Source of the DNA: Candidatus Anderseniibacteriota bacterium
Lineage (GTDB): Bacteria; Patescibacteriota; Andersenbacteria; UBA10190
Direction of reading: 5' to 3'
Assembly (NCBI GenBank): GCA_021414205.1
Contig: JAIOOW010000003.1
Coordinates: 364,365 to 428,364 of the forward strand
Length of the DNA: 64,000 nt
A program made the translations under genes and the position numbers. Below the pieces are notes generated by a model. It was not told the origin of the DNA and made no database searches. It saw only the letters and a list, made by a program, of their open reading frames with translations. The number at the start of each line of letters is the position of its first letter. The first letter of the stretch is position 1. Below, piece by piece: positions 1 through 64,000 of this stretch.

Positions 1-1365
1 GGGGGCATGCCGTACTCCAGGGCGCGTAAGTACGACTCATCAATTGCATGCGCTTCAATGTCCCCTTTATCGCGTTCTGCTTGCTGCTCCATAAAGCGTT
101 CTCGCTGTTCGATCGGATCGTTTAATTCTGAATATGCTTTTACTAATTCCATGCCAGCAACAACCAATTGGAACATTTCTGCGATGTTCGGATTGCTCGC
201 CTTTTTCTTTGCAAGTGGAACAAGCTCGACGGGATAGTCATATAGAATAGTGGGTTCTATAAGAGTCGGTCGAACGATTTCTTTGTACAGTTCGTCTACC
301 AGCTTGCCGTAATTATCAACGTCAGGAGCTTTGATTCCATACTTTTTAAATGCGGCCTTGTATACTGCAGGGTCTTTTTCTGTGAGCGCGTCGATGCCTG
401 TGCGTTCTTTAATTAATTCTGTATACGAATATCGTTTAAAAGGCGGTTTGAACGATATGGTGGTCTCGCCTCGCGGAAGGTCGTATGATCCGTTGATAGC
501 AAGTACCGCGCTTGAAAGCAGATCCTCTGCCATGTCCATTAAGTCCTCGTAGTCTGCATATGCCCAGTAGAATTCAAGCATGGTGAATTCTGGGTTATGG
601 GATTTGTCTACCCCTTCGTTTCTAAAGTTTTTTCCAATTTCAAATACTTTTTCAAATCCGCCCACTAGCAATCTTTTTAAATACAGTTCTGGTGCGATGC
701 GCAAAAATAAATCCGCATCAAGGGCATTGTGATGCGTTGAGAACGGTGCTGCGAGGGTTCCTCCAGGAATCGGTTGAAGCATTGGAGTCTCTACTTCCAT
801 GAAGCCGTTTTTTTCTAAGTAAGAACGTACGAAGGACAATGTTTTTGATCGTTTGCGTGCAGTTTCTTTTGTATCCGGATTGGTAAGTAAGTCCAATTCT
901 CGTTGGCGAGATTTCAGTTCAATATCTTTTAATCCGAACCACGTGCTCGGAATCGGGCGGATTGCTTTACTTGCCATGGAGCATTCGGTGATCATCACCG
1001 TCTTTTCTCCGCGCTTGCTCAGCACCGGGATACCAATTGCTTGGACAAAGTCCCCGGAGTCATATTCCGATAATTCTTTAAAGCGATCGCCTAGTTGTTC
1101 TTCGGTAAACTGCAGCTGCATTTTACCGCCATCGTCGATGATGTCTACGAACGCAATGCTCCCGTGAGAGCGGATAGCAGAGATACGCCCAAGCAGAATC
1201 ACAGCCTCCCCATCTTTCATTTTGTCGTCAAATTGTTCGGTAAGTTCGGATAGTGTCATGCTTCGGCGTACTTCTGCCGGATATGCCGGTTTTCCGGAAG
1301 CCAAAAGCTCCTCACGCTTCTTAGCGCGCAGTGCCCTCATTTCTTCTAATCGTTCTTCTGCCATG
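1..1365 (-). CDS. lysS: lysyl-tRNA synthetase (class II), 3'-truncated by the window start
   Basis: Reverse-strand ATG at 1365-1363. My own translation reads MAEERLEEMRALRAKK...FEIGKNFRNEGVD...HNPEFTMLEFYWAY...YGMPP, with class II LysRS motifs and an OB-fold N-terminus. The frame stays open to position 1 (455 codons), so the C-terminus lies beyond the window. This ORF is absent from the supplied track because it hits the window edge. Confidence 0.9.
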
Positions 1366-1421
1366 TTCTATAGTGTACGGAATATATGTAAAAACTGGAA
1401 TAGGCAGGCTAAAACAAGGAA

Positions 1422-1460
1422 TCCCCGCTCCGCCAACTGGCAGATGCGGGGACTTTTTTG
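1422..1460. terminator. GC-rich hairpin (ccccgc...gcgggg) followed by TTTTTT on the + strand and flanked by a T-rich run on the minus strand; likely bidirectional intrinsic terminator between greA and lysS
   Basis: Stem 1424-1429 pairs with 1446-1451, and a T-run sits at 1454-1459. On the minus strand the stem is followed by ttccttgtttt. Confidence 0.5.
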
Positions 1461-1463
1461 CTA

Positions 1464-1919
1464 TTAACTAATTTTTTTGACGATGCACTCTTTGTTGCCT
1501 GCAGGAGTTGGAATATGGATAGTTTCTCCAACCTTTGCGCCCATGAGAGCCTCTCCCATCGGAGATTCATTACTGATTTTGCCCTGCATCGGATTTGCTT
1601 CATTGGATCCTACGATCATAAATTCCTTCTCTGTTCCTTGCCAATCGAGCAATACCGTATTGCCGATGCCGACAGCATCTGTTTTATGCTTTGCTACTAC
1701 ATGCGCATTTTTTACCATCATTTCAAGTTCCGCAATTTCTTGCTCCATTCGGCTCTGTTCTTCTTTTGCGCTTTGGTACTCTGCGTTTTCTGAAAGATCG
1801 CCCTGTTCTTTTGCAGTATGAATCGCATCGGCAATCTCACGACGACGCACGGTCTTCATGAGATGTAATCGTTGCTGTAGTTCCGCCATCCCCTCTTTCG
1901 TTAAAAATTGGTCTTTCAT
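1464..1919 (-). CDS. greA: transcription elongation factor GreA
   Basis: 151 aa with GreA/GreB N-terminal coiled coil (LTKEGMAELQQRL...) and C-terminal FKBP-like domain. Size and motifs are typical of GreA. Confidence 0.85.
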   Translation of the reverse strand: MKDQFLTKEGMAELQQRLHLMKTVRRREIADAIHTAKEQGDLSENAEYQSAKEEQSRMEQEIAELEMMVKNAHVVAKHKTDAVGIGNTVLLDWQGTEKEFMIVGSNEANPMQGKISNESPMGEALMGAKVGETIHIPTPAGNKECIVKKIS

Positions 1920-1999
1920 AAATATATTAATAGTAATGTTGGACTAGTGTAGCGAATCTGCGCTATAGGTCAAGACCCGTTTGTTCACAATTTGTCACG

Positions 2000-3814
2000 C
2001 TATTTTGACAGGTCATGCTCATAGAGCCACTGCCAAACTTCCCGAGCAATAGGTACTGCGACCACGTCACCGCCCCCACCTTGTTCTATGAGTACTGTAA
2101 CTGCGAACTTTGGATTTCCGTATGGGCCAAAGCTGGTAAACCAAGCATGGGTTTTATCTGATCCGTCGATTTGAGCGGTTCCTGTTTTCCCGGCAATTGG
2201 AATCGGCAGAGTGTTAAGGGATTTTGCCGAACCGTCTGTAATCGTCTCTCTCATGCCTTCTTGAACAATCTGGACATTACTTTGACTGACAGGGATTGGA
2301 TGTTTTTTGGGGTTGCCTTGCACGAGGTGCGGCTGATACCACGTTGTTCCATTCGCAATTGATGCGATGCCGGCTGTCATCTGAAGTGGCGTGACGAGTA
2401 CGCCTCCTTGCCCAATTCCCATGTGGTATGTGTCCCCGATATACCAAGGCTGTCCCGTAGTGGTAAGTTTCCACTGTGGCGTTGGGAGGAATCCGGGAGC
2501 TTCGCTTGGCAGGTCGATCCCGGTGTCGTTATCAAAACCAAACTGCTTGAGGTATGTGTCCGATTTATCAACTCCTAATCCGCCTTGGCCATTGAGTCCG
2601 CCGGCAACCATGTAAAAGAACGTGTTTACTGAATTTGCTATCGCTTTCTTTACGTCAGTAATCCCGTGCCCACCGGATTTCCAATCTAGGAAGTGGTACG
2701 ACCCAACTGTGATTCCGCCCACGGAATTTACGGTAGTATTTTCCGTAATAATGCCTTCTTGTAACCCTGCGCTTGCAAGAAAAGGCTTGATTGTCGAGCC
2801 GGGCGGATACGCACCATTAACGGCCCTGTTAAATAGCGGCATTTGCTTGTCGTTGAAGTATTTGGTTGTATTGTTGCGCAAGAATGGCTGCGAAAAAGCG
2901 TTTGGATCGTATGATGGATAGCTTACGAGGCTTTGAACTTCACCATTCGTGGTATCCATGACAACCACAGCCCCTCGCATAGGCCCTTCTCCTGCTTTTT
3001 GATTCTTCGCATCAAGGTCGGACATGAGCCCGTAGATGAATTTTTGTAATTCAGCATCAATAGTAAGTGTTAAGTCTTGTCCTGCAACGGCAGGCTTTTG
3101 CCCTAGATCTGTTTGCTGTTTTCCGGCCGCATTTACTTCCGTATAGGTGAGTCCATGTTCTCCGCGAAGAGCCGCGTCATATTGCAGTTCAATGCCCTGC
3201 TTTCCTGTAGTGTCTGTGGCCGTAAGATTAGAGTTGCTTGCTAATTGTTCAGCGGTAACGGGGTTTGTGTACCCTAGAATATGAGCAAGGACTTCTGAGT
3301 ACAGATATTTGCGCACAAGAGATGATTCGAGCGACGTGCCTACAAGATTAGCTTCGTTTTGTTCTAGCTTGAGTACCGTGTCATGATCGAGCGCCTTTGC
3401 AATGAGCGTTTCTTGGCCGGTTTTCCGCGATCGGTCGAGGGCTGCTCTGATTTGGTCAGGAGAAATACTCGGAAGAAGTGTGGTGAGATTGTCGAGCAAG
3501 TATGATTCATTCGCAACGGTCGGAAGTTGGTTTGGTTTGAATACTAAATCTGTACTGGAAATATTTTCCACCAATTGTGTATGATTGCGATCGTAAATAA
3601 TTCCTCTGGGCGCAGGAAGGATGACGCTATCTACCCGATTGTGTTCTGCTTGAGAGCGAAACGATGATCCCTTAACGATTTGCAAATATCCCCCTCTTAT
3701 TGTAACAACGAGCAGGATGCATGTAAGAATAATGGGAAGTGCGCCAAATCTTCTGGTAGCAGATTTGGGCCGGGGATTCGGCTGCTCTATAATGTCAGAT
3801 GCGCTCAAGTTCAT
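2000..3814 (-). CDS. mrdA: penicillin-binding protein 2 (elongasome transpeptidase)
   Basis: 604 aa with an N-terminal TM segment, a PBP dimerisation domain, and a transpeptidase domain with S-x-x-K (STIKP) and KTGT motifs. It sits immediately downstream of mreBCD. Confidence 0.85.
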   Translation of the reverse strand: MNLSASDIIEQPNPRPKSATRRFGALPIILTCILLVVTIRGGYLQIVKGSSFRSQAEHNRVDSVILPAPRGIIYDRNHTQLVENISSTDLVFKPNQLPTVANESYLLDNLTTLLPSISPDQIRAALDRSRKTGQETLIAKALDHDTVLKLEQNEANLVGTSLESSLVRKYLYSEVLAHILGYTNPVTAEQLASNSNLTATDTTGKQGIELQYDAALRGEHGLTYTEVNAAGKQQTDLGQKPAVAGQDLTLTIDAELQKFIYGLMSDLDAKNQKAGEGPMRGAVVVMDTTNGEVQSLVSYPSYDPNAFSQPFLRNNTTKYFNDKQMPLFNRAVNGAYPPGSTIKPFLASAGLQEGIITENTTVNSVGGITVGSYHFLDWKSGGHGITDVKKAIANSVNTFFYMVAGGLNGQGGLGVDKSDTYLKQFGFDNDTGIDLPSEAPGFLPTPQWKLTTTGQPWYIGDTYHMGIGQGGVLVTPLQMTAGIASIANGTTWYQPHLVQGNPKKHPIPVSQSNVQIVQEGMRETITDGSAKSLNTLPIPIAGKTGTAQIDGSDKTHAWFTSFGPYGNPKFAVTVLIEQGGGGDVVAVPIAREVWQWLYEHDLSK

Positions 3815-4281
3815 AGTCGTGAAGTGTACTCATGGAATGCAACGGTAATGACGTACGTAATAATGCTGGTGCATGCCAACTGAATTCCGATAATACCAAA
3901 AGGAATGCTCTGTAATGCGGGTGCGTGCAATCCCGTTTTTGCGATAATAATCGCAATGATTTGAAGTGTGACGCATAAGAATGTAGTAAAGAAGAATTTC
4001 CATGTAATGCCTACTTCTGGATTTTTCATGAGCCATTGCACGAAAAATGGTATGGAAAACACAACAATCATGCTCCCAAATATAAGAGTCGAAAGGAGTT
4101 CGCAGGCAAGTGCTGCAATTGCAATAGTGATGACCGGTGCCGGCGAGATTGTTGCAAGCAAAAACGAAATGCCGAGGGGTGCAAGAAACAGTGATGCAGT
4201 GCTGTATCTGAAAAAATGGTGCAACAAAAGCATGAAAACAATTGTAGCGACCAAGGTTAAGATCTGTCGTATGGACATCAT
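3811..4281 (-). CDS. mreD: rod shape-determining protein MreD (polytopic membrane protein)
   Basis: 156-aa hydrophobic protein lying between mreC and mrdA with 4-nt overlaps on both sides. Position and hydropathy fit MreD; the sequence itself is not diagnostic. Confidence 0.6.
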   Translation of the reverse strand: MMSIRQILTLVATIVFMLLLHHFFRYSTASLFLAPLGISFLLATISPAPVITIAIAALACELLSTLIFGSMIVVFSIPFFVQWLMKNPEVGITWKFFFTTFLCVTLQIIAIIIAKTGLHAPALQSIPFGIIGIQLACTSIITYVITVAFHEYTSRL

Positions 4282-5042
4282 TTTGGAGCAAGTACGGTTA
4301 CGGCTTCAATAGCATCGGGGTTGTATGGGAGCTGAATTACTGCCTGCTGGTATGCTTCATTTTCAGGCTTGCTAATCGAGGAAATTGATCCAATAACAAT
4401 GCCATATGGAATCTGCGATCCGTTGCTTGTGGTGACTACGTTTTGTCCTACGCTGAGCGTAGCATCTCGAGGAATTGTTCCCATATGTATGGATGTTTGA
4501 AACTGACTTGTTACAAGTCCGCGGGCAGGTGTTGCGCCAGAATCCGTTACCACTGTTTCTGCTGTTACAGATGTTTTTGGATGAAGGACAGTTTGTATAA
4601 CTGCTGAATGAAGGGATACTTGCGATACAAAACCCACAAGCGCGGATCCGTTTACGACCACTGCCTCATCTGACCCTATTCCCTCCTCTATCCCCTTATT
4701 AATAACGTATTCAGATTGGAGGGTATCGATTGGACGGCTGATCACATGCGCTGAAATTGCCTGCATCCCATCAAACGAAGGTGCCTTAAGCTGGGATCGC
4801 AATCGGTCGTAGTCTATAAGTTCGCTCGCAAGGCGAGTATTTTCAAGGGTGAGCTGCTTGTTTTTTTCTTCCAAAGATTGAGACCCTCCATTGTCATGGA
4901 AGCGGAACACTGTCGTTGCGGTGAGGACTATTTGATCCCATGTTCGATTCCTGACATGCTGTGCGATCGGAGTAAACGATGCCAATATCGCGATGAGGAT
5001 TATCGCGAGGATTCCGAATACTAGCTTGTTTCGTCTCTTCAT
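4278..5042 (-). CDS. mreC: rod shape-determining protein MreC
   Basis: 254 aa with an N-terminal TM segment, a coiled coil (QLTLENTRLASELIDYDRLRSQL), and a beta-rich C-terminal domain. It lies between mreB and mreD. Confidence 0.8.
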   Translation of the reverse strand: MKRRNKLVFGILAIILIAILASFTPIAQHVRNRTWDQIVLTATTVFRFHDNGGSQSLEEKNKQLTLENTRLASELIDYDRLRSQLKAPSFDGMQAISAHVISRPIDTLQSEYVINKGIEEGIGSDEAVVVNGSALVGFVSQVSLHSAVIQTVLHPKTSVTAETVVTDSGATPARGLVTSQFQTSIHMGTIPRDATLSVGQNVVTTSNGSQIPYGIVIGSISSISKPENEAYQQAVIQLPYNPDAIEAVTVLAPK

Positions 5043-5050
5043 ACGTTGTT

Positions 5051-6109
5051 CTATTTAATTTTCGATCCATGAACGCTTGGCAAGAGCACTTCTTGTACTG
5101 CCTCAATATCTTCTAATACTATACCAGTCCCGCGCACGACTGCAGTAAGCGGATCGTCTGTAATGTGGGTCCTAATCTGGGTGGCATCTGTAATAACGTC
5201 CGCCAGGCCTCGTAGGAGCGCTCCCCCGCCTGCTAAATAAATACCCTGTTCGATAATATCAGACAATAATTCTGGTGGAGTTTCTTCAATACATGCCTTT
5301 ACCGCATCAACGATAATGGAGATGGAACGCTGCATCGCCTCTTTTGCCTGCATGCCGTTCATGATCACTTCTTTCGGAAGGCCAGTTACAAGATCTCGTC
5401 CGCGTATCGGAGCTTCGAGAATTTCCATCGTATCCATTGCAGACCCGATGCGAATTTTGATTTCTTCGGCAGTTCGTTCTCCGATTAACATATTAAAATT
5501 ATTGCGCGCGTATTGGATAATATTTTCGTTCAATTCGTCTCCGGCGATGCGCAATGTCCTATTTGCAACGATTCCCCCAAGTGAAATAACGGAAATCTCG
5601 CTCGTTCCTCCGCCGATATCGACGATGATATTTCCCGTAGCCTCATGAATCGGCAGTCGGGATCCGATGGCAGCTGCCATAGACTCTTCAATTAAAAACA
5701 CGGCTCGAGCCCCGGCACGCAAGCTCGCCTCTTCAACGGCACGTCGCTCTACTTCCGTTACTGATGATGGGATACCAATAACAACTCGCGGTCGTGGTAA
5801 AAAGTGGAATCCGTCTTCATGCACTTTTTGAATAAAATACGAAAGCATTTGCTCTGTTACTTCAAAATCAGAGATAACCCCGTGTCGCAATGGTCTGATC
5901 GCTACAATGTGCGAAGGCGTTTTACCAACCATGCGCTGCGCTTCTTTTCCAATAGCGAGCACCTCGTTTGTTTTTTTGTTCAGCGCAACGACGGAAGGTT
6001 CGTTAATAACAACGCCCTTTCCGCGCACGTATACGAGCGTGTTTGCCGTCCCCAAGTCAATTCCGATGTCTTGCGAGAATCGGCCAAAAAAGTTATTAAC
6101 AAATCCCAT
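5051..6109 (-). CDS. mreB: rod shape-determining protein MreB (actin homologue)
   Basis: 352 aa with actin-fold phosphate-binding motifs (IGIDLGTANT, DIGGGTS, YLAGGGA). Confidence 0.92.
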   Translation of the reverse strand: MGFVNNFFGRFSQDIGIDLGTANTLVYVRGKGVVINEPSVVALNKKTNEVLAIGKEAQRMVGKTPSHIVAIRPLRHGVISDFEVTEQMLSYFIQKVHEDGFHFLPRPRVVIGIPSSVTEVERRAVEEASLRAGARAVFLIEESMAAAIGSRLPIHEATGNIIVDIGGGTSEISVISLGGIVANRTLRIAGDELNENIIQYARNNFNMLIGERTAEEIKIRIGSAMDTMEILEAPIRGRDLVTGLPKEVIMNGMQAKEAMQRSISIIVDAVKACIEETPPELLSDIIEQGIYLAGGGALLRGLADVITDATQIRTHITDDPLTAVVRGTGIVLEDIEAVQEVLLPSVHGSKIK

Positions 6110-6116
6110 ACCAGTA

Positions 6117-7346
6117 TTATCCTTTCAGCCGTTCGATGCAGGCAGCAATATCTACCAATGACGTTTCTGCTTCCGTTCTGCTTTTTACCTCAACTTGGTC
6201 ACCCGTTTTTTTAGAAACAACTACGCGATATGGAATTCCTAATAAATCAGCATCTGAAAACTTTGCTCCGGGAGCAATATCTCTATCGTCATACAGAACC
6301 TCTATTCCCGATGTTTTAAGGGCAGTATATATTTCATCCGCTTTTCTCACCGTATCTTCATCGTCGCGATTTAGACCTGCTAAATACACAGTAAACGGCG
6401 CAATGCTTTTCGGCCAAATAATTCCCTTGTCATCATGGAATTTTTCTACGATGACGCCCATGAGGCGCGTAGTTCCAATTCCGTAGCTGCCCATGTATAC
6501 CAATTGCGGTTTTCCATTTTCATCCATATACGTGTAATTGAATGCGTTTGAAAACTTGATATTGAGCGGGAAGATATTTCCTACTTCGCTTGCCTTGTGC
6601 TTTTCATATGTCTTTCCTTCAGGCGCAATTTCTTCATTGTACGCAATTCCCGTTTCAGTATCGATACAAATAATATCCTCGCCCGCATCGCAAATAGTCT
6701 GAAATTCATGAGAGAACCCGGTAGTGAAATCTCCTCCCGATGCAAGAGTTATTTTAGTATCTTCTCCTAAGCCAACGCGTTCAAAAATGGTGGTGTATGC
6801 TTTTTTAACTTGCTCGTAATAAGTAAGCAGGTCGTCCTCGTCTTTGTGGAAGCTATACAAATCTTTCATGCGGAATTCCCGTCCACGCATAAGGCCTGAC
6901 TTTGCGCGTTCTTCGTTTCTGAATTTTGTTTGAATTTGATATACGGCAAATGGAAAATCTTTGTAACTCGATTTAGATTTTTGCGCAATCGGAGTAACGA
7001 GTTCTTCGTGGGTGCAGTTTAAAATGTACGATGCATCGTTGCGCTTGCGAGACGCGTCATTTGCCCCTCGAGCTTCGAGCAGTACGTCAATTTCTGTTCG
7101 CTTGGTTGTTTCCCAAAGCGATCGCGGAGAGAGCGCGGGCATGAGCATTTCCGTTCCGATAGTATCCATTTCCTCTCGGACAATAGCTTCTATTTTATTG
7201 AGTACGCGAAGACCAATGGGTAGCATGGTGTATACACCCGACATCGTCTGGTCGATGAATCCCCCTTTTTGCAGAAGTGTTGCGTTTATGGAATCAAATT
7301 CTTTTGCATCCTTATTTGTGTGAAGAAAAAACGAAGAGTATCTCAT
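6117..7346 (-). CDS. proS: prolyl-tRNA synthetase, short form lacking the INS editing insertion
   Basis: 409 aa with a class II core (FRNEERAKSGLMRGREFRMKD; GSYGIGTTRL) and a C-terminal anticodon-binding domain. There is no insertion domain between motifs 2 and 3. Confidence 0.85.
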   Translation of the reverse strand: MRYSSFFLHTNKDAKEFDSINATLLQKGGFIDQTMSGVYTMLPIGLRVLNKIEAIVREEMDTIGTEMLMPALSPRSLWETTKRTEIDVLLEARGANDASRKRNDASYILNCTHEELVTPIAQKSKSSYKDFPFAVYQIQTKFRNEERAKSGLMRGREFRMKDLYSFHKDEDDLLTYYEQVKKAYTTIFERVGLGEDTKITLASGGDFTTGFSHEFQTICDAGEDIICIDTETGIAYNEEIAPEGKTYEKHKASEVGNIFPLNIKFSNAFNYTYMDENGKPQLVYMGSYGIGTTRLMGVIVEKFHDDKGIIWPKSIAPFTVYLAGLNRDDEDTVRKADEIYTALKTSGIEVLYDDRDIAPGAKFSDADLLGIPYRVVVSKKTGDQVEVKSRTEAETSLVDIAACIERLKG

Positions 7347-7349
7347 AGA

Positions 7350-8438
7350 TTAAAAGTAATGATGAATATCTTTAAATGTTATAAATAGCATGAGTGCAAT
7401 TAACGCGATAAATCCTATAGTATGGGCGTATTGTTCAACGGAAGCAGTTCGTTTTCTGCCGACTAATTTTTCAATTCCTACAAACAGGATTCTCCCGCCA
7501 TCTAATGCAGGAATTGGCAGAATATTAATAATTGCCAAGTTAATACTGATCATCGCCGCAAACTCTAAGAAGTACGATAATCCCATTGCAACGGCCTGCT
7601 TTGTGTAAATTGCAATTCCGATCGGGCCGGTGAGTGCCTGGCCTACGGATTGATGTTCGAATAATTTCGCAATCAAGATTCCGAATTGGGAAAGTATTGT
7701 CCATGCCATAATGCCCGTTCGTTCAATGCCTTTAATTGGCGCTAGATAGATTGGGGATTTTTCTAATCCTGTTTCGCTCAGGCTAATCCCGAGCGCGCCT
7801 TGTCCTTCGGGAGGATTTACTCGAGGTGTTACGGTAACAGAAAGATCTTGGCCATTTCTATCTAGTTGCATCTGTATTTGCTTGCCCGCGTTGTCTCGTG
7901 TTATTTGCTGTACTGTAGTCAACGACGGGGCTTGGACATTGTTAATGCTTACAATTCGGTCATATACTTGCATACCCGCTTGCTGTGCGGGAGAATCTTT
8001 TGCAACTTCAACGGTATATGTTTTTTTATCGGTGAGCGTGCTCGCATTTTTTTCTGTTACCAACGTTGGCGCGCCGATTGCGCTTTCAACAGAAAGCAAT
8101 ACGACCGCAAACAGCAGGTTCATAATGACTCCTGCGGACAATATTGCAATTCTCCACCAAGCCGACTTGCTTGCGAAGCTGGTTTGCGATGGTTTTTCAC
8201 CATCTGGTAATTCTTCCATATTTTCCCCTTCTATCTTTACAAACCCGCCAATCGGGAAAAGATTAAGAGAGTAAAGCGTTCCGCGCCATGTTTTAGACAA
8301 TAGTCTTGGCGGAAATCCGAATCCGAATTCCTCAACTTTGCAACCTGCCTTTTTCGCAACAAAGAAATGTCCCCACTCGTGGACTAATACCAGAACCAGT
8401 AGCATTGCAATAAAAATCAATATAATCCAGATAGACAT
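7350..8438 (-). CDS. rseP: RIP site-2 metalloprotease RseP/M50 family with PDZ domain
   Basis: 362 aa with an HEWGH zinc motif near the N-terminal TM segment, a central PDZ domain, and a C-terminal LDGG motif. Confidence 0.85.
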   Translation of the reverse strand: MSIWIILIFIAMLLVLVLVHEWGHFFVAKKAGCKVEEFGFGFPPRLLSKTWRGTLYSLNLFPIGGFVKIEGENMEELPDGEKPSQTSFASKSAWWRIAILSAGVIMNLLFAVVLLSVESAIGAPTLVTEKNASTLTDKKTYTVEVAKDSPAQQAGMQVYDRIVSINNVQAPSLTTVQQITRDNAGKQIQMQLDRNGQDLSVTVTPRVNPPEGQGALGISLSETGLEKSPIYLAPIKGIERTGIMAWTILSQFGILIAKLFEHQSVGQALTGPIGIAIYTKQAVAMGLSYFLEFAAMISINLAIINILPIPALDGGRILFVGIEKLVGRKRTASVEQYAHTIGFIALIALMLFITFKDIHHYF

Positions 8439-8497
8439 ACCCCTAAGCGTATCTTGCTTTGCCCTCGGGCGCTAGTGGAGTTTTTTGGGCTTTTTGG

Positions 8498-8538
8498 TAT
8501 AAAAATACCCCGGACAGTGTGTCGCCGGGGGTTGTTTT
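8498..8538 (-). terminator. intrinsic terminator downstream of the 8551-9246 gene
   Basis: Stem ccccgg(8507-8512)/ccgggg(8525-8530). On the minus strand it is followed by TATTTTTAT (complement of 8498-8506). Confidence 0.55.
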
Positions 8539-8550
8539 GGTAGCTGGTTG

Positions 8551-9246
8551 TTATGTGCACGCGTGCTTGCGATGATTGCGTGCGTTGCCCCTATCCCTCC
8601 TCTTTCTCTTGCCTCGCCGTGGTCTGATGGCAGCTGGAGCGTGATGAGTGACGGGGCGAAATCGGGCGCAATACTCTACAAGCTTTCTTTCGAGATCTTC
8701 CGTTAGGCCGGAAGACCGCAAAAGATGACCATTCAAAGACTTTCTCCCTCGAGTTAAGAGTTCGAGCAATAGGTCCTCGATATGGAGCACGTTTCTGTGG
8801 TTTCTTATGGATCGCACAAATGCACAGCGAAGAATGTGCTGGAAATGTGGGGATCTTTCGCAAACACCTCGCGTTTCCTGATAAGCGGGGTAACCGAGTA
8901 TCTCGTACATTTTCCCAAGCAGGTCGGGAAAGTTGATACAAGGCAGCCGGCTTTTGTGGTAATCGGCGTGTTCCATAAAAACGGTCATAATTCCAAACAG
9001 TGCTTCAGTGACTCCAACTTTCTTATGTCGCTGAAACGTTGCCAGCTGATTCGAAATGTCGAGCGCGGTTCTTGCCTGTTGAGCAAGACGGATTCGCATA
9101 CAAGCGTCCTTTGGGTTTGAGAAAACGAACAACAATCTACCTACTTGCGGTATATCATATCCACCAGGCTTGTCAATGTATTTTGACAAAAGAAAACCCG
9201 GCCATGAAGGTCGGGTTGTGGAAGTGTGACTGGTGTCGGTTTTCAT
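8551..9246 (-). CDS. hypothetical protein (231 aa), GC-elevated, helical, Arg/Lys-rich C-terminus; contains R-x4-H-type motifs (RSIRNH) of uncertain significance
   Basis: Long ORF followed by its own terminator. No family recognised by eye. Composition is visibly more GC-rich than the flanking rseP and frr. Confidence 0.5.
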   Translation of the reverse strand: MKTDTSHTSTTRPSWPGFLLSKYIDKPGGYDIPQVGRLLFVFSNPKDACMRIRLAQQARTALDISNQLATFQRHKKVGVTEALFGIMTVFMEHADYHKSRLPCINFPDLLGKMYEILGYPAYQETRGVCERSPHFQHILRCAFVRSIRNHRNVLHIEDLLLELLTRGRKSLNGHLLRSSGLTEDLERKLVEYCARFRPVTHHAPAAIRPRRGKRKRRDRGNARNHRKHACT

Positions 9247-9253
9247 ATTGGCA

Positions 9254-9514
9254 TTACGGAATAGTAGTTGGCAGCTTTTTTGTTTGAGCGATAGTCATTG
9301 CGATTATCGCGGCACTGATTTGCCCCTTACAGAAGCGTAATCCATCAAATATGCTGAGCGACCAGAAGAGTGCTCCATCGTCAGTCTGAGCGAGCCAGCG
9401 CGCATCCTTCCTCCCCGTTTGCCTTGGGCCAGCTATTTGAATCATGTAGCCCTCGTTGATTGGGATAAATTCAGGAAAAATTACTACATGGCGACTAGTG
9501 CGTCTCCTCGACAT
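9254..9514 (-). CDS. hypothetical small protein (86 aa), first gene of the two-gene islet
   Basis: ORF ends 8 nt before the start of the 231-aa ORF. GAGGAG lies upstream of its ATG. No recognisable family. Confidence 0.4.
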   Translation of the reverse strand: MSRRRTSRHVVIFPEFIPINEGYMIQIAGPRQTGRKDARWLAQTDDGALFWSLSIFDGLRFCKGQISAAIIAMTIAQTKKLPTTIP

Positions 9515-9564
9515 GTTTTACTCCTCGGGAAAAGATCAAATAGTATCCGTCTTTCTGCGACAGT

Positions 9565-9596
9565 AAAAAAATACTTTATATAAGATTATTTGTCAA
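9565..9596 (-). promoter_or_regulatory. candidate sigma70-type promoter (TTGACA-17-TATTTT) for the 9514-8551 two-gene islet
   Basis: The reverse complement of 9591-9596 is TTGACA and overlaps the frr stop codon. After a 17-nt spacer comes tatttt, with GAGGAG-taa-ATG downstream. Confidence 0.3.
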
Positions 9597-10153
9597 ATCG
9601 TTTTAATTTCCTGCTCTTTAGAATCGATAGTTTTTTGGAGTTCGTCTTGAGCCTTCCCAATCAGTTCATCGAGATACTTTTTTCCTCCATAAAAATCGTC
9701 TTCAGACATTCTCCCAGCCTCTTTTTCTTGTTTCAAAAACTTTAAGGCTTCGTCTCTCCCCTTTCGCATGCGGATACGCGTTTCTTCTGCTTTAGCATGT
9801 AGGGTTTTTATAGTCTGCAAGCGAACTTCTTCTGTCAATGACTGGAATGAAAGTCGCAGTACTGCACCGTCTATCGTCGGCATCACGCCAACGTTCGCTT
9901 CTATAATCGCCTTTTCGATTGCGGGAATGGTGCTTTTATCCCATGGAGAAACAACAAGCGTTCGGGCGTCCATATTTGAAACGCTCGCGACGGCTTTAAT
10001 AGGGTTTCGGGCTCCGTATACTTCAACGGAAATATCTTCAATAATGGCTGGCTTTACTCTGCCAGAGCGAAGCCCTGCTATTTCGCTTTGAAACCAATTA
10101 AATGCTTCATCTTGGGATTCTTTAAATATTGTTTCTGCTTTGGGTATAGACAT
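9593..10153 (-). CDS. frr: ribosome recycling factor
   Basis: RRF family by sequence (…AGLRSGRVKPAIIEDISVEVYG…). I place the start at the internal Met (MSIPKAE), 2 nt after the holB stop; the track ORF extends to 10195. Confidence 0.85.
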   Translation of the reverse strand: MSIPKAETIFKESQDEAFNWFQSEIAGLRSGRVKPAIIEDISVEVYGARNPIKAVASVSNMDARTLVVSPWDKSTIPAIEKAIIEANVGVMPTIDGAVLRLSFQSLTEEVRLQTIKTLHAKAEETRIRMRKGRDEALKFLKQEKEAGRMSEDDFYGGKKYLDELIGKAQDELQKTIDSKEQEIKTI

Positions 10154-10157
10154 AGTG

Positions 10158-10877
10158 TTACTGTACAGTATTTCGTAATTCGGTAAGAGACGCAAGGAGG
10201 ATATCGGAAGCCAGTTTTATATTCCCTCCCGGAATGCTTGCTGTTTTGTAGTATTCTTTTAATCTTGTGGCCATTTTTGCTAATTGCATGTTTGAACCGT
10301 ATTGCATCGCATATGCATGCAGTATGCGTTCTATGTCTCGCAATTCTTCATCGGTATATGGCCCAGTTGGCCGTATGGCGGAATATGTTGTAAGCAGCTG
10401 GAGTATATCTATAGGTTCCGCCTTCACTTCCTCTTCATCGCTTAATGCGAGAACTATGCATCGCGATTTGATTGTCGTAAGTACACTCCGCTTTGCGGGA
10501 GAACCCAGTAAAAATCTGGTGGAGACTGCAGATTCTTCGAGCGTTTTCAGTAGCATGTTTGCAGACTCCGGAAGCAGTTGTTCTGCTTGCGGAATACACA
10601 CGATTCGTTTGCCTGAAGTTGGTCTTGAGGAAATAGTTGCTTTAAATGCTTTAATGTCTTTTACGGATATCGTTTTCTTTCCGTCTTCAGCGCGAATCAT
10701 GATCGCATCAGGATGATTGCCGACAGCAGATTGCTTGCCCGGCAATGCATGGGCAATTGCGAATGCGCACAGCTCCTCTAGCTGTTCTTGATTATGGGAA
10801 ATAGCCAGGATCGGCTGTTCTGCGTACGTTGAATCAATCCAAGAACGTATCTGCGTACGAACGCTATCTGGAATCAT
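10158..10877 (-). CDS. holB: DNA polymerase III delta-prime subunit (short form)
   Basis: 239 aa with an AAA+-like clamp-loader fold, LLKTLEE(S) box and TIKSRC sensor motif. Confidence 0.7.
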   Translation of the reverse strand: MIPDSVRTQIRSWIDSTYAEQPILAISHNQEQLEELCAFAIAHALPGKQSAVGNHPDAIMIRAEDGKKTISVKDIKAFKATISSRPTSGKRIVCIPQAEQLLPESANMLLKTLEESAVSTRFLLGSPAKRSVLTTIKSRCIVLALSDEEEVKAEPIDILQLLTTYSAIRPTGPYTDEELRDIERILHAYAMQYGSNMQLAKMATRLKEYYKTASIPGGNIKLASDILLASLTELRNTVQ

Positions 10878-11746
10878 TTTCGCTTTGAAATGTAGTACAG
10901 GAGCGGCGGTGCTACGAAGATAGATGAATATGCTCCCGTGATAATGCCGATAATAAGCGCTACTACGAACCAGCGAATGGACGATCCTCCGAAAATTAAT
11001 ACAGCAGTCAACGAGAGTAGTGTTGTAAGCGATGTGTTAATGGATCGTCCCATTGTTAGAATGAGCGCGCGGTCTATTACTTCTAAGAAGCTCTTGCCTC
11101 GTGATGCCATCCATTCCGATCGCAATCTGTCGAATATGACAATCGTATCGTTTACGGAATATCCCAAGATGGCAAGCTGAGCGGTAATAAATAGCGTATC
11201 AATTTCTGCTCCCCACAATTTACCAAACACTACGAAGAATGCCGTTACCAAGAACAGGTCATGAACTAATGCGTAGATAGCTGCCACGCCGAATTTCCAT
11301 GGAGCAAGGAGTCCGCTCGCGTTTCTGAACGTGTATGCCAAGTAGATAATCATTACTACGAGCACGATGACGATAGCGTTTGTTGATTTGGATCGAAGTT
11401 CTTTTCCGATTGTCGGACCGATTTGCTCGAATGCAATTTCCTTACCCGTCATAATTTTTGCATCTTGCAACGTGGTAATAATTTTCGTATGAGTTGCATC
11501 ATCGATAGACGGAGTTTTAATTCGAATGGTTCCATCTTGCGTACCCTCCGCCTGCGCTTCGATATGGAATTGATTTGCTAGGAGCTGCTTCACCTCATCT
11601 GATTTTTCAGGATTAGCCTGGATTTCTATGGATGATCCGCCGGTAAAGTCAATGCCGAAGTTGGGCTTGATGGCGAAAATGAGAATCGTACTGACGATAA
11701 TTGTCGTTACTGATATAGTCATCCAGATTTTAGGATTCTTCATCAT
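10874..11746 (-). CDS. secF: protein translocase subunit SecF
   Basis: 290 aa with 6 TM segments and the SecD/SecF C-terminal motif. It lies downstream of secD with a 3-nt gap. Confidence 0.85.
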   Translation of the reverse strand: MMKNPKIWMTISVTTIIVSTILIFAIKPNFGIDFTGGSSIEIQANPEKSDEVKQLLANQFHIEAQAEGTQDGTIRIKTPSIDDATHTKIITTLQDAKIMTGKEIAFEQIGPTIGKELRSKSTNAIVIVLVVMIIYLAYTFRNASGLLAPWKFGVAAIYALVHDLFLVTAFFVVFGKLWGAEIDTLFITAQLAILGYSVNDTIVIFDRLRSEWMASRGKSFLEVIDRALILTMGRSINTSLTTLLSLTAVLIFGGSSIRWFVVALIIGIITGAYSSIFVAPPLLYYISKRK

Positions 11747-11748
11747 AG

Positions 11749-13098
11749 CTAGTTGGAAGACTGTTTAATTGCTTTAGCGCCAAGCAAGAACGGCGTATGG
11801 GTTTTCGGATTCATAAACACAATATTAAGGATGCCGCGGCTTACCGTAATTGCGGTAAACATCGATAGGATAATTCCGAGCGAGAATGTGAGTGCGAACC
11901 CTCGTACAATAGATGTTCCGAATCCGTACAGTACGAATCCTGTAATCAAGCTTGAAATGTTTGATGCTGAAATGGAACTCCATGCGGCAGAAAATCCTTC
12001 TTTAAGCGCGAAGGAAACTGTTTTTCCGCTTCTTACGTTTTCTCTGAATCGCTCAAAGATCAGTACGTTGGCATCCACGGCCATTCCGATGGACATAATG
12101 AAGCCCGCAATACCTGCAAGGGTGAGTGTGACGGGGATTAATTTCATGATTGCGAAAAAGAGTGTGACATAAATGAGGAGCGCAATAGATGCGATAACGC
12201 CCGGTAATCGGTATCTGAATACGAGCCATGCAATAACGGCGATAATGCCAACTAGCCCCGCTCTCATGCTTTTTGTGATAGCAGTTTGCCCAAGGCTCGG
12301 GCTGATAACGCTTTGGCCGATCAATTCAATTGGTACTGGTAATGCCCCGGAGTTTAATCCTCGAACAATTTGCTTCGCTTCATCGAGCGTGTAGCTTCCG
12401 GTAATGACTGCTCGCCCATCAGGAATGGCGGACTGCACCGTTGGAGCTTGGATGATGGCGCCGTCTAAGTAAATGGCGATTTGTTTTCCGATATTGTCTT
12501 TCGTAATTTGGGCGAATAGCTTTGTACCATCTGCATCAAAATTGAGGGTAATTTGTGGTTGGCCTGTCGTTTGGTCGAATTCAACAGTAGCTTTTTTCAA
12601 GTTTTTTCCAGATAATCCTGTCGGAACAAATACGTCCGTGGTGAGTGCGCTGTTTCCAGCTTGCGCTTGGATTGCTTTTAACTCATCCGTCGTCGGCTCT
12701 CGTCGAAAATCCAAAGTCGGAGTTTGTCCGATCTGTGCCTTTGCCTGTTCTGGGTCTTGTACTCCTGCAAGCTCCACGATAACGCGGTACTGGCCTTGTA
12801 CGACGCTCGTTTGGATGAGCGGTTCAGATACGCCGAACGCGTTTACTCTGCGTTCAATAACGTCTCGGACGCCGGCAAGCGCTTCGGTAGGGTCCTCTCC
12901 GTTTGTTTTATCGATATCCGCCTTATATTCCAATCGAGTTCCTCCCTTTAAATCTAAGCCCAGCTTTACATTTAAATCGCGACTAAAGCTTCCAAGCGAA
13001 ATACTAGGATGTTTCGGGCTATCTACCCATCCTGCAAGGCCGACAACAATAGCCAATACAACCCCCCACATAATCGTTCTTCTGGTACTTCGTAACAT
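11749..13098 (-). CDS. secD: protein translocase subunit SecD
   Basis: 449 aa with an N-terminal TM segment, a periplasmic domain, and a C-terminal 6-TM SecD/F core. Confidence 0.85.
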   Translation of the reverse strand: MLRSTRRTIMWGVVLAIVVGLAGWVDSPKHPSISLGSFSRDLNVKLGLDLKGGTRLEYKADIDKTNGEDPTEALAGVRDVIERRVNAFGVSEPLIQTSVVQGQYRVIVELAGVQDPEQAKAQIGQTPTLDFRREPTTDELKAIQAQAGNSALTTDVFVPTGLSGKNLKKATVEFDQTTGQPQITLNFDADGTKLFAQITKDNIGKQIAIYLDGAIIQAPTVQSAIPDGRAVITGSYTLDEAKQIVRGLNSGALPVPIELIGQSVISPSLGQTAITKSMRAGLVGIIAVIAWLVFRYRLPGVIASIALLIYVTLFFAIMKLIPVTLTLAGIAGFIMSIGMAVDANVLIFERFRENVRSGKTVSFALKEGFSAAWSSISASNISSLITGFVLYGFGTSIVRGFALTFSLGIILSMFTAITVSRGILNIVFMNPKTHTPFLLGAKAIKQSSN

Positions 13099-13120
13099 AC
13101 AACCCTATTTGTACCCTAGC

Positions 13121-14032
13121 TTAGAGTTCTCTTGCAAGTGCCTGCAGGGCGGTAAAATTGCCTAAAACATCCCCCTTGGGCTCGTTGACGACGAATACAT
13201 CACCTCGGTTTTTAAATAAGCGCAAAAATTCTACTACCTGCTGTTTATTTGGGAATGTATCTTGGGTAAAGTCTGCATCCGTAATGCCGTCGTGAGAGTC
13301 CGTTCCATTATACGGAGGCGTAATGACGTTCATATGAATGAGGCGTGTGCGTGGCGCCATGCGTGCCGAAAAATCCATAACGCGTTGCCATGCGATGTTT
13401 GCGTCTTTCTCCTCTACTAATATGCGCGTTGCCGTATGAGAAATATCGTTCGCAAACCATGCACCTTGCTTGGCAGCTAGCTCGAGATTCTCTAGCGATA
13501 TATTTCTTGAATCATATATATCGAATCGGTCGTGGTTGATTCTCGATTCTCGCGCCGTAATAGATTCTATAGTTAATAAAACATTCTTTGATTTCGCATA
13601 ATCTTCTAACTCTCGGGCAGCATCTAAAAATAGTTTTTGAGAAATTTCACGTGGCGTGTCTTTGCCGGGCATCATTTCCTGTTTCCAGTTTGCAAAGTCG
13701 ATCGTCTCAAGCGCTTCTGCGCCCGGGTGCGCGTTTACGTATGCACAGCCGATGCTGGCGCCAATATCAATCGTTTGTTTGATTTGGGAAATAGTTTCAT
13801 TACGAACATGCTCGTCTTGCGTGGCTAGGTTTGGTTTTATATTTTTATCTACTATTCCCCAGTGATGCAGTCCGATTGCAACATTATACTTCGTGAGCCA
13901 TTCGAGCATGTCGTTGTATTCAAATGCTTTTGTTACATCGAACCACACTTCTGCCATGCGAGCGCCGGCATCGGTAACTACCGCTTGCCCTTCTGCAAAA
14001 TTTTTCGGCCCCGTTTTAATTCCGAGAATCAT
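13121..14032 (-). CDS. sugar phosphate isomerase/epimerase (xylose-isomerase-like TIM barrel, AP endonuclease family 2 fold)
   Basis: 303 aa with the family's His/Glu/Asp pattern (…HHWGIVD…NAHPG…IHMNV…). Confidence 0.55.
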   Translation of the reverse strand: MILGIKTGPKNFAEGQAVVTDAGARMAEVWFDVTKAFEYNDMLEWLTKYNVAIGLHHWGIVDKNIKPNLATQDEHVRNETISQIKQTIDIGASIGCAYVNAHPGAEALETIDFANWKQEMMPGKDTPREISQKLFLDAARELEDYAKSKNVLLTIESITARESRINHDRFDIYDSRNISLENLELAAKQGAWFANDISHTATRILVEEKDANIAWQRVMDFSARMAPRTRLIHMNVITPPYNGTDSHDGITDADFTQDTFPNKQQVVEFLRLFKNRGDVFVVNEPKGDVLGNFTALQALAREL

Positions 14033-14487
14033 AGTTCGCGCAGTTCATGCTCGATGATTATGTGCTGATCATTAAATACAAACCTGCCCTCAAATCGCTT
14101 TCCCCGCAAGAATAATGGGAACCAGTATTTGTCGTCTGCCCACATGCTATCGAATGGAATTTCATCTGCCGGAAACCATTGCGGTTTCATTTCGTCTGTT
14201 TCAATTAATTCCCCGCTAAAATCTATTGTCTTAAATATATGCACCTGCCAGACTTTTTCTTCTTCCGGCAATGTAAAATCCAATACGCCAACTTTTTCAA
14301 GATTGGAAACCACCAGCCCGCATTCTTCTAGCACTTCTCGCTTTGCGGCATCTTCAATATCCTCACCTTCTTCAACCTTTCCGCCGAATCCGTTCCACTT
14401 CCCTTCGCCCTTCCCGCGCTTAGCTTTCCCTAGCAATATCTTATCGCCTTGTTGGATGAGGCACAGGGTTAAAAGTTTTTTATTCAT
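14029..14487 (-). CDS. Nudix hydrolase (MutT-like)
   Basis: Nudix box GGKVEEGEDIEDAAKREVLEECGL. Confidence 0.85.
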   Translation of the reverse strand: MNKKLLTLCLIQQGDKILLGKAKRGKGEGKWNGFGGKVEEGEDIEDAAKREVLEECGLVVSNLEKVGVLDFTLPEEEKVWQVHIFKTIDFSGELIETDEMKPQWFPADEIPFDSMWADDKYWFPLFLRGKRFEGRFVFNDQHIIIEHELREL

Positions 14488-14489
14488 CT

Positions 14490-14825
14490 TTAAAACATTT
14501 TACTTCCGTTCGGAACGGGCATGGTGGGGCGGAACAATACGATATCGCCATGTTCGTCTGCAGTGCCCAGTGTGAGCGTTTCTGATATAAACGGCCCAAT
14601 CTGCTTTGGCGCAAAATTTACTACCCCAATAACTTGCGATCCGATTAGTTCTTCTTTTGTATAATGTTTTGTGATTTGCGCTGATGATTTTTTTGTCCCA
14701 ATTTCTGATCCAAAATCAATCGTCAGTTTGTACGCAGGCTTTCTCGCTTCCGGAAAATCCTCAGCAGTAACAATGGTTCCTACGCGAACATCTACGTTTT
14801 CAAAATCTTGGTACGAGATCGTCAT
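14490..14825 (-). CDS. tRNA-binding protein (CsaA/EMAP-II-like OB fold)
   Basis: 111 aa; the signature VDVRVGTIVTAE…KKSSAQITKHYTKEELIGSQVIGVVNF matches CsaA/MetRS-C tRNA-binding domains. Confidence 0.75.
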   Translation of the reverse strand: MTISYQDFENVDVRVGTIVTAEDFPEARKPAYKLTIDFGSEIGTKKSSAQITKHYTKEELIGSQVIGVVNFAPKQIGPFISETLTLGTADEHGDIVLFRPTMPVPNGSKMF

Positions 14826-14827
14826 GG

Positions 14828-15259
14828 CTATGCATCAAAATAATTTTTGCCAGTTTTGTACGCCTCAATATATTGGGGCTCTACTCCAAAAAGCGGGCTC
14901 GGTAAATTATCTATATCGTACCAGTCCCAATTTTCTCGCTTGTCTGGCTCCATCACTGTAGGCTCGCCACTTTTCCAGTCTGCAAGTATTCCAATGTCTA
15001 CATAATGCTTTGGAGCATATTTAGTTAGATTGGACAAGCATAAGAAGCGAATATTTTCGATCTCAATCCCCACTTCTTCCATTGTTTCCCGCTTTGCGCA
15101 TTCCTCGAACGATTCCATATATTCCAAGTGCCCGCCGGGACCACAATATTCACCAGCCCCATGCGCGCCCTTTCGCTTACCCATTAAAACCTTCCCATCT
15201 TTGATGATAAAAAGCCCGATTCCTACTCGTGGTCGTTGCTCTGGATTTTCTTGATTCAT
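14828..15259 (-). CDS. Nudix hydrolase
   Basis: Nudix box GPGGHLEYMESFEECAKRETMEEVGI. Confidence 0.85.
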   Translation of the reverse strand: MNQENPEQRPRVGIGLFIIKDGKVLMGKRKGAHGAGEYCGPGGHLEYMESFEECAKRETMEEVGIEIENIRFLCLSNLTKYAPKHYVDIGILADWKSGEPTVMEPDKRENWDWYDIDNLPSPLFGVEPQYIEAYKTGKNYFDA

Positions 15260-15265
15260 AGAATA

Positions 15266-15571
15266 TTACGATTCTTCTAAAATAATTCTTTTATCAAATT
15301 TACCACGCTTTTGAGCTTTTTCTGATTTTGTTTTTTCGATATCCTCTCGCGTAAATTTCTTATACGCAATAATTGCATCAAGAACTTCGAGCACGTCCGC
15401 AAGCTCTTCAACGCTTTCCGCTTCAGAAAATTCTTTCACTTCTTCGGCGAGTTTTTCTTTTAACTTTCCCCAATACTCCTCATCCGTAGCAATGTGCGTC
15501 ACTGCCTTCTCGCCCTTACTTTCTATAATTTCAGGAATATTGTCGCGTACCAGCTTGTTGTATATGGTCAT
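15266..15571 (-). CDS. MazG-like / phosphoribosyl-ATP-pyrophosphohydrolase-like all-alpha NTP pyrophosphatase
   Basis: 101 aa; [13 protein letters not shown]…[13 protein letters not shown] with EExxE metal motifs matches the small MazG-related family. Confidence 0.7.
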
Positions 15572-16101
15572 AGTTCTGGAGGCACATTCATGACATGCTT
15601 TTTCATGTAAATATTCCGAAAATAGATTGCACCTACGCGGCGAAGCATTTCCATCGATATTCCATTATTGAATGCATATGTTTTTAATTGATCGTCCATT
15701 TCTGTTCCAAAATCATACACATTGAACATATCGAAAATAAATTCCTGAATTTCGTACGGATTTGTTTCCTCCCCTTCCGGACATCGTTCCATCAATTCCT
15801 CTGTATGGGTATCGATGTAATTTTTGAATCCGCTGTCGTTCAAATATTTCGTACCGTTTTCTGTGAGTTGGATTGGAGAACGGCTTGAATATGCGTTCGA
15901 TCGAACGTTATCAATATCCGATTTTAATTCGCTGATTCGATCTCCAAGTTCTTGTTTGGTATCGCTTGTTTTCTCGTTCAAGTTCTTAAGCGAAGTTTCA
16001 ATTCGAGCAAATCTGCTCCCTGCCTGCCATGCGATCACGAGCAGAGTCCCTAGTATCCCCAGCGCATATACCCAGTCGATTTGAATACTAATTTCGTTCA
16101 T
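15568..16101 (-). CDS. hypothetical membrane-anchored protein (N-terminal TM, coiled coil)
   Basis: 177 aa with a 4-nt overlap to the MazG-like gene. No family recognised. Confidence 0.5.
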
Positions 16102-16516
16102 GATTTAAGAGTACAGATAACAAACAAATGTCACAATCCGTCTCTTGACGCTTAGCACTCATGAGCGTAGAGTGCTAGATAGAAGTTACCTTCAACTGTC
16201 CTTGCAGTATAACAGAGGGCCAGCCAGAAAAAATTATTTGTAACCGGCAAGGCATATGTTGCATCTCGCTTAATTAGCGCAAATGTAACGCGGAAACCCC
16301 CTTATGGGTGACTCGGTTCAAAAATAATTTGGACTAGTTGCCTATCCGGGGGTTTCTTCTTGAAAAAAAGACAAGCTACTGCGCAGGAGTGGCGAATTTG
16401 AAGAGTCACCTTAAATATCTCCTGCACATGAGCTTGTCTTCTAGAAAGAACTTACCACTATAACGGCTTTTTTTGAGCTGTCAAGGTGGTGTGTATAACC
16501 ATTAATATTATATATC
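16102..16516. other. 415-bp divergent intergenic region with promoter-like elements and nested long hairpins; candidate regulatory RNA / operator region
   Basis: TTGACG-17-TAGAGT overlaps an inverted repeat agcactc…gagtgct (16147-16180). There is an 8-bp-stem long-range inverted repeat aaaccccc…gggggttt (16300-16360). A nested ~70-nt hairpin aagacaagct…gcaggag…ctcctgc…agcttgtctt lies at 16368-16441. No ORF is present. Confidence 0.35.
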
Positions 16517-16726
16517 ATGACTAGGAAACCAAAAATTGAAAAAAATCAGGCGAAGAACGGCGAGTTCTATCTAACGATAAAATCTGCAAATAATAGAAAA
16601 GTGATGACGAGCGGAGAGACGTATAAAAATCGTCAATCGTTGGATACTGCCCTTAAAGCAGCGAAGAGAATTATTAAAGGAGCAGAAGTTGTAGATAATA
16701 CGAAAAAGAAGAAGGCTACTAAATAG
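16517..16726 (+). CDS. YegP-like DUF1508 (UPF0339) small protein
   Basis: 69 aa; NGEFYLTIKSANNRKVMTSGETYKNRQSLDTALKAAKR matches the DUF1508 repeat signature. Confidence 0.75.
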   Translation: MTRKPKIEKNQAKNGEFYLTIKSANNRKVMTSGETYKNRQSLDTALKAAKRIIKGAEVVDNTKKKKATK

Positions 16727-16744
16727 TGGAGCTTTTCTTCGATT

Positions 16745-16786
16745 CCGCCTTATCTCGCAATTGAGATGAGGCGGTTACTATTTCTC
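16745..16786 (+). terminator. hairpin terminator after the yegP-like gene
   Basis: Stem ccgcct(16745-16750)/aggcgg(16769-16774) with an extended tatctc/gagatg inner pairing, followed by ttactatttctc. Confidence 0.45.
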
Positions 16787-16796
16787 ATGACACTTC

Positions 16797-17159
16797 TTAA
16801 GCCTCTTTCCAGTCCAGTTGGCTTTTTGGAATTCCGATGCCAAGTCCAAACTCTTCTGCCTTTGATCGTTCTAATACATCGCCCTTTTTGTAGCGATATA
16901 TTTGATTTGGGAAAACGATTATTTTTTCAGTTTCAGAAGTAAGGTCTACATACCATTTCCCTACATGAAGTGCTTTACTTAATTCTTTTGAGAATATTTC
17001 CGCACCACTATCTTTTATTTCAAACCAAGCTACGTTCCAGACGGAAGGTTGGCCTTCCGTAGAATTTTCTATATCCCAAGTTTCTTCTTTTGTAATTTTA
17101 AGTTGTTCCCAGAAACTTTGATCAGACAAGCTTTCTTTTATAATGAGGCCACGAAACAT
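16797..17159 (-). CDS. hypothetical protein (~120 aa) translationally coupled to secA
   Basis: The internal Met (MFRGLIIKE) lies 2 nt after the secA stop. The track ORF extends to 17177 and overlaps secA. No family recognised. Confidence 0.45.
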   Translation of the reverse strand: MFRGLIIKESLSDQSFWEQLKITKEETWDIENSTEGQPSVWNVAWFEIKDSGAEIFSKELSKALHVGKWYVDLTSETEKIIVFPNQIYRYKKGDVLERSKAEEFGLGIGIPKSQLDWKEA

Positions 17160-17161
17160 AT

Positions 17162-19825
17162 TTACTTCCCATGGCACTTCTTAAACTTCTTTCCTGATCC
17201 ACACGGGCATGGGTCGTTGCGACCGACATCTTTGTATGGATTATGGAGCGTGCCTTCTGAATCGGTATTTTGTGCGGGTTGTGACGCTGCAGATGGCTGT
17301 GGCGATGTGGTTCCAGAAGATGCTAATTGATGCACGCTGGCTGCTTCCGCATGCTGCGCTATTCCTGCAGGTTCATCGATTGCCAAGCCTGCTGGCGCAT
17401 TATGGAAATGCGCATGGCCGGGGCCTTGTACTTCCGCGCGCAGAACTGTTTCAAGGAGTGCGCCTTTAATAGTGCCGAGCAATTCTTGGAATAATCGGTG
17501 GCCTTCTTTTTGATATTCTACTAAGGGATCGCGCTGGCCGTATCCGCGCAGGCCAATACCCGTGCGTACATAATCCATCGTATCTAAGTGGTCCATCCAT
17601 AATGAATCGATAGAACGTAGTGCTGCAGCTTGTTCTAATTGCTTCATCGTATCTTCGCCAAGCGCTTCGTGTTTTTCTTGAATCTTTCCTGCTAAAATAT
17701 TTCCTACTTCAATTGTTACGGCATCGCGCGCAGCTTCCGGTCCGCTCGCATTTTCTTTTGCAATAAGATCAGATAGATTGGTATGCGTTTCCGCAGTCGG
17801 CGTATTTGTAAGTGCATGGAGGGACTCTGCAATTTCTTTCACGTTCCAATCTTCTACTTGAGCGCTGGCTGTGTGTACTCCAATGAGCGAGCTTGCTTGC
17901 TCCCGTGCTAATTCCAAAATACGTTCATGGATGGAGATTGCATCTTGGTTTGGTTCTTTCCAAGTTGAAGATTCGAGTAGAGATCGGCGCAATGTATAGA
18001 TTGCAATACGCTGCTTATTGAGTACGTTGTCGTACGACAATACTTGCTTACGCATATCAAAGTAGTATCCCTCTACGCGTTCCTGCGCACCCTCTAAGGC
18101 TCGGCTTACTAGCCCATTTTCAATCGGTTCATCTTCGGGAACGTTGAGGCGTTCCATTAAGCTTTTGATTTTCGATCCGCCGAATACGCGCATCACGTCG
18201 TCTTCCATACTCACGTAGAATTGCGTTTCTCCCGGGTCGCCTTGTCGTCCGGATCGTCCGCGAAGCTGGTTATCGATACGGCGCGCTTCGTGCCGTTCTG
18301 TTCCAAGAACGGTGAGTCCGCCTAACTGCGCAACGCCATCTCCTAATTTAATATCTGTACCTCGCCCTGCCATGTTGGTGGAAATGGTGACGGCGCCCTT
18401 CTTGCCCGCTTGCGCAATAATTTCCGCTTCTCTTGCGTGGTGCTTCGCGTTGAGCACTTCATGGGGAACGCCTTTTTGTTTGAGCAATTCTGAAATATAC
18501 TCAGATTTTTCAATAGCAATCGTACCAACCAATACCGGCTGACCTTTTGCATGACGAGCGGCAATGTCTTCAACTAATTGGCGGAACTTCGCTTTCTCGT
18601 TCACGTATACACGATCCGTTTTATCGATACGGGTAAGTTTTTGATTCGTAGGCACGACTACAACATCGAGATTATATACTTGCTCGAACTCTTCTGCAGA
18701 AGTTACAGCTGTTCCTGTCATGCCACCGATGTGCTTATATAATCTGAAAAAGTTTTGGAATGTAATAGACGCAAGCGTGCGGCTTTCTTGCTGCACTTCT
18801 ACGCGCTCTTTTGCTTCAAGCGCCTGATGTAATCCATCGGAATATCTGCGCCCATCCATAAGTCGGCCGGTGAATTCATCAACGATGACAACTTTGCCAT
18901 CTTGAACGATATAGTCTTTATCTTTGTGATAGAGCGTTTGCGCGCGGAGTGCCTGCTCCAAATGATGGACGAATCGGATGCCTTTTTCCGCGTAGATATT
19001 TTCTATGCCGAGATTTTTTTCGACAAACGTAACCCCTTCGTCGGTAAGCGTTGCAGCTTTTCGTTTTTCATCTACGTTATAGTGGGTATCTTCTGAAAGA
19101 AGCGGAATGATTCTGGAGAATTGGTCGTACAGGTTAGTAGAATCTTGGTCAGGTGCGGAAATAATAAGCGGCGTTCGAGCTTCGTCGATCAGGATGCTGT
19201 CTACTTCGTCCACGAGTGCATAATACAATTCCCGCTGAGCTAATTGCTCTACGCTCTGCGCCATGTTGTCGCGCAAATAATCGAATCCGAATTCGTTGTT
19301 TGTTCCATAGGTAATATCGCACGCGTATGCTTCGCGTTTTTGCTGAGGAGATTGTCCGGCTTGGATGACGCCTAGGGTAAGTCCGAAGAATTCGTAGACC
19401 GGGCGCATCCATTCGGCGTCGCGAGATGCGAGGTATTCGTTGGCCGTGACTAAGTGAGCGCCCTTTCCTGCTAGCGCGTTTAATGTGAGCGGCAGTGTTG
19501 CCACTAATGTTTTACCTTCTCCCGTTTTCATTTCCGCAATACTGTCTTTGAGCAGCGCCAATCCTCCAATTAACTGCACGTCAAAATGGCGCATGTTTAA
19601 AATACGCTTGGACGCTTCGCGAACACCTGCAAAGATTTCGGGAATGTGCTTGTCGATTTCGGCTCGATCCTTTCCTTTAAATTTCGCAACGTATTCTTTT
19701 AAATCCGCATCTGAAAGCTTGGAAACAGTTGCTTCTAATGCATTAATTTGCGCAACCACGGGCCGATACGCTTCAGCGGCCTTTTCGTGGCGCGAGGCCC
19801 CTCGAAAAATATCAAACAATGCCAT
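17162..19825 (-). CDS. secA: preprotein translocase ATPase SecA
   Basis: 887 aa with DEAD-like motor motifs and a C-terminal zinc-binding tail (CPCGSGKKFKKCHG). Confidence 0.95.
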   Translation of the reverse strand: MALFDIFRGASRHEKAAEAYRPVVAQINALEATVSKLSDADLKEYVAKFKGKDRAEIDKHIPEIFAGVREASKRILNMRHFDVQLIGGLALLKDSIAEMKTGEGKTLVATLPLTLNALAGKGAHLVTANEYLASRDAEWMRPVYEFFGLTLGVIQAGQSPQQKREAYACDITYGTNNEFGFDYLRDNMAQSVEQLAQRELYYALVDEVDSILIDEARTPLIISAPDQDSTNLYDQFSRIIPLLSEDTHYNVDEKRKAATLTDEGVTFVEKNLGIENIYAEKGIRFVHHLEQALRAQTLYHKDKDYIVQDGKVVIVDEFTGRLMDGRRYSDGLHQALEAKERVEVQQESRTLASITFQNFFRLYKHIGGMTGTAVTSAEEFEQVYNLDVVVVPTNQKLTRIDKTDRVYVNEKAKFRQLVEDIAARHAKGQPVLVGTIAIEKSEYISELLKQKGVPHEVLNAKHHAREAEIIAQAGKKGAVTISTNMAGRGTDIKLGDGVAQLGGLTVLGTERHEARRIDNQLRGRSGRQGDPGETQFYVSMEDDVMRVFGGSKIKSLMERLNVPEDEPIENGLVSRALEGAQERVEGYYFDMRKQVLSYDNVLNKQRIAIYTLRRSLLESSTWKEPNQDAISIHERILELAREQASSLIGVHTASAQVEDWNVKEIAESLHALTNTPTAETHTNLSDLIAKENASGPEAARDAVTIEVGNILAGKIQEKHEALGEDTMKQLEQAAALRSIDSLWMDHLDTMDYVRTGIGLRGYGQRDPLVEYQKEGHRLFQELLGTIKGALLETVLRAEVQGPGHAHFHNAPAGLAIDEPAGIAQHAEAASVHQLASSGTTSPQPSAASQPAQNTDSEGTLHNPYKDVGRNDPCPCGSGKKFKKCHGK

Positions 19826-19830
19826 AGATT

Positions 19831-20136
19831 TTAGTTGTGGTCTTTTCTGCGATCGTGAGCGTCAGAAAGTTCGCTTTTAAGTGCGGCGTATGCGGCATCG
19901 ATTGCATTTTGAACTGTATCTTCTGATCGTTCTGCTCGATATACCTTTTTGCCATGTTCGATCATGATAACGCATCGAATGACGCTTCCGTGTGTGTGGT
20001 GCGTGTCATGGGCAATGGTAACGTCTGTTACAAAAGGCGGTTCGATATGTTTTTCGAGGCGATTCAAGCAATCTTCCAGTTTTTCTCTATCTTGATTTGT
20101 AAGTTCAATATGTTCTGTTCGAAGTGAATATTTCAT
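19831..20136 (-). CDS. hpf: ribosome hibernation promoting factor / RaiA family (short form)
   Basis: 101 aa; the YfiA/HPF fold signature (…HIELTNQDREKLEDCLNRLEKH…VTIAHD…) is present. Confidence 0.75.
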   Translation of the reverse strand: MKYSLRTEHIELTNQDREKLEDCLNRLEKHIEPPFVTDVTIAHDTHHTHGSVIRCVIMIEHGKKVYRAERSEDTVQNAIDAAYAALKSELSDAHDRRKDHN

Positions 20137-20139
20137 ATA

Positions 20140-21258
20140 TCAAGTATTCCTTACTTCAAGCAGATGTTCAACCTGTTTTGCAACACCTTCTCGGAATCTG
20201 TCAACTGAAAATTGGAGCGCCTGCTGCTGAAGACGGCTTACATTGAACGTCTTTTCTGTGCGAATAAACGTGCGCAGAGCCTCTGCCAGCGTCTCGGGAA
20301 GCTGTTCTGGATACAAGATGCCATGGACGCCGTTTCGAGCGATCTCGGTGATTCCGCCTGCACCATACGCAATAACAGGTGTTCCGCACGCCAGCGCTTC
20401 CGCGGCGGTCATGCCGAAGTCTTCGATACCTGGCTGAATAAGCGCTCGAGCATTTCTATATAATTCCCGCAATTCTTCTTTGGAAACTGCTCCTACGAAA
20501 TGCGTGTGCTTGCCCGCCAGTTTTTCTAATCGCTTTTTATCTCTTCCTGTGCCCGCTATAACTAATTTTAAGCCCAGTTTTTCCGCAACTAAAATAGCGT
20601 GGTCAAATTTTTTCTCTGGTGTGAGCCTGCCTACGCACAGGAAATAATCTTTGGATGTATGTTTAGATGCCGGGAAGAAAAAGTTTGTATCTACTGGCGG
20701 GTATACGACAACGCTGTCTTTTCTATAGTATGTTTTGATTTTATGTTTTGTGTATTGCGAATTTGCAATATATGCATCCGGTCGCTGGGCGAACGTAAAG
20801 TCGAGCATGCGCAAAAAATGAAACATGAATTTGAGTGCAAAGCTGGCATACCTATTTCGCTTCGTAATACCGTGCGATGCATCCCATAAGTACCTCGTTG
20901 GCGTGTGGCAATAGCACAAATGCGGAACATTCGATCTTGTAATAATTCCCTTTGCGAATCCGCTTGCAGAGCTAATAACGATGTCATAATCAGACAAATC
21001 GAATTGTTCTACTGCCTGCGGGAGGAATGGCAGTATTCTTCCGGGATGTTGCCTGAACCATAACGGCCATGTTTGGAGTGACGATGTATAAATATCGTGC
21101 GTCTTGCCGTCCACTGTCATTTTAGGAATATTCCCCGCATATAGGCTGTATATATCTGCTTGCGGATACATACGCACTAATTCTTCTAATACCATTTCCG
21201 CCCCGCCTCGGCGGACCAGTTCATCGTGGACAAGAGCAACTTTCAAATCTGTAGGCAT
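20140..21258 (-). CDS. glycosyltransferase family 4 (GT-B)
   Basis: 372 aa with the EX7E-type C-terminal GT4 motif (…GRLTPEKKFDHAILVAEKL…). Confidence 0.8.
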   Translation of the reverse strand: MPTDLKVALVHDELVRRGGAEMVLEELVRMYPQADIYSLYAGNIPKMTVDGKTHDIYTSSLQTWPLWFRQHPGRILPFLPQAVEQFDLSDYDIVISSASGFAKGIITRSNVPHLCYCHTPTRYLWDASHGITKRNRYASFALKFMFHFLRMLDFTFAQRPDAYIANSQYTKHKIKTYYRKDSVVVYPPVDTNFFFPASKHTSKDYFLCVGRLTPEKKFDHAILVAEKLGLKLVIAGTGRDKKRLEKLAGKHTHFVGAVSKEELRELYRNARALIQPGIEDFGMTAAEALACGTPVIAYGAGGITEIARNGVHGILYPEQLPETLAEALRTFIRTEKTFNVSRLQQQALQFSVDRFREGVAKQVEHLLEVRNT

Positions 21259-21264
21259 CTATCA

Positions 21265-21294
21265 AGCCTATCGTATTCTGTTCGCGTGGGCAAT
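21265..21294 (-). promoter_or_regulatory. copy A of a 26-nt repeated motif (minus-strand reading ATTGCCCACGCGAACAGAATACGATAG) immediately upstream of the GT4 start; weak promoter-like (TTGCCC-17-TAGGCT)
   Basis: tatcgtattctgttcgcgtgggcaat at 21269-21294 matches 22211-22237 at 22 of 26 positions. Confidence 0.4.
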
Positions 21295-21336
21295 ATATAA
21301 AAAGACCCCGCAGGCTGCGAGGTCAAACGTGATTCC

Positions 21337-22161
21337 TTATAGAGGGTTAGCAAGGTTGTGTGCTAGTGTAGCAAACCCAACCAATAGGGTGATTGCTTGA
21401 ATAGGATTTTCTACGTGATCGTCGACAAGGTCGATACCACCCGGCTCCATCTTCTGTTTCATTCGTAGTGATCCGCGCGCTGGTTCGTTGAATGTTACAA
21501 CAAACGGTTGACGAAATTCTACGCGCGACAACGGAAGCACAATCGGCCTACCGAAGAGTATTGCGTTGGTGTTATTCATTGCAATCTCTACGTCTCGTGC
21601 GATCCTTCCCCAGTTCGTCTCTTGATCCTTTAGTATCTGGCAGTATTGAGAAGAGAGACAGGCGTGTAATCCACACGGGAAGCGATGTTCATCCTTGTGA
21701 ACAAACGGAAGAACCTGACATTCTTGATACGCCTCTTCTTTTGAGGGGTGGTTGAGGTCAGCTGTATCGAGACATTCAAAGAGTGCCATGAGCGAGGCAA
21801 TACTACTGCGTGCCGTATGCCAGCCCAGCGGAGTGACAGCCCCCTCTTTATCCAAATCCAAGGTAGGAATTGGATACCCAATACGCACATCGCTAGATGG
21901 AGTTATTGTATGAGTGAGAAGGCTAAATCCAAATCCCCAGGCAGTTTTGGGTGCGTTTGACGGAGGGATGAAGTCTCCTATCTCAAGCGTACTAAGCCCG
22001 TTCTGCTGGTTTGCTTGGTGGGCAAAATACTCTTGCGAAGCAAGCCAGGTTGGAGTCGGAATGCTGATGAGGAGTTCTGTGCGATTGGGTGTGGAAATTG
22101 CGCTGAGGCTGTACAGTCGTGGCAGTACGCGTTCGGAAGAAAGGCGAAATGCTGCTGGCAT
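21337..22161 (-). CDS. hypothetical protein (274 aa), no recognised family
   Basis: ORF with GGAGA 9 nt upstream of its ATG, flanked on both sides by the 26-nt repeat. GC looks slightly higher than its neighbours. Confidence 0.5.
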   Translation of the reverse strand: MPAAFRLSSERVLPRLYSLSAISTPNRTELLISIPTPTWLASQEYFAHQANQQNGLSTLEIGDFIPPSNAPKTAWGFGFSLLTHTITPSSDVRIGYPIPTLDLDKEGAVTPLGWHTARSSIASLMALFECLDTADLNHPSKEEAYQECQVLPFVHKDEHRFPCGLHACLSSQYCQILKDQETNWGRIARDVEIAMNNTNAILFGRPIVLPLSRVEFRQPFVVTFNEPARGSLRMKQKMEPGGIDLVDDHVENPIQAITLLVGFATLAHNLANPL

Positions 22162-22206
22162 GACAATGTCTCCATAGGTTGTGAGTGTTCAATCGTCCCT
22201 GAGTAT

Positions 22207-22237
22207 CTTATATCGCAATTTGTTCGCGTGGGCAATT
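22207..22237 (-). promoter_or_regulatory. copy B of the 26-nt repeat; good promoter-like element (TTGCCC-17-TATAAG) for the 274-aa gene
   Basis: The reverse complement of gggcaa (22230-22235) serves as -35. A 17-nt spacer follows, and the reverse complement of cttata (22207-22212) serves as -10. The element abuts the GT-C stop codon at 22240. Confidence 0.45.
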
Positions 22238-22239
22238 GG

Positions 22240-24711
22240 CTACTTCGCCGGTTTTATTCTTTGGGAAAATACGAGCGTATTGGAGCCGTTTGAAATGCCT
22301 TTTACTGACTTCCAGTTCGCTTTCAGGTCGTTGGTGATTGGGTCGTATTCGTTGAGGTATGAGAATTGTGTTTGGTTATCTAGGAGGAAATATTTTGCCG
22401 TTGCGAAGCTTGCAACCATATCTGTTGCGCGTGGAAGAAATGTTTGAATACGCTCCGGATTCGTTCTAGTAAATTCGTACGCATACCAGCGAGGATGGGA
22501 AATATTTAATACCGTTTGATATCCGGCTAAGTATGGAATAAGAGATGCGCCTGTAAATATTGGCTCCCCCTTTGGAACGTTTTGCTTAATCCATGCAGCA
22601 GCTTCGTATGCAGCTTTTTGGTCGAATGTCCCGGTGTGTTCAAAAGAATATGTGATATAACTAGATACTGTTGCTGACCATGCAAAGATTATTGCAAAGG
22701 CGGTAAGTGTTGCGTATTTGAGTAGGCGAATTTTTACCTGCAAACTTCGTGCAATGAATGCCTCAAGCCCTACTCCTGCGATAAGTGTGAGTGGTGGAAT
22801 GAACTCTGAGATATAATTTGCATGAAACTTGATCCACTTTGCGTAGAAGAACATCATGCTGCCCACCCATATGAGGCCGATGAGTCCTCGCAGCCATGCT
22901 ACGTTTCTTCGTTCTGATTTCGATTCTTGGGCAGTGATGCTTGGCAAGAACAGTGCGCCAATTAACGTAATTCCAAATAACCACCACAGCGTCGGAACTC
23001 CGTATTTCATGAACTTTGCACCTTCGTATTGCGAGAAGAAATCCCATGCCCACCAGAAAATCCCTAGAGGAATAACCCAGGCAATTCTAGATAGGAGCAA
23101 CGCTTTTGTTTTCTTGAATAATGATGCAAAAGCATCTTGCAAGTAAAATCCAACGCCAAGCATCGAGAGTAAAATAATCGGCAGTGACTCTCGGAAGAAC
23201 GGCGTCATACCCTTTAGGTCGTATTCCCTGATTTGTTCTATTTGGTCTGGGTCGATGCTCGATATGCCGTCTTCTGCAGAGTTAATTCCAAGCGCTTCTG
23301 TAATACCAACTCCGCCATACACTGTGTATGCGTATAGCATGAATAGCGCGAGTACGCCGATAAATCCTATGCCGACATATAATGTATTTCTGAGTCGCGC
23401 ATTCCAATTTTTGGATAATGTGACAAGAAGTAAGATCACGGTAAGTCCTAGTGCTAACATGCTTTTGCGTGAAGCCACAGCAAGGCCGATAACGGCGCCC
23501 GCAATAATGAGCCACTTTGGCGATGCCATTTTTTCTTTGAGAGCATATGCAAGCAGCGCAATTCCCGACATGCCGAAGAATATGGCAACGCTTTGCGTGT
23601 GTACGTAAATTGTTGATACCACTGCTGTTCCCATGCAGGCCCACAGTGCTGCCGAAACAAGGGCAGCGCGAGTGGTCCAAATACTTCTGACTAATAAAAA
23701 TACCGGATAGACTAATGCTGAGCCGGCAATAATAGATGAAAGCCTGCCAGCAAATGCCGTGTGTCCGAGAATTGCTTCCCATACTGCAACCCATGCAATC
23801 ACGAGGGGTGCTTTTACATACCCATCGCCTCCTGCAAAGTGGCCGTGCAGAATTGACCATGCATCGTATAAGTAATTCCCTTCATCGTCTGTAAATGGCA
23901 ATTCTAATGCGTAAAATATTCGGATAACGGCGCCGATGATCGCAAGGCCAAGTAATACCATCCATGTTTTCGGCATTTTTTTAAATCTAAATAATACAAA
24001 GCAAAGTGCGAGCACGATGACGCTTGGCACGAACGCCCCGGTCCATAACGCGTATTCATGCCGATTGTCGTTCCAGGTATTTATAAATACCTGGATGGCA
24101 TTCGTTATGCTGTGATATATAAATGTTCCAGCTGGGACGGAATATAATGTTTGAAATGCTACGTCGATAGTTTGTTTTCCTGATCGCTGAATAATATTGT
24201 CCGTAGCAGGCGCATTGTTTGCTGTATGGATAACATATCCGGTGCCATGTAGGTATGTATCTTTATTATTCAAATCAATTGCAATTGCGTTGCCTTTAAC
24301 GCTTTCCGGAGAATCAACGAGGAAAAAGTATGTTTTGCCTTTTGAGTCTGCAATTGCCGGGAACAAGAAATTATAAAATTGATTATCGCCAAACTTTGTT
24401 GGAGACGCAGATACGGTGCGGATATCGTTGCCTGCAGAAACGGAATTGCGAAGGTGCAAGGTGACAGGGTGCGTATTATCTCGCCCGGAATATGTTGCAA
24501 TTATTACTCCGATTCCAGATAGATTATTCTTTTGTGCGACGATAGTCTGGCCAATTGCATTTGTACCAGTTAATTCTCCGGAATTAAGGGCATGGTCTTC
24601 TTGCCGTTCTCCAACCTCGGGAACGTGAATAAGTACGAGGGCAATTCCGATAATGCATGCAACTACAAAAGAGGTTGTTTTAAGCGATAATTTCATAAAA
24701 TTAGTATACAT
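22240..24711 (-). CDS. GT-C fold glycosyltransferase, ArnT/PMT-like (GT39/GT83 family) with large extracytoplasmic N-terminal domain
   Basis: 823 aa with more than 10 TM helices. The first extracytoplasmic loop carries the characteristic DDEGNY (DE motif) followed by a conserved hydrophobic core (…PLVIAWVAVWE…). Confidence 0.75.
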   Translation of the reverse strand: MYTNFMKLSLKTTSFVVACIIGIALVLIHVPEVGERQEDHALNSGELTGTNAIGQTIVAQKNNLSGIGVIIATYSGRDNTHPVTLHLRNSVSAGNDIRTVSASPTKFGDNQFYNFLFPAIADSKGKTYFFLVDSPESVKGNAIAIDLNNKDTYLHGTGYVIHTANNAPATDNIIQRSGKQTIDVAFQTLYSVPAGTFIYHSITNAIQVFINTWNDNRHEYALWTGAFVPSVIVLALCFVLFRFKKMPKTWMVLLGLAIIGAVIRIFYALELPFTDDEGNYLYDAWSILHGHFAGGDGYVKAPLVIAWVAVWEAILGHTAFAGRLSSIIAGSALVYPVFLLVRSIWTTRAALVSAALWACMGTAVVSTIYVHTQSVAIFFGMSGIALLAYALKEKMASPKWLIIAGAVIGLAVASRKSMLALGLTVILLLVTLSKNWNARLRNTLYVGIGFIGVLALFMLYAYTVYGGVGITEALGINSAEDGISSIDPDQIEQIREYDLKGMTPFFRESLPIILLSMLGVGFYLQDAFASLFKKTKALLLSRIAWVIPLGIFWWAWDFFSQYEGAKFMKYGVPTLWWLFGITLIGALFLPSITAQESKSERRNVAWLRGLIGLIWVGSMMFFYAKWIKFHANYISEFIPPLTLIAGVGLEAFIARSLQVKIRLLKYATLTAFAIIFAWSATVSSYITYSFEHTGTFDQKAAYEAAAWIKQNVPKGEPIFTGASLIPYLAGYQTVLNISHPRWYAYEFTRTNPERIQTFLPRATDMVASFATAKYFLLDNQTQFSYLNEYDPITNDLKANWKSVKGISNGSNTLVFSQRIKPAK

Positions 24712-24744
24712 GAAAAATTCCCCGTCTTTACGGGGAATTTTTTT
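24712..24744 (-). terminator. intrinsic terminator closing the ribosomal operon, abutting the GT-C start codon
   Basis: Stem ttccccg(24718-24724)/cggggaa(24731-24737). On the minus strand it is followed by TTTTTC and then the ATG of the GT-C gene. The + strand also has a 7-T run, so it is symmetric. Confidence 0.5.
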
Positions 24745-25135
24745 ATCGCTTTGAGAACTGAGGTGCTCGGCGAGCTCCTTTGAGTCCGGGCTTTTTTCGT
24801 TCCTTTGCTCGAGAGTCTCGAGAAAGTAATCCTGCTTGCTTTAATTGCTTTCGGAATCCTTCATCGATCGTAACAAGTGCGCGGGCGATTCCAAGAGAAA
24901 TGGCTTCTGCCTGGGCGTTCTTTCCGCTTCCGGCAACTTTCACTCGAAGTCCGTATTCAGAATCTTGGCTCGTAAGCTTGAGGGCTCGAAGCGCAGTGTT
25001 CTGCAGAGCTTCTGTAGAAAGATATTGTTCAAACGGAATATCGTTGATCGTTTTTACTTCCTTTTCTGCAACGAGCAATACTTTTGCAACTGCAGTTTTT
25101 CGTCGGCCTAGTCCGTGGTTAAGCTTTGTAGTCAT
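24743..25135 (-). CDS. rpsI: 30S ribosomal protein S9
   Basis: 130 aa; GRRKTAVAKV signature and C-terminal …QFSKR. Confidence 0.92.
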   Translation of the reverse strand: MTTKLNHGLGRRKTAVAKVLLVAEKEVKTINDIPFEQYLSTEALQNTALRALKLTSQDSEYGLRVKVAGSGKNAQAEAISLGIARALVTIDEGFRKQLKQAGLLSRDSRAKERKKPGLKGARRAPQFSKR

Positions 25136-25542
25136 ACTGTTGGAGTATTAGTTTGAGGCATGTGCGGATGCGTCTCAGTAGGATAAATATGTAATTGAGC
25201 TAAGCGATCATTTCGAAGATTGTTCTTTGGCAACATTCCAGAAACTGCTTCTCGAATAACGAACGAAGAATCTTTCCCCATTTGCTCTTCAAGAGTTCGT
25301 TCGCGAAGACCTCCTGGGTACCCAGTGTATCGTCGGTACATTTTTTGGTCTCGCTTCTTTCCTGTTACAACAAGAGAGTCTGAGTTGATAACGATAACAT
25401 GATCAGGCGCAACAGTGTGTTGAGCTGAGCCAGTTAAGTGCTTGCCAAGTAAAATAGTTGCAATTTGCGTTGCAAGACGACCAAGCGTTGTGCTTTTCGC
25501 GTCGAGTACGTGCCATTGTGCTTTTACAGGTTCTTTTTTCAT
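25132..25542 (-). CDS. rplM: 50S ribosomal protein L13
   Basis: 136 aa; WHVLDAKSTTLGRLATQIATILLGKH. Confidence 0.92.
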   Translation of the reverse strand: MKKEPVKAQWHVLDAKSTTLGRLATQIATILLGKHLTGSAQHTVAPDHVIVINSDSLVVTGKKRDQKMYRRYTGYPGGLRERTLEEQMGKDSSFVIREAVSGMLPKNNLRNDRLAQLHIYPTETHPHMPQTNTPTV

Positions 25543-25889
25543 AGGATTTCAATATGAGCCATGTGCGCAGCATCGGAACGCGTCACAGGAAGTTTAGTAA
25601 TTCGAAGGTACCCGCCTGGGCGCTTTTCGTTCTTTTTTGCAACATCTAGCATTCTCTGCAAATCTTCTTTGTGCTCCAGTTTGGAAATAAGAATACGTCG
25701 ATTTGCAAGCGTAAGTTCTTGCTTTGCACGAGTTACGATCGGTTCAAAGTGTCGGCGAAGTTCCTTTGCCTTAGCTTCAGTTGTTGTAATAGCTCCGTGT
25801 TCCAATAACGAGCTTGTCAAAAGACGCATCAAATGCAATCGCTCGTCAGCGGATCGACCCAGTATTCTATTGTTGACTTTCTTTCGCAT
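25539..25889 (-). CDS. rplQ: 50S ribosomal protein L17
   Basis: 116 aa; ILGRSADERLHLMRLLTSSLLEHGAITTTEAKAKELR. Confidence 0.92.
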   Translation of the reverse strand: MRKKVNNRILGRSADERLHLMRLLTSSLLEHGAITTTEAKAKELRRHFEPIVTRAKQELTLANRRILISKLEHKEDLQRMLDVAKKNEKRPGGYLRITKLPVTRSDAAHMAHIEIL

Positions 25890-25895
25890 GGGATG

Positions 25896-26885
25896 TTATT
25901 TAGAATCAGCTTCTTCGTCTGATGGTGTATCTTGTTCTGCTTTTGACTTTTTTGCAAATTCATCACGAGCATCTGCAACGTCTTGAACTGCTTTCGCCCC
26001 CAATCCTGGGATATCGCTGATTTGTTCATCTGATAAGTCGAGTACTTGTTCAACAGTAGTAATCCCAACGCGTTCGAGTGCATTGTGTACGCGGGATGGA
26101 AGCTGGAGAAGGTTAAGTGTATTTTCTGGCATTAACGGTTCCTGAACCACCTCTTCTTCAACAACTGCTACTGGTCGATTCGCAGTAAGAAGTTCGGAAA
26201 AATCTCCTGCAAGCTGTGCGAAGTGGTCGCGGAGGATAGAAGATGCTTGCTGGAGCGCATCCTTTGGAGTAATGCTTCCGTTTGTTGCGATCTGCATAAT
26301 AAGGCTGTGGTAATCAGTTGCCTGTCCTACTCGAACGTTTTCAACGGAGAAGCTTACGCGCTCAACTGGAGTAAATGTTGCATCAAGCGCAATCGTTCCG
26401 ATTGTTCGAAGCTTTGGATCCTGAGTTTCGGAAGGAACATATCCTCGCCCTCGTTCTACGGTGCATGTCATTTCAAGAGATCCGTCCTTATCTGTGATTG
26501 TTGCGATCACGTGATCCGGGTTGATGATCTTCACTTCAGGTGGAACTGAGAAGTCTCCTGCAGTAACTACGCCAGCGCCCTTTTTCTCTAGCTTGATTTC
26601 AATTGGATCGTTGCTTGTTGAAGATACGCGAATACCTTTGATATTCAACATAATTGAAACGATATCTTCTTGAACGCCTGGAAGCGCTGAAAATTCATGA
26701 TCGATTTTCTCAATCTTCATCTGCGTAATAGCAGCCCCTGGCAATGAAGATAAGAGTACTCGTCGAAGAGCGTTTCCTACCGTCGGCCCGTATCCTGGGT
26801 GGTATGGCTTAATAGTGAATGTAGCAGTGTTAGCAGCATCTTCCTTGATGTCTACTTCTCCTGGCAAATATATTTCTTGCAACAT
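25896..26885 (-). CDS. rpoA: DNA-directed RNA polymerase alpha subunit
   Basis: 329 aa with the alpha NTD (…GYGPTVGNALRRVLLSS…) and the CTD HhH (…LLQLPSRVHNALERVGITTVEQVL…). Confidence 0.95.
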   Translation of the reverse strand: MLQEIYLPGEVDIKEDAANTATFTIKPYHPGYGPTVGNALRRVLLSSLPGAAITQMKIEKIDHEFSALPGVQEDIVSIMLNIKGIRVSSTSNDPIEIKLEKKGAGVVTAGDFSVPPEVKIINPDHVIATITDKDGSLEMTCTVERGRGYVPSETQDPKLRTIGTIALDATFTPVERVSFSVENVRVGQATDYHSLIMQIATNGSITPKDALQQASSILRDHFAQLAGDFSELLTANRPVAVVEEEVVQEPLMPENTLNLLQLPSRVHNALERVGITTVEQVLDLSDEQISDIPGLGAKAVQDVADARDEFAKKSKAEQDTPSDEEADSK

Positions 26886-26917
26886 AGTGATAAAGTTATT
26901 AATGAAATGATTTTAAA

Positions 26918-27529
26918 TTAGTGCGCAAAGAATTCGAGAACTGCCCGAATGTCTACTCCGATGTTCGCTTCTTCAAAAGATGGAAGGGACTGAATTTTGA
27001 AGTTGAATTCTTCCGGATTTATAAGGATCCAGGATGGAGTTGATGCATTCTGCATTCGTTTTTCGAATTGGGAGAAGTAAGACTTGTTTCTCTTGCTTTC
27101 TCGTACTGATACAACGTCTCCGACTCGCAGTTCGTACGATGGAACGTCTACCGGATGTCCATTTACTGCAAACAAGCGATGAGTTGCCATTTGGCGAGCT
27201 TGCGGACGAGTCTGAGCGAATCCTGATCGGAAGATTGCGTTATCCAGTCGTCGTTCTAAAAGCGAGATAAGCATCGGACCTGTTTGACCTTGCACTCGAA
27301 GAGCTTGAGCGTAGTATTTTCGAAGCTGGCCGTCTCGAATACCGAACAAATTTTTCAAGTTTTGCTTTTCGGAAAGCTGTGTACCATATCGGCTCTTCGG
27401 CTTCGGACGTCGTCCTTGCTGTCGTTGTCCGCCTTGTCCACGATTTTGCTGACGCGGATCTGCCGTGCGAGCATCTGCTGGCGCAGATGTGGCAACTGGT
27501 GCTGGAGTTGTTGTTGGTTCTGGTGACAT
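26918..27529 (-). CDS. rpsD: 30S ribosomal protein S4
   Basis: 203 aa with an S4 RNA-binding domain and an Arg/Gln-rich N-terminus. Confidence 0.9.
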   Translation of the reverse strand: MSPEPTTTPAPVATSAPADARTADPRQQNRGQGGQRQQGRRPKPKSRYGTQLSEKQNLKNLFGIRDGQLRKYYAQALRVQGQTGPMLISLLERRLDNAIFRSGFAQTRPQARQMATHRLFAVNGHPVDVPSYELRVGDVVSVRESKRNKSYFSQFEKRMQNASTPSWILINPEEFNFKIQSLPSFEEANIGVDIRAVLEFFAH

Positions 27530-27539
27530 ATAAGTAATA

Positions 27540-27944
27540 TTAAATTCTTCGACGACGAGGAGCTCGAACTCCGTTATGCGGGATCGGGGTTACGTCTCGG
27601 ATAGATGTAATGTTTACTCCTGCTGAGCTTACGCCGCGAATTGCAGCATCTCGCGCGCTCCCTACTCCTTTAACGATAATACTTGCTTCTTCTAATCCGA
27701 ATTGCTTTGCTTGTTCCATTAAGCTGGTTACTGCCTGAGTTGCCGCATATGGAGTGGATTTTCGTGTTCCGGAAAATCCTACGCGTCCGGAGCTTGAAGA
27801 TGCAACAACATTTCCCTGAGGGTCTGTAATCGTAATAAGGGTGTTGTTGAACGTAGCCTTAATATGCACTACGCCGGATTTTACCTTGCGTTTTGCCTTG
27901 GATTTCTTCTTTGTATCTTTTTGCTTTGTAGCTGGTTTTGGCAT
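27540..27944 (-). CDS. rpsK: 30S ribosomal protein S11
   Basis: 134 aa; GVVHIKATFNNTLITITD…. Confidence 0.92.
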   Translation of the reverse strand: MPKPATKQKDTKKKSKAKRKVKSGVVHIKATFNNTLITITDPQGNVVASSSSGRVGFSGTRKSTPYAATQAVTSLMEQAKQFGLEEASIIVKGVGSARDAAIRGVSSAGVNITSIRDVTPIPHNGVRAPRRRRI

Positions 27945-27953
27945 AGGAATGGT

Positions 27954-28346
27954 TTATGTCTTTTCGTTACTAGACTTTCTACCGCTTCCGGCAGTCTTTC
28001 GAACGTTTCCTCGAACTGTTCGAGAGTTCGTCTTTGTTCGCTGTCCTCGTACTGGAAGGCGTTTTGCGTGGCGGATACCTCGGTATGATCCGATGTCCTT
28101 GTGACGCTTGATATTCATGGAAACTTCTCGGCGAAGTTCTCCTTCTACTTTCATGTTTTTCTCGATGTAATCGCGAAGTGCATGCTCTTCTTTCTCTGTA
28201 AGTTCGCGAGTTGCAACCTGAGGATCGATTCCTAGTTCTTGTAAAATCTTTGCAGCCATCGGTCGGCCGATTCCGTAAATGTCGGTGATTGCAAATAGGA
28301 TATGCTTTTTATCTTGGAGAGTTACTCCGGAAATTCGAATAGCCAT
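27954..28346 (-). CDS. rpsM: 30S ribosomal protein S13
   Basis: 130 aa; MAIRISGV…ITDIYGIG…. Confidence 0.92.
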   Translation of the reverse strand: MAIRISGVTLQDKKHILFAITDIYGIGRPMAAKILQELGIDPQVATRELTEKEEHALRDYIEKNMKVEGELRREVSMNIKRHKDIGSYRGIRHAKRLPVRGQRTKTNSRTVRGNVRKTAGSGRKSSNEKT

Positions 28347-28348
28347 AA

Positions 28349-28462
28349 TTACAGTTGACGTTGCTTATGTTTCGGATTTTCACAAATCACTACAACCTTG
28401 CCTTTTCGGCGAGTTGTTTTGCACTTTGCGCACATTTTTTTTACAGATGCTCTAACTTTCAT
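28349..28462 (-). CDS. rpmJ: 50S ribosomal protein L36
   Basis: Not in the ORF track because it is too short. My translation of the reverse strand gives [37 protein letters not shown] (37 aa), with the C-x2-C-x12-C-x4-H zinc ribbon. Confidence 0.9.
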
Positions 28463-28466
28463 GGTG

Positions 28467-28718
28467 TTATTGTAGTCGAAGAATAATTCTACCTTTTGTG
28501 AGGTCGTATGCGGACATTGCTACCCGTACGCGATCCCCTGGCATTACTCGGATTCTATGAATCCTCATTTTACCGCTTAAGTGGCCAATAATGGTCTGGC
28601 CGGTGTCTAATTGTACTTTGAATTGAGTATTCGGGAGAGTTTCCTCTATTTCCCCGTCTACTTCAACGAAATCTTGCTTTGACAGATGAAAAAGCTTAGT
28701 GATTAAAAACACCTGCAT
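28467..28718 (-). CDS. infA: translation initiation factor IF-1 (N-terminal extension of ~11 aa or a downstream alternative start)
   Basis: S1-like OB fold (…[39 protein letters not shown]…RVMPGDRV…). Confidence 0.85.
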
Positions 28719-28818
28719 GTCTCCTGCCTTTGGTCGCTAATCAGCCCGAAGTCTTGAGAAAGCGCAGATAAAAGATATGGTATACGAGGTTGTTTATGTT
28801 GTCAAATACCCTTGCAGG

Positions 28819-30279
28819 CTATCTCGTTGGGTTTACTTGGATGTTTATCCTCTGCTGGATAGACGGGATGCTTTGGACCCAGAATGGCCATAATTTGAGG
28901 TCTACGGTTTGTGCGCCAGGCAAATTCTGGAGGTACGTTGTTGCGTCGTCTTTACTTCTCCCCACGAGCTTGTCTTTGAGGGTATCGAGGGAAACGTTCG
29001 GAATCGTTGAGTGGGTTACTCGGGCAGTGACGTTTGCAACGCCTTTATCCCAATCAACAGAATCAACGGACTTGGTGAACGATATTGGGCCGGGGAATAG
29101 CGTGGTGTTTGGAGGCAGATTAGAAGCAAGGGCTGATTGCAATACGCTATTTAAGGCGCTTTCTTGATATGCGAATACTCGAGCAGTGGCTGTTGCAGTA
29201 AACACGATGTTTTCTGCCTTATCCCCCGTTTTCTGTGCGGGAGCAAAAGAATCTAGTTTTATGTCCCAACTTTCCTCCATTAATGACCATCCGGACTGTA
29301 ATTGTGCTTTTGCGGCTTGCTCAACCTGGGCCTTTGCTTGTGCTTTTGCGGCTTCGTGGGCAGCGTCTAGGTCGCTATCCGCAACAACCTTCACTTGTTG
29401 ACCAGATCCGCCAGTAAATGCTGTTTCAACTTGCCCATACACAACTGCTTTTGCAGAGCCGTCTAATGCTGCAAAGTCGAGGCGTTGCGGCGTTAGATTG
29501 CCCTGGTCGCCAGCGTCTGCTGCCTCCACTTCTACTGTTGCGCTTGAAACGCTACTTCCTGAAGATGCGGGAATGATTGCTGGTGATTGCATGTAAAATA
29601 TTGCGCCGTCTTTGGTCGCAAGCCTGCTTTGCGCTTTAATTTTTTGCGTATCGAATGTTTTATTGAAAATTCGTACCGTTCCCTTGGCCTTCGTGCCAAT
29701 TGTTTGCGTCGTAGTTACGGGGGATCCGCCCTGAATTTGTACCTGTTGAGAAAATACTGTTCCAGGAACGGCATTCGGTACTGCCGCGGCATTTGTCGCA
29801 ATGCTTAATTTTTGATCAACTAAAAGAGGTGCTGTTTGGATATTGAGAGCAATGTTGGCAGATGGCAAGAATATAAACGCTGCAATTCCGGCAACAACAA
29901 GAACAACGGCGCTAAGCGCCATGGCAATTTTAGTCTCTTTTGTGCCTAATAGCATTGCTGGTTTGAATGTTTTTGTCTTCTTTATTTTTTTAGCTTTTTC
30001 CGTTTTTTTTGGAATTACTGCGAATAATGGTCGTTTTTCCATTGCGATAGCAGGTTCCTTTTTTGACTGCTTTTCTGGCACCATCTGCTTAGGAACATGT
30101 ACGGTAGTGATCGGAATTTGCGAGCCGGCAAAGCGTCGAACGGAGCTTTTTGCAGTCGGTTTTTTTGCTGCGATTTTGCTCGCATGCTTTTCGTATAGCT
30201 TCTTGGCTTCTTCTGGCAACTCTTCTGGAATATCCTTTCGAGAAAATGACGGTTTTTTGTTTGAGGTAATGTCGCGCAT
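28819..30279 (-). CDS. hypothetical single-pass membrane protein, lysine-rich cytoplasmic N-terminus, large Ala/Gln-rich extracytoplasmic domain
   Basis: 486 aa. It occupies the slot upstream of infA where secY-adk-map normally sit. No family recognised. Confidence 0.5.
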   Translation of the reverse strand: MRDITSNKKPSFSRKDIPEELPEEAKKLYEKHASKIAAKKPTAKSSVRRFAGSQIPITTVHVPKQMVPEKQSKKEPAIAMEKRPLFAVIPKKTEKAKKIKKTKTFKPAMLLGTKETKIAMALSAVVLVVAGIAAFIFLPSANIALNIQTAPLLVDQKLSIATNAAAVPNAVPGTVFSQQVQIQGGSPVTTTQTIGTKAKGTVRIFNKTFDTQKIKAQSRLATKDGAIFYMQSPAIIPASSGSSVSSATVEVEAADAGDQGNLTPQRLDFAALDGSAKAVVYGQVETAFTGGSGQQVKVVADSDLDAAHEAAKAQAKAQVEQAAKAQLQSGWSLMEESWDIKLDSFAPAQKTGDKAENIVFTATATARVFAYQESALNSVLQSALASNLPPNTTLFPGPISFTKSVDSVDWDKGVANVTARVTHSTIPNVSLDTLKDKLVGRSKDDATTYLQNLPGAQTVDLKLWPFWVQSIPSIQQRINIQVNPTR

Positions 30280-30320
30280 TGGTGTTTAGTATACCGCCAA
30301 TGCACCTGATTGCAAAAACG

Positions 30321-32240
30321 CTACTCCAGTACAGCCTTTATTCGACGCACCCCTGCTGATGCTGATTCTTCTTTGGTAATTTTAAACTTTCCGAGCACTC
30401 CAGTGTGCTCCACATGCGGGCCTCCGCAAATTTCGCACGAGAAATCGCCCATCGTATACACGGAAACGGTATCTCCGTATTTGTGTTCAAAAAGTCCGAG
30501 TGCGCCTTTTCGTTTCGCTTCATCTACGCTCATTTCTTCTCGGGTAACCTGCATGTCTTTTTGAATCTGTTCGTTTACCAAGTCCTCGGTTTGCTTGATT
30601 TGTTCCGGCGTCATTTTTTCTGGATGAGAGAAATCGAACCTGAGCCGTTCCGGCGTAATATTACTTCCTTTTTGCTGCACATGATCGCCTAAAATAGTTT
30701 TCAGCGACTTGTGTAGTAAGTGCGTCGCCGTGTGATACTTAACCGACATTTCGGAATGATCTGATAAGCCCCCTTTAAACTTTCCAGCTGATGCGGTGCG
30801 AGATAGATCTTGGTGTTTTTTCATATTGTCGTCGAACTCTTTTTGAAACCCTAATGTATCCACTGTCTTCCCGCTCTTTTGAGCTTCCTCGATAATCATT
30901 TCAATTGGGAATCCGTACGTAGAATATAATTCAAATGCCTGTTGGCCGTTTACATCTCCGCTATTTTGAAGAATTTGTTCAAGTTTTAATAAGCCAGTAC
31001 GTAATGTTTTTCCAAATTTTTCTTCTTCTTTAAGAATCTCGGATAAAATAATTTCTTTGCGTTCTGCCAATATTGGGTATGCTTCTGAATATGATGAAAT
31101 GACAGATGCGGCTAATTCAGACAAAAACGGCTTATCGATAGCAAGGAATCTACCAAAGCGAACCGCTCTACGAAGCAGCCGGCGAGCAAAGTAACCCTGA
31201 TCTTTTTTATCCGGCACTACCTCATCACCAATTAAAAATGTTACGGCACGGATGTGATCCATGATTACACGAAATGATGCTTTCTCCGGGCCGCTATATT
31301 CTTTGCCGGATATTTTTTCTAGTGAAGCTATGAGTGGCGCAAAAATATCTATTAAAAACACATCGGGTGTATCTGCAACTGCGGCAGTAAGGCGTTCTAG
31401 TCCACCGCCGAAATCAACGTTCCGCTGAGGCAGTTCTTCGAAACCGGAATTCGTTTTTATGTATTGCATGAAAACGTTGTTTCCAATTTCCATAAACCGT
31501 CCGCAGTCGCAGTTTACGTGGCAGGGTTGGTCTTTAAACGGGGATGATTCGTGCAGCGATTCGTCGTTTGGCGAAAAATCCCAAAACATTTCTGTGTCTG
31601 GGCCGCCTGGCTCCCCTATGGGCATATTTTCTGGAACACCAGCGCGGGACCACCAATTCTTTTTTTCTCCGTACGAAAAAATTCGTCCGTCTTGCATGCC
31701 GTTTTCCTCAGAATTATCTACTAGCTTTGCATCGATATTTTTTTTAGCAAAAGATTTTTTCCATAACTCCGCGCTTTCCGTGTCTTTTGGAATGCCGATT
31801 GCGTCATTGCCAGCAAAGATGGTTACATAGATTCTATTTGCATCTAACCCTAAGCCTTTTTTCGAATCCGTTAAAAATTCAAACATCCAAGGGATCTGGT
31901 CCGCTTTAAAATAATCTCCCAGCGACCAATTCCCCAACATTTCAAAAAAAGTGGTGTGGCGATTATCTCCAATGTCATCGATGTCTTGCACGCGCAGGCA
32001 CTTCTGCGAGTCTGTAATCCTTGTTCCATTGGGATGTTTTTGCCCAAGCAAGTAGGAAATCATCGGCTGCATGCCGGAGCCGGTAAATAATGTGGTTGGA
32101 TCATTTTCCGGAACGAGTCGCGCAGACGCAATAATCGCATGCTGTTTGGATGCAAAAAAATCTAAGTATTTTTTTCGAACGTCGTTGAGCGATAGATTTT
32201 CCATGTACCCTAGCGTAGCAGGGCTGGTGTCCAAGTTCAA
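30321..32240 (-). CDS. alaS: alanyl-tRNA synthetase, short form lacking the C-terminal C-Ala/DHHA1 domain
   Basis: 639 aa with the catalytic core and an editing domain carrying HTATHLLH and CGGPHV metal motifs. The protein ends right after the editing domain. Confidence 0.88.
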   Translation of the reverse strand: MNLDTSPATLGYMENLSLNDVRKKYLDFFASKQHAIIASARLVPENDPTTLFTGSGMQPMISYLLGQKHPNGTRITDSQKCLRVQDIDDIGDNRHTTFFEMLGNWSLGDYFKADQIPWMFEFLTDSKKGLGLDANRIYVTIFAGNDAIGIPKDTESAELWKKSFAKKNIDAKLVDNSEENGMQDGRIFSYGEKKNWWSRAGVPENMPIGEPGGPDTEMFWDFSPNDESLHESSPFKDQPCHVNCDCGRFMEIGNNVFMQYIKTNSGFEELPQRNVDFGGGLERLTAAVADTPDVFLIDIFAPLIASLEKISGKEYSGPEKASFRVIMDHIRAVTFLIGDEVVPDKKDQGYFARRLLRRAVRFGRFLAIDKPFLSELAASVISSYSEAYPILAERKEIILSEILKEEEKFGKTLRTGLLKLEQILQNSGDVNGQQAFELYSTYGFPIEMIIEEAQKSGKTVDTLGFQKEFDDNMKKHQDLSRTASAGKFKGGLSDHSEMSVKYHTATHLLHKSLKTILGDHVQQKGSNITPERLRFDFSHPEKMTPEQIKQTEDLVNEQIQKDMQVTREEMSVDEAKRKGALGLFEHKYGDTVSVYTMGDFSCEICGGPHVEHTGVLGKFKITKEESASAGVRRIKAVLE

Positions 32241-32794
32241 TCCGGCTGCTGAGTGATCATAGTGTCCACGTCGCTTGGAAGCACTCGCGATGTAAACTGG
32301 AGAGATTCCTTATATGGGTTCGGCCAAGATGCATGGATAGGTCCCTCGAATTTATCTAGATATTCTCGAGCTTCTTCGTTTGTCTTTTCTCCGATGGCGA
32401 TGTCGTGCGCCAAGTTGAGTATTAAAATATTTGCATGTTCGCTTTCGCAGAATGCAGTCATTTCCCCTCGAGTTCTGTCTATAATCACGCTTCCGTCGAA
32501 TGCAACAATATCGTCGACTTTTTGTTCTGGAATTTTCGCATCGACTGTTTGTTCCAGGATATCGATGTGGGGGTGAGGTACGTTGTGTCGGACGCCGTCC
32601 CGATGCAGAACGGTTTGTTTCCATGGTCCATTGTAGTGCCAAATGAGCATTGTTTGAGTGGCTTCGTGAGGCATTCCGTATGAGCGGATCAATTCGCCTG
32701 CAAGCTTGCGTGACGCAGAAGGCCAATTCGAAACAAGGTCGAGTACTGCAGACCCTTGAATTCGCTGATTACTAATTCTCGTCATCCCATGCAT
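32237..32794 (-). CDS. hypothetical protein (~182 aa)
   Basis: ORF with a 4-nt overlap to alaS. No family recognised; the probable start is at MTRI. Confidence 0.4.
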   Translation of the reverse strand: MHGMTRISNQRIQGSAVLDLVSNWPSASRKLAGELIRSYGMPHEATQTMLIWHYNGPWKQTVLHRDGVRHNVPHPHIDILEQTVDAKIPEQKVDDIVAFDGSVIIDRTRGEMTAFCESEHANILILNLAHDIAIGEKTNEEAREYLDKFEGPIHASWPNPYKESLQFTSRVLPSDVDTMITQQPD

Positions 32795-32866
32795 ACTCTC
32801 AATATCCGTATATTTTATACGTATGTCAACCTACAAAAAAAGAATTTCGACAAAAAAATATGACAG

Positions 32867-33574
32867 TTAGAAGTATTTTCTTTCCTTGCTTTCTTTTATA
32901 ATATCAAAAGCTTCCTCCGGGGTGTCTACGATAGCGTATAAGTCTATGTCCTCAGGAGAAATTGTTTTGAAGGTTTGAACAAGCGATGTTCGAATCCATG
33001 TGTCGAGTGGTTCCCAAAATTCTTTTCCGACGCAAATAACAGGCACGCCATTCATCTTTTTTGTCTGGATGAGCGTAATCATTTCAAAGAATTCATCGAG
33101 CGTGCCGAATCCTCCCGGAAAAAATACGTATGCCTGCGCGGATGCAGACAGCATTACTTTTCGAGTGAAAAAATAGTGAAACCCAATTCCCTTTTTCACA
33201 TATGCATTACGGCGTTGTTCTGTTGGGAGTTGAATATCGAGGCCAATGGATTCTCCTCCACCCTCATATGCACCCCTATTTCCCGCTTCCATAATACCTG
33301 GTCCTCCGCCGGTAATAACGGTGAATTGATTTTCAGCAAGCAAGCGCCCTAATGCTCGCGCAACGTTATACCACTTGTCTGTTTCGGGCAGTCTTGCAGA
33401 TCCGAAAAATGTAACTTCTTTTCTGAGTGGATATAAAAATTCGAATCCGTCTACGAATTCCGCCATGATGCGGAAAATTCTCCAGTTCGCATCCTCGGTA
33501 AAATCAAATGGCCGATCAATCGGAAATTTGCTGTGATCGGAAGGATCGTATCGCATGAAATAAGTATAGCACAC
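32867..33574 (-). CDS. LOG family protein (cytokinin riboside 5'-monophosphate phosphoribohydrolase-like / TIGR00730 Rossmann protein)
   Basis: Signature VITGGGPGIMEAGNRGAYEGGG…GGFGTLDE. The start is ambiguous between M1 and MRYDPSD. Confidence 0.8.
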   Translation of the reverse strand: MCYTYFMRYDPSDHSKFPIDRPFDFTEDANWRIFRIMAEFVDGFEFLYPLRKEVTFFGSARLPETDKWYNVARALGRLLAENQFTVITGGGPGIMEAGNRGAYEGGGESIGLDIQLPTEQRRNAYVKKGIGFHYFFTRKVMLSASAQAYVFFPGGFGTLDEFFEMITLIQTKKMNGVPVICVGKEFWEPLDTWIRTSLVQTFKTISPEDIDLYAIVDTPEEAFDIIKESKERKYF

Positions 33575-35488
33575 CTATATCTTTGGCGGTCGTGGCGGTG
33601 TGTAGTTTTGGATGTCGTCTATTTTTGATGGCGTGATCGGAGGAAGTGAATTCTTGGGCGAAGCTTGCTCTCGGGAATCAATCTTCGGCTTATTTGCATC
33701 AAGCAGCTTAGCGCGTTTGCGCTCGTCGTAACATTCTTTACAGAACACTTCTTTTTCCGGGTCCGGTTTGAACGGAACTTCCGTATGCTTTCCGCAATTA
33801 GAACAAGTAGCCGGATATAGTTTTACTGAGGGTTTATGCTTTTCTTCTGAATGCGTGCGCGTGTTGTTAGGTGGTACGGCAGGTGAAGTTGGGGCATCGT
33901 CAGTAGCATCGTCGCTCGTATCCTCTTTTCTGCCTAACAGTGCTGAGAGATCCGTAATCATTTCTTGTTTTGCAGGGGCGATGACAATATCTTCCAATTC
34001 ATCCGGTTTTTCTTGAACTGGTGTGAATGCTTTTTTATCTACGTGCTCTTGTCGCGGTTTATTTTCTTGCTTTGTTGGTGTTTGAGTGTTTGGAACATTT
34101 GATGCAGGTCGATTAGGTGTTTGTCGCGATTGAGATTGATTATTTTGCGGTTGCCCTTGCTTGCCAAGAAAAATTTGCGGCTTAGGGGACTGTTCCCCGT
34201 TTTCTTGAGCTCCTAAGGTTGAGCTGCTCCATCGTGCAATTTTTTCCTCGATTTCTTTTCGAGGCGATCCGTATCGTTCTCTCGAAACGCGTAATACTTT
34301 TTCTTTACTATTATATGTTTCTGCTACTGGTGCAATCGTTTCCATAGAGAACGGAGCGCTCGTAGCGCCTTTTATCATGAGTTTGATATACGCATTATAT
34401 TTATCCAAGTTCACTAAATCCGTTTGGGTAAAGTACGGCATAAATTCTTTTTCGAGATATTCCGCATCGAATGCACCCACGCGGAACGAGATTATTGTTC
34501 CTACGTTTCCGAATACGGCATCACGCACCACCTCTTCCATCTGCGTAATGTATTGATGAGCGATTATTAAATTGAGGCGATACTTTCGAGCCTCGGAAAG
34601 AATTGTTGCGAATGATTCGGTAGCGAAATTTTGAAATTCGTCGACGTATAGATAGAAGTCTCGTCGCTGCGCTTCCGGAATACTTGCGCGATCCATGGCT
34701 GCAAGTTGGAGCTTGGTAATAAGCATGGCGCCGAGCAAAGCGGAGTTATCTTCTCCGATACGTCCTTTTGAAACGTTAATAAGAAGAATTTTCCCGTTAT
34801 CCATAATATCCTTCATGTCGATCGTGCTTTTCGGTTGTGCGACGATATTGCGGATAATGGACGAACTTAAGAATTGCCCGACTTTGTTTTGGATCGGAGA
34901 AATTGCCTCGCTTCTGAATCGTTCGTTGTAATTGGCGAATTCGTTTACCCAAAAAGCTTTTACTACTGGGTCCGTGATTGTTTCTACCACTTTTGAGCGA
35001 TAGCTTTTATCCGCAAGCATGCGCATGATGCCAAGCATTGTTGAGGACGGGTAATCAAGAAGAGCTAAAATAACATTTCGGAGAATGTATTCCAATCGCG
35101 GCCCCCAAGAATCTGCCCAGATTTTTTTCAGCGAGCTTACTAGCCCTGATGCTACTAAGTATTTATATTGCGGATCAACGGATTCGAGCGGATTAAATGC
35201 AACAGGAAAATCCACATCCGCGGGGTCAAAGTACACAACGTCATTAATGCGTTCCGGTGGAATGATATCCAAAATCTTTTCAGCAACGTCTCCGTGAGGG
35301 TCTACAAGCGCAAGGCCGCGCCCAAGCTTAACGTCCTGAATAATCATATTTTCGAGCAACGTCGTTTTGCCCACGCCCGTTTTTCCAATTACATATACGT
35401 GGCGCCTGCGATCATCGGTATAAATACCAAATGGTTTTCGTTGATGACGAAAGTTCGTTTGTCCTACTACGGTAATTTCATCAAGCAT
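33575..35488 (-). CDS. DUF87/HerA-FtsK-superfamily P-loop ATPase (type IV coupling-protein-like) with low-complexity linker and C-terminal C4 zinc ribbon
   Basis: Walker A GKTGVGKTT is followed by the DUF87-typical LVDPHGD. The Walker B motif is LYVDEFQNF. The C-terminal ~200 aa are Pro/Gln/Asn/Lys-rich and end in CSNCGKH…x17…CKECY. I place the start at the internal Met, overlapping the upstream gene by 8 nt. Confidence 0.7.
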   Translation of the reverse strand: MLDEITVVGQTNFRHQRKPFGIYTDDRRRHVYVIGKTGVGKTTLLENMIIQDVKLGRGLALVDPHGDVAEKILDIIPPERINDVVYFDPADVDFPVAFNPLESVDPQYKYLVASGLVSSLKKIWADSWGPRLEYILRNVILALLDYPSSTMLGIMRMLADKSYRSKVVETITDPVVKAFWVNEFANYNERFRSEAISPIQNKVGQFLSSSIIRNIVAQPKSTIDMKDIMDNGKILLINVSKGRIGEDNSALLGAMLITKLQLAAMDRASIPEAQRRDFYLYVDEFQNFATESFATILSEARKYRLNLIIAHQYITQMEEVVRDAVFGNVGTIISFRVGAFDAEYLEKEFMPYFTQTDLVNLDKYNAYIKLMIKGATSAPFSMETIAPVAETYNSKEKVLRVSRERYGSPRKEIEEKIARWSSSTLGAQENGEQSPKPQIFLGKQGQPQNNQSQSRQTPNRPASNVPNTQTPTKQENKPRQEHVDKKAFTPVQEKPDELEDIVIAPAKQEMITDLSALLGRKEDTSDDATDDAPTSPAVPPNNTRTHSEEKHKPSVKLYPATCSNCGKHTEVPFKPDPEKEVFCKECYDERKRAKLLDANKPKIDSREQASPKNSLPPITPSKIDDIQNYTPPRPPKI

Positions 35489-36776
35489 ATGGAAGGTTTG
35501 CAGGAGGGTTTTTATGACCAGCCTTTGCCCGATCAACTCCAGGGGTTGTTACATACTTCACTGGGAAATGGTATATGGTTGCCAGCTCTTCAGCATTCAT
35601 AATCTGTCCGGAATCTGTTCCAAAAAAATCCCGCCACTGAAAATTCAGCAAAGCATTGCGTTCTTTTAACCATCTGCGCCGATCTTTCATGAAAAATCCA
35701 GGACCGTTCGTCTTTGTTTCTTTGTCTGGTGAGAAAGAGTTTAAATGCGCTGCCGTAAATTGCTTGAATACGCCGAATCCGCGAGAAATATTTGGCTTTT
35801 TTAATTGTCCTACCGGTGCAATATGCACGACGCGTACTTTCGTTTTGTATCCGTTGCTGGAAATTTTTTGTAAAATAGACTTCATTTTTGCGTCATCGAC
35901 AGGATTGAAGAAGCGAAGAACTTTCTCTTCTTTTTTTGTTTCTATCTCAATAGGACCCTTAAACACTGCTTGAAAGAATTCGCTCGGAAGCGCGGAGATG
36001 AATTCTTTTGCGTTGTCCCACATACCCGGCTTTGGTTTTGAAGCTTGTCCTGAAATTTCTGCAATTTTTTTCTCTCCTCTTTTCTCCCACTTTTTAATAT
36101 CGCTTCCGGAGATGGGGCGAACAAGCACCTGGACCCAGAATTCCTCGCCTGGCTCCACGTTTGTGAGTGTTTCCAAAATGATCTGCATCGGATCAACAAA
36201 CGGAATATTTTCCGCTAAGCTTGCTTCGAATTCCTTGTATGTCTTTATAGGAAGGATGTCATCCTCCGTAAGAATAATATCGGCTCCCCACATCTCGAAT
36301 TTAGTTCGCAAATCCTCAACATTATATCGCTGAGTATAATCTTCTACTTCCTGGATATCTGCCTTTGGGTATTGCGCGTATATAATTGCCTCAAATAATC
36401 GTCTATGTGCGGTTGGTATAACGATAATAAACTTTGCTGATTGTTGGGTGCAGTATATCTCGAAGCTGGCCCATGCTTCTAGATATCCGTCAAAATATTT
36501 TTCGTTGATATCGGGGCCCTTGTGTATGCCTCCCATAACTTCAAAGATAACTTCCATAGAGCGAGGCGTTTCCTCCGTTTCTTCGGGGAGAGTGATTTGG
36601 TAGAATGTCCATTCGATGGCGCTCACATAGTCCACCATTTTTAGGAGGAGATATGTTTTCCATGCGATCCACATAACCATCCAGACCACAAGAAGCCATC
36701 CGAATGTGAGGATAGTCGGCCCAAATTGCTGAGCAAAATCAGAGAAGGTGTACTCCATTCCCCTATTGTACTGCAA
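35481..36776 (-). CDS. hypothetical membrane protein (2 N-terminal TM helices plus ~370-aa soluble domain), translationally coupled partner of the DUF87 ATPase
   Basis: 431 aa with an N-terminal hairpin TM (…ILTFGWLLVVWMVMWIAW…). No family recognised. Confidence 0.55.
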   Translation of the reverse strand: MQYNRGMEYTFSDFAQQFGPTILTFGWLLVVWMVMWIAWKTYLLLKMVDYVSAIEWTFYQITLPEETEETPRSMEVIFEVMGGIHKGPDINEKYFDGYLEAWASFEIYCTQQSAKFIIVIPTAHRRLFEAIIYAQYPKADIQEVEDYTQRYNVEDLRTKFEMWGADIILTEDDILPIKTYKEFEASLAENIPFVDPMQIILETLTNVEPGEEFWVQVLVRPISGSDIKKWEKRGEKKIAEISGQASKPKPGMWDNAKEFISALPSEFFQAVFKGPIEIETKKEEKVLRFFNPVDDAKMKSILQKISSNGYKTKVRVVHIAPVGQLKKPNISRGFGVFKQFTAAHLNSFSPDKETKTNGPGFFMKDRRRWLKERNALLNFQWRDFFGTDSGQIMNAEELATIYHFPVKYVTTPGVDRAKAGHKNPPANLPYA

Positions 36777-36791
36777 ATTTTCGTTTAATGC

Positions 36792-37811
36792 TTACGCGAG
36801 CGTGTATAAATCGTTTTCTGCTTTTTTGAACTTCGTATTGTTCTGCAACGATAGCAATACCGTATTTTTCTTTACCATTCGCTGTTTGAGCACTGCTTGA
36901 AGAAGCTCGTCTTTAGACATCGGCTTTCCTGTTTCTTTCAAGATGGAAATCAGCACGTCGGCAACAGTTCCTGCCATAAAGCCCCATTCTTTGAGTCCGT
37001 ACAATCCTCGTCCAACTAATACGAATCGGCCATCTTTAATAAGTTCGTTATGAACGGTTTGTGGGTTTGCTTTCTTGTGATCGAAGCTTGCTTGGTTAAT
37101 CATTTCGGTGATTTCTCGGAAATGCGCAGGTTTGCCATTGCGTCGAAGAACTGCGAATGCTTTGTCGCCTACACCGCGAGGTGAAGTTTCTGCCCAGCCG
37201 ATAAGTCCCCAGTCCCCGAATGCTGTAGGAGAAATATTCTTGCTTGCGTGCAGAGCTGCATGAATATGCGTATCTGGCACTACTGTTCCCTGTGCTGCAG
37301 AACGGATTTCGTTTACGAGTTGCTCGATTGTAATAGGTGCGTTGTTTTTCTTGAGCACTTCCATTGCCATAATAACGATTTTCTCAATATTTTCATGGAG
37401 TGATGCTGGGTGTTGCCAATGAGTTTCAAAGAGAGAGGTTGGCGCAACAGTCGTAAATGATGGAAGAATCGTTAAGAAGAAATGAATAGTATGAGCATCA
37501 ACTGCCTGACCTGTTCGTTCTTGAATGACATTCACTGCGTGAGTTTCGGACATTAATCCGCCGTGCTCTGCAAAAATATCTGCAAGCATCTGCTCTGCTG
37601 AAGCAAGAAGGTCTCGCATCGAGGTAAGCTCTTTTTTTGCATTTGCTTCAATTTGTCGAACGCGCTCTCGAGTAATTCGGTACTCTTTTCCAATGCTTTC
37701 TAGTGTTTCTTTTTCTTCTTTTCCAATACCAAAACGACGGACAATAATATCGCGAGAGCGAGTGTCGAGGCGCGCAAGCAAATCTTCGGCTGTCTTAGAG
37801 AAATTAATCAT
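36792..37811 (-). CDS. sigma-70 region-4 HTH protein fused to three HARE-HTH-like repeats (putative RNAP-associated factor)
   Basis: The N-terminus (…RDIIVRRFGIGKEEKETLESIGKEYRITRERVRQIEANAKKEL…) matches sigma70 region 4. It is followed by three repeats ending in GDWGLIGW, DGRFVLVGRGLYGLKEW and NDLYTLA, resembling the HARE-HTH of RNAP delta subunit (RpoE). Confidence 0.6.
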   Translation of the reverse strand: MINFSKTAEDLLARLDTRSRDIIVRRFGIGKEEKETLESIGKEYRITRERVRQIEANAKKELTSMRDLLASAEQMLADIFAEHGGLMSETHAVNVIQERTGQAVDAHTIHFFLTILPSFTTVAPTSLFETHWQHPASLHENIEKIVIMAMEVLKKNNAPITIEQLVNEIRSAAQGTVVPDTHIHAALHASKNISPTAFGDWGLIGWAETSPRGVGDKAFAVLRRNGKPAHFREITEMINQASFDHKKANPQTVHNELIKDGRFVLVGRGLYGLKEWGFMAGTVADVLISILKETGKPMSKDELLQAVLKQRMVKKNTVLLSLQNNTKFKKAENDLYTLA

Positions 37812-37917
37812 ATATACCTTTTTAGCATATCATGTAAATATTGTCAATATAGCACTAACAACTTATGACTATACTACGTATTATTTGATATGTCTAGTAT
37901 GGCAAAGTTGGATACTG
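37812..37917. promoter_or_regulatory. promoter/operator region upstream of the sigma-r4/HARE gene with two TTGACA-containing palindromes
   Basis: tgtcaacttttcttgaca (TGTCAA-N6-TTGACA) lies at ~37907-37924 and atattgtcaatat at ~37842-37854. The minus strand reads TTGACA-17-TAAAAA followed by aaaggtatatATG. Confidence 0.35.
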
Positions 37918-39162
37918 TCAACTTTTCTTGACAATGGCTCGCATTCTGCCATCGAGCGTACCGGCACTGAAAATAATTGCTATACAAGGCTTTTTTTGAG
38001 CTATTGACTCGGTAAGTTTCGTATCATCGAATATGCATTCTGCGGGCGTATTTTTAGCCTCAATGGCATCCTGTAATCTGTAGGCGTCTTCTAATGACTG
38101 CTCGTCTCGGCCGGTGGGGATAAACGGTTTTGTGATGATTACTTCGTCTGCTTGAGCCAATGCATCGGCGAAATTGTCAAAAAACGTATGAAGTCGCTTC
38201 GGCATATGGGCTTCAAATACCGCAACAATATGTGCTCCTGGCGCAAATTCGCGCGCTCCTTGCAATGTTGCTTGTATTTCTGCGGGATGATGGCCGTAAT
38301 CCGATCGAATTTCAACCTTCCCAACAGTTCCGAGTAGTTCAAATCTGCGCGCTAGCCCTGGGAATGTTGTAAGTGATGTAATTGCCCGTTTTCTGTCTAC
38401 TCCCAATTTTTCTGCCAGCGCAACGGCGAGGCTGGCATTTTGCCGCATGTGTTTGCCTGGCAAAGGAACGCGAAGCTTTTCTTCCTCAGATGTTGGAATG
38501 ATGTGCGTATCTACTGGCCATGAAATATTCATATGCGCACTATGTTCTGTTTCGGGAACAAAAATAGAACCTCCTGGCTTGAGTGATTGCATGAAATGTT
38601 CGTACGATTTCTCCACATCCGCTAATCCGGTAAATGCGTCGGGGTGGTCGTAGTCAATCGATGTAATGATGATGTCGTTCGGCGCGAGTGCGTAAAAGTG
38701 ATTGCGGTATTCATCTGCTTCTACTACGAAATACTTTCCTTTGCCGTATCGTGCATGCTTCCCTGGTAGGCTTGGCATTGAGGCGCCGACTACAACTGTC
38801 GGATCGAGTCCCGCTTCAATGAGAATGTGCGCAAGGAATGCGGTAGTAGATGACTTACCGTGCGTGCCGGTAACAGCAAGCGTGTGATAGTGGCTTGTAA
38901 TATGCCCTAGAAATTCATGATAGGCCGATTCTGTTTTCCCAGTCTTCCTGAATGCGGCGCGCAAAGGATGCTCAAACGGTGCGGCATCCGTATATATGAG
39001 CGATGTAATTTCGGGAAGCTTTTCAAGAACTTCTGCTTGTGTGTATTTCGAAAATTCTGGATTATCGTCATATCCAACAACGGTCATGCCGTCTTGTTCT
39101 GCAAGGTATGCAACTGCGCGCATGCCAGCTCCGCCAATTCCAACAAAAAGTAATGTTTCCAT
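37918..39162 (-). CDS. murC: UDP-N-acetylmuramate--L-alanine ligase
   Basis: 414 aa; Mur ligase N-terminal Rossmann (GIGGAGM), GTHGKSSTT P-loop, and C-terminal domain. Confidence 0.85.
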   Translation of the reverse strand: METLLFVGIGGAGMRAVAYLAEQDGMTVVGYDDNPEFSKYTQAEVLEKLPEITSLIYTDAAPFEHPLRAAFRKTGKTESAYHEFLGHITSHYHTLAVTGTHGKSSTTAFLAHILIEAGLDPTVVVGASMPSLPGKHARYGKGKYFVVEADEYRNHFYALAPNDIIITSIDYDHPDAFTGLADVEKSYEHFMQSLKPGGSIFVPETEHSAHMNISWPVDTHIIPTSEEEKLRVPLPGKHMRQNASLAVALAEKLGVDRKRAITSLTTFPGLARRFELLGTVGKVEIRSDYGHHPAEIQATLQGAREFAPGAHIVAVFEAHMPKRLHTFFDNFADALAQADEVIITKPFIPTGRDEQSLEDAYRLQDAIEAKNTPAECIFDDTKLTESIAQKKPCIAIIFSAGTLDGRMRAIVKKS

Positions 39163-39165
39163 ATA

Positions 39166-40341
39166 TTATTTCTTGCTTGGAAGATACCCGGATGCGAGTT
39201 CGAGAGCAAGTGTTGCGATATCGAGTGCGGCATGAGGAAAATCCAGTGCTTTGATATTCTCTATAATTGCAGTCCTGAGTTGCTGATCGGTTATGAGTCG
39301 CTCCACCTCTTGGGTGAGTAGGTGCGGGCTCACGTTTGTGGGGTCGAGTACAAGCGCTGCCCCAGCAGCTTCGAATGCTAATGCATTTTTGCGCTGATGA
39401 TCGTTTGCTGCCCCATCTAGCGGGATAATGAGGCTTGGGATTCTGAGGCTTGCGATTTCTGCGAGACTTGACGCTCCTGCGCGCGTGACTGCACTGTCTG
39501 ATGCCATGAGTGCTTGTGTCATTTTTGCGCCTTTTAGAGTTGGAAACGATTTGTACATATCTTTTCGCGGAGATTTCGCTAAGAATTCCTGAGAGACTTT
39601 CTCAATGGCAACATGGTGTGCTTCCCCTGTTATATGGATAATTGTCATATTTCCAATGAGTTCGGGAAGCGATGCAATGAGCGCATCGTTTATCTGCTGG
39701 GCGCCCTGGCTTCCTCCCATAACTAGAAGTACATGCTCTTCGGCAGGAATTCCAAATTCCTGCTTGGATTCTTTTTTTCTATCGTCTGAAATGAGCGTTC
39801 TGGTTGGAGTGCCTGTCACAAACAATTTTTTCTCATACTGTTGCAAATATTGGCGAGAAACGGCGAATCCGAGCGTTATGGCAGCGGCAAATCGCATCAC
39901 GAACGCATTTGAGGATCCCGGAACTACATCCGATTCATGTAATAAAATGGGTATCCTATAGATAATCGCCGCAATGCATACCGGCATGCTTGCGTATCCC
40001 CCCTTACTCACAACAACATCCGGCATAATCTTCCACATTTGAATTAGTGCAATAACAATTCCTAGCGGCAATCGGAACGCAATATCTAGAATATTCATTG
40101 CGGATGCGTACCTGCGCATTTTCCCGGACGGAATGTTGTATGTAGGAACTTGATAGCGATTAAAGAATTCCGTTGCTTCTGCGGTAACAATTCCTAGAAA
40201 ATAAATTTCTAACAGTTCCGGATCGGTAAATCCTGGGAATGTGGACTGTTTCTCTGTAAACGTCGAGCGTAAAGCTTCTACAATAGATTCGAACGGCATA
40301 ATGTGTCCGCCAGTGCCTCCTCCTGTAAGTACGATGCGCAT
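39166..40341 (-). CDS. murG: undecaprenyldiphospho-muramoylpentapeptide beta-N-acetylglucosaminyltransferase
   Basis: 391 aa with GT28 N- and C-domains (GGTGGHI…; …GGSQGA…). Confidence 0.85.
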   Translation of the reverse strand: MRIVLTGGGTGGHIMPFESIVEALRSTFTEKQSTFPGFTDPELLEIYFLGIVTAEATEFFNRYQVPTYNIPSGKMRRYASAMNILDIAFRLPLGIVIALIQMWKIMPDVVVSKGGYASMPVCIAAIIYRIPILLHESDVVPGSSNAFVMRFAAAITLGFAVSRQYLQQYEKKLFVTGTPTRTLISDDRKKESKQEFGIPAEEHVLLVMGGSQGAQQINDALIASLPELIGNMTIIHITGEAHHVAIEKVSQEFLAKSPRKDMYKSFPTLKGAKMTQALMASDSAVTRAGASSLAEIASLRIPSLIIPLDGAANDHQRKNALAFEAAGAALVLDPTNVSPHLLTQEVERLITDQQLRTAIIENIKALDFPHAALDIATLALELASGYLPSKK

Positions 40342-40343
40342 AG

Positions 40344-41450
40344 CTATTTAGAAGTATACTTGGAAATGTTTAATAGCACACCGGATACGAACAAAAGTGC
40401 GATTAACGCTGATCCGCCATAGCTAATAAATGGTAATGGAATTCCGGTAAGCGGAGTAATGGCCATTACCGATGCCATATTAACGAATGCTTGTACGAGA
40501 ATCCATGACGTAATGCCCGTTGCCAGCAATCTCCCAAACATGTCCGGAGCTGCTTCGGCGATTTTGTATCCCCGATAAATAATGACTGCGAATGCGAGCA
40601 ATAGGATAACAACGCGGATAAATCCAAGTTCTTCAGCAATAACGGCAAAAATGGAGTCCCCTGCTGGTTCCGGTAAATAGCTGTATTTTTGACGACTTCG
40701 TCCAAAGCCGAGACCCCATAATCCTCCAGTTCCTACGGCGAGCAAGGCCTGATTAATTTGATATCCAATGCCCTGAGGGTCTAATTCTGGATGCAGGTAT
40801 ACGAATAAGCGAGCCAGTCTGTAATGCGCAGTACTAATAAGGACGGAAAATGCTGCAATGCCTCCAAGTCCGATAAATGCCAAGTGTCGTATGCGAATGC
40901 CGGCAGAAAACATCATAGAAATTCCTATTGCTGTAATGGTGAATAACGTACCGATATCTGGTTGGAGAATAATTAATAAGCTAATCACAGATGTGATAAC
41001 TAAGAACGGCACAACGCTTTTTTTGAAATCTTTGATTTCGGATCCTTTCTTTTCCAGTAACGCCGCCAAGTATAAAATGAATCCAAGTTTTGCAAGTTCG
41101 CTTGGCTGCAGCGTGATCGGTCCTACTCCAATCCATCGGGCAGATCCTCCTGATACTATCTTTAAGCCAGGAATAAATACCATAACGAGCAAGATGAGTG
41201 CGATAATGATTGCAGGCACCGCGATTTTTCGTAGTTTATGGTATGGCGTATAGAATCCGATTAAGAACGCAATTATCCCCACTAACAATCCGTAGATTGA
41301 TTGATGCTTTAAGAAATAAAATGCATCTCCTCCTCGAAACTGTTCTCCTAATACAGATGATGCAGAACCAACCATGATAATGCCGAAGACCACCAGTCCG
41401 AAAATGGTAACTAGAAGGATTCCATCTGCCCGCCCTTTTGCCTGAGCCAT
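40344..41450 (-). CDS. ftsW: SEDS-family peptidoglycan glycosyltransferase FtsW/RodA
   Basis: 368 aa with 10 TM helices and SEDS conserved motifs (…GSARWI…, …PEPAGDSIFA…). Confidence 0.85.
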   Translation of the reverse strand: MAQAKGRADGILLVTIFGLVVFGIIMVGSASSVLGEQFRGGDAFYFLKHQSIYGLLVGIIAFLIGFYTPYHKLRKIAVPAIIIALILLVMVFIPGLKIVSGGSARWIGVGPITLQPSELAKLGFILYLAALLEKKGSEIKDFKKSVVPFLVITSVISLLIILQPDIGTLFTITAIGISMMFSAGIRIRHLAFIGLGGIAAFSVLISTAHYRLARLFVYLHPELDPQGIGYQINQALLAVGTGGLWGLGFGRSRQKYSYLPEPAGDSIFAVIAEELGFIRVVILLLAFAVIIYRGYKIAEAAPDMFGRLLATGITSWILVQAFVNMASVMAITPLTGIPLPFISYGGSALIALLFVSGVLLNISKYTSK

Positions 41451-41501
41451 AGGTATTAGTATACATGAAAAAGAAATCCCCGGCCGGTGGTCGGGGGTGT
41501 G

Positions 41502-41969
41502 TTACGTCTCTTGCATATTCTTCAGAACTTCCTGAAGAGCGCAATTCTCTGGCTTTGTTCCGCATGTCGATATCCACGTGCTCGTTTTCGGGTCTCCAAT
41601 AAGGGTTGCAAGTCTCTTGATAAGGCATTCAACAATTACGCAGGCAGAAAGATAAGTTATCGGACGTTGCAGTCTCTCGGCAGCCACTTCTGCGAGATAA
41701 TTCGTTTCTTGTCGAAGGTTAGTCTTGAGATTAAAATCATCCATGCCTGATTCGTCGAATTGCTTGAGAAGCTTGTATGCCGTACAAAAAACGGTGATAT
41801 TTTCAAGTCTCTGATTCGGATTTTCTCCGCATTGATGAATAATCGCTAGTCGCAGATATTGCGTGAAGGGACCATACAAGTATTTTGCCATGTTTCGGAT
41901 CCTTTCTGGAAAAGAACAGTCTAAATATGCGCCTATATTTGGTATGCGCTTTGCAATGGTAAGAGTCAA
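41502..41969 (-). CDS. hypothetical protein (155 aa)
   Basis: ORF inserted between ftsW and murD. No family recognised. Confidence 0.4.
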   Translation of the reverse strand: MTLTIAKRIPNIGAYLDCSFPERIRNMAKYLYGPFTQYLRLAIIHQCGENPNQRLENITVFCTAYKLLKQFDESGMDDFNLKTNLRQETNYLAEVAAERLQRPITYLSACVIVECLIKRLATLIGDPKTSTWISTCGTKPENCALQEVLKNMQET

Positions 41970-42069
41970 TATGGTTTCCGGTTGCTATTTCCAGAAGATT
42001 CGCGTACAACTATGTATTGTCTATGAATGGCTTGTTCTTTACCTGCGTAATACTAGAGAGGGCGTTTCT

Positions 42070-42654
42070 ATGCTAGATCAAAATAGTGCCATTGGCTGGG
42101 TTCGTATTGCGGGGAGTGCAGAAGCAATCGCTCGAGCTACTCCGCCGTATTGGAGGCTCACTCCTAACGTTTCTGGTGAAGTAAAGCAGCAACTCGTGCA
42201 TGAAGTTCGAGTTACTGGTACTGCAGACGGAGTAAATATGGTTGACGGAATGGAGCAAGGAGCAAGTTTTCTTCTCTGGTTTCAGATGTATGGGTCATGG
42301 TCTGTCGTAAGCGACGATGGAAAACATGTACTCGTTATTGATCTCCAAAAAGTTCCAGATGTGGCTTCGTCGATTGTAATGGATCCCGTACAAGAAATTG
42401 TTGGCAAGATCAGCGTGTACGGAGCTCCCGATTTAGCTCGAGCTGGAAACCTTGATCGATGGAGGTGCGTTGTAAACGGAAGAGAATTTCTTGTTCAATC
42501 GATGCGCGTATATGGAGAAGTCACTCACGACAATTTTCAAACCGTCGAGAATGTGTCCCCAGAAAATCGGGCAAAGTATCGCCAACAATGGCTGTCGTTT
42601 AATGGAGTGTTGCGCACAGACATTGAAGGAAATGCCTCGATAGAGGTTAGATGA
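42070..42654 (+). CDS. hypothetical protein (194 aa)
   Basis: ATG at 42070 is preceded by GAGAGGG. It is oriented divergently to the 41969 gene. The track ORF starts earlier (41863), but that part overlaps the minus-strand gene. Confidence 0.5.
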   Translation: MLDQNSAIGWVRIAGSAEAIARATPPYWRLTPNVSGEVKQQLVHEVRVTGTADGVNMVDGMEQGASFLLWFQMYGSWSVVSDDGKHVLVIDLQKVPDVASSIVMDPVQEIVGKISVYGAPDLARAGNLDRWRCVVNGREFLVQSMRVYGEVTHDNFQTVENVSPENRAKYRQQWLSFNGVLRTDIEGNASIEVR

Positions 42655-42687
42655 AAACACCGCAAGGACGCGGTGTTATTTTTTTAG
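42655..42687 (+). terminator. intrinsic terminator of the 42070-42654 gene, overlapping the 3' codons of murD
   Basis: Stem acaccgc(42657-42663)/gcggtgt(42670-42676), followed by tattttttt, which encodes the C-terminal KLKK of murD on the other strand. Confidence 0.6.
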
Positions 42688-44076
42688 TTTTTCAACAGCT
42701 TCAATAAACGCATCTCCTCGATCAAATTCATGCAAAAATAGTCCGAAGCTTGTAGCACCCGGAGAAAGCAATACGGTATCGCCTTCTTTTGCAAATTCGG
42801 ATGCGCTAGACACAACTTCTTCCATAGATGAAGCGTAATATGAATGCGCAGGCGTTACCGGAAGAATTTCTTGCTTCATGCGATCAGTCGCCGTTCCAGG
42901 GAGCCAGATGAGGTGCTTGAGATTTTTTTGTTGAGAAATTTGTTGTGCAAGATTTTGAAATTCGAGCGCTTTATCTGAGCCGCCGAGAATAAGTATGAGA
43001 GGATTTTCTTGAATCGATTTAAGTGCTGCGATAGTCGCATCGGGCATTGTCGCAGTTGTATCGTTGATGTATTTCACGCCGCCTATTTCTCGCACTAACT
43101 GCATGCGATGCTTGAGCTGAGGAATTGCTTTGAGTGCCGATGTAATCTGCTGCGGCATTGCGCTATGGAGTAATGCAATTAAAATTGCTGGCAGTTTATT
43201 GCGAAGCTCGTGTGGTGACGAATGAGGAATGTCTAAAGCGGTGCAAATAGTTTGTTCCTGATTATTCCAATTTGTTTTCACGTCTCCCCCATCAACCCAA
43301 ATTCCTAACCCATGTTCTGGCAAAGGTTTTAGTGAATACCAGTATAACTGCCCTTTTACATCTTTCTCCCAAGTTCGAATTATTTCGTCGTCGTAATTTA
43401 GTATCGCAATGTCATCGTGTGTTTGATCTTTTATAATTTGCTTTTTTACCTCGATATATTCTTCATACGAAGAGTAGGTATTCAAGTGGTCTTTATATAT
43501 GGAAGTGCACACTGCAATGTGTGGGCTTATATGTGTTTCTTGTAACGCTTCTAATCTCCAGCTTGAAATTTCAAATACAATTGGACTGGTTTTAGATGAA
43601 ATGGTCTCAAGTTCGCCTAACGGCGATACGCCGTCAATTCCTACGGCAGTAGTTTCTGTGATGAAGTTTTTGAGTGTGTGAAAAATCGCATGCGATGTTG
43701 TCGTCTTTCCTTTTGATCCGGTAATGCCAATGATTCGCTGCCGCCCAACTTGATTGAAAAAAATACTGCTGTCCATCATGACTGGAATATTTTTCTCTCG
43801 AGCTTGTTCTAATAATGGCGCTTTGCGCGGAACTGCAGGATTCCTCAAAACCATATCTACGTCATCTAGATTAATTTCATCCTGACTGCCGAATATATAT
43901 TTTATGCCGGAAATATCTGAAAGCTTTTGTATAGAAGGCTCTAGTTGTTCCTGTGACTTTGTATCTGAAACAGTTATCTGCGCATTTTGAGAAGCAAGCC
44001 ATTTGATATTGCCGATTGCTCCTCCATGCAAACCTAGTCCGAGAACGAGAACATGCTTGCCGACAAAAGAATCCAT
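42676..44076 (-). CDS. murD: UDP-N-acetylmuramoylalanine--D-glutamate ligase
   Basis: MurD N-terminal motif VLVLGLGLHGG and GSKGKTTT P-loop. I place the start at MDSF…, 1 nt after the mraY stop; the track ORF extends to 44121. Confidence 0.85.
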   Translation of the reverse strand: MDSFVGKHVLVLGLGLHGGAIGNIKWLASQNAQITVSDTKSQEQLEPSIQKLSDISGIKYIFGSQDEINLDDVDMVLRNPAVPRKAPLLEQAREKNIPVMMDSSIFFNQVGRQRIIGITGSKGKTTTSHAIFHTLKNFITETTAVGIDGVSPLGELETISSKTSPIVFEISSWRLEALQETHISPHIAVCTSIYKDHLNTYSSYEEYIEVKKQIIKDQTHDDIAILNYDDEIIRTWEKDVKGQLYWYSLKPLPEHGLGIWVDGGDVKTNWNNQEQTICTALDIPHSSPHELRNKLPAILIALLHSAMPQQITSALKAIPQLKHRMQLVREIGGVKYINDTTATMPDATIAALKSIQENPLILILGGSDKALEFQNLAQQISQQKNLKHLIWLPGTATDRMKQEILPVTPAHSYYASSMEEVVSSASEFAKEGDTVLLSPGATSFGLFLHEFDRGDAFIEAVEKLKK

Positions 44077-44077
44077 A

Positions 44078-45157
44078 TTATTTACCAGCACCCATGCCGA
44101 GTAATCCGATAACAAGCCCAATACTTGCGGAGACCGCAGATACGATCCAGAATCGCATTGTTACTTTTGTCTCAGGCCAGCCGAGCGCTTCAAAGTGATG
44201 ATGAATGGGCGTGGAAAGAAATATTTTCTTATGAAATAGTTTTTTGGATGTCATTTGAACAATGACTGATAGTGATTCTATGACCAATGGAAACGCAATG
44301 ATCGGCAATACTAATGCAGAATTTGTAAGCATTGCAATAATCCCAAGCGTAGTACCTAGGCTCATGGCGCCGGTGTCTCCCATGAAGAATCTGGCGGGAT
44401 ATACGTTGAACCATAAGAACGCAAGGATGCCCCCGGAGATTGCGGCGCACAGCATGGATAATTCTATTCTCCCTAACGCAAATGCTAAGGCGGTGTATGC
44501 AGAAAAGGAAAAGAGCAGCATTCCTCCTGCTAGACCGTCTAATCCGTCTGCTTCATTCACGGAAAATGCGGTTGAAACAATAACGAGCATAAAGAGCGGA
44601 ATGTACCACCATCCGATTTCGAAATCTCCAATGCCCGGTACGTGAATCGTGCTCCAATCAAGCTTAGTATAAAACCACCATGCTCCAAATGCCGCAACTA
44701 TCGTATATAGGAATAAACGATGTTTCATTCTAAGCCCTCCGCCGTGCGGCCCTTTCCCTTTTACGTTTAAATAATCATCAAGCAAGCCAACGAGCGCAGA
44801 GGCTACGAGTGCCCCGAGTGGTAATAGTGTTTGCGGGCGGCTTAGAAAATTAAGCGCATAGGTGAGGTTGGATGGGAATAGCTCGCTTAAAATCCAAAAC
44901 AGAAGCGCAAGAATTGTTACAGTGCCCCAAATGATAATCCCTCCGCCTACGGGAGTGCCTGCTTTTTTTGCGTGGAGCTTGGAGTACAGCGGGGTATTTC
45001 CGGTATTGCGAATATTTTTTCCAAATTTATAGATATACAGAATATTTGTCAGCACGGGCGTGAGCAAGAACGCAATCAAAAACGTGAGCGTGCCGATTCC
45101 GACGATACGCGTTACGTTTGCAACCAAATTTGGATCAGAGAAAGCAATCATGGCCAT
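44078..45157 (-). CDS. mraY: phospho-N-acetylmuramoyl-pentapeptide transferase
   Basis: 359 aa with 10 TM helices and a MraY/WecA family DD/DxxD active-site pattern. Confidence 0.85.
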   Translation of the reverse strand: MAMIAFSDPNLVANVTRIVGIGTLTFLIAFLLTPVLTNILYIYKFGKNIRNTGNTPLYSKLHAKKAGTPVGGGIIIWGTVTILALLFWILSELFPSNLTYALNFLSRPQTLLPLGALVASALVGLLDDYLNVKGKGPHGGGLRMKHRLFLYTIVAAFGAWWFYTKLDWSTIHVPGIGDFEIGWWYIPLFMLVIVSTAFSVNEADGLDGLAGGMLLFSFSAYTALAFALGRIELSMLCAAISGGILAFLWFNVYPARFFMGDTGAMSLGTTLGIIAMLTNSALVLPIIAFPLVIESLSVIVQMTSKKLFHKKIFLSTPIHHHFEALGWPETKVTMRFWIVSAVSASIGLVIGLLGMGAGK

Positions 45158-46038
45158 GTATAGTTTCTGTATACGTACTCTACAACAGTCTTCATGTCTT
45201 GGAAACGGTCATCGCTCCCGAGGATAACCGCTCCTATTTTTTGTCCATTTGGGCCAGTGGTGATAATTGCTAAATTTTCTTTTGCTGCAAGAGTGTATCC
45301 TGTTTTTGCCGCAAGAATCGGTAGATAAGTTCCTAGTAATTTATCCGTCGTTACAAATGTATGCTTGTTTCCTTCAAGTGAAATGATCTCTCCTTTCTGT
45401 TGAGAGAGGAATGGTCGCAAAAACGGGTCGTTATATGCATTCATGAGCATGTGCTGAACATCTCGAGCAGTAGAATGCTGGATGCCTTCCTGTAATCCAG
45501 TTGAATTCGCCTGGAGCGTATGGAAGAGTCCGTGCGATGCGGCATAGGTATTCGAGTATTCAACGAATGCTGCTTCTGATCCTTTCGCCGCAACTGCAAG
45601 CGACACCATTGCATCGTTTGCGGACGGAATTAAACTTGCTTCGTATAAATCAGCAGCAGATATATGCTCTCCCGGAATAAGCTTGATGCCCACGCCTTCT
45701 GACTGCGCTTTTTTTACTTCGGGCGGAATTGTAACTATTTGACTTGGAGGAACGAGGGATCTGGCAACAACGGTGGATAGTAATTTATTTAAGCTTGCAA
45801 TTGGTCGCTCTGTGTCCGCGTTCCGTTCGTATAAAATCGTATCTGTTGTAATATCCCATACCAGCGCAGACCCGGCGGTAAGGTCGACGTCGACAGCATT
45901 TCCTGTTTTTGTTGGTATTCTTTGAGCTGTTTGCTGAAGTTGTTCTGGAGCAAGTCCAGCTGGCAGGCATGTTGAAATTGGCTGCTGTAAAATCATGCAG
46001 CCAATAACCGTCGCTACGCCTTGAAGAATCGGAATCAT
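45148..46038 (-). CDS. D-alanyl-D-alanine carboxypeptidase (S11, low-molecular-weight PBP)
   Basis: SLNKLL (SxxK), PSAND (SxN) and AKTGYT (KTG) motifs. Confidence 0.75.
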   Translation of the reverse strand: MIPILQGVATVIGCMILQQPISTCLPAGLAPEQLQQTAQRIPTKTGNAVDVDLTAGSALVWDITTDTILYERNADTERPIASLNKLLSTVVARSLVPPSQIVTIPPEVKKAQSEGVGIKLIPGEHISAADLYEASLIPSANDAMVSLAVAAKGSEAAFVEYSNTYAASHGLFHTLQANSTGLQEGIQHSTARDVQHMLMNAYNDPFLRPFLSQQKGEIISLEGNKHTFVTTDKLLGTYLPILAAKTGYTLAAKENLAIITTGPNGQKIGAVILGSDDRFQDMKTVVEYVYRNYTWP

Positions 46039-46565
46039 TTTTCCTGAGTTACTAATCGATCGATATCTTCGCTTCTGGATAGATTTTCGAATTCTGGGAG
46101 TTCTTCTTTTTTCGTGATGCCGAGGTGCATCAATGCATCTTCCGAAATATCGTAAAGCGACGCTTTTCCGGAGGTGCGGATTTGTCTCAGTAGTCCACGT
46201 AGTAGTAATTGTCGAATCATTCTGCGAGAATCAACGCCGCGAATAGAATCTATGTCGTATCGGGAAATGGGCCCTTTATATGCAATAACGGAAAGCGTTT
46301 CCATTGCAGCTTTTGAAAGTTCGTTTCCTCCTTCTTCCGCAAATTGCGCTAAAAATTCCGCAACTTCTTGACTGGTTACCAATTGAGCGTGTGTATTTGT
46401 AGTAACCAAGGCTAATCCGTGATGTTGTAATTCGGCAGATAATTCTTCCAATGCTTTTTTGATCTGTTCTTCTGGTACGTTTAATAATTGAGATAAATCA
46501 GAAAACGTCACTGCTTCTCCGGCAGTAAACAGCAGCGCTTCAATGTGTTGAGTGAGGCTTGTCAT
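46035..46565 (-). CDS. scpB: segregation and condensation protein B
   Basis: 176 aa; tandem winged-helix ScpB signature (…HIEALLFTAGEAV…). Confidence 0.8.
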   Translation of the reverse strand: MTSLTQHIEALLFTAGEAVTFSDLSQLLNVPEEQIKKALEELSAELQHHGLALVTTNTHAQLVTSQEVAEFLAQFAEEGGNELSKAAMETLSVIAYKGPISRYDIDSIRGVDSRRMIRQLLLRGLLRQIRTSGKASLYDISEDALMHLGITKKEELPEFENLSRSEDIDRLVTQEK

Positions 46566-47323
46566 ATTTTATGTACTGTAAGTGTACTAAATGCCCCGTC
46601 TTGTTCCAATCGAACAGAATTCTTACGCGCCATTTCTAAAACCGCCAAAAACGAGACTGCCTGTTCTTGCCGAGTTGATCCGCGTACAGTGTCTTGGAAA
46701 ATTAATTTCTTTGCTGTTGCTAGTCTGTCTTGAAATAGTGCTAAGATATCTTTCATGGATCGTCCGCGTTGGACTAAGTGCGCGGAAGGTTGCGGAGCGG
46801 GAGGTATTCGGTTAATTAAATGTTGTAATGCACCGGCGATTTGCTCAGATGTTATATTTGGCATTCCCGTTTCTGCGCGCTCTTGAAATTCTCCTTCTGC
46901 AAAATAGTGAGCAGGTAAAAGAGGTTTTGCATTCCATCTTGCGTGCAATACCTCTGCGATTGCGCGGAATTTTTCATATTGAGACAGTCTGTATTGCAAG
47001 TCAGAAATTTCTTCTTCCTCTTCAGTTTTTTGCGACGGCACCATTTGCCGAACTTTAATGAGTAGCAATGTTGAGGCAACGACTAAGAATGATCCGATAA
47101 TCTCAGTATCTATTTCATGTTCTTTTATATACTGCAAAAAAGAATCAGTGAGATTTTTCAGGTTAATTTCAGATAGGCTAATCTGCTCTTTTTTTGCCAG
47201 CTCAACTAATAGGTCGTACGGCCCTTCGTATTGCTCGATTTTTACTTCAGGAAGCGCAAATTGCATTCCTAGAGCATACCAAGTAATGGTTGACACATCT
47301 AGGGCGAATAGGTACATATGCAA
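46562..47323 (-). CDS. scpA: segregation and condensation protein A (kleisin)
   Basis: 253 aa with ScpA N-terminal (…GPYDLLVELAKKEQISL…) and C-terminal winged helix. Confidence 0.8.
   Translation of the reverse strand: MHMYLFALDVSTITWYALGMQFALPEVKIEQYEGPYDLLVELAKKEQISLSEINLKNLTDSFLQYIKEHEIDTEIIGSFLVVASTLLLIKVRQMVPSQKTEEEEEISDLQYRLSQYEKFRAIAEVLHARWNAKPLLPAHYFAEGEFQERAETGMPNITSEQIAGALQHLINRIPPAPQPSAHLVQRGRSMKDILALFQDRLATAKKLIFQDTVRGSTRQEQAVSFLAVLEMARKNSVRLEQDGAFSTLTVHKI
47290..47318 (+). promoter_or_regulatory. sigma70-type promoter TTGACA-17-TACATA (unit 1 of a duplicated promoter-leader)
   Basis: ttgaca at 47290-47295, 17-nt spacer, tacata at 47313-47318. A conserved leader tgttcattttatgga follows at 47344-47358. 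Confidence 0.45.
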
Positions 47324-47365
47324 TAGGGTTTACAGTCGATAGTTGTTCATTTTATGGAGGCTTCG

Positions 47366-47713
47366 ATGAATAGGACACTTGAAACGGAAGCGAAAAGATT
47401 GGAAGAGGTTCCACTCGCACTTCAAGTTCTTCTGGAGCAGGGTGAGATAGTGGTGCCTATCCTCGTAAGGTCGAACGTCATTCAAGAAGATGACAAGACA
47501 GGAGTTCGTCCGGCATTGGCGCTGGTAGTCACGCTGCTTCGAGGAGGGGTTGCGAAGGTGTGGGTAAAAGTTGTCGAGCAATCTGAGGTTACTCCTATCG
47601 TGGCGCGAGACATGATAGCGGGCCAATTCCATGCATTTCATTCTGATGCTGAGTTGGTTGCGACTGTGGAACGTGGCGATAGGCATATCGCCGTGGTGAT
47701 GCTCAAAAAATAA
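47366..47713 (+). CDS. hypothetical small protein (115 aa)
   Basis: GGAGG lies 5 nt upstream of the ATG at 47366; an in-frame ATG at 47354 is also possible. It has its own promoter and terminator. No family recognised. Confidence 0.5.
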   Translation: MNRTLETEAKRLEEVPLALQVLLEQGEIVVPILVRSNVIQEDDKTGVRPALALVVTLLRGGVAKVWVKVVEQSEVTPIVARDMIAGQFHAFHSDAELVATVERGDRHIAVVMLKK

Positions 47714-47741
47714 TGCTTTCTATCCAAGTAATGTCCTTGGG

Positions 47742-47770
47742 TCCCCGACTAACAACCGGGGATTTTTATT
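47742..47770 (+). terminator. intrinsic terminator (tccccg-actaacaac-cgggga + TTTTTATT)
   Basis: Stem 47742-47747/47757-47762 with a T-run at 47763-47770. Confidence 0.6.
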
Positions 47771-47792
47771 GATCAGCATACCAACTATTGAT

Positions 47793-47821
47793 TGACAAAT
47801 CCAGCTGGAACAGGTATACAT
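47793..47821 (+). promoter_or_regulatory. sigma70-type promoter TTGACA-17-TATACA (unit 2), followed by the same 15-nt leader at 47846-47860
   Basis: ttgaca at 47793-47798, 17-nt spacer, tataca at 47816-47821. The region from -10 to the leader is ~70% identical to unit 1. Confidence 0.5.
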
Positions 47822-47869
47822 GCATGAGGTTCAAGTTAGATACCCTGTTCATTTTATGGAAAGACTGTC

Positions 47870-48358
47870 ATGTCGCAGGCGGTTTTGGATGTTGAGCAGT
47901 TGGCACGTACTCCAAACTCATGTCCAATTGTTTTAAAGGACGTGTTTGGCGATCCGGTGATGTCCGTTATCCCTATTCCCCCTCAGCAGCAAAGTCCCGG
48001 ATGCAGCAGTTCGGTATGCGTTGCTATCCCCGATCTTACGTTCATTAGGAACGGAAATCGGGACCACCATTGTTTGAAAATTCTTTCTTCGGATCCCGTC
48101 CAGATACTCGAGGCTCGGATTCGAAAATTCGGAATCGACGTACTCGACAATCCCAGAAGCCACCCTTTTCTTGAAGAAAGGGGTGCGTGGAGTATTTGTG
48201 TGGCGAGTGTCGGACCAAAATCCCGCGGCGATTATCCGGTTAAAATCCTCGTTACCATTCAATGCTGGTGGATGCGGTTTATTCCATTCGAAAAACGCGC
48301 CTTGATTATTGTTTCTCACGAGGAACTTAGTCGATTCGCAAAAGCAATCTCTTCTTGA
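47870..48358 (+). CDS. hypothetical protein (162 aa)
   Basis: ORF with its own promoter and terminator. No family recognised. Weak N-terminal resemblance to the 115-aa protein. Confidence 0.5.
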   Translation: MSQAVLDVEQLARTPNSCPIVLKDVFGDPVMSVIPIPPQQQSPGCSSSVCVAIPDLTFIRNGNRDHHCLKILSSDPVQILEARIRKFGIDVLDNPRSHPFLEERGAWSICVASVGPKSRGDYPVKILVTIQCWWMRFIPFEKRALIIVSHEELSRFAKAISS

Positions 48359-48380
48359 AGGACGACAAGCAACTTGAAAG

Positions 48381-48412
48381 CCCCCCCGACTCACCATCGG
48401 GGTTTATTTTTT
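48381..48412 (+). terminator. intrinsic terminator (ccccg-actcaccat-cgggg + TTTATTTTTT), stem nearly identical to the 47742 terminator
   Basis: Stem 48384-48388/48398-48402 with a T-run at 48403-48412, overlapping the stop of the convergent GT2 gene. Confidence 0.6.
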
Positions 48413-49214
48413 ATGTATGAGCGGGCTCCTCTTTTCCCCTAAACTTCCAGAAATATTTGAACGCAGATTTGATATGTTCTCGTGTTGGGCGGTTTGTTAA
48501 TATGCCGATGATTGCATTGCGTTCGCTACTTCGCTGATGGAAATGAGAAAATACGGCAGATGGTACGTATGTAACGCGCCAGCCTTTCTCCCAAAACCGT
48601 CGGCACCAATCTACGTCTTCAAAGTATAGGAAAAATTGCTCGTCCATTTTTCCAACTTTTTCCATCGCCTTTTTGCGAACCATGAGGCACGCACCCATGA
48701 GCCAGTCCACGTCTTTTATTTCAGCATGATCGAAATCTTTCATTAAGAAGCTGGAGATTGCTTTTTTACCCACAGCAGTTTTTCCTAAGAATGTCCGGCG
48801 GTAGATGATTGTCATCACCGTATAAAATCGATAGCACGAATACTGGAGTTTTCCGTTCGGAGAAATTAATTTTCCGCCGGATACGCCTACATCCGAATTC
48901 GCATCCATGAAGTCTATGAGGGTCTGAACAGATCCGGGTAATGCAATCATGTCCGGGTTTAACACGAGGTAGTAACTTCCTTTTGCCTTTTTCAGTGCAA
49001 CGTTAACTCCTGCAGCAAGGCCCATGTTTTCCGGATTATCGATGACCGTTATTTCAGGAAAATCTGAACGTAGTAAATACACGCTGTCGTCTCCTGAATT
49101 ATTATCAACAACGATTATTTCCGTAGACTTCGGCAGGTCTTTTAACAACGACTCAACCAGCGCTCGGGTGAGTTGCCACATCTTATAATTAACGATAATG
49201 ATTGAGAGTTTCAT
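48411..49214 (-). CDS. glycosyltransferase family 2
   Basis: Signature LSIIIVNYKMWQLT…VVDNNSGDDS… (GT-A, DxD). Confidence 0.8.
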   Translation of the reverse strand: MKLSIIIVNYKMWQLTRALVESLLKDLPKSTEIIVVDNNSGDDSVYLLRSDFPEITVIDNPENMGLAAGVNVALKKAKGSYYLVLNPDMIALPGSVQTLIDFMDANSDVGVSGGKLISPNGKLQYSCYRFYTVMTIIYRRTFLGKTAVGKKAISSFLMKDFDHAEIKDVDWLMGACLMVRKKAMEKVGKMDEQFFLYFEDVDWCRRFWEKGWRVTYVPSAVFSHFHQRSSERNAIIGILTNRPTREHIKSAFKYFWKFRGKEEPAHT

Positions 49215-49246
49215 ATTGGGAACTTGTTAAAATGGCATAGAAGTAT

Positions 49247-50188
49247 TCATGATGCAAGCCCCTTCTGTTTTTCTCTCATTTTTCTTAATCCAGCCCACGT
49301 TTCTTTCCACACAGAGAATAATTGTTTTGAAAATAAAGATAGAACAAAAAAGATAAATAATCTTGCCTTAATAAATGGCCAATGCAGAATGATTTGTTTC
49401 GTTGATGCATTTTTTGCAATCATCCACATGTAGTTTCTTAGTGACCATTTTGTTCGCGGGCTGTTGATGCGTTCTTGAATATTTTTCAAACTCAATCCCC
49501 AGTTAAATACTCCGCGTTTGCCGAGTGTTCGTGCGTGGTAGCTTACGAGTACTGGAATATATTTTACTTCCCAGCCCGCATTATGTAGTCGCCAGCCCAA
49601 ATCTACATCTTCTTTGTATGCGAAGAATTGTTCATCGAATATTTGATTATTTTGTGCAACATTCTTTAAAGCTTCAACGCGATACAATCCGCATCCGCCC
49701 GTTACAGCAAGCAAATCCGCAGGCTCTTCGTATTGTCCAGTGTCCTGTTCATTTGATCCGCGTTCTTTTCCGTTAAATGAAAGAGTTCGCATGATTCCTG
49801 CAGAGTCGATGATATGCTCGCCATTTTTTCTATATAGTTTCCCCTGTATCGCCCCAAGCTTCGGATTGTTTTGCATTGCTTCTAACAATTTCTCAATACC
49901 TGACCAAATAATTTCCTGGTCTTGGTCGAGCGTCAAAATAAACGGCGTGATGCATTTCGCAATGCCTGCGTTATGCGCTTTTGCAAATCCTTGATTTTCG
50001 TGGAATTTCAAAATATCTGCATTCGGTAGGATTTCTCGAATAATATCTAGGCTCGCATCTTCGGAGCCGTTATCTACATACCTAACCTCTATGATGTCTT
50101 GAGGGGCGTGCGCCAACGCTTCCGCCGTTGCTCGAAGATGTTTTTCCCCATTCCAGCCTACTATTTGAATTGTCAGCACCTTGTCCAT
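49247..50188 (-). CDS. glycosyltransferase family 2
   Basis: GT-A N-terminal domain (…YVDNGSEDASL…; DQDQ). Confidence 0.8.
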   Translation of the reverse strand: MDKVLTIQIVGWNGEKHLRATAEALAHAPQDIIEVRYVDNGSEDASLDIIREILPNADILKFHENQGFAKAHNAGIAKCITPFILTLDQDQEIIWSGIEKLLEAMQNNPKLGAIQGKLYRKNGEHIIDSAGIMRTLSFNGKERGSNEQDTGQYEEPADLLAVTGGCGLYRVEALKNVAQNNQIFDEQFFAYKEDVDLGWRLHNAGWEVKYIPVLVSYHARTLGKRGVFNWGLSLKNIQERINSPRTKWSLRNYMWMIAKNASTKQIILHWPFIKARLFIFFVLSLFSKQLFSVWKETWAGLRKMREKQKGLAS

Positions 50189-50218
50189 ATACGAACTATA
50201 GCATGGTATTATACGGAT

Positions 50219-51757
50219 ATGGCACTCCTAATAGCAGTATATGGCCTTGCCGGGCTCGATATGGCACTTTGCGCCCTTTCTCAAACGGCGCTTTGGCAAA
50301 GAAAAGAGTACCGATTGGATAGGATGAAAGCCTATCTGTTTTCGCCTGAAAAGTCTGCATTTCACATAGCGATATGGGTAGTGGGTCTGCTATGCGCTCT
50401 GACAGCCTTTTTTATGCCGTTGTTTGGGTATATCAGCTTGCTTGTTTTATTAGCAGGATATGTAGTTCGTGCGATGAAGCGCGGGGTGGTTCGCCCGAAA
50501 TTTACGATGCGGGCCATTGCTGTATGTGCGTTGGCTATCATACTATCAGGAGCTGCGTTGTTATTTATCTCGAATATTCTTTGGATCTCGCTTATTGTTG
50601 CCATAACCCCTCTTATTGTTGCTGTATGCGTTTGGGTTGTTGCCATTCCGTCTGCGCTAAAAAAATCAGATTCAATACAAAAAGCGATAACATATCGCAC
50701 CTCTCTTACTCAATTACAGGTTATAGGTATTACCGGAAGCGTTGGCAAAACGTCCACAAAAACATATGCGCTGCATTTGCTTGAAAATGATGATCAAGAA
50801 ATTCTCGCTACAAAAAAGCATCGCAATTCGCCGTATGTTGTTGCGCTTGATGTGCTTTCGCAAATTACTAAGCATACAAATGCATATATCGCCGAACTTG
50901 GCGCATATAAAAAAGGAGAAATTGCAGAATTGTGTGAGATCGTGCAACCGACCATTGGCGTTATTACCGCAATCACAAACCAGCATGCCGCATTATTCGG
51001 TTCAGTTGAGAATTTGGCCCAAGCGAAATGGGAGTTGGCGGAATCTATTCCAGAAAATGGAATGCTTGTGTTAAACAAAGACGACAGAAATATACGAACA
51101 TTAGCGGAAAGATACTCTAGTCGCATTACGTGGTATTCCATGAAGGAATCCGCGGACGTTATGTTCGAAAGCATCGTATTGCAGCAAGACAGTGTTTCGT
51201 GTGTACTTGCTATTAATCAGCAACGATTCGACGTAACTATTCCAGTGGTAAGTCGCGGTCAGCTTGGGTCTGTTCTTGCGGCGTGCGCAATCGCACATGT
51301 AATGGGTATGTCTGGGGAAGATATTATGAAAAAGCTTGCAACATTGCCGGCGCTCGAAAAAACGATGGAGTATAAAAAGTTGCACAGTGGCGCAGTCGTC
51401 ATAGACGACAGCTATTCTGCCAGTGAAGCATCTGTAATGAATGCAATTGAGTATTTGAATGCAGTCGGAGGCGAACATGCTTTGCTTGTACTTGTTCCTA
51501 TTATAGAGCTCGGAGACGAAGCTGCTGCGGTCCACGCTCGAATCGGCACAGCTCTTGCTCATGCACAGTTTCAAACATATATATATGGCACCGCGTATCA
51601 GGAAGATATTATGAAAGGATTATCTGGAGTATCGCATCTTCATATCACCTGGTATACCGATCCGAAAACGTTGGCGGAAGATGTTGCAACGCAGACCAAA
51701 GAACAAAATATGATTGTGTTTGAAGGTCGACTGCCTGGTATCGTAACGAACGTATGA
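50219..51757 (+). CDS. murF: MurF-like UDP-MurNAc-tripeptide--D-Ala-D-Ala ligase with N-terminal polytopic membrane domain replacing the usual N-terminal domain
   Basis: About 170 aa with 4-5 TM helices, then GITGSVGKTSTKTY and the MurF-typical …ELGAYKKGEIAELCEIVQPTIGVITAITNQHAALFGSVENLAQAKWEL…LNKDD. The start at 50219 lies 30 nt from the divergent GT2 start. Confidence 0.7.
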   Translation: MALLIAVYGLAGLDMALCALSQTALWQRKEYRLDRMKAYLFSPEKSAFHIAIWVVGLLCALTAFFMPLFGYISLLVLLAGYVVRAMKRGVVRPKFTMRAIAVCALAIILSGAALLFISNILWISLIVAITPLIVAVCVWVVAIPSALKKSDSIQKAITYRTSLTQLQVIGITGSVGKTSTKTYALHLLENDDQEILATKKHRNSPYVVALDVLSQITKHTNAYIAELGAYKKGEIAELCEIVQPTIGVITAITNQHAALFGSVENLAQAKWELAESIPENGMLVLNKDDRNIRTLAERYSSRITWYSMKESADVMFESIVLQQDSVSCVLAINQQRFDVTIPVVSRGQLGSVLAACAIAHVMGMSGEDIMKKLATLPALEKTMEYKKLHSGAVVIDDSYSASEASVMNAIEYLNAVGGEHALLVLVPIIELGDEAAAVHARIGTALAHAQFQTYIYGTAYQEDIMKGLSGVSHLHITWYTDPKTLAEDVATQTKEQNMIVFEGRLPGIVTNV

Positions 51758-52998
51758 ACCGCCCTATTGCCATTTCCCTATCCCCGAATACAGACAGCAA
51801 AGACGTTGCTCGTGCGTGGAGTGTGCTTTTCTCCCGATCGCTTCGTGAGAATACGGACATTCTTTCTGAAGTTGCGCATCTTATTTCGAAAAAATTCGAC
51901 AACAGATTCGTCGTACTTAACTCAAGCGGCCGCCAAGCATTGTATGATTTGCTCCGCGCATATGATATTGGGCTAGGTGACGAAGTTATTATTCAGGCGT
52001 TTACATGCATTGCGGTTCCGGAGCCAATTCTGTGGGTTGGTGCAAAGCCTGTGTATGCCGACACTGCAAAAGATGCATATAGTATTGATGTTCAAAATGT
52101 TCTTAAGAAAATAACACCGAATACGAAAGCGATTATCGTTCAGCATACGTTTGGAATCCCGGGGCCGATTGAGGAAATTGTAAGCATGGCTAAAGAAAAA
52201 AATATTATTGTCATAGAAGATTGTGCGCATGCATTCGGCGCAGAGTTGAATAACAGGGCGCTGGGAACATTTGCGGATGCAAGCATTATCAGTTTTGGTC
52301 GGGACAAATGCCTATCGTCTGTGTATGGTGGTGCGTGCGTAGTAAAAAATCGCGAACAGATGGAAAAATTACGCGCATTCCATAATCAGCGGAAGCAGCC
52401 GCCTTTTATGTGGACTGCTCAGCAATTGCTTCATCCGATTTTGTTTTCATATATTATTCCCTCGTATTTTACATTTGGAATCGGGAAAGTATTGCTTGTT
52501 CTATTTCAGAGAGCTCAATTGCTGAGTCGCGCGGTTGAATTGCGGGAACGATCTGGAAGAAAGCCTCTTCACATTGAATACCAATATGCTCCGGCGCTGG
52601 CCCAGCTTCTCGTGCTTCAACTCGGAAAAATAGATGCAATGAATGCTCGAAGAAAATATATTGCGGATAGATATGCGCAAGAACTTTTTGGCAGTAAAGC
52701 GGTACTCCCCGCAGTGTCGCAGAACACTCAGCCATCGTGGCTCCGCTTCCCCGTTCTTGTAAAAAATCAAAAACAAGTGATGTTTATGGCGCGCGAAAAA
52801 AATATACTACTTGGGGATTGGTATGATAGCGCCCTTGTTCCAAAAGGTTCAAATCTTATAGAATTTCAGTATTCATTAGGCTCGTGTTCTGTCGCAGAAA
52901 AAACTGCGGAACAAGTAATTAATTTGCCAACATACCCTTCTCTCACGGATACTCAAGTGAGTGAAATTATTGCGCTTATTAAAACCTATGCAAGTTAA
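51754..52998 (+). CDS. DegT/DnrJ/EryC1/StrS-family PLP-dependent sugar aminotransferase
   Basis: 414 aa; …IEDCAHAFGA…SFGRDKCLSS (the Lys in this motif is the PLP site). Confidence 0.8.
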   Translation: MNRPIAISLSPNTDSKDVARAWSVLFSRSLRENTDILSEVAHLISKKFDNRFVVLNSSGRQALYDLLRAYDIGLGDEVIIQAFTCIAVPEPILWVGAKPVYADTAKDAYSIDVQNVLKKITPNTKAIIVQHTFGIPGPIEEIVSMAKEKNIIVIEDCAHAFGAELNNRALGTFADASIISFGRDKCLSSVYGGACVVKNREQMEKLRAFHNQRKQPPFMWTAQQLLHPILFSYIIPSYFTFGIGKVLLVLFQRAQLLSRAVELRERSGRKPLHIEYQYAPALAQLLVLQLGKIDAMNARRKYIADRYAQELFGSKAVLPAVSQNTQPSWLRFPVLVKNQKQVMFMAREKNILLGDWYDSALVPKGSNLIEFQYSLGSCSVAEKTAEQVINLPTYPSLTDTQVSEIIALIKTYAS

Positions 52999-53995
52999 AG
53001 AAATACGAGATAAGAATGTTTGGGATCAATTCGTGCTTCCTCTTGCGCCGAACACCTTTTTGCAATCGTGGGAATGGAAAGAGGTGCAAGAGCAAGACGG
53101 CGAGCAAGTTTCAATGCTCGGCTTTTATGAACAAGAGCAGCTTATTGCGGTGTGTCTAGTGATTCTTGTGCATGCTAAGCGGGGAAACTATTTTTTGGTG
53201 CCGCATGGGCCGATTGTACAAGATGAAAAAAAATATAAGGAAATAGTGCAAAGTCTTACCGATTATTGTGCGCAATATAAACATAGCGCCGTTGTTCTCC
53301 GTGTTGCGCCGCTCTGTTTGAATACACCGGAAAAGCAATGTATTTTTTCCGATCTCGGCTTTCGCCCATCCCCTATGCATGTACATGCAGAGCTTACGTG
53401 GGTGGTAGATATCTCAAAACCGGAAGAAGAGATACTTGCAGGTATGCGCAAGACGACACGTCATGCAGTTAAAAAAGCGGAGGCTGCTGGGGTGCAAGTT
53501 GAGATAATTACGGATGCAACTGGACTGGGTAGATTTTGGCCGATGTATGAACAGACGACAAACCGACACGGATTCGTTGCGTTCCAGAAACAATTTATAC
53601 AGTCTCAGGCAGAACTATTTGGGAAATCGAATAGCATGTTTTTCGCTATTGCGAGACATGATAATCAAGATATTGCTGGTGCTATGTGTATACAATACGG
53701 AGATACTGTTTTCTATTATCATGGCGCATCTATAAAAACTTCTATTCCTGCTGCGCAGCTGCTCCAATGGCGGGCAATGCAAGAAGCGAAAAAGCGCGGA
53801 GCAGTACGATATAATTTTTGGGGTATTGCGCGAGATGACGAAAAGAATCATCCGTTTGCTGGTATTACTGTTTTTAAAAAAGGTTTTGGCGGATACATAG
53901 TCGATTTGTTGCACGCACAAGATTTGCCGCTTTCATGGAAGTATTGGCCGATGTGGGCTCTTGAAATACTACGAAAGAAGAAACGAGGGTTTTAA
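52961..53995 (+). CDS. FemAB-family peptidoglycan/glycan bridge aminoacyltransferase (FemX-like)
   Basis: Two GNAT-like halves with …FWGIARDDEKNHPFAGITVFKKGFGG. The start is ambiguous between GTG at 52961 and ATG at 52988. Confidence 0.75.
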   Translation: MKLLRLLKPMQVKEIRDKNVWDQFVLPLAPNTFLQSWEWKEVQEQDGEQVSMLGFYEQEQLIAVCLVILVHAKRGNYFLVPHGPIVQDEKKYKEIVQSLTDYCAQYKHSAVVLRVAPLCLNTPEKQCIFSDLGFRPSPMHVHAELTWVVDISKPEEEILAGMRKTTRHAVKKAEAAGVQVEIITDATGLGRFWPMYEQTTNRHGFVAFQKQFIQSQAELFGKSNSMFFAIARHDNQDIAGAMCIQYGDTVFYYHGASIKTSIPAAQLLQWRAMQEAKKRGAVRYNFWGIARDDEKNHPFAGITVFKKGFGGYIVDLLHAQDLPLSWKYWPMWALEILRKKKRGF

Positions 53996-54053
53996 AAAAC
54001 TGCGGGCTTGCAATCATATGTGTATGATTCAAACCGCGCAGTTCTGATCGATG

Positions 54054-54422
54054 CTAGGCGACAATTGGTGCGACTGGTAGTTTTTGTTCGACCATAGAGC
54101 AAAGATTTTCTACTGTGATGCAGGATTTTCTGATCTCCACAAGCTTCGAGTGTTTGCTCTCGGTGAAGCTTGGAAGATGAAAGTGTCTTGCAATGCGGAA
54201 CAATAAGTCTTGCCAATACGATTCGTCGTCAAATCCGAGATCTCGTTCGATTTCAGAATCGAGGGCGACGTCACGAGGGTCAATTCCTAATGTCTGGCCC
54301 ATTGCAAGTATTACGCCGTCAAGAATTTCCGGGCTACACACCTTAAAGCTCCCTTCTAAGCAAGTTGTTGAAACAGCAAACCCACTGGAAATTAATATAG
54401 CGCAAATATTGACTAATGTCAA
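54054..54422 (-). CDS. possible acyl/peptidyl-carrier-protein-like small protein (true start probably internal; ~80-100 aa)
   Basis: ILDGVILAMGQTLGIDPRDVALDSEIERDLGFDDESYWQDLLFRIARHFHLP aligns helix for helix with the ACP pattern (…LGV..EEV…[8 protein letters not shown]..EL…EEF.I.IP). The phosphopantetheinyl Ser position is occupied by Asp. The track start is a TTG codon and the gene abuts the stop of the upstream GT2-ligase gene. Confidence 0.35.
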   Translation of the reverse strand: MTLVNICAILISSGFAVSTTCLEGSFKVCSPEILDGVILAMGQTLGIDPRDVALDSEIERDLGFDDESYWQDLLFRIARHFHLPSFTESKHSKLVEIRKSCITVENLCSMVEQKLPVAPIVA

Positions 54423-56696
54423 CTAATCGTGCATTTTTTGCTGAGAAATAATGGCTGCAAGTACCCAAAATATGGCATTTGTAGGATATACGTCCCAAAT
54501 GTCTACAAAAAGCGCTTGGATAACAAAGCTAGTAATAAAGCCCACTCCCATAATGCCTAGAAGGCGTGTTATTCCCGATTGATTGTTTTTTATAAGGCGT
54601 AAAGATGTTATAAAAAATCTCCAAAAAAGCCATGCAGTAAATACGACACCGATAACCCCCATTTCGATAAATGTTTTTAAGTATTGATTATCTACCAGTG
54701 TGGCATCTTTTGATAATTGAATAGTACGAGAGTCCCCCGTTGCAATGTCGGCGGCTGTTACGTCTGACGGCATAGCTGTCTGCGTGATGCTGCTCCCGAG
54801 CCCTTTGCCGATAATTGCGTCAGTATTGGATGTTTGAGCAATGAGCTGTGTGATAAATCCAAATCGCGCAGCATTGCTGGCATATGTGGGGTCAAAGGCA
54901 CTTCGCAAGAATGTGCCTACGTGGGAAAATTGAAATATTCCCGCTCCTGCAATGAGGAGTGTGGCAAGTGTTACTGCGATATGCTTTTTCTGAATCGTAA
55001 TCCCCCCTGTTCTTTTCCAGATCAGGGTTGCAAATACACTCAGCGCTCCGATAATGAGTGCAATCCACGAGGCTCGCGTATAGGTGAAGTAGAGTAGTGG
55101 GAGCGTTGCGAGAAGCGTTGCGATAATAATAATTCTGTTTCTCGCATGCTTGTATCCCGCAAGTATGTAGCCGATACATAACATTTCTGTCGTTATGAGA
55201 AATTCTGCAAAAGGCGTAGGGTGTCCGAATGTGCTCCCCATTCTCGGAATCCAAATTTGGCGCGCAGGATCAAATCGCAGTACGGTACTGTCGGGGAATG
55301 ATTTGAGCTGAATGATTCCCAGCATCATTACTACTACAAGCGTTGCAAGAAACCACGCAAATCGTGTTGCCATGATTTTTTTTGTATGAGGCAAATATAA
55401 AACTGCGAAATATAGGAGAATATAGAGCAAGATATCTCGTAGGCGTAGTACTGCCAGTACGTGGGAGCTTGCATGGAGCGCCTCGATTATTGCCCATCCC
55501 GATAACGCAATAATGGGAGCAAGCAAACTGTTTTTTCTGTATGGCAATGTTTTATTAAAAAGCGGGACGAGGAATGTTTTGAAAAAAAGAGCAACAATAA
55601 TGACGTCTTTTACTAATGTGATATCGCCTAGCGTCTGCGTAACTTTTAATAACGGCAGCAGTGGCGATAGAACAATCAACAGCAATAACCCTTCTTCGGG
55701 ATTATCCCATACCCACCATGCAACACATGTGAACGCGAGTACTGCTACGCCGAGCTGCATGCTGATAAATAATGCAATAAATAAGGCGCTTACGAGCGCG
55801 ATACTTGCCCAGGCGAAGCGGGAAGAATGTTTTGTAGTACCTATCAAAACGGCAATAGCGTATGCAATCGGGTAGAGGACGACTAATACGGCGTATGAAA
55901 ATGCGCCCAGATGTTTCCTTGCATACACAAGAGCGCTATGAAGGAACGGAGCTGTTTTTTTAGCGCCATACAGCTGGTTAAAACTCACTCCCCCGTAATG
56001 CATAATTTCTGCATGTGGCGTATATATAGTTTCCCATCCATTATTTTTTGCACGTCTGCAATAATCTACTTCTTCAAACCAGATCCAGAATTGTTCATCT
56101 AATACGCCAATTTGTTTTATGACTTCGTTCCGTATTAAAAATCCCGCACCCATGACCTGGTTAACTGATTGCTCTTGCGAATAATCGAAATCGACCATCA
56201 TGTACTTTTTCCAGAACGGTGCATTGGGAATTATTCTCTGCATTTTTAAGAATAGTGTTGCAAGAATGCTGAGCGTCGGGAACCTGCGTACTGATTTCTG
56301 TACGGTGCCGTCTGCATTCGACAGTTTTGCGCCAACGATCCCCGCTTTGCTATTGCGCGATAAAACGGCAACCATATTTTTTATGGCATCTGGGCGTACT
56401 TCTGTATCGGGATTAAGGAGCAGTATGTGATCATCTTGCCCGCCATGTTCGTGAACATATTGAATCCCTAAATTTGTTGCTTTTGAGAATCCGAGGTTTT
56501 GTTGCTGGGATAAGAAGGTGGCAGTCTGCAAATCGGTATTCTGCGCTTTATCCAGCGACCCGTCGATTGAATTATTATCGACTATGACAACATGCCGAAT
56601 CATATCTAATTCCGGAAGCTTTGAAATACTTGCAATACATTGTGCGAGCAAGCCCCCTGTATTCCAATTCACAATAACTATCGAGACCTTTTGCAT
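54423..56696 (-). CDS. fusion protein: N-terminal GT2 glycosyltransferase + C-terminal polytopic O-antigen-ligase/Wzy_C-like domain
   Basis: The N-terminus (MQKVSIVIVNWN…VDNNSIDGS…) is GT-A. The C-terminal ~450 aa have more than 10 TM helices and a large loop typical of the O-antigen ligase/polymerase family. I place the start at the internal Met, so there is no overlap with nif3. Confidence 0.65.
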   Translation of the reverse strand: MQKVSIVIVNWNTGGLLAQCIASISKLPELDMIRHVVIVDNNSIDGSLDKAQNTDLQTATFLSQQQNLGFSKATNLGIQYVHEHGGQDDHILLLNPDTEVRPDAIKNMVAVLSRNSKAGIVGAKLSNADGTVQKSVRRFPTLSILATLFLKMQRIIPNAPFWKKYMMVDFDYSQEQSVNQVMGAGFLIRNEVIKQIGVLDEQFWIWFEEVDYCRRAKNNGWETIYTPHAEIMHYGGVSFNQLYGAKKTAPFLHSALVYARKHLGAFSYAVLVVLYPIAYAIAVLIGTTKHSSRFAWASIALVSALFIALFISMQLGVAVLAFTCVAWWVWDNPEEGLLLLIVLSPLLPLLKVTQTLGDITLVKDVIIVALFFKTFLVPLFNKTLPYRKNSLLAPIIALSGWAIIEALHASSHVLAVLRLRDILLYILLYFAVLYLPHTKKIMATRFAWFLATLVVVMMLGIIQLKSFPDSTVLRFDPARQIWIPRMGSTFGHPTPFAEFLITTEMLCIGYILAGYKHARNRIIIIATLLATLPLLYFTYTRASWIALIIGALSVFATLIWKRTGGITIQKKHIAVTLATLLIAGAGIFQFSHVGTFLRSAFDPTYASNAARFGFITQLIAQTSNTDAIIGKGLGSSITQTAMPSDVTAADIATGDSRTIQLSKDATLVDNQYLKTFIEMGVIGVVFTAWLFWRFFITSLRLIKNNQSGITRLLGIMGVGFITSFVIQALFVDIWDVYPTNAIFWVLAAIISQQKMHD

Positions 56697-56715
56697 ATAT
56701 GGTATAGTATGGTGT

Positions 56716-57474
56716 ATGGCGCATCGTGATGCAATCGTGACATTTTTAGACGAACAATTGCCAGGCGGAGATTTTAATGATCCGAGCTTTAACGGTTTGC
56801 AGGTTGAGGGCAAGGAATCCGTAACAAAGATTGTCACTGGAGTGACAGCCGGGAAGGAATTATTTGCTCGGGCCGCAGAAGCAGAAGCTGATTTTATCGT
56901 TACGCATCACGGACATTATTGGAGATATGGTACACCCTCTCTTACTGGGTGGGAAAAGCGCAGACTTGATATATTGCTGGAAAATAAGATGTCGCTCTAT
57001 GCATCCCATTTGCCACTAGACAAGCACCCGAGACTTGGAAATAACGCTCAGCTGTTAGCATTGCTGAATGCAGAAATTACTAATGACTTCTCTTCTCATG
57101 AGGATACGAGCAGTAGTTATATGGGGATGATTATGCGAGGCAAGCATCTTGATGAAATTACAGGAATTTTGGAAAATGGATTGAATACGAAGTGCATTAC
57201 GCTTCCGTTCGGCCCTGCTATTATTCGCACTGTTGCTGTTGTGTCTGGTGGCGGAGGGTATAAATCGTTTGCAGAAGCGCTTGATGCAAAAGTGGATTTA
57301 TTTATTACAGGCGATACTGCGGAAATATATAATGATGCAAAAGATTCCGGAACAAATGTTATTTTTGCCGGCCACCACGCAACCGAACGCCTTGGAGTGA
57401 AAGCGCTCGGTGATTTACTGCAGAAAACATTCGAAGTGCAGGTAGAATTTATCGACGTTCCTACGGGATTGTGA
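56716..57474 (+). CDS. Nif3-family dinuclear-metal protein (YqfO/YbgI)
   Basis: 253 aa with …FIVTHHGHYW…, …ASHLPLDKH… and …AGHHATE… metal ligands. The start is at the internal ATG at 56716; the track ORF extends upstream to 56518 into the divergent gene. Confidence 0.8.
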   Translation: MAHRDAIVTFLDEQLPGGDFNDPSFNGLQVEGKESVTKIVTGVTAGKELFARAAEAEADFIVTHHGHYWRYGTPSLTGWEKRRLDILLENKMSLYASHLPLDKHPRLGNNAQLLALLNAEITNDFSSHEDTSSSYMGMIMRGKHLDEITGILENGLNTKCITLPFGPAIIRTVAVVSGGGGYKSFAEALDAKVDLFITGDTAEIYNDAKDSGTNVIFAGHHATERLGVKALGDLLQKTFEVQVEFIDVPTGL

Positions 57475-57891
57475 TTATCCCCAAAGAGTGACGATAGCTC
57501 CAATTATTGCAAACTGAACAAGATTATATCCTGCATTCAATGCATATAATTTCCACGACTTCCCTTCCCATAATACTGAGCTCAGCAGAAGAGGTAGTGC
57601 GAATCCTAGCCACGCCCAAAATCCGACCATGAGGCCGTCAGTTATTGTGAGAGCTCCTACTGTTCGAGCAAACATGCCCAACACGGCTGCTAATACTAAT
57701 GATCCGACAAACATCATGCCATATGATTTCATCATGCTCTGTGATTGCTTTGCTTTCATTTGATCTGCGCTCCAACCTTGGAGCTCGGACCATATTTTTC
57801 CGAATAATGGACCGTACCAAATATATCCTAGGATCATGCTTACGATTCCGGATCCGACAATTGCTAATATGCTTACGCTTTCAAACATCAT
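57475..57891 (-). CDS. DUF1761-like small polytopic membrane protein
   Basis: About 138 aa with 4 TM helices. Its ATGA overlap with the upstream GT4 stop indicates translational coupling. Confidence 0.5.
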   Translation of the reverse strand: MMFESVSILAIVGSGIVSMILGYIWYGPLFGKIWSELQGWSADQMKAKQSQSMMKSYGMMFVGSLVLAAVLGMFARTVGALTITDGLMVGFWAWLGFALPLLLSSVLWEGKSWKLYALNAGYNLVQFAIIGAIVTLWG

Positions 57892-58991
57892 AATGTACTC
57901 ACCCCCTTTATAATGCGCAATGTTTCTTGCGCTGTTGTATCCCAGGAAAATTTTGCTGATCGTTCGATGCATCTGCTCGTAACTTCGTCATGGTTGCGCA
58001 ATGCGTATGTTATGCCGTCTGCAATAGATTGGGAAGATAGCGGATCAACAAGCACGCCGGCACCTTCCATGATTTCTTTCGTCGAAGAGCAGTTGCTAGT
58101 AACAACAGGAACTCCGCATGCCCCCGCTTCTATAATCGGGATCCCGAAACCTTCTTGTAGGCTTGGCAATACAAACACCTGAGCGTTTGCGTAGAGTGTT
58201 GGTAATAATTCGTCCGGTACTGCGCCGGTGAGTAAAATATTTTTTCGTGCAGAAGATGTTTTAATACGTTCAAAGATTTCTTTATTATTCCAGCCGTGCC
58301 CGCCTGCTATGACGAGCTGGTGGTCTGAATTCCTTAGAAGTTCAAACGCTTCTACGAGCCTGTCGATATTTTTTCGAGGCTGAATTTGCCCTACAAATAA
58401 AATATAATTATTTTTTATATCAGGATATTTTTCTTGCAGTTTATTAAAGCCATCATGTTTTTCTGTATCTGAAAAAATCTTAAACCGATCATGATCGATA
58501 CCGTGATGTACTACATGTACATTTTTTTCTCTGCCGTAATACTTCTTGATATCTTGCTTCGTCGCATCTGATACCGCGATGATTGTATCTGCCTCCTTGG
58601 CAACTTGGGCAGAAAACGTATGCAAGAGCAGCCAATCCTTTGTTCTAAATTGCGGGCCGTATTCGTGAAATGCTAAGTCGTGAATAACAGCAATTGTTTT
58701 CATCTTTTTCCTGCGTAATATCGGCAACTGCTGAATCGGCATAAACAATACATCTGGATTGTCCCAAAATAAATCCCAGGCAAATCGTGTTTGCGTCCAA
58801 GCTCCCGGCGCAGATGACGAATGCCAGCAAGTGTTCTCCTCTCCTGTGCTCGGTGAGGGGCATGGCCCATAAAAATTCCAACTATCTCCCCGAGCTAATT
58901 CTGGCAATCGCGCCATGAGTTCGCGCGTATATCGCGTCGTTCCATCCGCCCTCCCGGTGCAAATATCCGATGCATCAAATGCGATGTTCAT
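57888..58991 (-). CDS. glycosyltransferase family 4
   Basis: GT-B with …FVGQIQPRKNIDRLVEAF…VIAGGHGW…. Confidence 0.8.
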   Translation of the reverse strand: MNIAFDASDICTGRADGTTRYTRELMARLPELARGDSWNFYGPCPSPSTGEENTCWHSSSAPGAWTQTRFAWDLFWDNPDVLFMPIQQLPILRRKKMKTIAVIHDLAFHEYGPQFRTKDWLLLHTFSAQVAKEADTIIAVSDATKQDIKKYYGREKNVHVVHHGIDHDRFKIFSDTEKHDGFNKLQEKYPDIKNNYILFVGQIQPRKNIDRLVEAFELLRNSDHQLVIAGGHGWNNKEIFERIKTSSARKNILLTGAVPDELLPTLYANAQVFVLPSLQEGFGIPIIEAGACGVPVVTSNCSSTKEIMEGAGVLVDPLSSQSIADGITYALRNHDEVTSRCIERSAKFSWDTTAQETLRIIKGVSTL

Positions 58992-58995
58992 AATG

Positions 58996-61620
58996 TTATC
59001 CTACCGTTTTTTCGAGCAATTTCATAAGCTCTTTTACTCTGTGATCATACCCATGCTGGTGCGCCAACTTTTTGCGAGTATCGGAATCTTTATTTTTTTC
59101 TGCAAGTTGTTTTGTAATAAGTGATGTAAATTCCTTTTGTGTTTTTGCGTACCCGATCATGTCTTTGTATTCTTCGAGCTCCGGCAACCCAGTTGCAATA
59201 ATAGGTTTGCCAGTTGCCATGAATTCCCAGAATTTGAGCGGGAAACTGGAGCGATTATACTCGTTGTTTTTATATGGAATAAGGCAGATATCGAAATGTT
59301 GAACATATGCCGGCACATCTGCGCGAGGGATAGATCCGATCATGTGAACGTTTTTCAAGTTCGTCAGTTTTTTTAATGCTTTTGTTTTTTTGTCTACAAT
59401 CGGAGCGCCAACGAATACAAAATGCCAGGTCGGATTTTTTTCTGCAGTAGCAACGAGCAAATCGAAATCATACTTGTAAGAATCCAGCGCGCCTACTGAT
59501 CCGAGTAGCGGATGTGGGATGCTCTTTAATGCGTTGTCCGCATTCTTTTTTGCGCTACCTGAGATTTCCCTTTCGTATAATTCGACATCGCCCGCGTTCA
59601 ATACTAGTTGCACATTCTTTGCATGTTTTCGTTTTAGTTTAAAGAGATGCTTGGAGGTAACGGTTACTAAATCTGCGCGCTTTAATATAGTTCGCTCTTC
59701 GTCATGTACGCGCTTTGCGTTGCGATTTACTCCCGCTTGCGATGCGTGATTATCTACGCAGTCATATATAACGGTCGCGTCTTTAAACATGGGCAAGTAT
59801 TCAGCCGCCTCGGTGTCATAGAGCCACAGCACCGTGTTTCCTTCTAAAAAGCCGAGCGCACGAGCCGTACTCTGCACTCGTCGCTTATTGAACCAATGAT
59901 TGATGGCACTGATCCATGCAAACTCTCGAGAGCCGGGAATGATATTAAATTGAGACGTTATGTAGAGCAAGTCTGATCGCTGTTCATATTTAAAAACGCG
60001 CAAGAAAAATCGCATCATTTTTTTGGGATGCAATATATTTTCAAATACATACCGAATAATCCATACGCGCGGCTCTATGTATAGCACGGGATATTTTTTA
60101 GAAAGGCGCGCCATGACATGCTGCCTGTTTGTCCAACTCCCTTGGTCGTAGAGGGATCCGGCAAAACAGATAATTCTCGTGCGCGATGCAGATTCAACCG
60201 CGGTGATACTTGTAGAAACGAGGTGATAGTATGTTTCGCTTAGGATGTATACCAGCACGAGAGTATATGCACATATTCTAAATAGAAGTGACGGGTCGGT
60301 GTATAAAAAGATGCTTACAAACCCCAATACCCCGAGCAGGGTGGCGATTCTGATAGGAGTGAGGCGAATATTGAGCATTCGATATGCCATAATAATCATG
60401 AATGCATACGCGATAACGGAGCTTGTAGCCATGCCGGTGACCGCAACAAAAATCGCATTGCTTGAGTACAGTCCAATGCCTGAAAAAATTGCCGCAATTC
60501 CGGTCAGTATTCCAAATGTAATAGCCCGCATCCTCGGTTTGTTTGCAGAAACGAACATGCTGCTAGTTCCAATATCTACAAGTGAATACAAGAAAAAGGC
60601 AATCGTCATAATAATGATATACGGCGTTGCCGGGTAATATGCAGGTTTACGGATCACGATATGCAATATTTCTGGAACGAAAAATAGTAGGGTAATTGTA
60701 ATGAGAGATAGTAACAGTAATACGCGGTGCATCGTGTGTTCTGCGACTTGGAGAAACTTTTTCTTGCTTGTTGCAAAGAGGGTGCTCATCCATGAAAGAT
60801 TTACTTCTGACAATGCCGCTGCAAGAATGATCAACTTCGATCCGAACGTGAGTGAGATATTTAAGTATCCTAATTGGTCGCCACTGATAATTCCTCCGAG
60901 AATTAAAATTGGTAACCGCTGCCAAATAACGTAAAAGATTCTGGAGATATACATATATACGCTGATATGCAGGAGATTTTTCCCATATCGTTTTATTTCT
61001 TGCATATTCGGCAGCGCTAGGCTTCCTGCAAGCTGCTTTGCGACGATACCTCCGATTAGAACAACCATGAGCAGGGTCGTAATAATAATCGACCAAAAGA
61101 ATCCTGCAACGTGATATTTCCATGTTAAGAATCCGAATACGGCAATATTGATTGTTGCTGTAATGATTTGAATGGCATATAGGTGCACGAACTTTTTCAT
61201 TCCTGTAAGAGTTGCGCCTAATACATCTTGCATGCCCTGCAGAATAAGTACGCCAGCAAACATTTGAATATACGGAATAATTTCCGGGCGATGATAAATC
61301 TTCACTGCAATAATTCCTGCCAGTAACGCGAGGGCAAGGGAAAGCGGGATAGTCACGATTTGGCGCGCGATATGGGATACCCAAAAAACTTTTCCGATTT
61401 CGTTTTTGTTGTTCCGTACGGCTATTTCCCGAATGGCCCCGTCTACAATGCCCAAGTGCTGACTCACGCCGATAACTCCCCCGATAGACATGACAAGTCC
61501 GGTAATTCCGTACTCGGTAGGCGATAATACTCGGATAATAATAATGCTTTGAACAATACCCAATACGGTTGTAATCGCCTTCGTTGAGACGGACAGTAAT
61601 TGAATTTTCCCGAGGTTCAT
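58996..61620 (-). CDS. fusion protein: N-terminal Wzx-like MOP-superfamily polysaccharide flippase (~480 aa, 12-14 TM) + C-terminal GT4 glycosyltransferase
   Basis: The N-terminus matches polysaccharide biosynthesis protein/flippase topology. The C-terminal ~390 aa has the GT-B/GT4 motif …GSIPRADVPAYVQHFDICLIPY…. Confidence 0.65.
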   Translation of the reverse strand: MNLGKIQLLSVSTKAITTVLGIVQSIIIIRVLSPTEYGITGLVMSIGGVIGVSQHLGIVDGAIREIAVRNNKNEIGKVFWVSHIARQIVTIPLSLALALLAGIIAVKIYHRPEIIPYIQMFAGVLILQGMQDVLGATLTGMKKFVHLYAIQIITATINIAVFGFLTWKYHVAGFFWSIIITTLLMVVLIGGIVAKQLAGSLALPNMQEIKRYGKNLLHISVYMYISRIFYVIWQRLPILILGGIISGDQLGYLNISLTFGSKLIILAAALSEVNLSWMSTLFATSKKKFLQVAEHTMHRVLLLLSLITITLLFFVPEILHIVIRKPAYYPATPYIIIMTIAFFLYSLVDIGTSSMFVSANKPRMRAITFGILTGIAAIFSGIGLYSSNAIFVAVTGMATSSVIAYAFMIIMAYRMLNIRLTPIRIATLLGVLGFVSIFLYTDPSLLFRICAYTLVLVYILSETYYHLVSTSITAVESASRTRIICFAGSLYDQGSWTNRQHVMARLSKKYPVLYIEPRVWIIRYVFENILHPKKMMRFFLRVFKYEQRSDLLYITSQFNIIPGSREFAWISAINHWFNKRRVQSTARALGFLEGNTVLWLYDTEAAEYLPMFKDATVIYDCVDNHASQAGVNRNAKRVHDEERTILKRADLVTVTSKHLFKLKRKHAKNVQLVLNAGDVELYEREISGSAKKNADNALKSIPHPLLGSVGALDSYKYDFDLLVATAEKNPTWHFVFVGAPIVDKKTKALKKLTNLKNVHMIGSIPRADVPAYVQHFDICLIPYKNNEYNRSSFPLKFWEFMATGKPIIATGLPELEEYKDMIGYAKTQKEFTSLITKQLAEKNKDSDTRKKLAHQHGYDHRVKELMKLLEKTVG

Positions 61621-62711
61621 AATGAGGTGAGGATATCTTCTAAGCTACCAATAATGCTATTCCAGGTGAATTCAGCTGTTACGCGCTGTTTTCCCATTTC
61701 CCCATAGTGCTTTGCTTTATCCGGATTTTCAAGCAGGGTTGTAATTGCTTGAGATATGGATGTGGTATCGCCCGGCTGCGCCAATATGCCCGTCACGCCG
61801 TCTTGTACGGCTTCTGGCACGCCCCCCGTATTTGTTCCAATAACTGGCAATCCGAAATATGCAGCTTCGTTGTATACAATACCGAACCCTTCGTAGTCGC
61901 CTGGCAGCTCTTTTGGAGTAAGCGCGAATAGCTGTGCGCGAGAATATAGCGCATGCACATCCTCATCGGAAATTGCGCCGAGGAATTTCGCATCGATATC
62001 GAGTTTCTGAGCCAGTTGCTCAAGATTGCTTCGTTCTGGCCCATCGCCGACGACGACAATACTCTTTTTTATAATTGCCATTGCGCGAAGTAAATCATCT
62101 ATTCCCTTTCTCTTAACTAATCTTGACACAGTAAGAATATATGGCGCTGTAATATCATATTTTTTCAGCACGTCATCGGGATTATTTTTTTGATCGAGCT
62201 TATCAGTATCTATTCCCGGATACATAAACATCACGCGCTCCTCATGGGCGCCTAATGTTATAACACTTTCCTTTGTTTGCTTATTCATTACTAATACAAA
62301 TGCCGCATCATGTAATACATGGGATGCTTGGGTAGATGTTTTAATATTCGATTTCCATGTGGCAATTTCCATGCCATACGTACACACGATATATGGAGCT
62401 CCCAGTATCTTTTTAACTATTCGTGCAACTCTTCCTTCGAATAGTGTCTTTCCGCAAATAATAGCATCAGGCTTTTGCATCATGGCTCGTACGAGCAGAT
62501 ACAATGCAAACGGCATCCATGATGGTTTTATAATTGGCCAAAAAATTCGTGATGCAATAACGGAAACTCCGGACATCTTTGCAGAACCTGGGGGCGCAAA
62601 TACCGTAATATCATGCTCATGTTTTGCAAGGCTCTCTGCAATACCTGTTATATATCGCTCAATCCCCCCTACTCGAGGCGGCCAATTTTCAGCAATAATC
62701 CATATGTTCAT
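61617..62711 (-). CDS. glycosyltransferase family 4
   Basis: Signature …SRLVKRKGIDDLLRAMAII…VVGDGPE… in a GT-B fold. Confidence 0.8.
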   Translation of the reverse strand: MNIWIIAENWPPRVGGIERYITGIAESLAKHEHDITVFAPPGSAKMSGVSVIASRIFWPIIKPSWMPFALYLLVRAMMQKPDAIICGKTLFEGRVARIVKKILGAPYIVCTYGMEIATWKSNIKTSTQASHVLHDAAFVLVMNKQTKESVITLGAHEERVMFMYPGIDTDKLDQKNNPDDVLKKYDITAPYILTVSRLVKRKGIDDLLRAMAIIKKSIVVVGDGPERSNLEQLAQKLDIDAKFLGAISDEDVHALYSRAQLFALTPKELPGDYEGFGIVYNEAAYFGLPVIGTNTGGVPEAVQDGVTGILAQPGDTTSISQAITTLLENPDKAKHYGEMGKQRVTAEFTWNSIIGSLEDILTSL

Positions 62712-62727
62712 ATGGATTAATCATACA

Positions 62728-64000
62728 CTAATACGCCTTTACCAGCGCCACGCCGTAGAAGTAGTACGTGAGGATTTGTTTAAATGTCCAGTTCTTTGCC
62801 TTTGCGAATCCATAGGCACCCTGCGCGCTCATGCCGACGCAATGGCCGTTACAATGGGTTGTTACGTGGTATGGGTCAGCAACAGAACGTTGGAGGTATG
62901 GGAATCGATCTGTACCCCACTCTTCTTTCGCCGTATGAGTTCTGCCGTCAGAATCAGAGAAGTATATAGATGCAATCGGCTGAGTTTGCTCCTTATTCAC
63001 AACGATGATTCCGCGCACCTTATTAAATAGGTTGCTCATGCGAGGCGTAATAATTTCATATTCGTAGCCCCTGTAAATTTGGTCATTCGGAGTATTGGTG
63101 ATGTCGAAATCGTTATACAGCGATCGTCCACCAGTTACGATTTTGTGATACAGCACATACGTTCGCGCGGCAATTCCGAGCGCTTCTACGTATTGTTCCG
63201 GGCCTTCTCCTGATGTTTCTCCTAATCCGCGCAGGTATAATTCGGTGCGCAGTTCGTTGATAGCCCAAAGCTGATTACAATTGTCGCACTTTCTAATTTC
63301 GATGACGCCACGGAAGCGATTATAGTTTTTGCCTTTGTAGGTAACCGACGGGTCGCTGTAGCTTACGATTTCCATGATTGCGCCGTTAAGCGGAACGAAT
63401 CGAATTTTATTTGCAGTATCAAAGCTCTTTCCAGCTCCGCGAACGTGATATTTCCCGCCAGACCAGCTTACTGCAACATTCTGCCCGGCTTTTATTGTTG
63501 CGAGAACTTTATCTGCGCCTTCTCGAATTTGAAAATTGTTATTCGCCGTAACCGTAATCGCTGATCCATTCGTATTTGTTATTCCGATTCGAACCGTGTC
63601 TCCTGCCGGATTGCCATCAATTCCATCAATTGCTTTTTTGGGAATTGAAGTAGAAGAAGTTGTCTTAGTGCTGTTTGCTGTTTTTCCGCAAATATACGGT
63701 GAGCCGATACGTTTCTTCTGGAGCTTCGTATATTGCATTGAAGATAATAGTTTTTCTTCAGAGGTAATCTCTCCGCAAGAAATTCTTGCTCTCCACCACG
63801 CTTTCTCGGCCTCTGTCGGATTATTGCCAAAGATTTTTATAAAATCCGGCAGAACATTAATAATGAGCTGCTGTTTTACAGCAGAAGAGACTGTGGCCGC
63901 AGCCGTGCTTGTTGTTTTTCCGCAAATATTCGGAGACCCAATTCTCGTCTTCAAGCTTTTTGTGTATTGCATTGAAGATAATAGTTTTTCTTCAGATGTA
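62728..64000 (-). CDS. SpoIID/LytB-domain protein with N-terminal tandem ~78-aa repeats; 5' end lies beyond the window
   Basis: The C-terminal domain …EQYVEALGIAARTYVLYHK… matches SpoIID/LytB. The N-terminus repeats MQYTK(S/L)…RIGSP(N/Y)ICGKT with a 78-aa period, and the repeat continues to the last base of the window. Confidence 0.65.
   Translation of the reverse strand, partial: TSEEKLLSSMQYTKSLKTRIGSPNICGKTTSTAAATVSSAVKQQLIINVLPDFIKIFGNNPTEAEKAWWRARISCGEITSEEKLLSSMQYTKLQKKRIGSPYICGKTANSTKTTSSTSIPKKAIDGIDGNPAGDTVRIGITNTNGSAITVTANNNFQIREGADKVLATIKAGQNVAVSWSGGKYHVRGAGKSFDTANKIRFVPLNGAIMEIVSYSDPSVTYKGKNYNRFRGVIEIRKCDNCNQLWAINELRTELYLRGLGETSGEGPEQYVEALGIAARTYVLYHKIVTGGRSLYNDFDITNTPNDQIYRGYEYEIITPRMSNLFNKVRGIIVVNKEQTQPIASIYFSDSDGRTHTAKEEWGTDRFPYLQRSVADPYHVTTHCNGHCVGMSAQGAYGFAKAKNWTFKQILTYYFYGVALVKAY
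63690..64000. repeat. near-identical ~231-234-bp tandem DNA repeat inside the SpoIID-domain gene (at least 2 copies, open-ended)
   Basis: 63721-63760 (gagcttcgtatattgcattgaagataatagtttttcttcagaggta) is nearly identical to 63951-64000, and the upstream blocks gtttttccgcaaatat… also recur. Confidence 0.8.

Follow-up and report, generated by a model that had tools for sequence, protein, structure and literature searches.

Evidence for a variable slot between frr and rseP that carries a diverged, free-standing Clp N-terminal domain in Candidatus Andersenbacteria

The gap between frr and rseP in this genome of Candidatus Andersenbacteria was analysed within a 64-kb window, the whole stretch of DNA under study, and holds two genes, a small one, ORF86, and a large one, here called X. 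The genes frr and proS neighbour X. The NCBI record leaves X unannotated and gives ORF86 as a 63-aa version, hypothetical protein MCE9643558.1. All features of the locus are on the minus strand, and coordinates are positions within the window.

9568–9596, minus strand: promoter-like site of ORF86, with the −35 TTGACA at 9596–9591, a 17-nt spacer and the −10 TATTTT
9521–9526, minus strand: ribosome-binding site of ORF86, GAGGAG, read from the sequence and also found in relative L050
9254–9514, minus strand: ORF86, an 86-aa basic protein (pI 10.5), optional occupant of the slot
9188–9217, minus strand: intrinsic terminator after ORF86, a hairpin at 9217–9195 followed by UUUUCUUUU
9149–9189, minus strand: putative sigma-70-like promoter of X; the palindrome TTGTCAA-N6-TTGACAA at 9189–9170 includes the −35
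9100–9246, minus strand: 5′ extension of the 231-aa open reading frame, judged non-coding, overlapping the ORF86 terminator and the X promoter
9107–9112, minus strand: ribosome-binding site of X, AAAGGA, 7 nt 5′ of the start codon
8551–9099, minus strand: X, 182 aa, with a Clp N-terminal domain (residues 1–146, eight helices) and a disordered Arg/Lys-rich tail (147–182)
8501–8530, minus strand: intrinsic terminator of X, CCCCGGCGACACACTGTCCGGGG followed by UAUUUUU (−12.7 kcal/mol)
8441–8478, minus strand: conserved element directly 5′ of the rseP ATG, the right border of the slot, found in every Andersenbacteria locus, even in L053, where X is absent

Both open reading frames were found on the minus strand where the original prediction had placed them, and its readings of a TTGACA overlapping the frr stop codon, a GAGGAG in front of the ATG at 9514, and a CCCCGG...CCGGGG hairpin with a T-run after the second gene were all correct. 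The −35 of ORF86 overlaps the frr stop codon (9595–9593), and the putative promoter agrees with the consensus at 10 of 12 positions in a consensus scan; its −35, spacing and −10 are kept in L050. The terminator after ORF86 has a fold of −11.1 kcal/mol (z = −2.2), with the same hairpin in L050 and, at this position in L003, a longer hairpin of different sequence (−15.9 kcal/mol, z = −3.5). A homologue of ORF86, P0004, 72% identical, occupies this position in L050, L051 and L052; the comparison gives a dN/dS of 0.17, with 18/14/35 differences by codon position and no indels. Judged from these substitutions and the flanking elements, ORF86 is a genuine gene, is under purifying selection and has a promoter-like site and terminator of its own. 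No family match was obtained for the protein in Pfam, PADLOC, PHROGs or NCBIfam, and a structure model (pLDDT 65) had no meaningful structural neighbour.

The second gene had been predicted to encode 231 residues from an ATG at 9246. Alignment with relatives instead places the true start of X at 9099, giving a protein of 182 residues. Orthologues begin at Met50 of the 231-aa frame, and every allele class has an AGGA-type site at an equal distance from the aligned Met; the ATG at 9246 is not preceded by a ribosome-binding site. Within the 147-nt extension the frame is broken in L003, and indels between the window and L050 are not multiples of three. The longer gene model was ruled out by the orthologue starts, the frame break in L003, and the terminator and promoter that are contained in the extension; naive ORF calling at this locus merges a terminator and a promoter into coding sequence. 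The 182-residue frame is intact relative to L003, with a dN/dS of 0.12, and dS was ~0.9–1.1 in the dN/dS comparisons of both X and ORF86. This pattern of substitution shows X to be a real gene under purifying selection. That the two genes are instead decaying or non-functional, as pseudogenes or spurious open reading frames in a long intergenic spacer, might be suggested by the small number of database homologues and by an NCBI record that omits X and truncates ORF86 to 63 aa. We consider this extremely improbable given the low dN/dS of both genes in intact frames, the conservation of ribosome-binding sites, promoters and terminators, and the homology of the allele classes over their full length, and the selection signatures in the sequences already refute it.

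The putative promoter of X is composed of a −35 TTGACA (9176–9171), a 16-nt spacer, a TG and a −10 TATACC (9154–9149). This stretch is 85–90% identical to L050, whereas the coding sequence downstream is unalignable. Exact palindromes are found 5′ of X in L001, L003, L005 and L050, and TTGACA followed by a 16–18-nt spacer and TATAnn occurs in every X-bearing locus; near-copies of the palindrome are also present at two other gene junctions in the window. The terminator of X is identical in L050, and its stem covaries in L001, L004, L005 and L006. As the interval between the two genes contains a terminator and a second promoter, each of them conserved in L050 and L003, ORF86 and X are, as far as these elements indicate, separate transcription units and not the single two-gene unit that had been proposed. 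The promoter-like and terminator elements of X likewise argue against its co-transcription with frr or rseP.

In a synteny comparison, frr and rseP are separated by 20–70 bp in ~20 other Patescibacteria loci. Among Andersenbacteria the slot is empty, holds X alone, or holds X together with other small open reading frames: L053 and L010 have neither X nor any filler, and five relatives (L001, L004, L005, L006 and L009) have X without ORF86. A metagenome scan based on frr added one new locus, L053 (L054 and L055 duplicate L005 and L007), and the exact DNA pattern of the rseP-upstream element had no match in JGI metagenomes. An accessory insertion into a conserved neighbourhood, as originally predicted, is borne out by the adjacency of rseP and frr in other Patescibacteria and by the empty gap in L053 and L010. 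Conservation of the genes at the same locus in relatives had been named there as evidence against acquisition, and this applies in part, in that an X homologue occupies the identical position across the Andersenbacteria lineage. The GC elevation of the locus is real but modest: its GC content is 0.478, where the window averages 0.445 (sd 0.018), which places it at the 95.6th percentile. The 182-aa coding sequence of X has a GC content of 0.501 and a GC3 of 0.503, higher than in any of the 36 large open reading frames of the window, whose GC3 reaches 0.471 at most (z = 2.6–2.8 for X). Self-BLAST of 9100–9592 showed no repeats or mobile-element remnant. A phage origin of X or ORF86 was rejected, as no relatives of ORF86 or of the X subfamily were found in IMG/VR. 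A structured non-coding RNA at the locus was likewise ruled out, since an Rfam scan of 7000–11000 (E ≤ 1) gave only chance-level matches, all outside the locus, and no tRNA or tmRNA was found.

The original prediction recognised no family for either protein, and direct scans agree: X has no match in Pfam or NCBIfam even at E ≤ 10 and no usable match in PADLOC or PHROGs, and the named database copies are all labelled ‘hypothetical’ or ‘uncharacterized’ protein. For the large protein, however, a Clp N-domain emerges when profiles and folds are compared. The syntenic protein of L009 matches Pfam Clp_N at 1.4e-19, and a weak precomputed Clp_N match exists for that of L050. When a profile of eight syntenic X proteins was compared with the PDB, the top 47 matches were all Clp N-domains, the best being ClpC (7e-9), collinear across both repeats. 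For the subfamily of the window by itself, the top match is 3fes, the N-domain of ClpC (E = 0.023), and hhalign aligns this subfamily to the other alleles over 142 columns with a probability of 98.4% (E = 7e-15). X is thus connected to Clp_N (PF02861) by homology through intermediate profiles and not by an HMM match of its own. An AlphaFold2 model of X, of low confidence (mean pLDDT 51.8), has eight helices within residues 7–146, in the two-repeat arrangement of a Clp N-domain. In a Foldseek search of the PDB with this model, all of the top 50 matches were Clp/Hsp100 N-domains, with a probability of 1.00 for the first 29 and 0.92–0.99 for the remainder, and target-normalised TM-scores were 0.5–0.62 against isolated N-domain structures. 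X has the architecture of a Clp N-domain.

The N-domains of ClpC, ClpA, ClpB, Hsp104 and ClpV (PF02861) share with X the eight-helix pseudo-twofold double repeat; unlike them, X has no AAA+ modules attached. X keeps the S/T-P motif with which repeat 2 starts, as Ser83-Pro84, and its Glu108-Asp-Leu-Leu-Leu preserves the Glu of the ‘xTEHxLLxL’ helix. Ser83 and Glu108 correspond to ClpC Thr81 and Glu106 and are invariant in all eight alleles, being two of only five invariant positions. The repeat-1 pocket is not kept: the Thr is lost (ClpC Thr7 to Ala6) and the Glu is shifted by one position (ClpC Glu32 to Thr31). In ClpC, E32 and E106 are pArg determinants (PMC12583610). The tail of X (147–182; pI 12) is rich in Arg and Lys and disordered, and a basic tail is present in six of the seven allele classes, the L009 allele having an acidic one. 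The family is tiny, with five proteins among 5.8 billion, and an exhaustive profile search of 1.8 billion representatives returned two real relatives and one repetitive false match. Taking these observations together with those on the locus, we lean, with slightly more than even confidence in the account as a whole, towards the view that the frr–rseP gap is a lineage-specific variable slot in Candidatus Andersenbacteria, holding two independent transcription units in this genome, and that X is a stand-alone, highly diverged Clp/Hsp100 N-domain of two four-helix repeats with a 36-aa Arg/Lys-rich tail.

The locus had been proposed to be an acquired toxin-antitoxin or abortive-infection module, its large protein being compared, very tentatively, with a HEPN-like RNase; spelt out as a type II pair, ORF86 would be the antitoxin and the large protein the RNase toxin. 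The locus does resemble type II toxin-antitoxin and HEPN-MNT systems in that a small gene and a larger one occupy an accessory slot in the same orientation, and the mildly atypical composition, the presence/absence variation and the basic character of both proteins would also fit. The operon coupling, co-occurrence, HEPN fold and motif, and defence-family match of such systems are, however, all missing. The fold and profile of X are those of a Clp N-domain and not of HEPN. The R-x4-H motifs offered as a HEPN hint are not conserved, none being shared across the four closest homologues, and R-x4-6-H motifs are as frequent in X as its 14% Arg and 6.6% His would lead one to expect. Neither X nor ORF86 matches a toxin, antitoxin or defence family in Pfam, PADLOC, PHROGs or NCBIfam, the terminator and promoter between the genes speak against co-transcription, and the five relatives with X alone speak against obligate co-occurrence. 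In addition, the X alleles that accompany ORF86 proteins of 72% identity share only 23% identity, as would not be expected of cognate partners that co-evolve. We therefore regard the toxin-antitoxin reading as very improbable and already largely refuted, and infer that ORF86 is an optional second occupant of the slot and not the cognate partner of X.

ClpC2 (Rv2667 of Mycobacterium tuberculosis and its actinobacterial orthologues) is among the known systems closest to X. It works as a sensor and sponge for phospho-arginine and antibiotics, a precedent for such a role of detached Clp N-domains (PMC10030653, PMC13345244). Both ClpC2 and X are small, non-ATPase proteins with a ClpC-type N-terminal double repeat, both retain only one of two pArg-type pockets, and both have their own promoter (putative in X) with a GTCAA...TTGAC-type palindrome; the ClpC2 entries 8ad9 and 9p2p are among the PDB matches of the X profile. 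The two differ in several respects. The domain order is reversed, the extra domain of ClpC2 being an N-terminal four-helix dimerisation domain before the Clp-N-like domain (PMC10030653), while that of X is the C-terminal disordered basic tail. ClpC2 shares ~40% identity with the ClpC1 N-domain and is conserved among orthologues, whereas X is below Pfam detection and hypervariable, and the host phyla are Actinomycetota and Patescibacteria respectively. ClpT1 and ClpT2 of plant plastids and CLPT3/4 of Chlamydomonas are likewise free-standing homologues of the Clp N-domain that carry no ATPase. CLPT4 (7eko_O) is found among both the sequence and the fold matches of X, though the resemblance to ClpT is at the level of the fold only. 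In plastid proteases the ClpT proteins dock onto the ClpP/R core, and neither a basic tail nor allelic hypervariability is known for them.

ClpC2 represses its own promoter at CGTCAAC-n5-GTTGACG sites over the −35 and −10, and pArg or cyclomarin brings about its release (PMC10030653, PMC13345244). By analogy, X could bind TTGTCAA-N6-TTGACAA over its own −35, contacting DNA through the basic tail or by oligomerisation, and repress itself until released by a ligand of the Clp-N pocket. The behaviour of ClpC2 as a detached homologue, the conserved GTCAA...TTGAC palindrome in the X promoter and the basic tail in six of seven allele classes are consistent with such an autoregulator. X, however, lacks the four-helix dimerisation domain, its Clp-N repeat beginning directly, and the L009 allele has an acidic tail. 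Moreover, the palindrome is nearly invariant while X alleles are 22–27% identical, so that a protein this variable is unlikely to read it, and the near-copies at two other gene junctions mean that the palindrome may be a general promoter feature. We judge autoregulation of this kind to be decidedly unlikely.

It is possible, though still unlikely, that X is a fast-evolving lineage-specific protein that uses only the scaffold of a Clp N-domain, with a function unrelated to Clp, such as association with nucleic acid or the ribosome through its Arg/Lys tail. The tail pI of 12, the position beside frr and proS (translation/secretion neighbours), the loss of the repeat-1 pocket residues and the tiny size of the family would all be in keeping with this, as would the lack of a Clp partner, no gene for a Clp ATPase, ClpP or McsB being present in the 64-kb window (the first two checked among its large open reading frames). 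The elements that set X apart from frr and rseP transcription, its dispensability (it is missing in L053 and L010) and the identity of the invariant residues as repeat-2 Clp pocket residues point the other way. The reading that we favour instead, by analogy with ClpC2 and ClpT, is that X is probably a detached ligand- or substrate-recognition module. The repeat-2 pocket of X may accept a peptide, a ligand resembling phospho-arginine or a partner in Clp proteostasis, and X may titrate, sense or redirect what it binds, while the basic tail could anchor the protein to nucleic acid or another polyanion.

X is hypervariable. Between genomes in which Frr is 95–98% and RseP 93–96% identical, X is 22–27% identical, and the more distant L001 has an X at 43%. 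DNA identity to L050 is 85–90% in the flanks and promoter and drops to ~35–45% across the X coding sequence only; between L004 and the window there is no alignable DNA from 9597 to 8484. The allele classes are nevertheless homologous over their full length, and close relatives thus carry homologous, extremely diverged X alleles between conserved regulatory flanks. Because the alleles are not distributed as the phylogeny of the flanking genes would predict, the pattern points to allele replacement, with exchange or sorting by recombination and not divergence in place, although fast in-place divergence is less strictly excluded than it would be with closer genomes, since the synonymous divergence of the flanks is already 0.7–0.9. 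The variable surface of X may have arisen under diversifying or balancing selection. A further, rather unlikely extension of this idea is that X is a hypervariable free Clp N-domain acting as a decoy or sensor in an arms race, its ancient allele classes being swapped at the conserved promoter and terminator. It would then intercept molecules that target Clp N-domains, for example peptide toxins, phage proteins or host effectors, on behalf of an episymbiotic CPR bacterium.

A coding sequence that cannot be aligned, set between a conserved promoter and terminator, together with alleles incongruent with their flanks, is the mark of a recombination-driven polymorphic locus, found here among organisms about whose population genetics and conflicts little is known. 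If the arms-race reading were true, the locus would parallel polymorphic immunity loci while being tied to proteostasis, and would represent a form of defence or counter-defence not recognised before. There are few free-standing Clp N-domains, and these have been understood only lately; a version from Patescibacteria with a basic tail would widen the class. Identification of X as a detached Clp N-domain gives a CPR-specific orphan family a testable function.

The gap between frr and rseP lies in a minus-strand run of housekeeping genes (secD, secF, holB, frr, the gap with its two genes, rseP, proS, mreB and mreC), and both of the open reading frames originally claimed for it were found: a small gene of 86 aa (9254–9514, minus strand; hereafter ORF86) and a larger one (hereafter X). 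Retrieval with Frr from species-representative genomes assigns the window to Candidatus Andersenbacteria (Patescibacteria/CPR), the nearest loci by Frr identity being L004 (97%), L005 (85%) and L006 (84%). Three signals that had been described, a TTGACA over the frr stop codon, a GAGGAG ahead of the ATG at 9514 and a CCCCGG/CCGGGG hairpin with a T-run, were confirmed in the window and are conserved in relatives. The reported elevation in GC is present (0.478, where the window averages 0.445 with an sd of 0.018; 95.6th percentile among equal-length windows), and the X coding sequence proper (GC 0.501, GC3 0.503) exceeds all 36 window ORFs of at least 250 aa (maximum GC3 0.471), so the compositional shift is real but small. 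The frr–rseP spacers of the relatives are likewise GC-elevated, by 1.5–4.7 points, L009 being the exception. No sign of structured RNA was seen in the region by Rfam and tRNA/tmRNA scans, nor of phage origin for the X subfamily or ORF86 in IMG/VR. Elsewhere in the window, 33575–35536 (minus strand) encodes a VirD4/TraG-like coupling protein of type IV secretion, 653 aa long, which carries a treble-clef zinc finger (Pfam zf_Tbcl_2) at its C-terminus.

The 231-aa reading frame first assigned to X has three database relatives, one of which is the same sequence, while the other two are 182 aa long and start at Met50. Every syntenic homologue aligns from Met50, with an AGGA-type ribosome-binding site 7–10 nt upstream. 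Two elements lie within the 147 nt upstream of Met50:

9217–9188, minus strand: hairpin, then UUUUCUUUU (−11.1 kcal/mol)
9176–9171, minus strand: TTGACA of a sigma-70-like promoter of X, recognized from sequence, with a 16-nt spacer and TG-n-TATACC

This terminator–promoter stretch is 85–90% identical to that of L050 and recurs before X in every relative; L003 carries at the same place a longer hairpin of different sequence (−15.9 kcal/mol). The reading frame upstream of Met50 is broken in L003, and indels between the window and L050 in this stretch are not multiples of three. Given the 182-aa homologues, the hairpin, the promoter, the broken L003 frame and the non-triplet indels, we place the X gene at 8551–9099 (minus strand, 182 aa). 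The single two-gene operon of the original prediction is not borne out, as the hairpin with UUUUCUUUU and a second promoter separate the genes, and ORF86 and X are best read as two transcription units. X is missing from the organism's NCBI protein set, its sole public record being a 231-aa Logan gene call (8551–9246). ORF86 is shortened in the annotation to 63 aa, across which it matches NCBI protein MCE9643558.1 (Andersenbacteria MAG) identically, yet L050 conserves the 23 N-terminal residues that this leaves out. Comparison of X with its 87%-identical L003 homologue gave a dN/dS of 0.12 (dS = 0.86), and comparison of ORF86 with its 72%-identical L050 homologue gave 0.17 (dS = 1.1, no indels), with Frr and RseP controls at 0.03–0.05. 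X and ORF86 are thus both real genes.

An accessory insertion in a conserved neighborhood, as had been suggested, is upheld: rseP starts 20–70 bp past frr in other Patescibacteria (about 20 loci retrieved with Frr), and the gap is variable in Andersenbacteria, with the following contents.

L053 (856–942, 87 bp) and L010 (4562–4632, 71 bp): empty
L001, L004, L005 and L009: X alone
L006: X and an unrelated 128-aa ORF (5313–5699)
Window and L050: ORF86 and X
L003: X and a different small ORF (C-terminus at 1–83)
L007: an 84-aa ORF only (4640–4894)

X is therefore dispensable, being absent from the empty slots of L053 and L010. The unrelated small ORFs in L006, L003 and L007 have no family matches, and the slot accumulates lineage-specific orphan genes. 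In L053, only a terminator-like remnant and an element upstream of rseP are left over. This conserved element, about 38 nt long (CCACTAGCGCC...CAAAGCAAGATACGCTTAGGGGT; window 8441–8478, minus strand), immediately precedes the start codon of rseP in all the Andersenbacteria loci (L001, L003–L007, L009, L010, L050 and L053), empty slots included, and may be an rseP promoter or leader. A 5′-leader motif (TGTTCGTT..CTCAAA, then an AGGA ribosome-binding site) is found at window 9113–9135, before X in L001, L003, L005 and L006, and ahead of the unrelated 128-aa ORF of L006 (about 5290–5310), which suggests a reusable promoter–leader "expression cassette" for genes inserted in the slot.

ORF86 is basic (pI 10.5), and in its model (pLDDT 65) five strands are predicted, with a helix at the C-terminus; neither a family nor a fold match was found in PHROGs, NCBIfam or a structure search of the model. 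The gene comes with a promoter-like site and a terminator of its own. Because it is limited to the window and the L050 group, where the adjoining X alleles are only 23% identical to each other, its distribution is what one would expect of an independent passenger in the slot and not of a cognate partner of X. The toxin–antitoxin or abortive-infection module that had been proposed for the pair is not supported: operon structure, co-occurrence and family support are all lacking for it.

Among the window, L050 and L004, Frr is 95–98% and RseP 93–96% identical, and X is 22–27% identical; X of the more distant L001 (Frr 91%, RseP 90%) is 43% identical. DNA identity between the window and L050 is 85–90% in frr, about 70–80% in ORF86 and 85–90% in the terminator–promoter element. 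Over precisely the coding sequence of X it drops to about 35–45% (unalignable), to rise again once the X terminator is reached. Against L004, no DNA is alignable between 9597 and 8484, with flanks 89–90% identical. At comparable dS (about 0.7–0.9), X identity is either 87% (L003) or about 23% (L050), and X thus forms discrete allele classes and not a continuum. These classes, together with the incongruence of X with its flanks, favor recombination in the conserved regulatory flanks, replacing or sorting old X alleles, over very rapid divergence in place, though flank dS is already high and the latter is excluded less strongly than closer genomes would allow.

Direct family scans of the window X protein (Pfam, PADLOC, PHROGs, NCBIfam) gave no match. 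The L009 gene at the same position matches Pfam Clp_N over two repeats (1.4e-19), the L050 gene has a weak precomputed Clp_N match, and synteny bridges the window protein to both. A profile of eight syntenic X proteins (L009 left out) was compared with all PDB sequences; the best 47 matches were all Clp N-domains, led by S. aureus ClpC (7e-9, both repeats collinear). The four-member window subfamily alone placed the ClpC N-domain 3fes on top over its full length (E = 0.023), and matched the other allele classes by profile–profile comparison (probability 98.4%, E = 7e-15, 142 columns). An AlphaFold2 model built on an alignment of five sequences has low confidence (pLDDT 51.8) but contains the expected eight helices in residues 7–146, and its 50 best Foldseek PDB matches are all Clp/Hsp100 N-domains (ClpC, ClpC1, ClpA, ClpB, ClpD, CLPT4 and Hsp101). 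The HEPN-like RNase tentatively suggested for X is not supported, the fold of X being different and motif support lacking; the R-x4-6-H motifs of X are the chance yield for 14% Arg and 6.6% His, and its four closest homologues conserve none of them. Five positions are invariant in eight alleles (Met1, Ala12, Ser83, Glu108 and Leu115), two of which have ClpC counterparts in the alignment, Thr81 for Ser83 and Glu106 for Glu108. Glu32 and Glu106 are crucial residues of the ClpC phospho-arginine pocket (PMC12583610). In repeat 1 of X the pocket equivalents are lost or shifted: Ala6 replaces Thr7, and Thr31 occupies the position of Glu32. Residues 147–182 are predicted to be disordered and are strongly basic (pI 12), a tail found in six of seven allele classes, that of L009 being acidic. 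X is a very divergent stand-alone Clp N-domain protein with a different appendage.

With gene structure, fold family, within-class purifying selection, dispensability and allelic hypervariability established for X, we propose that it would act as a free recognition module, like known detached Clp N-domains. The retained pocket and groove of repeat 2 would bind its ligand or partner, and the basic tail is a putative polyanion (nucleic acid) anchor. ClpT proteins of plastids dock on the ClpP core, and CLPT4 is among both the sequence-profile and the fold matches of X; no Clp ATPase, ClpP or arginine kinase gene lies within the 64-kb window. In mycobacteria, cyclomarin, rufomycin and phospho-arginine are all ligands of ClpC2, which serves as a sponge and also represses itself through CGTCAAC-n5-GTTGACG operators in its promoter (PMC10030653, PMC13345244). 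That X might be a similar autorepressor is attractive, since its −35 element sits inside a conserved TTGTCAA-N6-TTGACAA palindrome resembling the ClpC2 operator, but we rate this lower: the palindrome is invariant while the X protein is hypervariable, near-copies occur at two other gene junctions, and X lacks the ClpC2 dimerization domain. Allowing up to two mismatches, the palindrome has three copies in the window (9170–9189, 1992–2011 and 37915–37934), against a chance expectation of 0.42. Every copy falls where one minus-strand gene ends and ahead of the gene that follows, and the motif may serve the organism more generally as a promoter or operator.

The X family was found only in a handful of Andersenbacteria sequences among 5.8 billion proteins, and its named database copies are labeled "hypothetical" or "uncharacterized." The population-genetic pattern of X is unusual, and its hypervariability would be of greater interest if it reflects molecular conflict.

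Follow-up and report, generated by a model that had tools for sequence, protein, structure and literature searches.

The CPR (Patescibacteria) represent a large share of bacterial diversity, and to our knowledge nothing is known experimentally about the organisation of their transcription. In the genome of a Candidatus Anderseniibacteriota bacterium, one gene raises the question of what a protein might do that resembles sigma-70 at its N-terminus only, and the RNA polymerase (RNAP) delta subunit in parts of its remaining length. The gene lies within a 64,000-nt stretch of contig JAIOOW010000003.1, called here the window. A sequence-only reading considered its product an unusual fusion of sigma region 4 with three HARE-HTH-like repeats, and suggested an RNAP accessory or decoy factor that possibly controls its own expression through upstream TTGACA palindromes. 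A literature search on HARE-HTH combined with Sigma70_r4, on CPR sigma and delta proteins and on DUF8128, the family of a neighbouring gene product, yielded nothing relevant.

Domain composition of the protein

The protein consists of 339 amino acids, begins with ATG and its stop codon occupies positions 36792-36794 according to the ORF listing; homologues align from residue 1-2 through to its end. The AlphaFold model of the full-length protein is confident (pLDDT 94.1, pTM 0.81) and presents a compact structure of five domains, in which sigma region 4 (sigma4) is followed by four winged helices (WH1-WH4) and not by three. As modelled, the protein is a sigma region 4 joined to four winged-helix domains (Table 1). 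The motifs quoted for the repeats were all located, FGDWGLIGW at residues 198-206, DGRFVLVGRGLYGLKEW at 260-276 and ENDLYTLA at 332-339. Among the domains, only sigma4, WH3 and WH4 are basic, and the whole protein is net basic.

Table 1. Coordinates of the gene, its domains, the upstream elements and the downstream genes in the window.
Feature	Position	Strand	Basis
sigma4 and four-winged-helix gene, complete	36792..37811	-	ORF listing, full-length homologues, AlphaFold
Sigma-70 region 4 (sigma4), residues 1-65	37617..37811	-	Pfam, PDB profiles, Foldseek
WH1, divergent winged helix, residues 66-138	37398..37616	-	DSSP, hhalign
WH2, HARE-HTH-like, FGDWGLIGW wing, residues 139-210	37182..37397	-	DSSP, hhalign
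WH3, bona fide HARE-HTH (delta-like), residues 211-279	36975..37181	-	Pfam, TIGR04567, phmmer
WH4, probable HARE-HTH, residues 280-339	36795..36974	-	Pfam, hhalign
Proximal conserved block CTATATTGACAATATTTACATGATATGCTAAAA, candidate promoter and/or operator and 5' leader	37820..37851	-	Relatives
Best sigma-70-type promoter match, TAGACA-17-TATAGT	37868..37896	-	10/12 consensus matches
Inverted repeat TGTCAA-N6-TTGACA	37916..37933	.	Overlaps last codons and TGA stop of murC
DUF8128 (PF26449) protein gene, downstream operon partner	35481..36776	-	Synteny, PF26449 label, AlphaFold, Foldseek
VirD4/TrwB/TraD-like (T4CP-like) P-loop ATPase gene, third gene	33575..35536	-	Pfam, NCBIfam, PDB; start uncertain

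The N-terminus, assigned to sigma region 4 already from the sequence, is a genuine primary-sigma-like region 4 according to several comparisons. Pfam Sigma70_r4 matches residues 11-60 with E 1.5e-12 and 47.3 bits, the cut-off being 24.1 (47-51 bits across scans of the whole protein or the domain alone), PDB profiles return region 4 of RpoS, SigA and RpoD at E of about 1e-14, and in Foldseek the domain superimposes on sigma70/SigA region 4 with rmsd 0.8-1.6 Å at about 40% identity. Its helices span residues 4-13, 17-27, 37-44 and 48-63, and the recognition helix reads T47-R-E-R-V-R-Q53. In a manual alignment with its E. coli counterpart, the domain aligns ungapped through the HTH; TRERVRQ is equivalent to sigma70 T583-Q589, and the basic activator patch at the “590s” positions of sigma70 is not conserved. 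TRERVRQ is invariant in 71 close homologues, and TRERvRQ is at least 90% conserved in 148 divergent representatives. Since these -35-reading residues are invariant, the protein probably binds TTGACA-like DNA. It is not a sigma factor, as had been recognised, because region 2 is absent: Pfam gives no match to Sigma70_r2 or Sigma70_r3 even at E <= 10, and it detects neither sigma region 3 nor the alpha-CTD HhH. The NCBIfam sigma models align over their last ~60 positions alone, with 22-56 bits against cut-offs of 240-800, which is 5-15 times under the cut-offs.

For the C-terminal part, the family proposed earlier stood and the number of repeats did not. The repeats are supported as members of the HARE-HTH/delta-like winged-helix family and do not fall into an unrelated one. 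Pfam HARE-HTH matches the protein in two stretches with E 2.2e-16, and the match to TIGR04567 (RNAP delta, low-GC) reaches 56.6 bits, above the cut-off of 42, its best stretch being residues 216-277. When scanned separately, WH3 (residues ~212-283) is the sole repeat above the HARE-HTH cut-off (36.5 against 25.9 bits), and in phmmer it matches S. aureus RNAP delta (8x6g_E) with E 0.012. WH3 is the most conserved part of the protein, with 21 positions conserved at >=90% (TvHNELI.D.rfvLvGRG.YaL.eWGy), and has a net charge of +5. WH4 is folded (pLDDT ~90) and has the same net charge; residues 277-339 alone reach 23.6 bits, just below the HARE-HTH cut-off, over the N-terminal half only. WH2 (residues 141-215 alone) gives no direct HARE-HTH match and only weak TFIIE_beta and DUF4777 matches, but hhalign profile-profile comparison relates it to WH3 at 88% and to WH4 at 93%, WH3 and WH4 being related at 90%. 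WH1 has no Pfam match, and its hhalign values are 88% to WH4 and 42% to WH2. It is weakly conserved, has a net charge of about -2 and consists, according to DSSP, of helices 66-82, 89-100 and 106-115 and strands 120-122 and 131-133; in the model its first helix is a continuation of the C-terminal helix of sigma4. Profile comparison indicates that WH2 and WH4 are internal homologues of WH3 and that WH1 is more divergent.

No second region-4 gene was found within the 64,000-nt window, and no Rfam family reached its gathering score there. The stretch 9250-9560 has an RNA-like look, but it holds an 86-aa ORF and was rejected as an RNA.

Family, essentiality and operon

The architecture is not unusual. 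The protein is a typical member of a large CPR-wide family with at least 7,500 full-length homologues (at least 7,520 hits and 581 clusters of 50% identity at E<1e-30), which cover 97-100% of the query; representatives align to residues ~6-339 and family members are ~330-400 aa long. The family already has a name in databases, and annotation pipelines call its members “HTH protein”, “RpoS” or “RNA polymerase delta subunit”. It is chromosomal, and the 67 genome loci come from many CPR lineages. A mobile-element origin was rejected, as a scan of viral contigs gave only phage sigma factors and one distant full-length relative. Two Rosetta-stone fusions were also rejected: a fusion to SecF (P0233) is best explained by read-through from secF, a frequent upstream neighbour, and a fusion to a complete sigma (P0168) is a single case, rpoD being a neighbour in 0 of 67 loci.

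Genetic data come from Southlakia epibionticum, in which the family member SEML1_0294 was found class I essential in Tn-seq of this one species in co-culture, with 24 insertions in input DNA and 1-2 after selection (PMC10633639, Tables S1/S2). It is flagged there as core and as belonging to a Patescibacteria-enriched family, is mis-annotated as RpoS, and coexists with a separate essential RpoD, SEML1_0063 (PMC10633639). The gene downstream, SEML1_0293, encodes a fused DUF8128-T4CP ATPase and is non-essential (PMC10633639), so the essential role of SEML1_0294 does not depend on the ATPase. The family is CPR-wide, enriched in comparison with other bacteria and, in the only genetic screen, essential as RpoD is.

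The strongest contextual signal, absent from the sequence-only reading, is a conserved operon that also encodes DUF8128 and a T4CP-like ATPase. In 53 of 57 CPR loci from deep lineages, the next gene downstream is a DUF8128 gene of the same orientation, whereas different genes are found upstream (murC in the window, secDF in 19 loci, leuS in 23). The intergenic gap is ~15-34 nt. In the window, the true start of the DUF8128 gene is likely 18 nt downstream of 36776, at 36758. The protein, whose counterparts in close relatives carry the PF26449 label, has a single TM helix at its N-terminus, and its cytoplasmic domain shows the fold of the VirB4/TrwK N-terminal domain (AlphaFold pLDDT 81; Foldseek E 1e-5). 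The ATPase gene adjoins in ~20 of 43 loci, about half. Its product matches TrwB_AAD_bind, TraG-D_C, T4SS-DNA_transf and zf_Tbcl_2 in Pfam, TraD/CD1115/CedD (the DNA-importing CedD weakly) and TIGR04272 in NCBIfam, and TrwB and DotL in the PDB; after a long low-complexity linker it ends in a CxxC-x17-CxxC treble-clef zinc finger. In Saccharibacteria, DUF8128 and the ATPase are fused into one gene. The genes scanned in the neighbourhood comprise neither a relaxase gene nor any other T4SS gene. The three genes are probably co-transcribed, and the sigma4 winged-helix protein probably interacts with the DUF8128/T4CP-like ATPase. In Patescibacteria, orphan VirD4-like genes number in the thousands and may have been exapted to serve a different purpose (PMC12102498); the sigma4 winged-helix protein would be a possible partner of their products.

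Possible roles

We put forward, tentatively, that the protein is a CPR-wide, essential, transcription-associated -35-binding factor, which is neither a sigma factor nor an orthologue of RNAP delta. It is proposed that sigma4, a copy of primary-sigma region 4 with the recognition helix unchanged, reads TTGACA-type hexamers and is rigidly joined to the four winged helices. The basic and extremely conserved WH3 and WH4 would contact RNAP or adjacent DNA, and the variable, acidic to neutral WH1 and WH2 might serve as spacers or protein-contact modules. Located at -35-like elements, the protein may modulate promoter use by the sigmaA holoenzyme, either as a competitor of sigmaA region 4 at the hexamer or the beta-flap, or as a bridge between the polymerase and a second hexamer; the membrane-anchored DUF8128/T4CP-like ATPase, a product of the same operon, would be its probable interaction partner. 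The accessory or decoy factor suggested from the sequence is plausible, and the essentiality in Southlakia fits a core transcription role better than that of a dispensable decoy. However, the near-universal operon link with DUF8128 speaks more for a membrane machine than for RNAP. The activity of delta requires its long, intrinsically disordered C-terminal tail of charge -47 (PMC7749165), and the 339-aa protein has no acidic tail. The second debatable issue is geometry: the delta binding site on RNAP (PMC7749165) is far from the beta-flap, the docking place of sigma4, so the compact protein is unlikely to fill both simultaneously.

If the operon is given more weight, then the protein could serve the DUF8128 and T4CP-like membrane ATPase as a subunit for DNA recognition or as an adaptor, which we consider possible, although rather unlikely. 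Its five HTH-type domains would bind DNA, sigma4 doing so on TTGACA-like sequences, and would hand it to, or load, a hexameric motor of the VirB4/VirD4 family that may be used in DNA uptake, transfer or chromosome handling. Analogies are known in relaxosome accessory proteins docking on T4CPs, the winged-helix gamma of FtsK and the wHTH of Streptomyces TraB. Such a subunit is consistent with the constancy of DUF8128 downstream over deep lineages behind a varying upstream neighbour, the short intergenic gap, the VirB4-like fold of DUF8128 and its fusion to the ATPase in Saccharibacteria, the matches of the ATPase to conjugative and importing motors (TrwB, TraD, DotL, weakly CedD), and the orphan VirD4-like genes mentioned above. 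However, the ATPase is non-adjacent in about half of the loci, the neighbouring genes scanned include no relaxase or T4SS components, and a single TM helix per DUF8128 subunit offers no obvious DNA channel. Moreover, since in Southlakia the fused DUF8128-ATPase gene is non-essential but the sigma4 winged-helix gene is essential, an adaptor function cannot be the only, or main, role.

A combined model, in which the three proteins form one CPR-specific machine, is improbable in our estimate: the -35 reader would target the VirB4/VirD4-family membrane motor to promoter-like TTGACA sites and would also be essential in general transcription. If this were correct, then promoter recognition would be coupled to a membrane translocase in a way not described before, e.g., to handle the chromosome or to exchange DNA in ultra-small episymbionts.

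It is likewise doubtful that the protein is an ordinary sequence-specific regulator, which would autoregulate its operon, and perhaps a small regulon, via TTGACA palindromes overlapping the promoter. The palindromes reported from the sequence are present, and the ~90 bp preceding the gene hold three TTGACA-type hexamers. The proximal 32-nt block contains TTGACA (37842-37847) inside the 13-bp palindrome ATATTGaCAATAT at 37838-37850, and it is 100% identical in three independent close relatives in which the flanking intergenic sequence varies. The arms of the inverted repeat TGTCAA-N6-TTGACA are invariant in close relatives with a variable spacer (GAAAAG, TAATAA or ACAATC), and two exact copies, both at promoter-like positions, occur in the window vs 0 in 100 shuffles. 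However, despite the invariant recognition helix, none of 66 distant orthologues has TGTCAA-N4-8-TTGACA upstream, and TGTCAA-N6-TTGACA does not occur in 719 kb of CPR loci; a family-wide palindrome operator was rejected on these grounds. In addition, the repeat extends into murC, one arm overlapping its coding sequence and the other containing its stop codon. The best promoter match keeps its position in relatives (TTGACC-17-TATATT in relative L081). Upstream of 65 orthologues, sense-strand TTGACA was counted 40 times vs 4.4 expected (9-fold enriched), often as part of a full TTGACA-N16-18-TAnnnT promoter, so the hexamers are for the most part accounted for, in the first place, by the promoter of the gene itself; together with a -10 at the proper spacing, TTGACA on the sense strand is simply a sigmaA promoter. 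CPR promoters do use TTGACA, and the autoregulation suggested from the palindromes is not supported. Class I essentiality would also not be expected of a local regulator of a non-essential ATPase.

Least of all can the protein be regarded as a true RNAP subunit equivalent, either a non-canonical sigma or the CPR orthologue of Firmicutes delta, which is very improbable: some sources use the corresponding names and TIGR04567 is formally above its cut-off, but sigma regions 2 and 3 are missing at any threshold, sigma models cover region 4 only and at scores far below their cut-offs, the C-terminus is a basic winged helix and not an acidic tail, and Southlakia has a separate RpoD.

For the -35-binding factor that we favour, the annotation of an essential CPR gene is thereby corrected: it is no sigma or delta orthologue, it possesses an intact -35 reader, and it travels with DUF8128 and a T4CP-like ATPase. 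Two concrete testable hypotheses are provided.

Comparison with known systems

The best overall structural match to the tandem winged helices is the array of four winged helices at the C-terminus of the elongation factor SelB (PDB 1lva, 2uwm; Foldseek E 1e-4). However, the identity of 12-14% and rmsd of 12-17 Å indicate that the repeat architecture alone is shared, and SelB binds SECIS RNA and has no sigma4. TrwA, TraM and PcfF are relaxosome accessory proteins docking on T4CPs, and FtsK (gamma) and TraB read DNA through winged helices. As in the CPR operon, an HTH-type DNA-binding module is encoded with, or fused to, a motor of the VirD4/FtsK superfamily; the differences are that there is no homology, that neither oriT nor relaxase is nearby, and that the CPR protein is essential and the motor is not.

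With the primary and group 2 sigma factors RpoD, SigA and RpoS the protein shares region 4 (~40% identity, rmsd ~1-1.6 Å, identical TRER(V/I)RQ). In contrast to them, it is devoid of regions 1.2-3, and so of a core-binding or -10-melting module, and the C-terminal helix of its sigma4 runs into a winged helix. The likeness to Firmicutes RNAP delta (RpoE, TIGR04567, PF05066) lies in WH3, whose alignment with the N-terminal domain of delta takes in the DGRF...GL..W wing; WH2 and WH4 are homologous repeats of WH3. In the CPR protein, however, HARE-HTH is internal and repeated instead of N-terminal, and the four winged helices are tail-less, net basic and accompanied by an extra sigma4; the organism belongs to CPR and not to Firmicutes. 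Aravind and Iyer are said to have described in 2012 bacterial HARE-HTH domains fused to sigma region 3/4 HTHs and alpha-subunit HhH, reportedly predicted to be inhibitors of RNAP-promoter binding; the PF05066 description presumably carries the same RNAP-related prediction, as does the accessory or decoy idea. The protein shares with these fusions HARE-HTH, a sigma-type HTH and the RNAP-related prediction, and differs in having neither alpha-CTD HhH nor region 3.

Within the family, SEML1_0294 of Southlakia is similar in length (349 vs 339 aa) and has PF04545 near the N-terminus, PF05066 at ~225-283 and, in the authors' table, a tri-helical domain with three winged domains (PMC10633639). In Southlakia a single fused gene encodes DUF8128 and the ATPase, whereas the window has a gene for each. 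The window protein shares ~31-34% identity with the Saccharibacteria orthologues L046, L047 and L052, and SEML1_0294, like the window gene, lies directly upstream of DUF8128/T4CP.

Domain composition and structure of the sigma4-WH protein

The sequence-only reading described this protein as sigma-70 region 4 fused to three HARE-HTH-like repeats, with motifs that lie at residues 198–206, 260–276, and 332–339. The Pfam scan places Sigma70_r4 at residues 11–60 (E 1.5e-12; 47.3 bits, cut-off 24.1) and HARE-HTH on two stretches (E 2.2e-16), the best of them being 217–276; the NCBIfam model TIGR04567 (RNAP delta, low-GC) also scores above its cut-off (56.6 bits, cut-off 42). Both family assignments therefore stand, and the C-terminal repeats do not fall into an unrelated winged-helix family. 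No model of sigma region 2 or 3 was found in the Pfam scan even at E ≤ 10, and from the many RpoD, RpoS, and RpoH models of NCBIfam only the last ~60 positions match, far under the cut-offs. As had been claimed, region 2 is absent and the protein is not a sigma factor proper.

The AlphaFold2 model, obtained with an alignment of 71 homologues, has very high confidence (mean pLDDT 94.1, pTM 0.81). It shows a sigma4 domain of four helices (4–13, 17–27, 37–44, and 48–63), followed by four winged helices (WH) of H-H-H-beta-beta type. In the Foldseek search of the PDB, the N-terminus superposes on region 4 of sigma70, SigA, and RpoS (rmsd 0.8–1.6 Å, ~40% identity), and the best match of the remainder is the SelB C-terminus, which consists of four winged helices (1lva; E 1e-4). 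When the domains were scanned separately with the HARE-HTH Pfam model (cut-off 25.9), WH3 scored 36.5 bits and WH4 23.6 bits, just under the cut-off; WH1 and WH2 gave no match. The S. aureus delta subunit aligns with WH3 alone, including the DGRF...GL..W wing. The profile–profile comparison, based on sub-alignments from 148 divergent representatives, links WH2–WH3 (88%), WH2–WH4 (93%), WH3–WH4 (90%), and WH1–WH4 (88%), and relates no winged helix to sigma4. Because of the model, the domain-wise scans, and the profile comparison, the count of three repeats, although right in substance, has to be extended by a fourth, more divergent winged helix.

Across the 148 representatives, mostly <45% identical to the query, the sigma4 HTH (TLe.IG..y.iTRERvRQIe) and helix 3 with the wing of WH3 (TvHNELI.D.rfvLvGRG.YaL.eWGy) are near-invariant, and conservation of WH1 and WH2 is low. 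The net charge is about +4 for sigma4 and about +5 each for WH3 and WH4; it is about −2 for WH1 and −1 for WH2. By ungapped alignment, T47–Q53 corresponds to E. coli sigma70 T583–Q589, a segment with the −35-contacting residues R584, E585, R586, R588, and Q589. From this sequence correspondence we infer that the sigma4 domain probably still reads TTGACA-type hexamers.

Coordinates of features in the window and in the sigma4-WH protein
Feature	Position	Strand	Description
sigma4-WH ORF	36792-37811	-	339 aa
WH1	residues 66-138		AlphaFold2 model
WH2	residues 139-210		AlphaFold2 model
WH3	residues 211-279		AlphaFold2 model
WH4	residues 280-339		AlphaFold2 model
Proximal block	37820-37851		32 nt, perfectly conserved in three relatives; TTGACA within 13-bp palindrome
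DUF8128 gene	35481-36776	-	431 aa
T4CP-like ATPase gene	33575-35536	-	
ATPase C-terminus	33575-~33900	-	linker and zinc finger
Second exact N6 palindrome	9171-9188		
1-mismatch palindrome copy	1993-2010		
Small ORF	9254-9514	-	86 aa
Promoter-like site	9591-9596		TTGACA
Terminator-like hairpin	~9190-9225		strong
Baseplate_J-like ORF	28819-30279	-	486 aa

Spread of the family

The architecture, at first considered unusual, is in fact very common: the word-indexed protein search returned at least 7,520 significant matches among 8,000 candidates considered, and the exhaustive search of 50%-identity representatives gave 581 clusters at E < 1e-30. Among the best 120 of the at least 7,520 matches, almost all are full-length, those with a named source come from Andersenbacteria or other Patescibacteria, and the product names include “sigma factor-like helix-turn-helix DNA-binding protein” and “HTH domain-containing protein” or, from JGI, “RNA polymerase delta subunit.” In a survey of one genome per species, full-length relatives were present in Uhr-, Buchanan-, Doudna-, Niyogi-, Kaiser-, Nomura-, Moranii-, Falkow-, Taylor-, Gracili-, Peri-, and Saccharibacteria lineages; viral contigs contain essentially none. 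The same survey revealed one distant relative of other architecture in Dehalococcoidia. This 713-aa non-CPR protein (L064:5458-7599, on a 597-kb MAG contig; 25% identity over residues 16–339) carries Sigma70_r4 in its middle part, together with a wing that is HARE-like (GIRGVYALKEWGY) and a zinc ribbon of topoisomerase type, and no DUF8128 homologue was detected in its locus. The combination of sigma4 with a HARE-type domain thus also occurs outside CPR, differently arranged. Two fusions were encountered among the representatives. In P0168 (800 aa), a complete sigma factor (regions 2–4) is joined in frame to a full sigma4-WH protein, a lone case of uncertain validity; P0233 (659 aa) joins SecF to such a protein and is likely a read-through, since secF is a common upstream neighbour.

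Upstream region and TTGACA hexamers

The window is an ordinary CPR chromosome (rpoA, secA, secDF, frr, PBP2, dcw genes, and alaS), and Rfam gave no family at gathering score on either strand of the whole 64 kb. An ORF beside alaS weakly matches a Baseplate_J-like family (E 1.5e-4; 21.6 bits, at cut-off), which is odd among housekeeping genes. TTGACA is rarer in the window than expected (19 copies on both strands vs. 37 ± 6; 100 of 100 shuffles higher), a deficit that selection against spurious −35 elements could explain, and three of the 19 lie ≤92 bp upstream of the sigma4-WH gene. Alignment with three independent close relatives (85–86% protein identity) reveals, besides the proximal block, a promoter of conserved position (TAGACA/TTGACC-17-TATAGT/TATATT) and a palindrome, ATTGTCAA-N6-TTGACA, with invariant arms and a variable spacer; one arm overlaps the last murC codons and the other contains the murC TGA stop. 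The exact palindrome occurs twice in the window vs. 0 in 100 shuffles, and it was found neither upstream of 66 distant orthologues nor in 719 kb of CPR loci. Upstream of orthologues, sense-strand TTGACA is enriched 9-fold (40 vs. 4.4 expected; antisense 11), with a properly spaced TAnnnT beside it in 22 of 65 loci. In the first place, then, the hexamers represent the sigmaA-type promoter of the gene itself. The TTGACA palindromes noticed earlier exist and are conserved in close relatives, but the N6 form does not extend to the 66 distant orthologues; a putative lineage-specific operator is possible.

The second exact TGTCAA-N6-TTGACA (TGTCAATGTATTTTGACA) occupies a promoter-like position just 3′ of an intrinsic-terminator-like hairpin, and the 1-mismatch copy lies at the PBP2 gene 3′ end, with a promoter-like TTGACC-17-TACACT downstream of it. 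The motif may serve as an operator specific to this genome, or it may represent −35 elements arranged bidirectionally. The 86-aa ORF, without family assignment, lies between a strong terminator-like hairpin and a TTGACA-containing promoter-like site overlapping the frr stop; an ncRNA was first suspected there, but Rfam gave no match.

Operon partners and possible function

Comparison of ORFs called in the fetched loci with the window genes shows a same-strand homologue of the 431-aa protein 3′ of the orthologue in 53 of 57 loci with sufficient downstream sequence, and an ATPase homologue downstream in about 20 of 43. The upstream neighbour varies (murC in the window, secD-secF in 19 loci, leuS in 23), so the sigma4-WH and DUF8128 genes travel together as a pair. 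The 431-aa protein belongs to DUF8128 (PF26449); its model (pLDDT 81) shows a single long TM helix at the N-terminus, and its cytoplasmic domain matches the TrwK/VirB4 N-terminal domain (Foldseek E 1e-5, probability 1.0). The ATPase matches the coupling proteins TrwB, TraD, DotL, and CD1115-type, and weakly CedD. Its C-terminus carries a long Pro/Gln/Ser-rich low-complexity linker and a CxxC-x17-CxxC treble-clef zinc finger (TIGR04272/zf_Tbcl_2), uncommon for such an ATPase, which could be a nucleic-acid- or partner-binding module. In Saccharibacteria, DUF8128 and the ATPase form a single fusion protein (~900 aa). DUF8128 and the VirD4/TrwB-like NBD of the next gene together look like a split VirB4/T4CP-type ATPase.

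In Southlakia epibionticum, the orthologue SEML1_0294 (349 aa, annotated “RpoS”; PF04545 27–72, PF05066 225–283) lies immediately upstream of SEML1_0293, the fused DUF8128-T4CP gene (PMC10633639). The authors' table parses it as a tri-helical domain with three winged domains; the family is flagged as core and as enriched in Patescibacteria, but the gene is not taken up in the text of the paper (PMC10633639). In Tn-seq, SEML1_0294 was ES at 3/3 time points (class I; insertions from 24 in input DNA to 1–2 post-selection), SEML1_0293 was NE, yet its reads dropped from 5817 to 1372, and the separate RpoD, SEML1_0063, was essential (PMC10633639). The essential role of the family is therefore independent of the ATPase.

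It is tentatively proposed that the sigma4-WH protein is an essential transcription-associated factor modulating promoter use by the sigmaA holoenzyme: sigma4 would bind −35-type hexamers, the invariant basic WH3/WH4 pair would contact RNAP or flanking DNA, and promoter use would be modulated as a result. The main rival, a DNA-reading partner of the DUF8128/T4CP-like motor, is possible but rather unlikely; synteny strongly suggests a physical or functional link, whereas the essentiality contrast argues against this partnership as the sole role. That the protein is a subunit reading promoters for a membrane DNA motor is doubtful, and equally so is plain autoregulation, which the sequence-only reading had connected with the upstream palindromes. 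A true sigma or delta subunit is very improbable, the former identity being rejected for want of region 2 and the latter because the protein is basic and has no delta-like acidic tail.

The domain combination is already catalogued in precomputed Pfam labels, product names, and the SEML1_0294 annotation, and the gene in the window adds one more typical member to the family. The HARE-HTH paper and the Pfam entry reportedly noted the combination and predicted an “RNAP-binding inhibitor.” Incremental new points, for which no earlier description was found, appear to be the four-winged-helix parse, a putative −35 reader that is invariant throughout the family, DUF8128 as an almost universal partner gene, its predicted VirB4-NTD-like fold, and the contrast of essential and non-essential genes inside the operon. 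A survey of 2,918 Patescibacteria genomes described 5,713 VirD4-like genes, mostly far from virB4, suggested exaptation, and leaves the sigma4-WH neighbour unmentioned (PMC12102498). The split VirB4/T4CP-type ATPase may account for such “orphan T4CP” genes reported across Patescibacteria.

Follow-up and report, generated by a model that had tools for sequence, protein, structure and literature searches.

Two unrelated orphan genes share copies of a regulatory scaffold at a strain-variable site beside scpA in Candidatus Andersenbacteria

An open question is how orphan genes gain functional promoters, ribosome-binding sites and terminators. It is raised here by a locus of Candidatus Andersenbacteria in which two autonomous single-gene units stand on the plus strand, opposite a conserved GT2b-GT2a-scpA-scpB-dac-mraY-murD row of cell-envelope and segregation genes. 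The original prediction was that a whole promoter-leader-ORF-terminator unit had been duplicated in tandem whilst its coding part diverged or was swapped, in a manner resembling a cassette system behind a common, strongly regulated leader. We analysed the window, meaning the whole 64-kb stretch of DNA, together with related loci, which are numbered with the prefix L. The features of the locus are as follows.

47264-47266, minus strand: ATG at which scpA probably starts; the mechanically called ORF reaches a TTG at 47323
47273-47774, plus strand: 502-bp segment (unit 1), missing from L001 and L002/L003
47273-47282, plus strand: first copy of the 10-mer AGCATACCAA, at which the 5' repeat has its left edge and the 502-bp indel its breakpoint
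47273-47358, plus strand: 5' module of unit 1, with the -35 box TTGACA (47290-47295), a 17-nt spacer, the -10 box TACATA (47313-47318), the leader and the 15-mer (47344-47358)
47356-47360, plus strand: Shine-Dalgarno GGAGG of ORF1, 5 nt upstream of the ATG at 47366, in the same arrangement in L004 and L096
47366-47713, plus strand: ORF1, 115 aa, hypothetical protein (NCBI MCE9643602.1, K8Q97_04825)
47724-47777, plus strand: 3' module of unit 1, with a small hairpin (47724-47740), the putative terminator hairpin (47741-47763; CCCCGACTAACAACCGGGG), a T-run and then TTATTGATCAGC
47775-47860, plus strand: 5' module of unit 2, with the second copy of the 10-mer (47775-47784), the -35 box TTGACA (47792-47797), the -10 box TATACA (47815-47820) and the 15-mer (47846-47860)
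47870-48358, plus strand: ORF2, 162 aa, hypothetical protein (NCBI MCE9643603.1, K8Q97_04830)
48361-48422, plus strand: 3' module of unit 2, with a small hairpin (48366-48376), the putative terminator hairpin (48384-48402; CCCCGACTCACCATCGGGG) and a T-run

Both units carry promoters predicted in silico to be of the near-consensus sigma-70 type (TTGACA-17-TAnAnA). The two proposed promoters, TTGACA-17-TACATA at 47290-47318 and TTGACA-17-TATACA, were found, the second starting at 47792 rather than 47793. A generic promoter scan omitted both because its -10 rule demands T at position 6, whilst the pattern TTGACA-N14-AGGTAnAnA occurred in the 64 kb only at these two promoters, against 0.09 occurrences expected. 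The identical 15-mer TGTTCATTTTATGGA was likewise confined within the window to 47344 and 47846. The likeness of the leaders proved larger than claimed, forming a repeat of 86 nt without gaps (47273-47358 against 47775-47860, offset by exactly 502 nt) in which 59 of 86 positions are identical. Shuffled sequences gave a mean of 38.8 matches (sd 1.6, maximum 46), placing the repeat about 12 sd above them. In both units the repeat takes in the two promoter boxes (-35 and -10) with their spacer, the leader and the ribosome-binding site. The similarity runs 76 nt past the 10-mer and is found again at the 3' end. There, the nearly identical terminators that had been described lie within a repeat of approximately 55 nt (about 47724-47777 and 48361-48422) which includes CCCCGACTnACnAnCGGGG and the T-run, at an offset of about 641 nt as opposed to 502 nt for the 5' modules. 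The 3' hairpins have a 5-7 bp stem and a T-run, like a plain intrinsic terminator, and it is from such motifs that promoter and terminator activity of the units is predicted. The T-run of unit 2 overlaps the GT2a stop codon (48411-48413, minus strand), and TTATTGATCAGC at the end of the unit 1 module resembles the 3' end of GT2a. Another 10-mer repeat, CCAAGTAATG (47279 and 47724), was deemed to be at chance level.

The leaders are about 40 nt long, unstructured and end in a Shine-Dalgarno sequence 5-7 nt ahead of an ATG. As had been noted, the 15-mer itself holds an ATG that is in frame with ORF1 (47354 versus 47366) and out of frame with ORF2 (47856 versus 47870). This ATG is probably not a start codon. 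It overlaps the Shine-Dalgarno (GGAGG or GGAAAG) of the ATG 5-7 nt further downstream, the ORF1 homolog of L096 is in another frame, and NCBI also annotates the 115-aa form of ORF1.

By contrast with their skeletons, the coding segments are not homologous. Comparison of the two proteins revealed no relationship (BLASTP E 8.9), paralogy was rejected at the level of DNA and in a 3x3-frame comparison (z<2), and profiles of ORF1 and of the protein family of a second intergenic slot (slot 2) found no trace of common origin in the six frames of the ORF2 region. Between ORF1 and that slot-2 family the match was marginal (hmmsearch E about 1e-3 in a 14-sequence database; hhalign probability 13%). The proposed duplication of a whole unit thus holds for the promoter, leader, ribosome-binding site and terminator, which are homologous; of the two fates offered for the coding parts, swapping is retained and divergence is not. 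Since no shared ancestry was detected in any frame, divergence after duplication fails to explain ORF2. The modules are arranged head-to-tail, in the same orientation and in register, around a non-homologous interior. The locus therefore resembles tandem segmental duplication, a known source of new genes, in its repeated expression unit and possible junction microhomology, and differs from it in having coding parts without a common origin.

Both ORFs are under purifying selection. The dN/dS ratio was 0.12-0.26 for ORF2 (six pairs) and 0.16 for ORF1, compared with about 0.8-2.3 for the antisense frame. Homologs of both were limited to close Andersenbacteria relatives: ORF1 in L004-L007 (92%) and L096 (51%), and ORF2 in four close lineages only, at exactly 162 aa in all four. 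Among 5.8e9 clusters ORF2 had just three matches, and its profile matched only itself among 1.84e9 representatives; ORF1 matched one cluster in addition to the L096 homolog. The claim that both are GC-richer than their surroundings was borne out, with an excess that is modest: ORF1 reached 0.500 (z-score 3.0) and ORF2 0.481 (z-score 1.9) against 0.444 +/- 0.019 (maximum 0.479) in 31 long genes of the window. An ORF of 154/181 aa antisense to ORF2 was rejected as a true gene, given its dN/dS of about 1 or more and stop codons in three of four lineages, and had no Pfam match. Several assemblies annotate this antisense ORF in place of ORF2.

The ORFs had been called unrecognisable and remain so. 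Searches for function by homology in Pfam, PADLOC, PHROGs, NCBIfam and PDB sequences returned nothing significant, with no match at all for ORF1 in the first four. The AF2 model of ORF1 (pLDDT 58) has a beta-alpha-beta-alpha-beta-beta topology and gave weak IF3-C/Alba-like matches in Foldseek (E 4e-3 to 0.1) and nothing informative against BFVD, whilst the model of ORF2 (pLDDT 35) was unusable. ORF1 may, as a tentative suggestion, be a small alpha/beta nucleic-acid-binding protein. A role of either protein as a strain-specific accessory or conflict protein is a guess, held with low confidence. A toxin-antitoxin pair is not indicated: a terminator and a second promoter separate the genes, each occurs alone (ORF2 in L001, ORF1 in L096), and neither had a match in Pfam or PADLOC.

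The scpA|GT2a slot was then compared between relatives. The ORF1-ORF2 tandem of the window was also present in L004-L007. ORF2 alone occupied the slot in L001 and L002/L003, and ORF1 alone in L096, with a promoter, leader and terminator of the same type. L101 carried an unrelated 182-aa gene, and the slot was empty in L016, L098-100 and L103 (18-50 nt) and in L097 and L104 (105-143 nt). A JGI metagenome scan with GT2a yielded one moderately close locus only (L016, 65%). The JGI contig of P0007 has a slot-1 ORF of 118 aa. Deletion of the 502-bp segment from the window in silico gave an alignment to L001 that was gap-free across the junction, at 94.3% identity. The neighbourhood has recombined, since L001 and L004 show 100% identity across dac-scpB-scpA as far as the slot but about 80-94% in other parts. 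Because close relatives carry one, both or neither gene here, the locus is a strain-variable insertion site and not a new regulatory system. The idea of a cassette system survives in that one slot and skeleton carries ORF1, ORF2 or both across relatives; no wider system was found in the window, the related loci or the one relative genome scanned. The 5' modules of unit 1 in the window clade, unit 1 in L096 and unit 2 are about equidistant (62-70%).

On the scpA side of the slot, relatives' gene calls of 234-235 aa and a codon alignment that is gap-free from the ATG at 47264-47266 support the scpA start listed above. The hexamer TATGCT lies 4-7 nt upstream of this ATG (TACGCT in L016, TACGCA in L098), and the reverse complement of the 10-mer, TTGGTATGCT, is a possible extended -10 of scpA. 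The 10-mer is perfectly kept in all copies that abut scpA and decayed in unit 2 of L004 (AGCATGTCAG).

Taken together, these results are best explained by tandem-duplicated, moron-like cassettes in which one coding segment was replaced and which are gained and lost by repeat recombination, a history we regard as probable, if well short of certain. At first, a single cassette would have occupied the intergenic slot between scpA and GT2a. The entire segment between these genes, from the scpA-proximal 10-mer through the last few GT2a codons, would then have undergone tandem duplication, and one duplicate would have acquired a different coding segment. Joining of two slot alleles, one with ORF1 and one with ORF2, would be an equivalent route. 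The repeated modules and conserved flanking genes could then serve as recombination substrates, giving rise to zero-, one- and two-cassette states in close strains. The duplication junction (...TGATC-AGC-ATACCAA) suggests AGC/GCA microhomology, an argument built on about 15 nt, and the order given for the events is tentative.

The units have counterparts among known systems. Phage morons (Hendrix and co-workers; definition as cited in PMC2920897) are protein genes that bring along a promoter and a terminator and sit between two genes which are neighbours in related genomes; their base composition is unlike that of the host, and one hot spot can carry differing inserts in different genomes. By analogy, our units resemble phage morons in a cellular chromosome, self-contained, GC-richer and presumably expressed independently of their neighbours. 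Each has its own predicted promoter and a hairpin with T-run, both exceed the mean GC of the 31 window genes, and GT2a and scpA are nearly adjacent in the relatives with the shortest empty slots. They differ in lacking any phage or prophage context, the neighbours being scpA/scpB, a D-Ala-D-Ala carboxypeptidase, mraY, murD and glycosyltransferases, and the paralogous control regions of adjacent inserts seen here lie outside the moron concept. Nothing pointed to a viral origin: in phage records the best match of ORF2 had an E of 0.2 and ORF1 had no match, IMG/VR contigs gave nothing significant, and PHROGs gave no match.

Flexible genomic islets are strain-variable, lie at conserved intergenic hot spots and are exchanged by homologous recombination in conserved flanks. 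The present locus is like them in its core-gene flanks, in alternative content at one site and in mosaic recombination tracts ending there. It is unlike them in being tiny (0.5-1.1 kb, single orphan genes) and in combining differing ORFs with a promoter/terminator scaffold that is itself conserved or duplicated. Integron cassettes share the short one-ORF units with a hairpin-forming 3' element, the tandem arrangement and strain variability. Here, however, each unit has its own promoter and no shared Pc, the hairpin at the 3' end looks like a terminator stem with a T-run and unlike attC, and the array has at most two units with no nearby integrase (neighbours scpA and GT2).

The alternative nearest to the original prediction is a regulated cassette system, with the common leader a cis-regulatory RNA or protein-binding operator that co-regulates different small genes. 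Consistent with this, the two units have the same 15-mer, and the 5' module of unit 2 is 84-94% conserved across four lineages compared with 59-81% identity at ORF2 third codon positions; conservation of the leader above synonymous sites implies that more is constrained than the -35 box, -10 box and Shine-Dalgarno. Against it, neither leader folded better than shuffled sequences (z -0.38 and -0.10), the consensus of seven leaders reached only -0.34 kcal/mol (RNAalifold) and an Rfam search gave no match even at E<=1, so neither a stable conserved fold nor a described family was found. Nor did the window, the 694 kb of related loci or the one relative genome scanned contain further copies of the modules. 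Profiles of both modules (nhmmer) returned nothing new in the window or 104 loci, and a scan of genome contigs for the leader, in a collection that does not include the source genome, returned one true match (the known L002 contig) and seven chance matches. Two ORF types only are known on the shared skeleton, and an A/U-rich tract plus the Shine-Dalgarno accounts for the conservation of the 15-mer. We therefore consider a regulated system unlikely.

It is conceivable, although we would give the idea similarly little weight, that the intergenic slots of this clade carry resident promoter-leader-terminator scaffolds, within which unrelated coding segments are swapped or newly arise. Slot 1, between scpA and GT2a, holds ORF1, ORF2 or both, and in slot 2 a single conserved promoter and leader hairpin precede at least seven unrelated ORFs.

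Transcripts might alternatively matter more than proteins, the opposite-strand units being insulators or sources of antisense transcripts by which scpAB is uncoupled from the glycosyltransferase genes upstream of it. The units do interrupt a co-directional row whose genes are merely 18-50 nt apart in relatives, their predicted terminators are unidirectional, and slot 2 of L101 retains promoter, hairpin and terminator without an ORF. Yet purifying selection on the two ORFs is clear and their length is preserved, and slot 1 lacks any insert in many relatives, leaving this reading rather improbable.

It is very unlikely that unit 1 is a small 502-bp mobile insertion, with AGCATACCAA as its target-site duplication and the remaining similarity secondary. 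The exact 502-bp presence/absence difference is bounded by a perfect 10-bp direct repeat, and relatives' slots are insertion hot spots that contain a DUF559 gene, GC-rich palindromes and a DDE transposase. However, similarity extends 76 nt past the 10-mer and reappears at the 3' end, and the 10-mer also occurs once in single-cassette genomes, as the scpA upstream element. An IS or MITE is not indicated, as the direct repeat comes without terminal inverted repeats in the inverted-repeat list, without a transposase or integrase and without copies elsewhere (one relative genome and 694 kb of related loci). Finally, convergence on consensus signals in place of common descent has a negligible chance of being correct, for although the -35 box, -10 box, Shine-Dalgarno and GC hairpin with T-run are functional consensus elements, matches also occur within the spacer (ATC.AG...GAA.AGG), ahead of the -35 box (AGCATACCAA.TA.TG), inside the loop of the hairpin (ACTnACnA) and beyond the T-run, and the ungapped register, fixed offset and excess over shuffles effectively refute it.

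Two unrelated orphan genes under purifying selection thus share copies of a single regulatory scaffold. As zero-, one- and two-cassette states all occur in natural relatives, the steps can be reconstructed. The locus also exposes annotation problems, with an antisense ORF called over ORF2. If the resident-scaffold idea is true, such slots would be an integrase-free mechanism of cassette exchange or gene birth that supplies orphan genes with ready-made expression signals. Small, streamlined CPR genomes retain tiny strain-variable accessory slots within their core operons.

Nearly all genes of the 64-kb window lie on the minus strand, where Pfam labels of the relatives' orthologues give the row GT2b-GT2a-scpA-scpB-PBP5-type carboxypeptidase-mraY-murD. 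Two small plus-strand units sit between scpA (-) and GT2a, a family-2 glycosyltransferase gene (48411-49214, -). Their products are present in NCBI at 100% identity as 'hypothetical protein' from a Candidatus Andersenbacteria MAG, ORF1 as MCE9643602.1 (K8Q97_04825) and ORF2 as MCE9643603.1 (K8Q97_04830).

Features of the two units in the window
47273-47358, +: 5' repeat, unit 1
47290, +: start of promoter 1, TTGACA-17-TACATA
47344, +: 15-mer TGTTCATTTTATGGA in leader 1
47366-47713, +: ORF1, 115 aa
about 47724-47777, +: 3' repeat, unit 1
47775-47860, +: 5' repeat, unit 2
47792, +: start of promoter 2, TTGACA-17-TATACA
47846, +: 15-mer in leader 2
47870-48358, +: ORF2, 162 aa
48361-48422, +: 3' repeat, unit 2

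All elements of the original prediction were found in the window sequence: both promoters, the 15-mer in each leader with no third copy in the window, its ATG in frame with ORF1 and not with ORF2, the nearly identical terminator stems (CCCCG/CGGGG in both copies of the 3' repeat), and a GC content of both ORFs slightly above that of all 31 long window genes. In a pattern search, the -35 box joined to AGGTAnAnA matched just the two unit promoters in 64 kb (0.09 expected). The 5' repeat is ungapped, offset by exactly 502 nt and identical at 59 of 86 positions, compared with 38.8 +/- 1.6 (maximum 46) in a shuffle control. It is longer than predicted and opens with a perfect 10-mer, AGCATACCAA. 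In the 3' repeat, a small hairpin precedes the terminator stem with its conserved loop, a T-run and a few further bases. The ATG of the 15-mer shares bases with the Shine-Dalgarno sequence (GGAGG or GGAAAG), and in L096, a locus from a related genome (such loci are numbered L001 onwards), it is not in frame with the ORF1 homolog, indicating that the start codons are those at 47366 and 47870.

Both ORFs are genuine genes, judged by their substitution patterns. Four lineages (window, L001, L002/3 and L004-7) carry an intact ORF2 of exactly 162 aa, whose substitutions cluster at third codon positions (dN/dS 0.12-0.26). ORF1 has a dN/dS of 0.16 between the window and L004, and its L096 homolog is 51% identical. 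An antisense ORF over ORF2 (window 47933-48397 (-), 154 aa; L004:5497-6042 (-), 181 aa) was rejected as a gene, with dN/dS of 0.8-2.3 and stop codons in three lineages; it is annotated as the gene in L004-L007 (four ENA assemblies) and in one Logan assembly. The coding parts had been predicted to have diverged or been swapped. Swapping fits and divergence does not, as ORF1 and ORF2 are unrelated in protein, DNA or any frame. Neither matched Pfam, PADLOC, PHROGs, NCBIfam or PDB sequences, and an ORF2 profile recovered its own cluster alone from 1.84 billion representatives. The structure prediction for ORF2 was unusable (pLDDT 35). The mediocre ORF1 model (pLDDT 58, pTM 0.52) is beta-alpha-beta-alpha-beta-beta, with the IF3 C-domain and Alba proteins as best PDB matches (E 4e-3 to 0.1), a likeness that may serve as a lead and is not a result.

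Contigs with homologs of ORF1, ORF2 or GT2a were fetched, and the scpA|GT2a gap (slot 1) proved polymorphic among them.

Contents of slot 1 (GT2a identity to the window in brackets)
Window and L004-L007: ORF1 and ORF2 in tandem
L001 and L002/L003: ORF2 only
L096 (87%): ORF1 homolog only, with like-type promoter TTGACA-17-TACATA, leader ..CGTTTTATGGAGG.. and terminator
L101 (82%): unrelated 182-aa gene with different signals
L097 and L104: GC-rich palindromes of 105-143 nt, no ORF
L098-L100, L103 and L016: empty, 18-50 nt

When 47273-47774 was removed in silico, the product aligned to L001 gap-free over the junction, with 94.3% of positions identical. The presence or absence of unit 1 is therefore a difference of exactly 502 bp, with breakpoints in the repeated 10-mer. 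The empty slots of more distant genomes point to a gene row that was once contiguous and into which the cassettes were later inserted. Palindromic GC-rich repeats such as CCCTCTCCC-nnnn-GGGAGAGGG and GCCCTCACCC, possibly small mobile or REP-like elements, occupy otherwise empty slots (L097:4275-4417, L104:4281-4385, L099:2544-3050, L100:949-1450, L101:3160-3500, L103:2925-3120); in L099/L100 they lie either side of a DUF559 (Vsr-like endonuclease) gene. In L102:780-2479 (GT2a 81%) the carboxypeptidase gene directly follows GT2a, and scpA and scpB are absent at that position. Elsewhere in the window, plus-strand islands at 41487-42654 (87-aa and 263-aa ORFs; ortholog in L001/L002 without Pfam match) and 16102-16796 (a 415-nt gap, then a 69-aa ORF opposite to the minus-strand row) may be further accessory inserts.

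The repeated 10-mer is the reverse complement of TTGGTATGCT, which lies 6 nt upstream of the probable scpA start, ATG at 47266 (-); the TTG at 47323, where the mechanical ORF begins, is unlikely to be the true start. TTGGTATGCT is a possible extended -10 element of scpA. A hexamer stands 4-7 nt before scpA in the window (TATGCT, within 47264-47282 (-)), and the comparable TACGCT and TACGCA do so in L016:880-901 and L098:4308-4328; in the window and L016 the hexamer is also preceded by TG. A putative -10 so near the ATG suggests a leaderless scpA mRNA.

TTTTTATTGATCAGC, which follows terminator 1 and directly precedes AGCATACCAA, resembles TTTTTATGTATGAGC after terminator 2 (the 3' end of GT2a). 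This short likeness is suggestive of a whole-segment tandem duplication, in which the complete intergenic segment would have been copied with AGC/GCA microhomology at the junction. Next to scpA the 10-mer is always perfectly conserved, and the internal L004 copy has decayed, so the duplication seems to include part of the scpA upstream region. In a 7-sequence alignment of the control modules (unit 1 from the window and L004, unit 2 from four lineages, and L096), unit 1 modules were 99% identical, unit 2 modules 84-94%, and the unit 1, unit 2 and L096 modules 62-70% identical to each other. The two module types therefore separated at about the time of the L096 split, and these identities fit more than one order of events. 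The predicted duplication of the whole expression unit is supported for the control modules, which are homologous, and not for the coding segments.

L001 and L004 are 100% identical over dac (the D-Ala-D-Ala carboxypeptidase gene), scpB and scpA, about 2.1 kb ending at slot 1 (L001:2781-4899, L004:2795-4913; window equivalent 45137-47260), and only about 80-94% on either side. Between the window and L004, dS was 0.23 for ORF1, like the left-hand block, 0.59 for ORF2 and 1.5 for GT2a. The locus is therefore a mosaic with a recombination tract ending at the cassette, a structure that fits cassette gain and loss by homologous exchange. Recent homologous recombination between co-occurring strains is the likelier source of the identical tract. 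An assembly artefact or chimera is less likely, as scpA and the ORF1+ORF2 junction are spanned in both L004 and L006, which come from separate assemblies. The view of the region as a hot spot for insertions is supported by a DDE transposase gene (PF01609/PF13359) at L105:79-939, which lies upstream of GT2a, towards slot 2; its place in the slot is uncertain as the contig ends before GT2b.

The GT2b|GT2a gap (slot 2) is the stronger case of a constant scaffold with a variable ORF. Neither the window (49215-49246) nor L096 holds an insert there. Eight other lineages share an opposite-strand TTGACA-17-TATAAT-like promoter, a CTATCT that never varies, a short leader hairpin whose changes are compensatory (GTGCCA..TGGCAC versus GTGGGA..TCCCAC), a ribosome-binding region GGTTCTTTGAAA-ATG and a terminator (L001:6330-6860, L002:6331-6960, L004:6847-7320, L097:2887-3500, L099:2544-3500, L103:2925-3500, L104:2972-3500). 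In L101 the promoter, hairpin and terminator are retained, and there is no ORF. The slot 2 ORFs (80-157 aa) are mostly unrelated among themselves; none matched Pfam, and the signals matched nothing in Rfam. L001_s2_120, L099_s2_117 and L100_s2_128 share an N-terminal half (43-44% identity, motif GGVPV...AVNFLRSGC), and the C-terminal half of the first is unrelated to those of the others. ORF1 contains an LLRGGV segment that is faintly similar, and its homology to the slot 2 proteins is marginal (E ~1e-3 in a 14-sequence database). The slot 2 pattern motivates a reading we consider improbable, that intergenic slots of the clade carry resident promoter-leader-terminator scaffolds into which unrelated coding segments are exchanged or born.

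The suggested riboregulatory leader was not borne out, the leaders folding no better than shuffles (z -0.38 and -0.10). Seven aligned leaders gave no consensus structure (-0.34 kcal/mol), and Rfam searches of the window, of the region (at E<=1) and of seven related loci were all negative. The 5' module is more conserved across lineages than ORF2 third codon positions and is therefore under some constraint beyond the hexamers, for which overlap with the divergent putative scpA promoter and an A/U-rich translation-initiation region is sufficient explanation. No further copies occur in the window or in 694 kb of fetched loci, and a module scan of the L002 relative's genome returned the known copy plus 7 chance matches. 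Within the sequence searched, the module is not a dispersed element. The original observation is upheld, and its interpretation in part: the duplicated scaffold and swapped ORFs stand, whilst we found no evidence for a riboregulator or genome-wide cassette system.

Phage morons are defined operationally as inserts between adjacent genes with their own promoter and terminator, deviant GC and hot spots holding different inserts (PMC2920897). The units resemble them in lying between adjacent genes, in their own predicted promoters and terminators, in deviant GC and in a variable hot spot. Unlike morons, they have no phage context; their neighbours are cellular core genes, and no homologs of ORF1 or ORF2 were found in phage or viral collections. 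By analogy, the units would work like morons without being members of that class. They differ from integron cassettes in having a predicted promoter each, no integrase and a terminator-like 3' end. An IS or MITE was rejected (no terminal inverted repeats, no other copies in the sequence searched), as were a toxin-antitoxin pair (separate predicted transcription units, each occurring singly in relatives) and any cis-regulatory RNA already described. Among general categories, the closest is that of very small islets which vary between strains at a recombination hot spot. The feature itself is genuine: in a polymorphic slot, a regulatory scaffold present in duplicate carries orphan genes that have been swapped, similar to chromosomal morons. 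What is unusual is that two unrelated orphan genes occupy paralogous copies of one regulatory scaffold.
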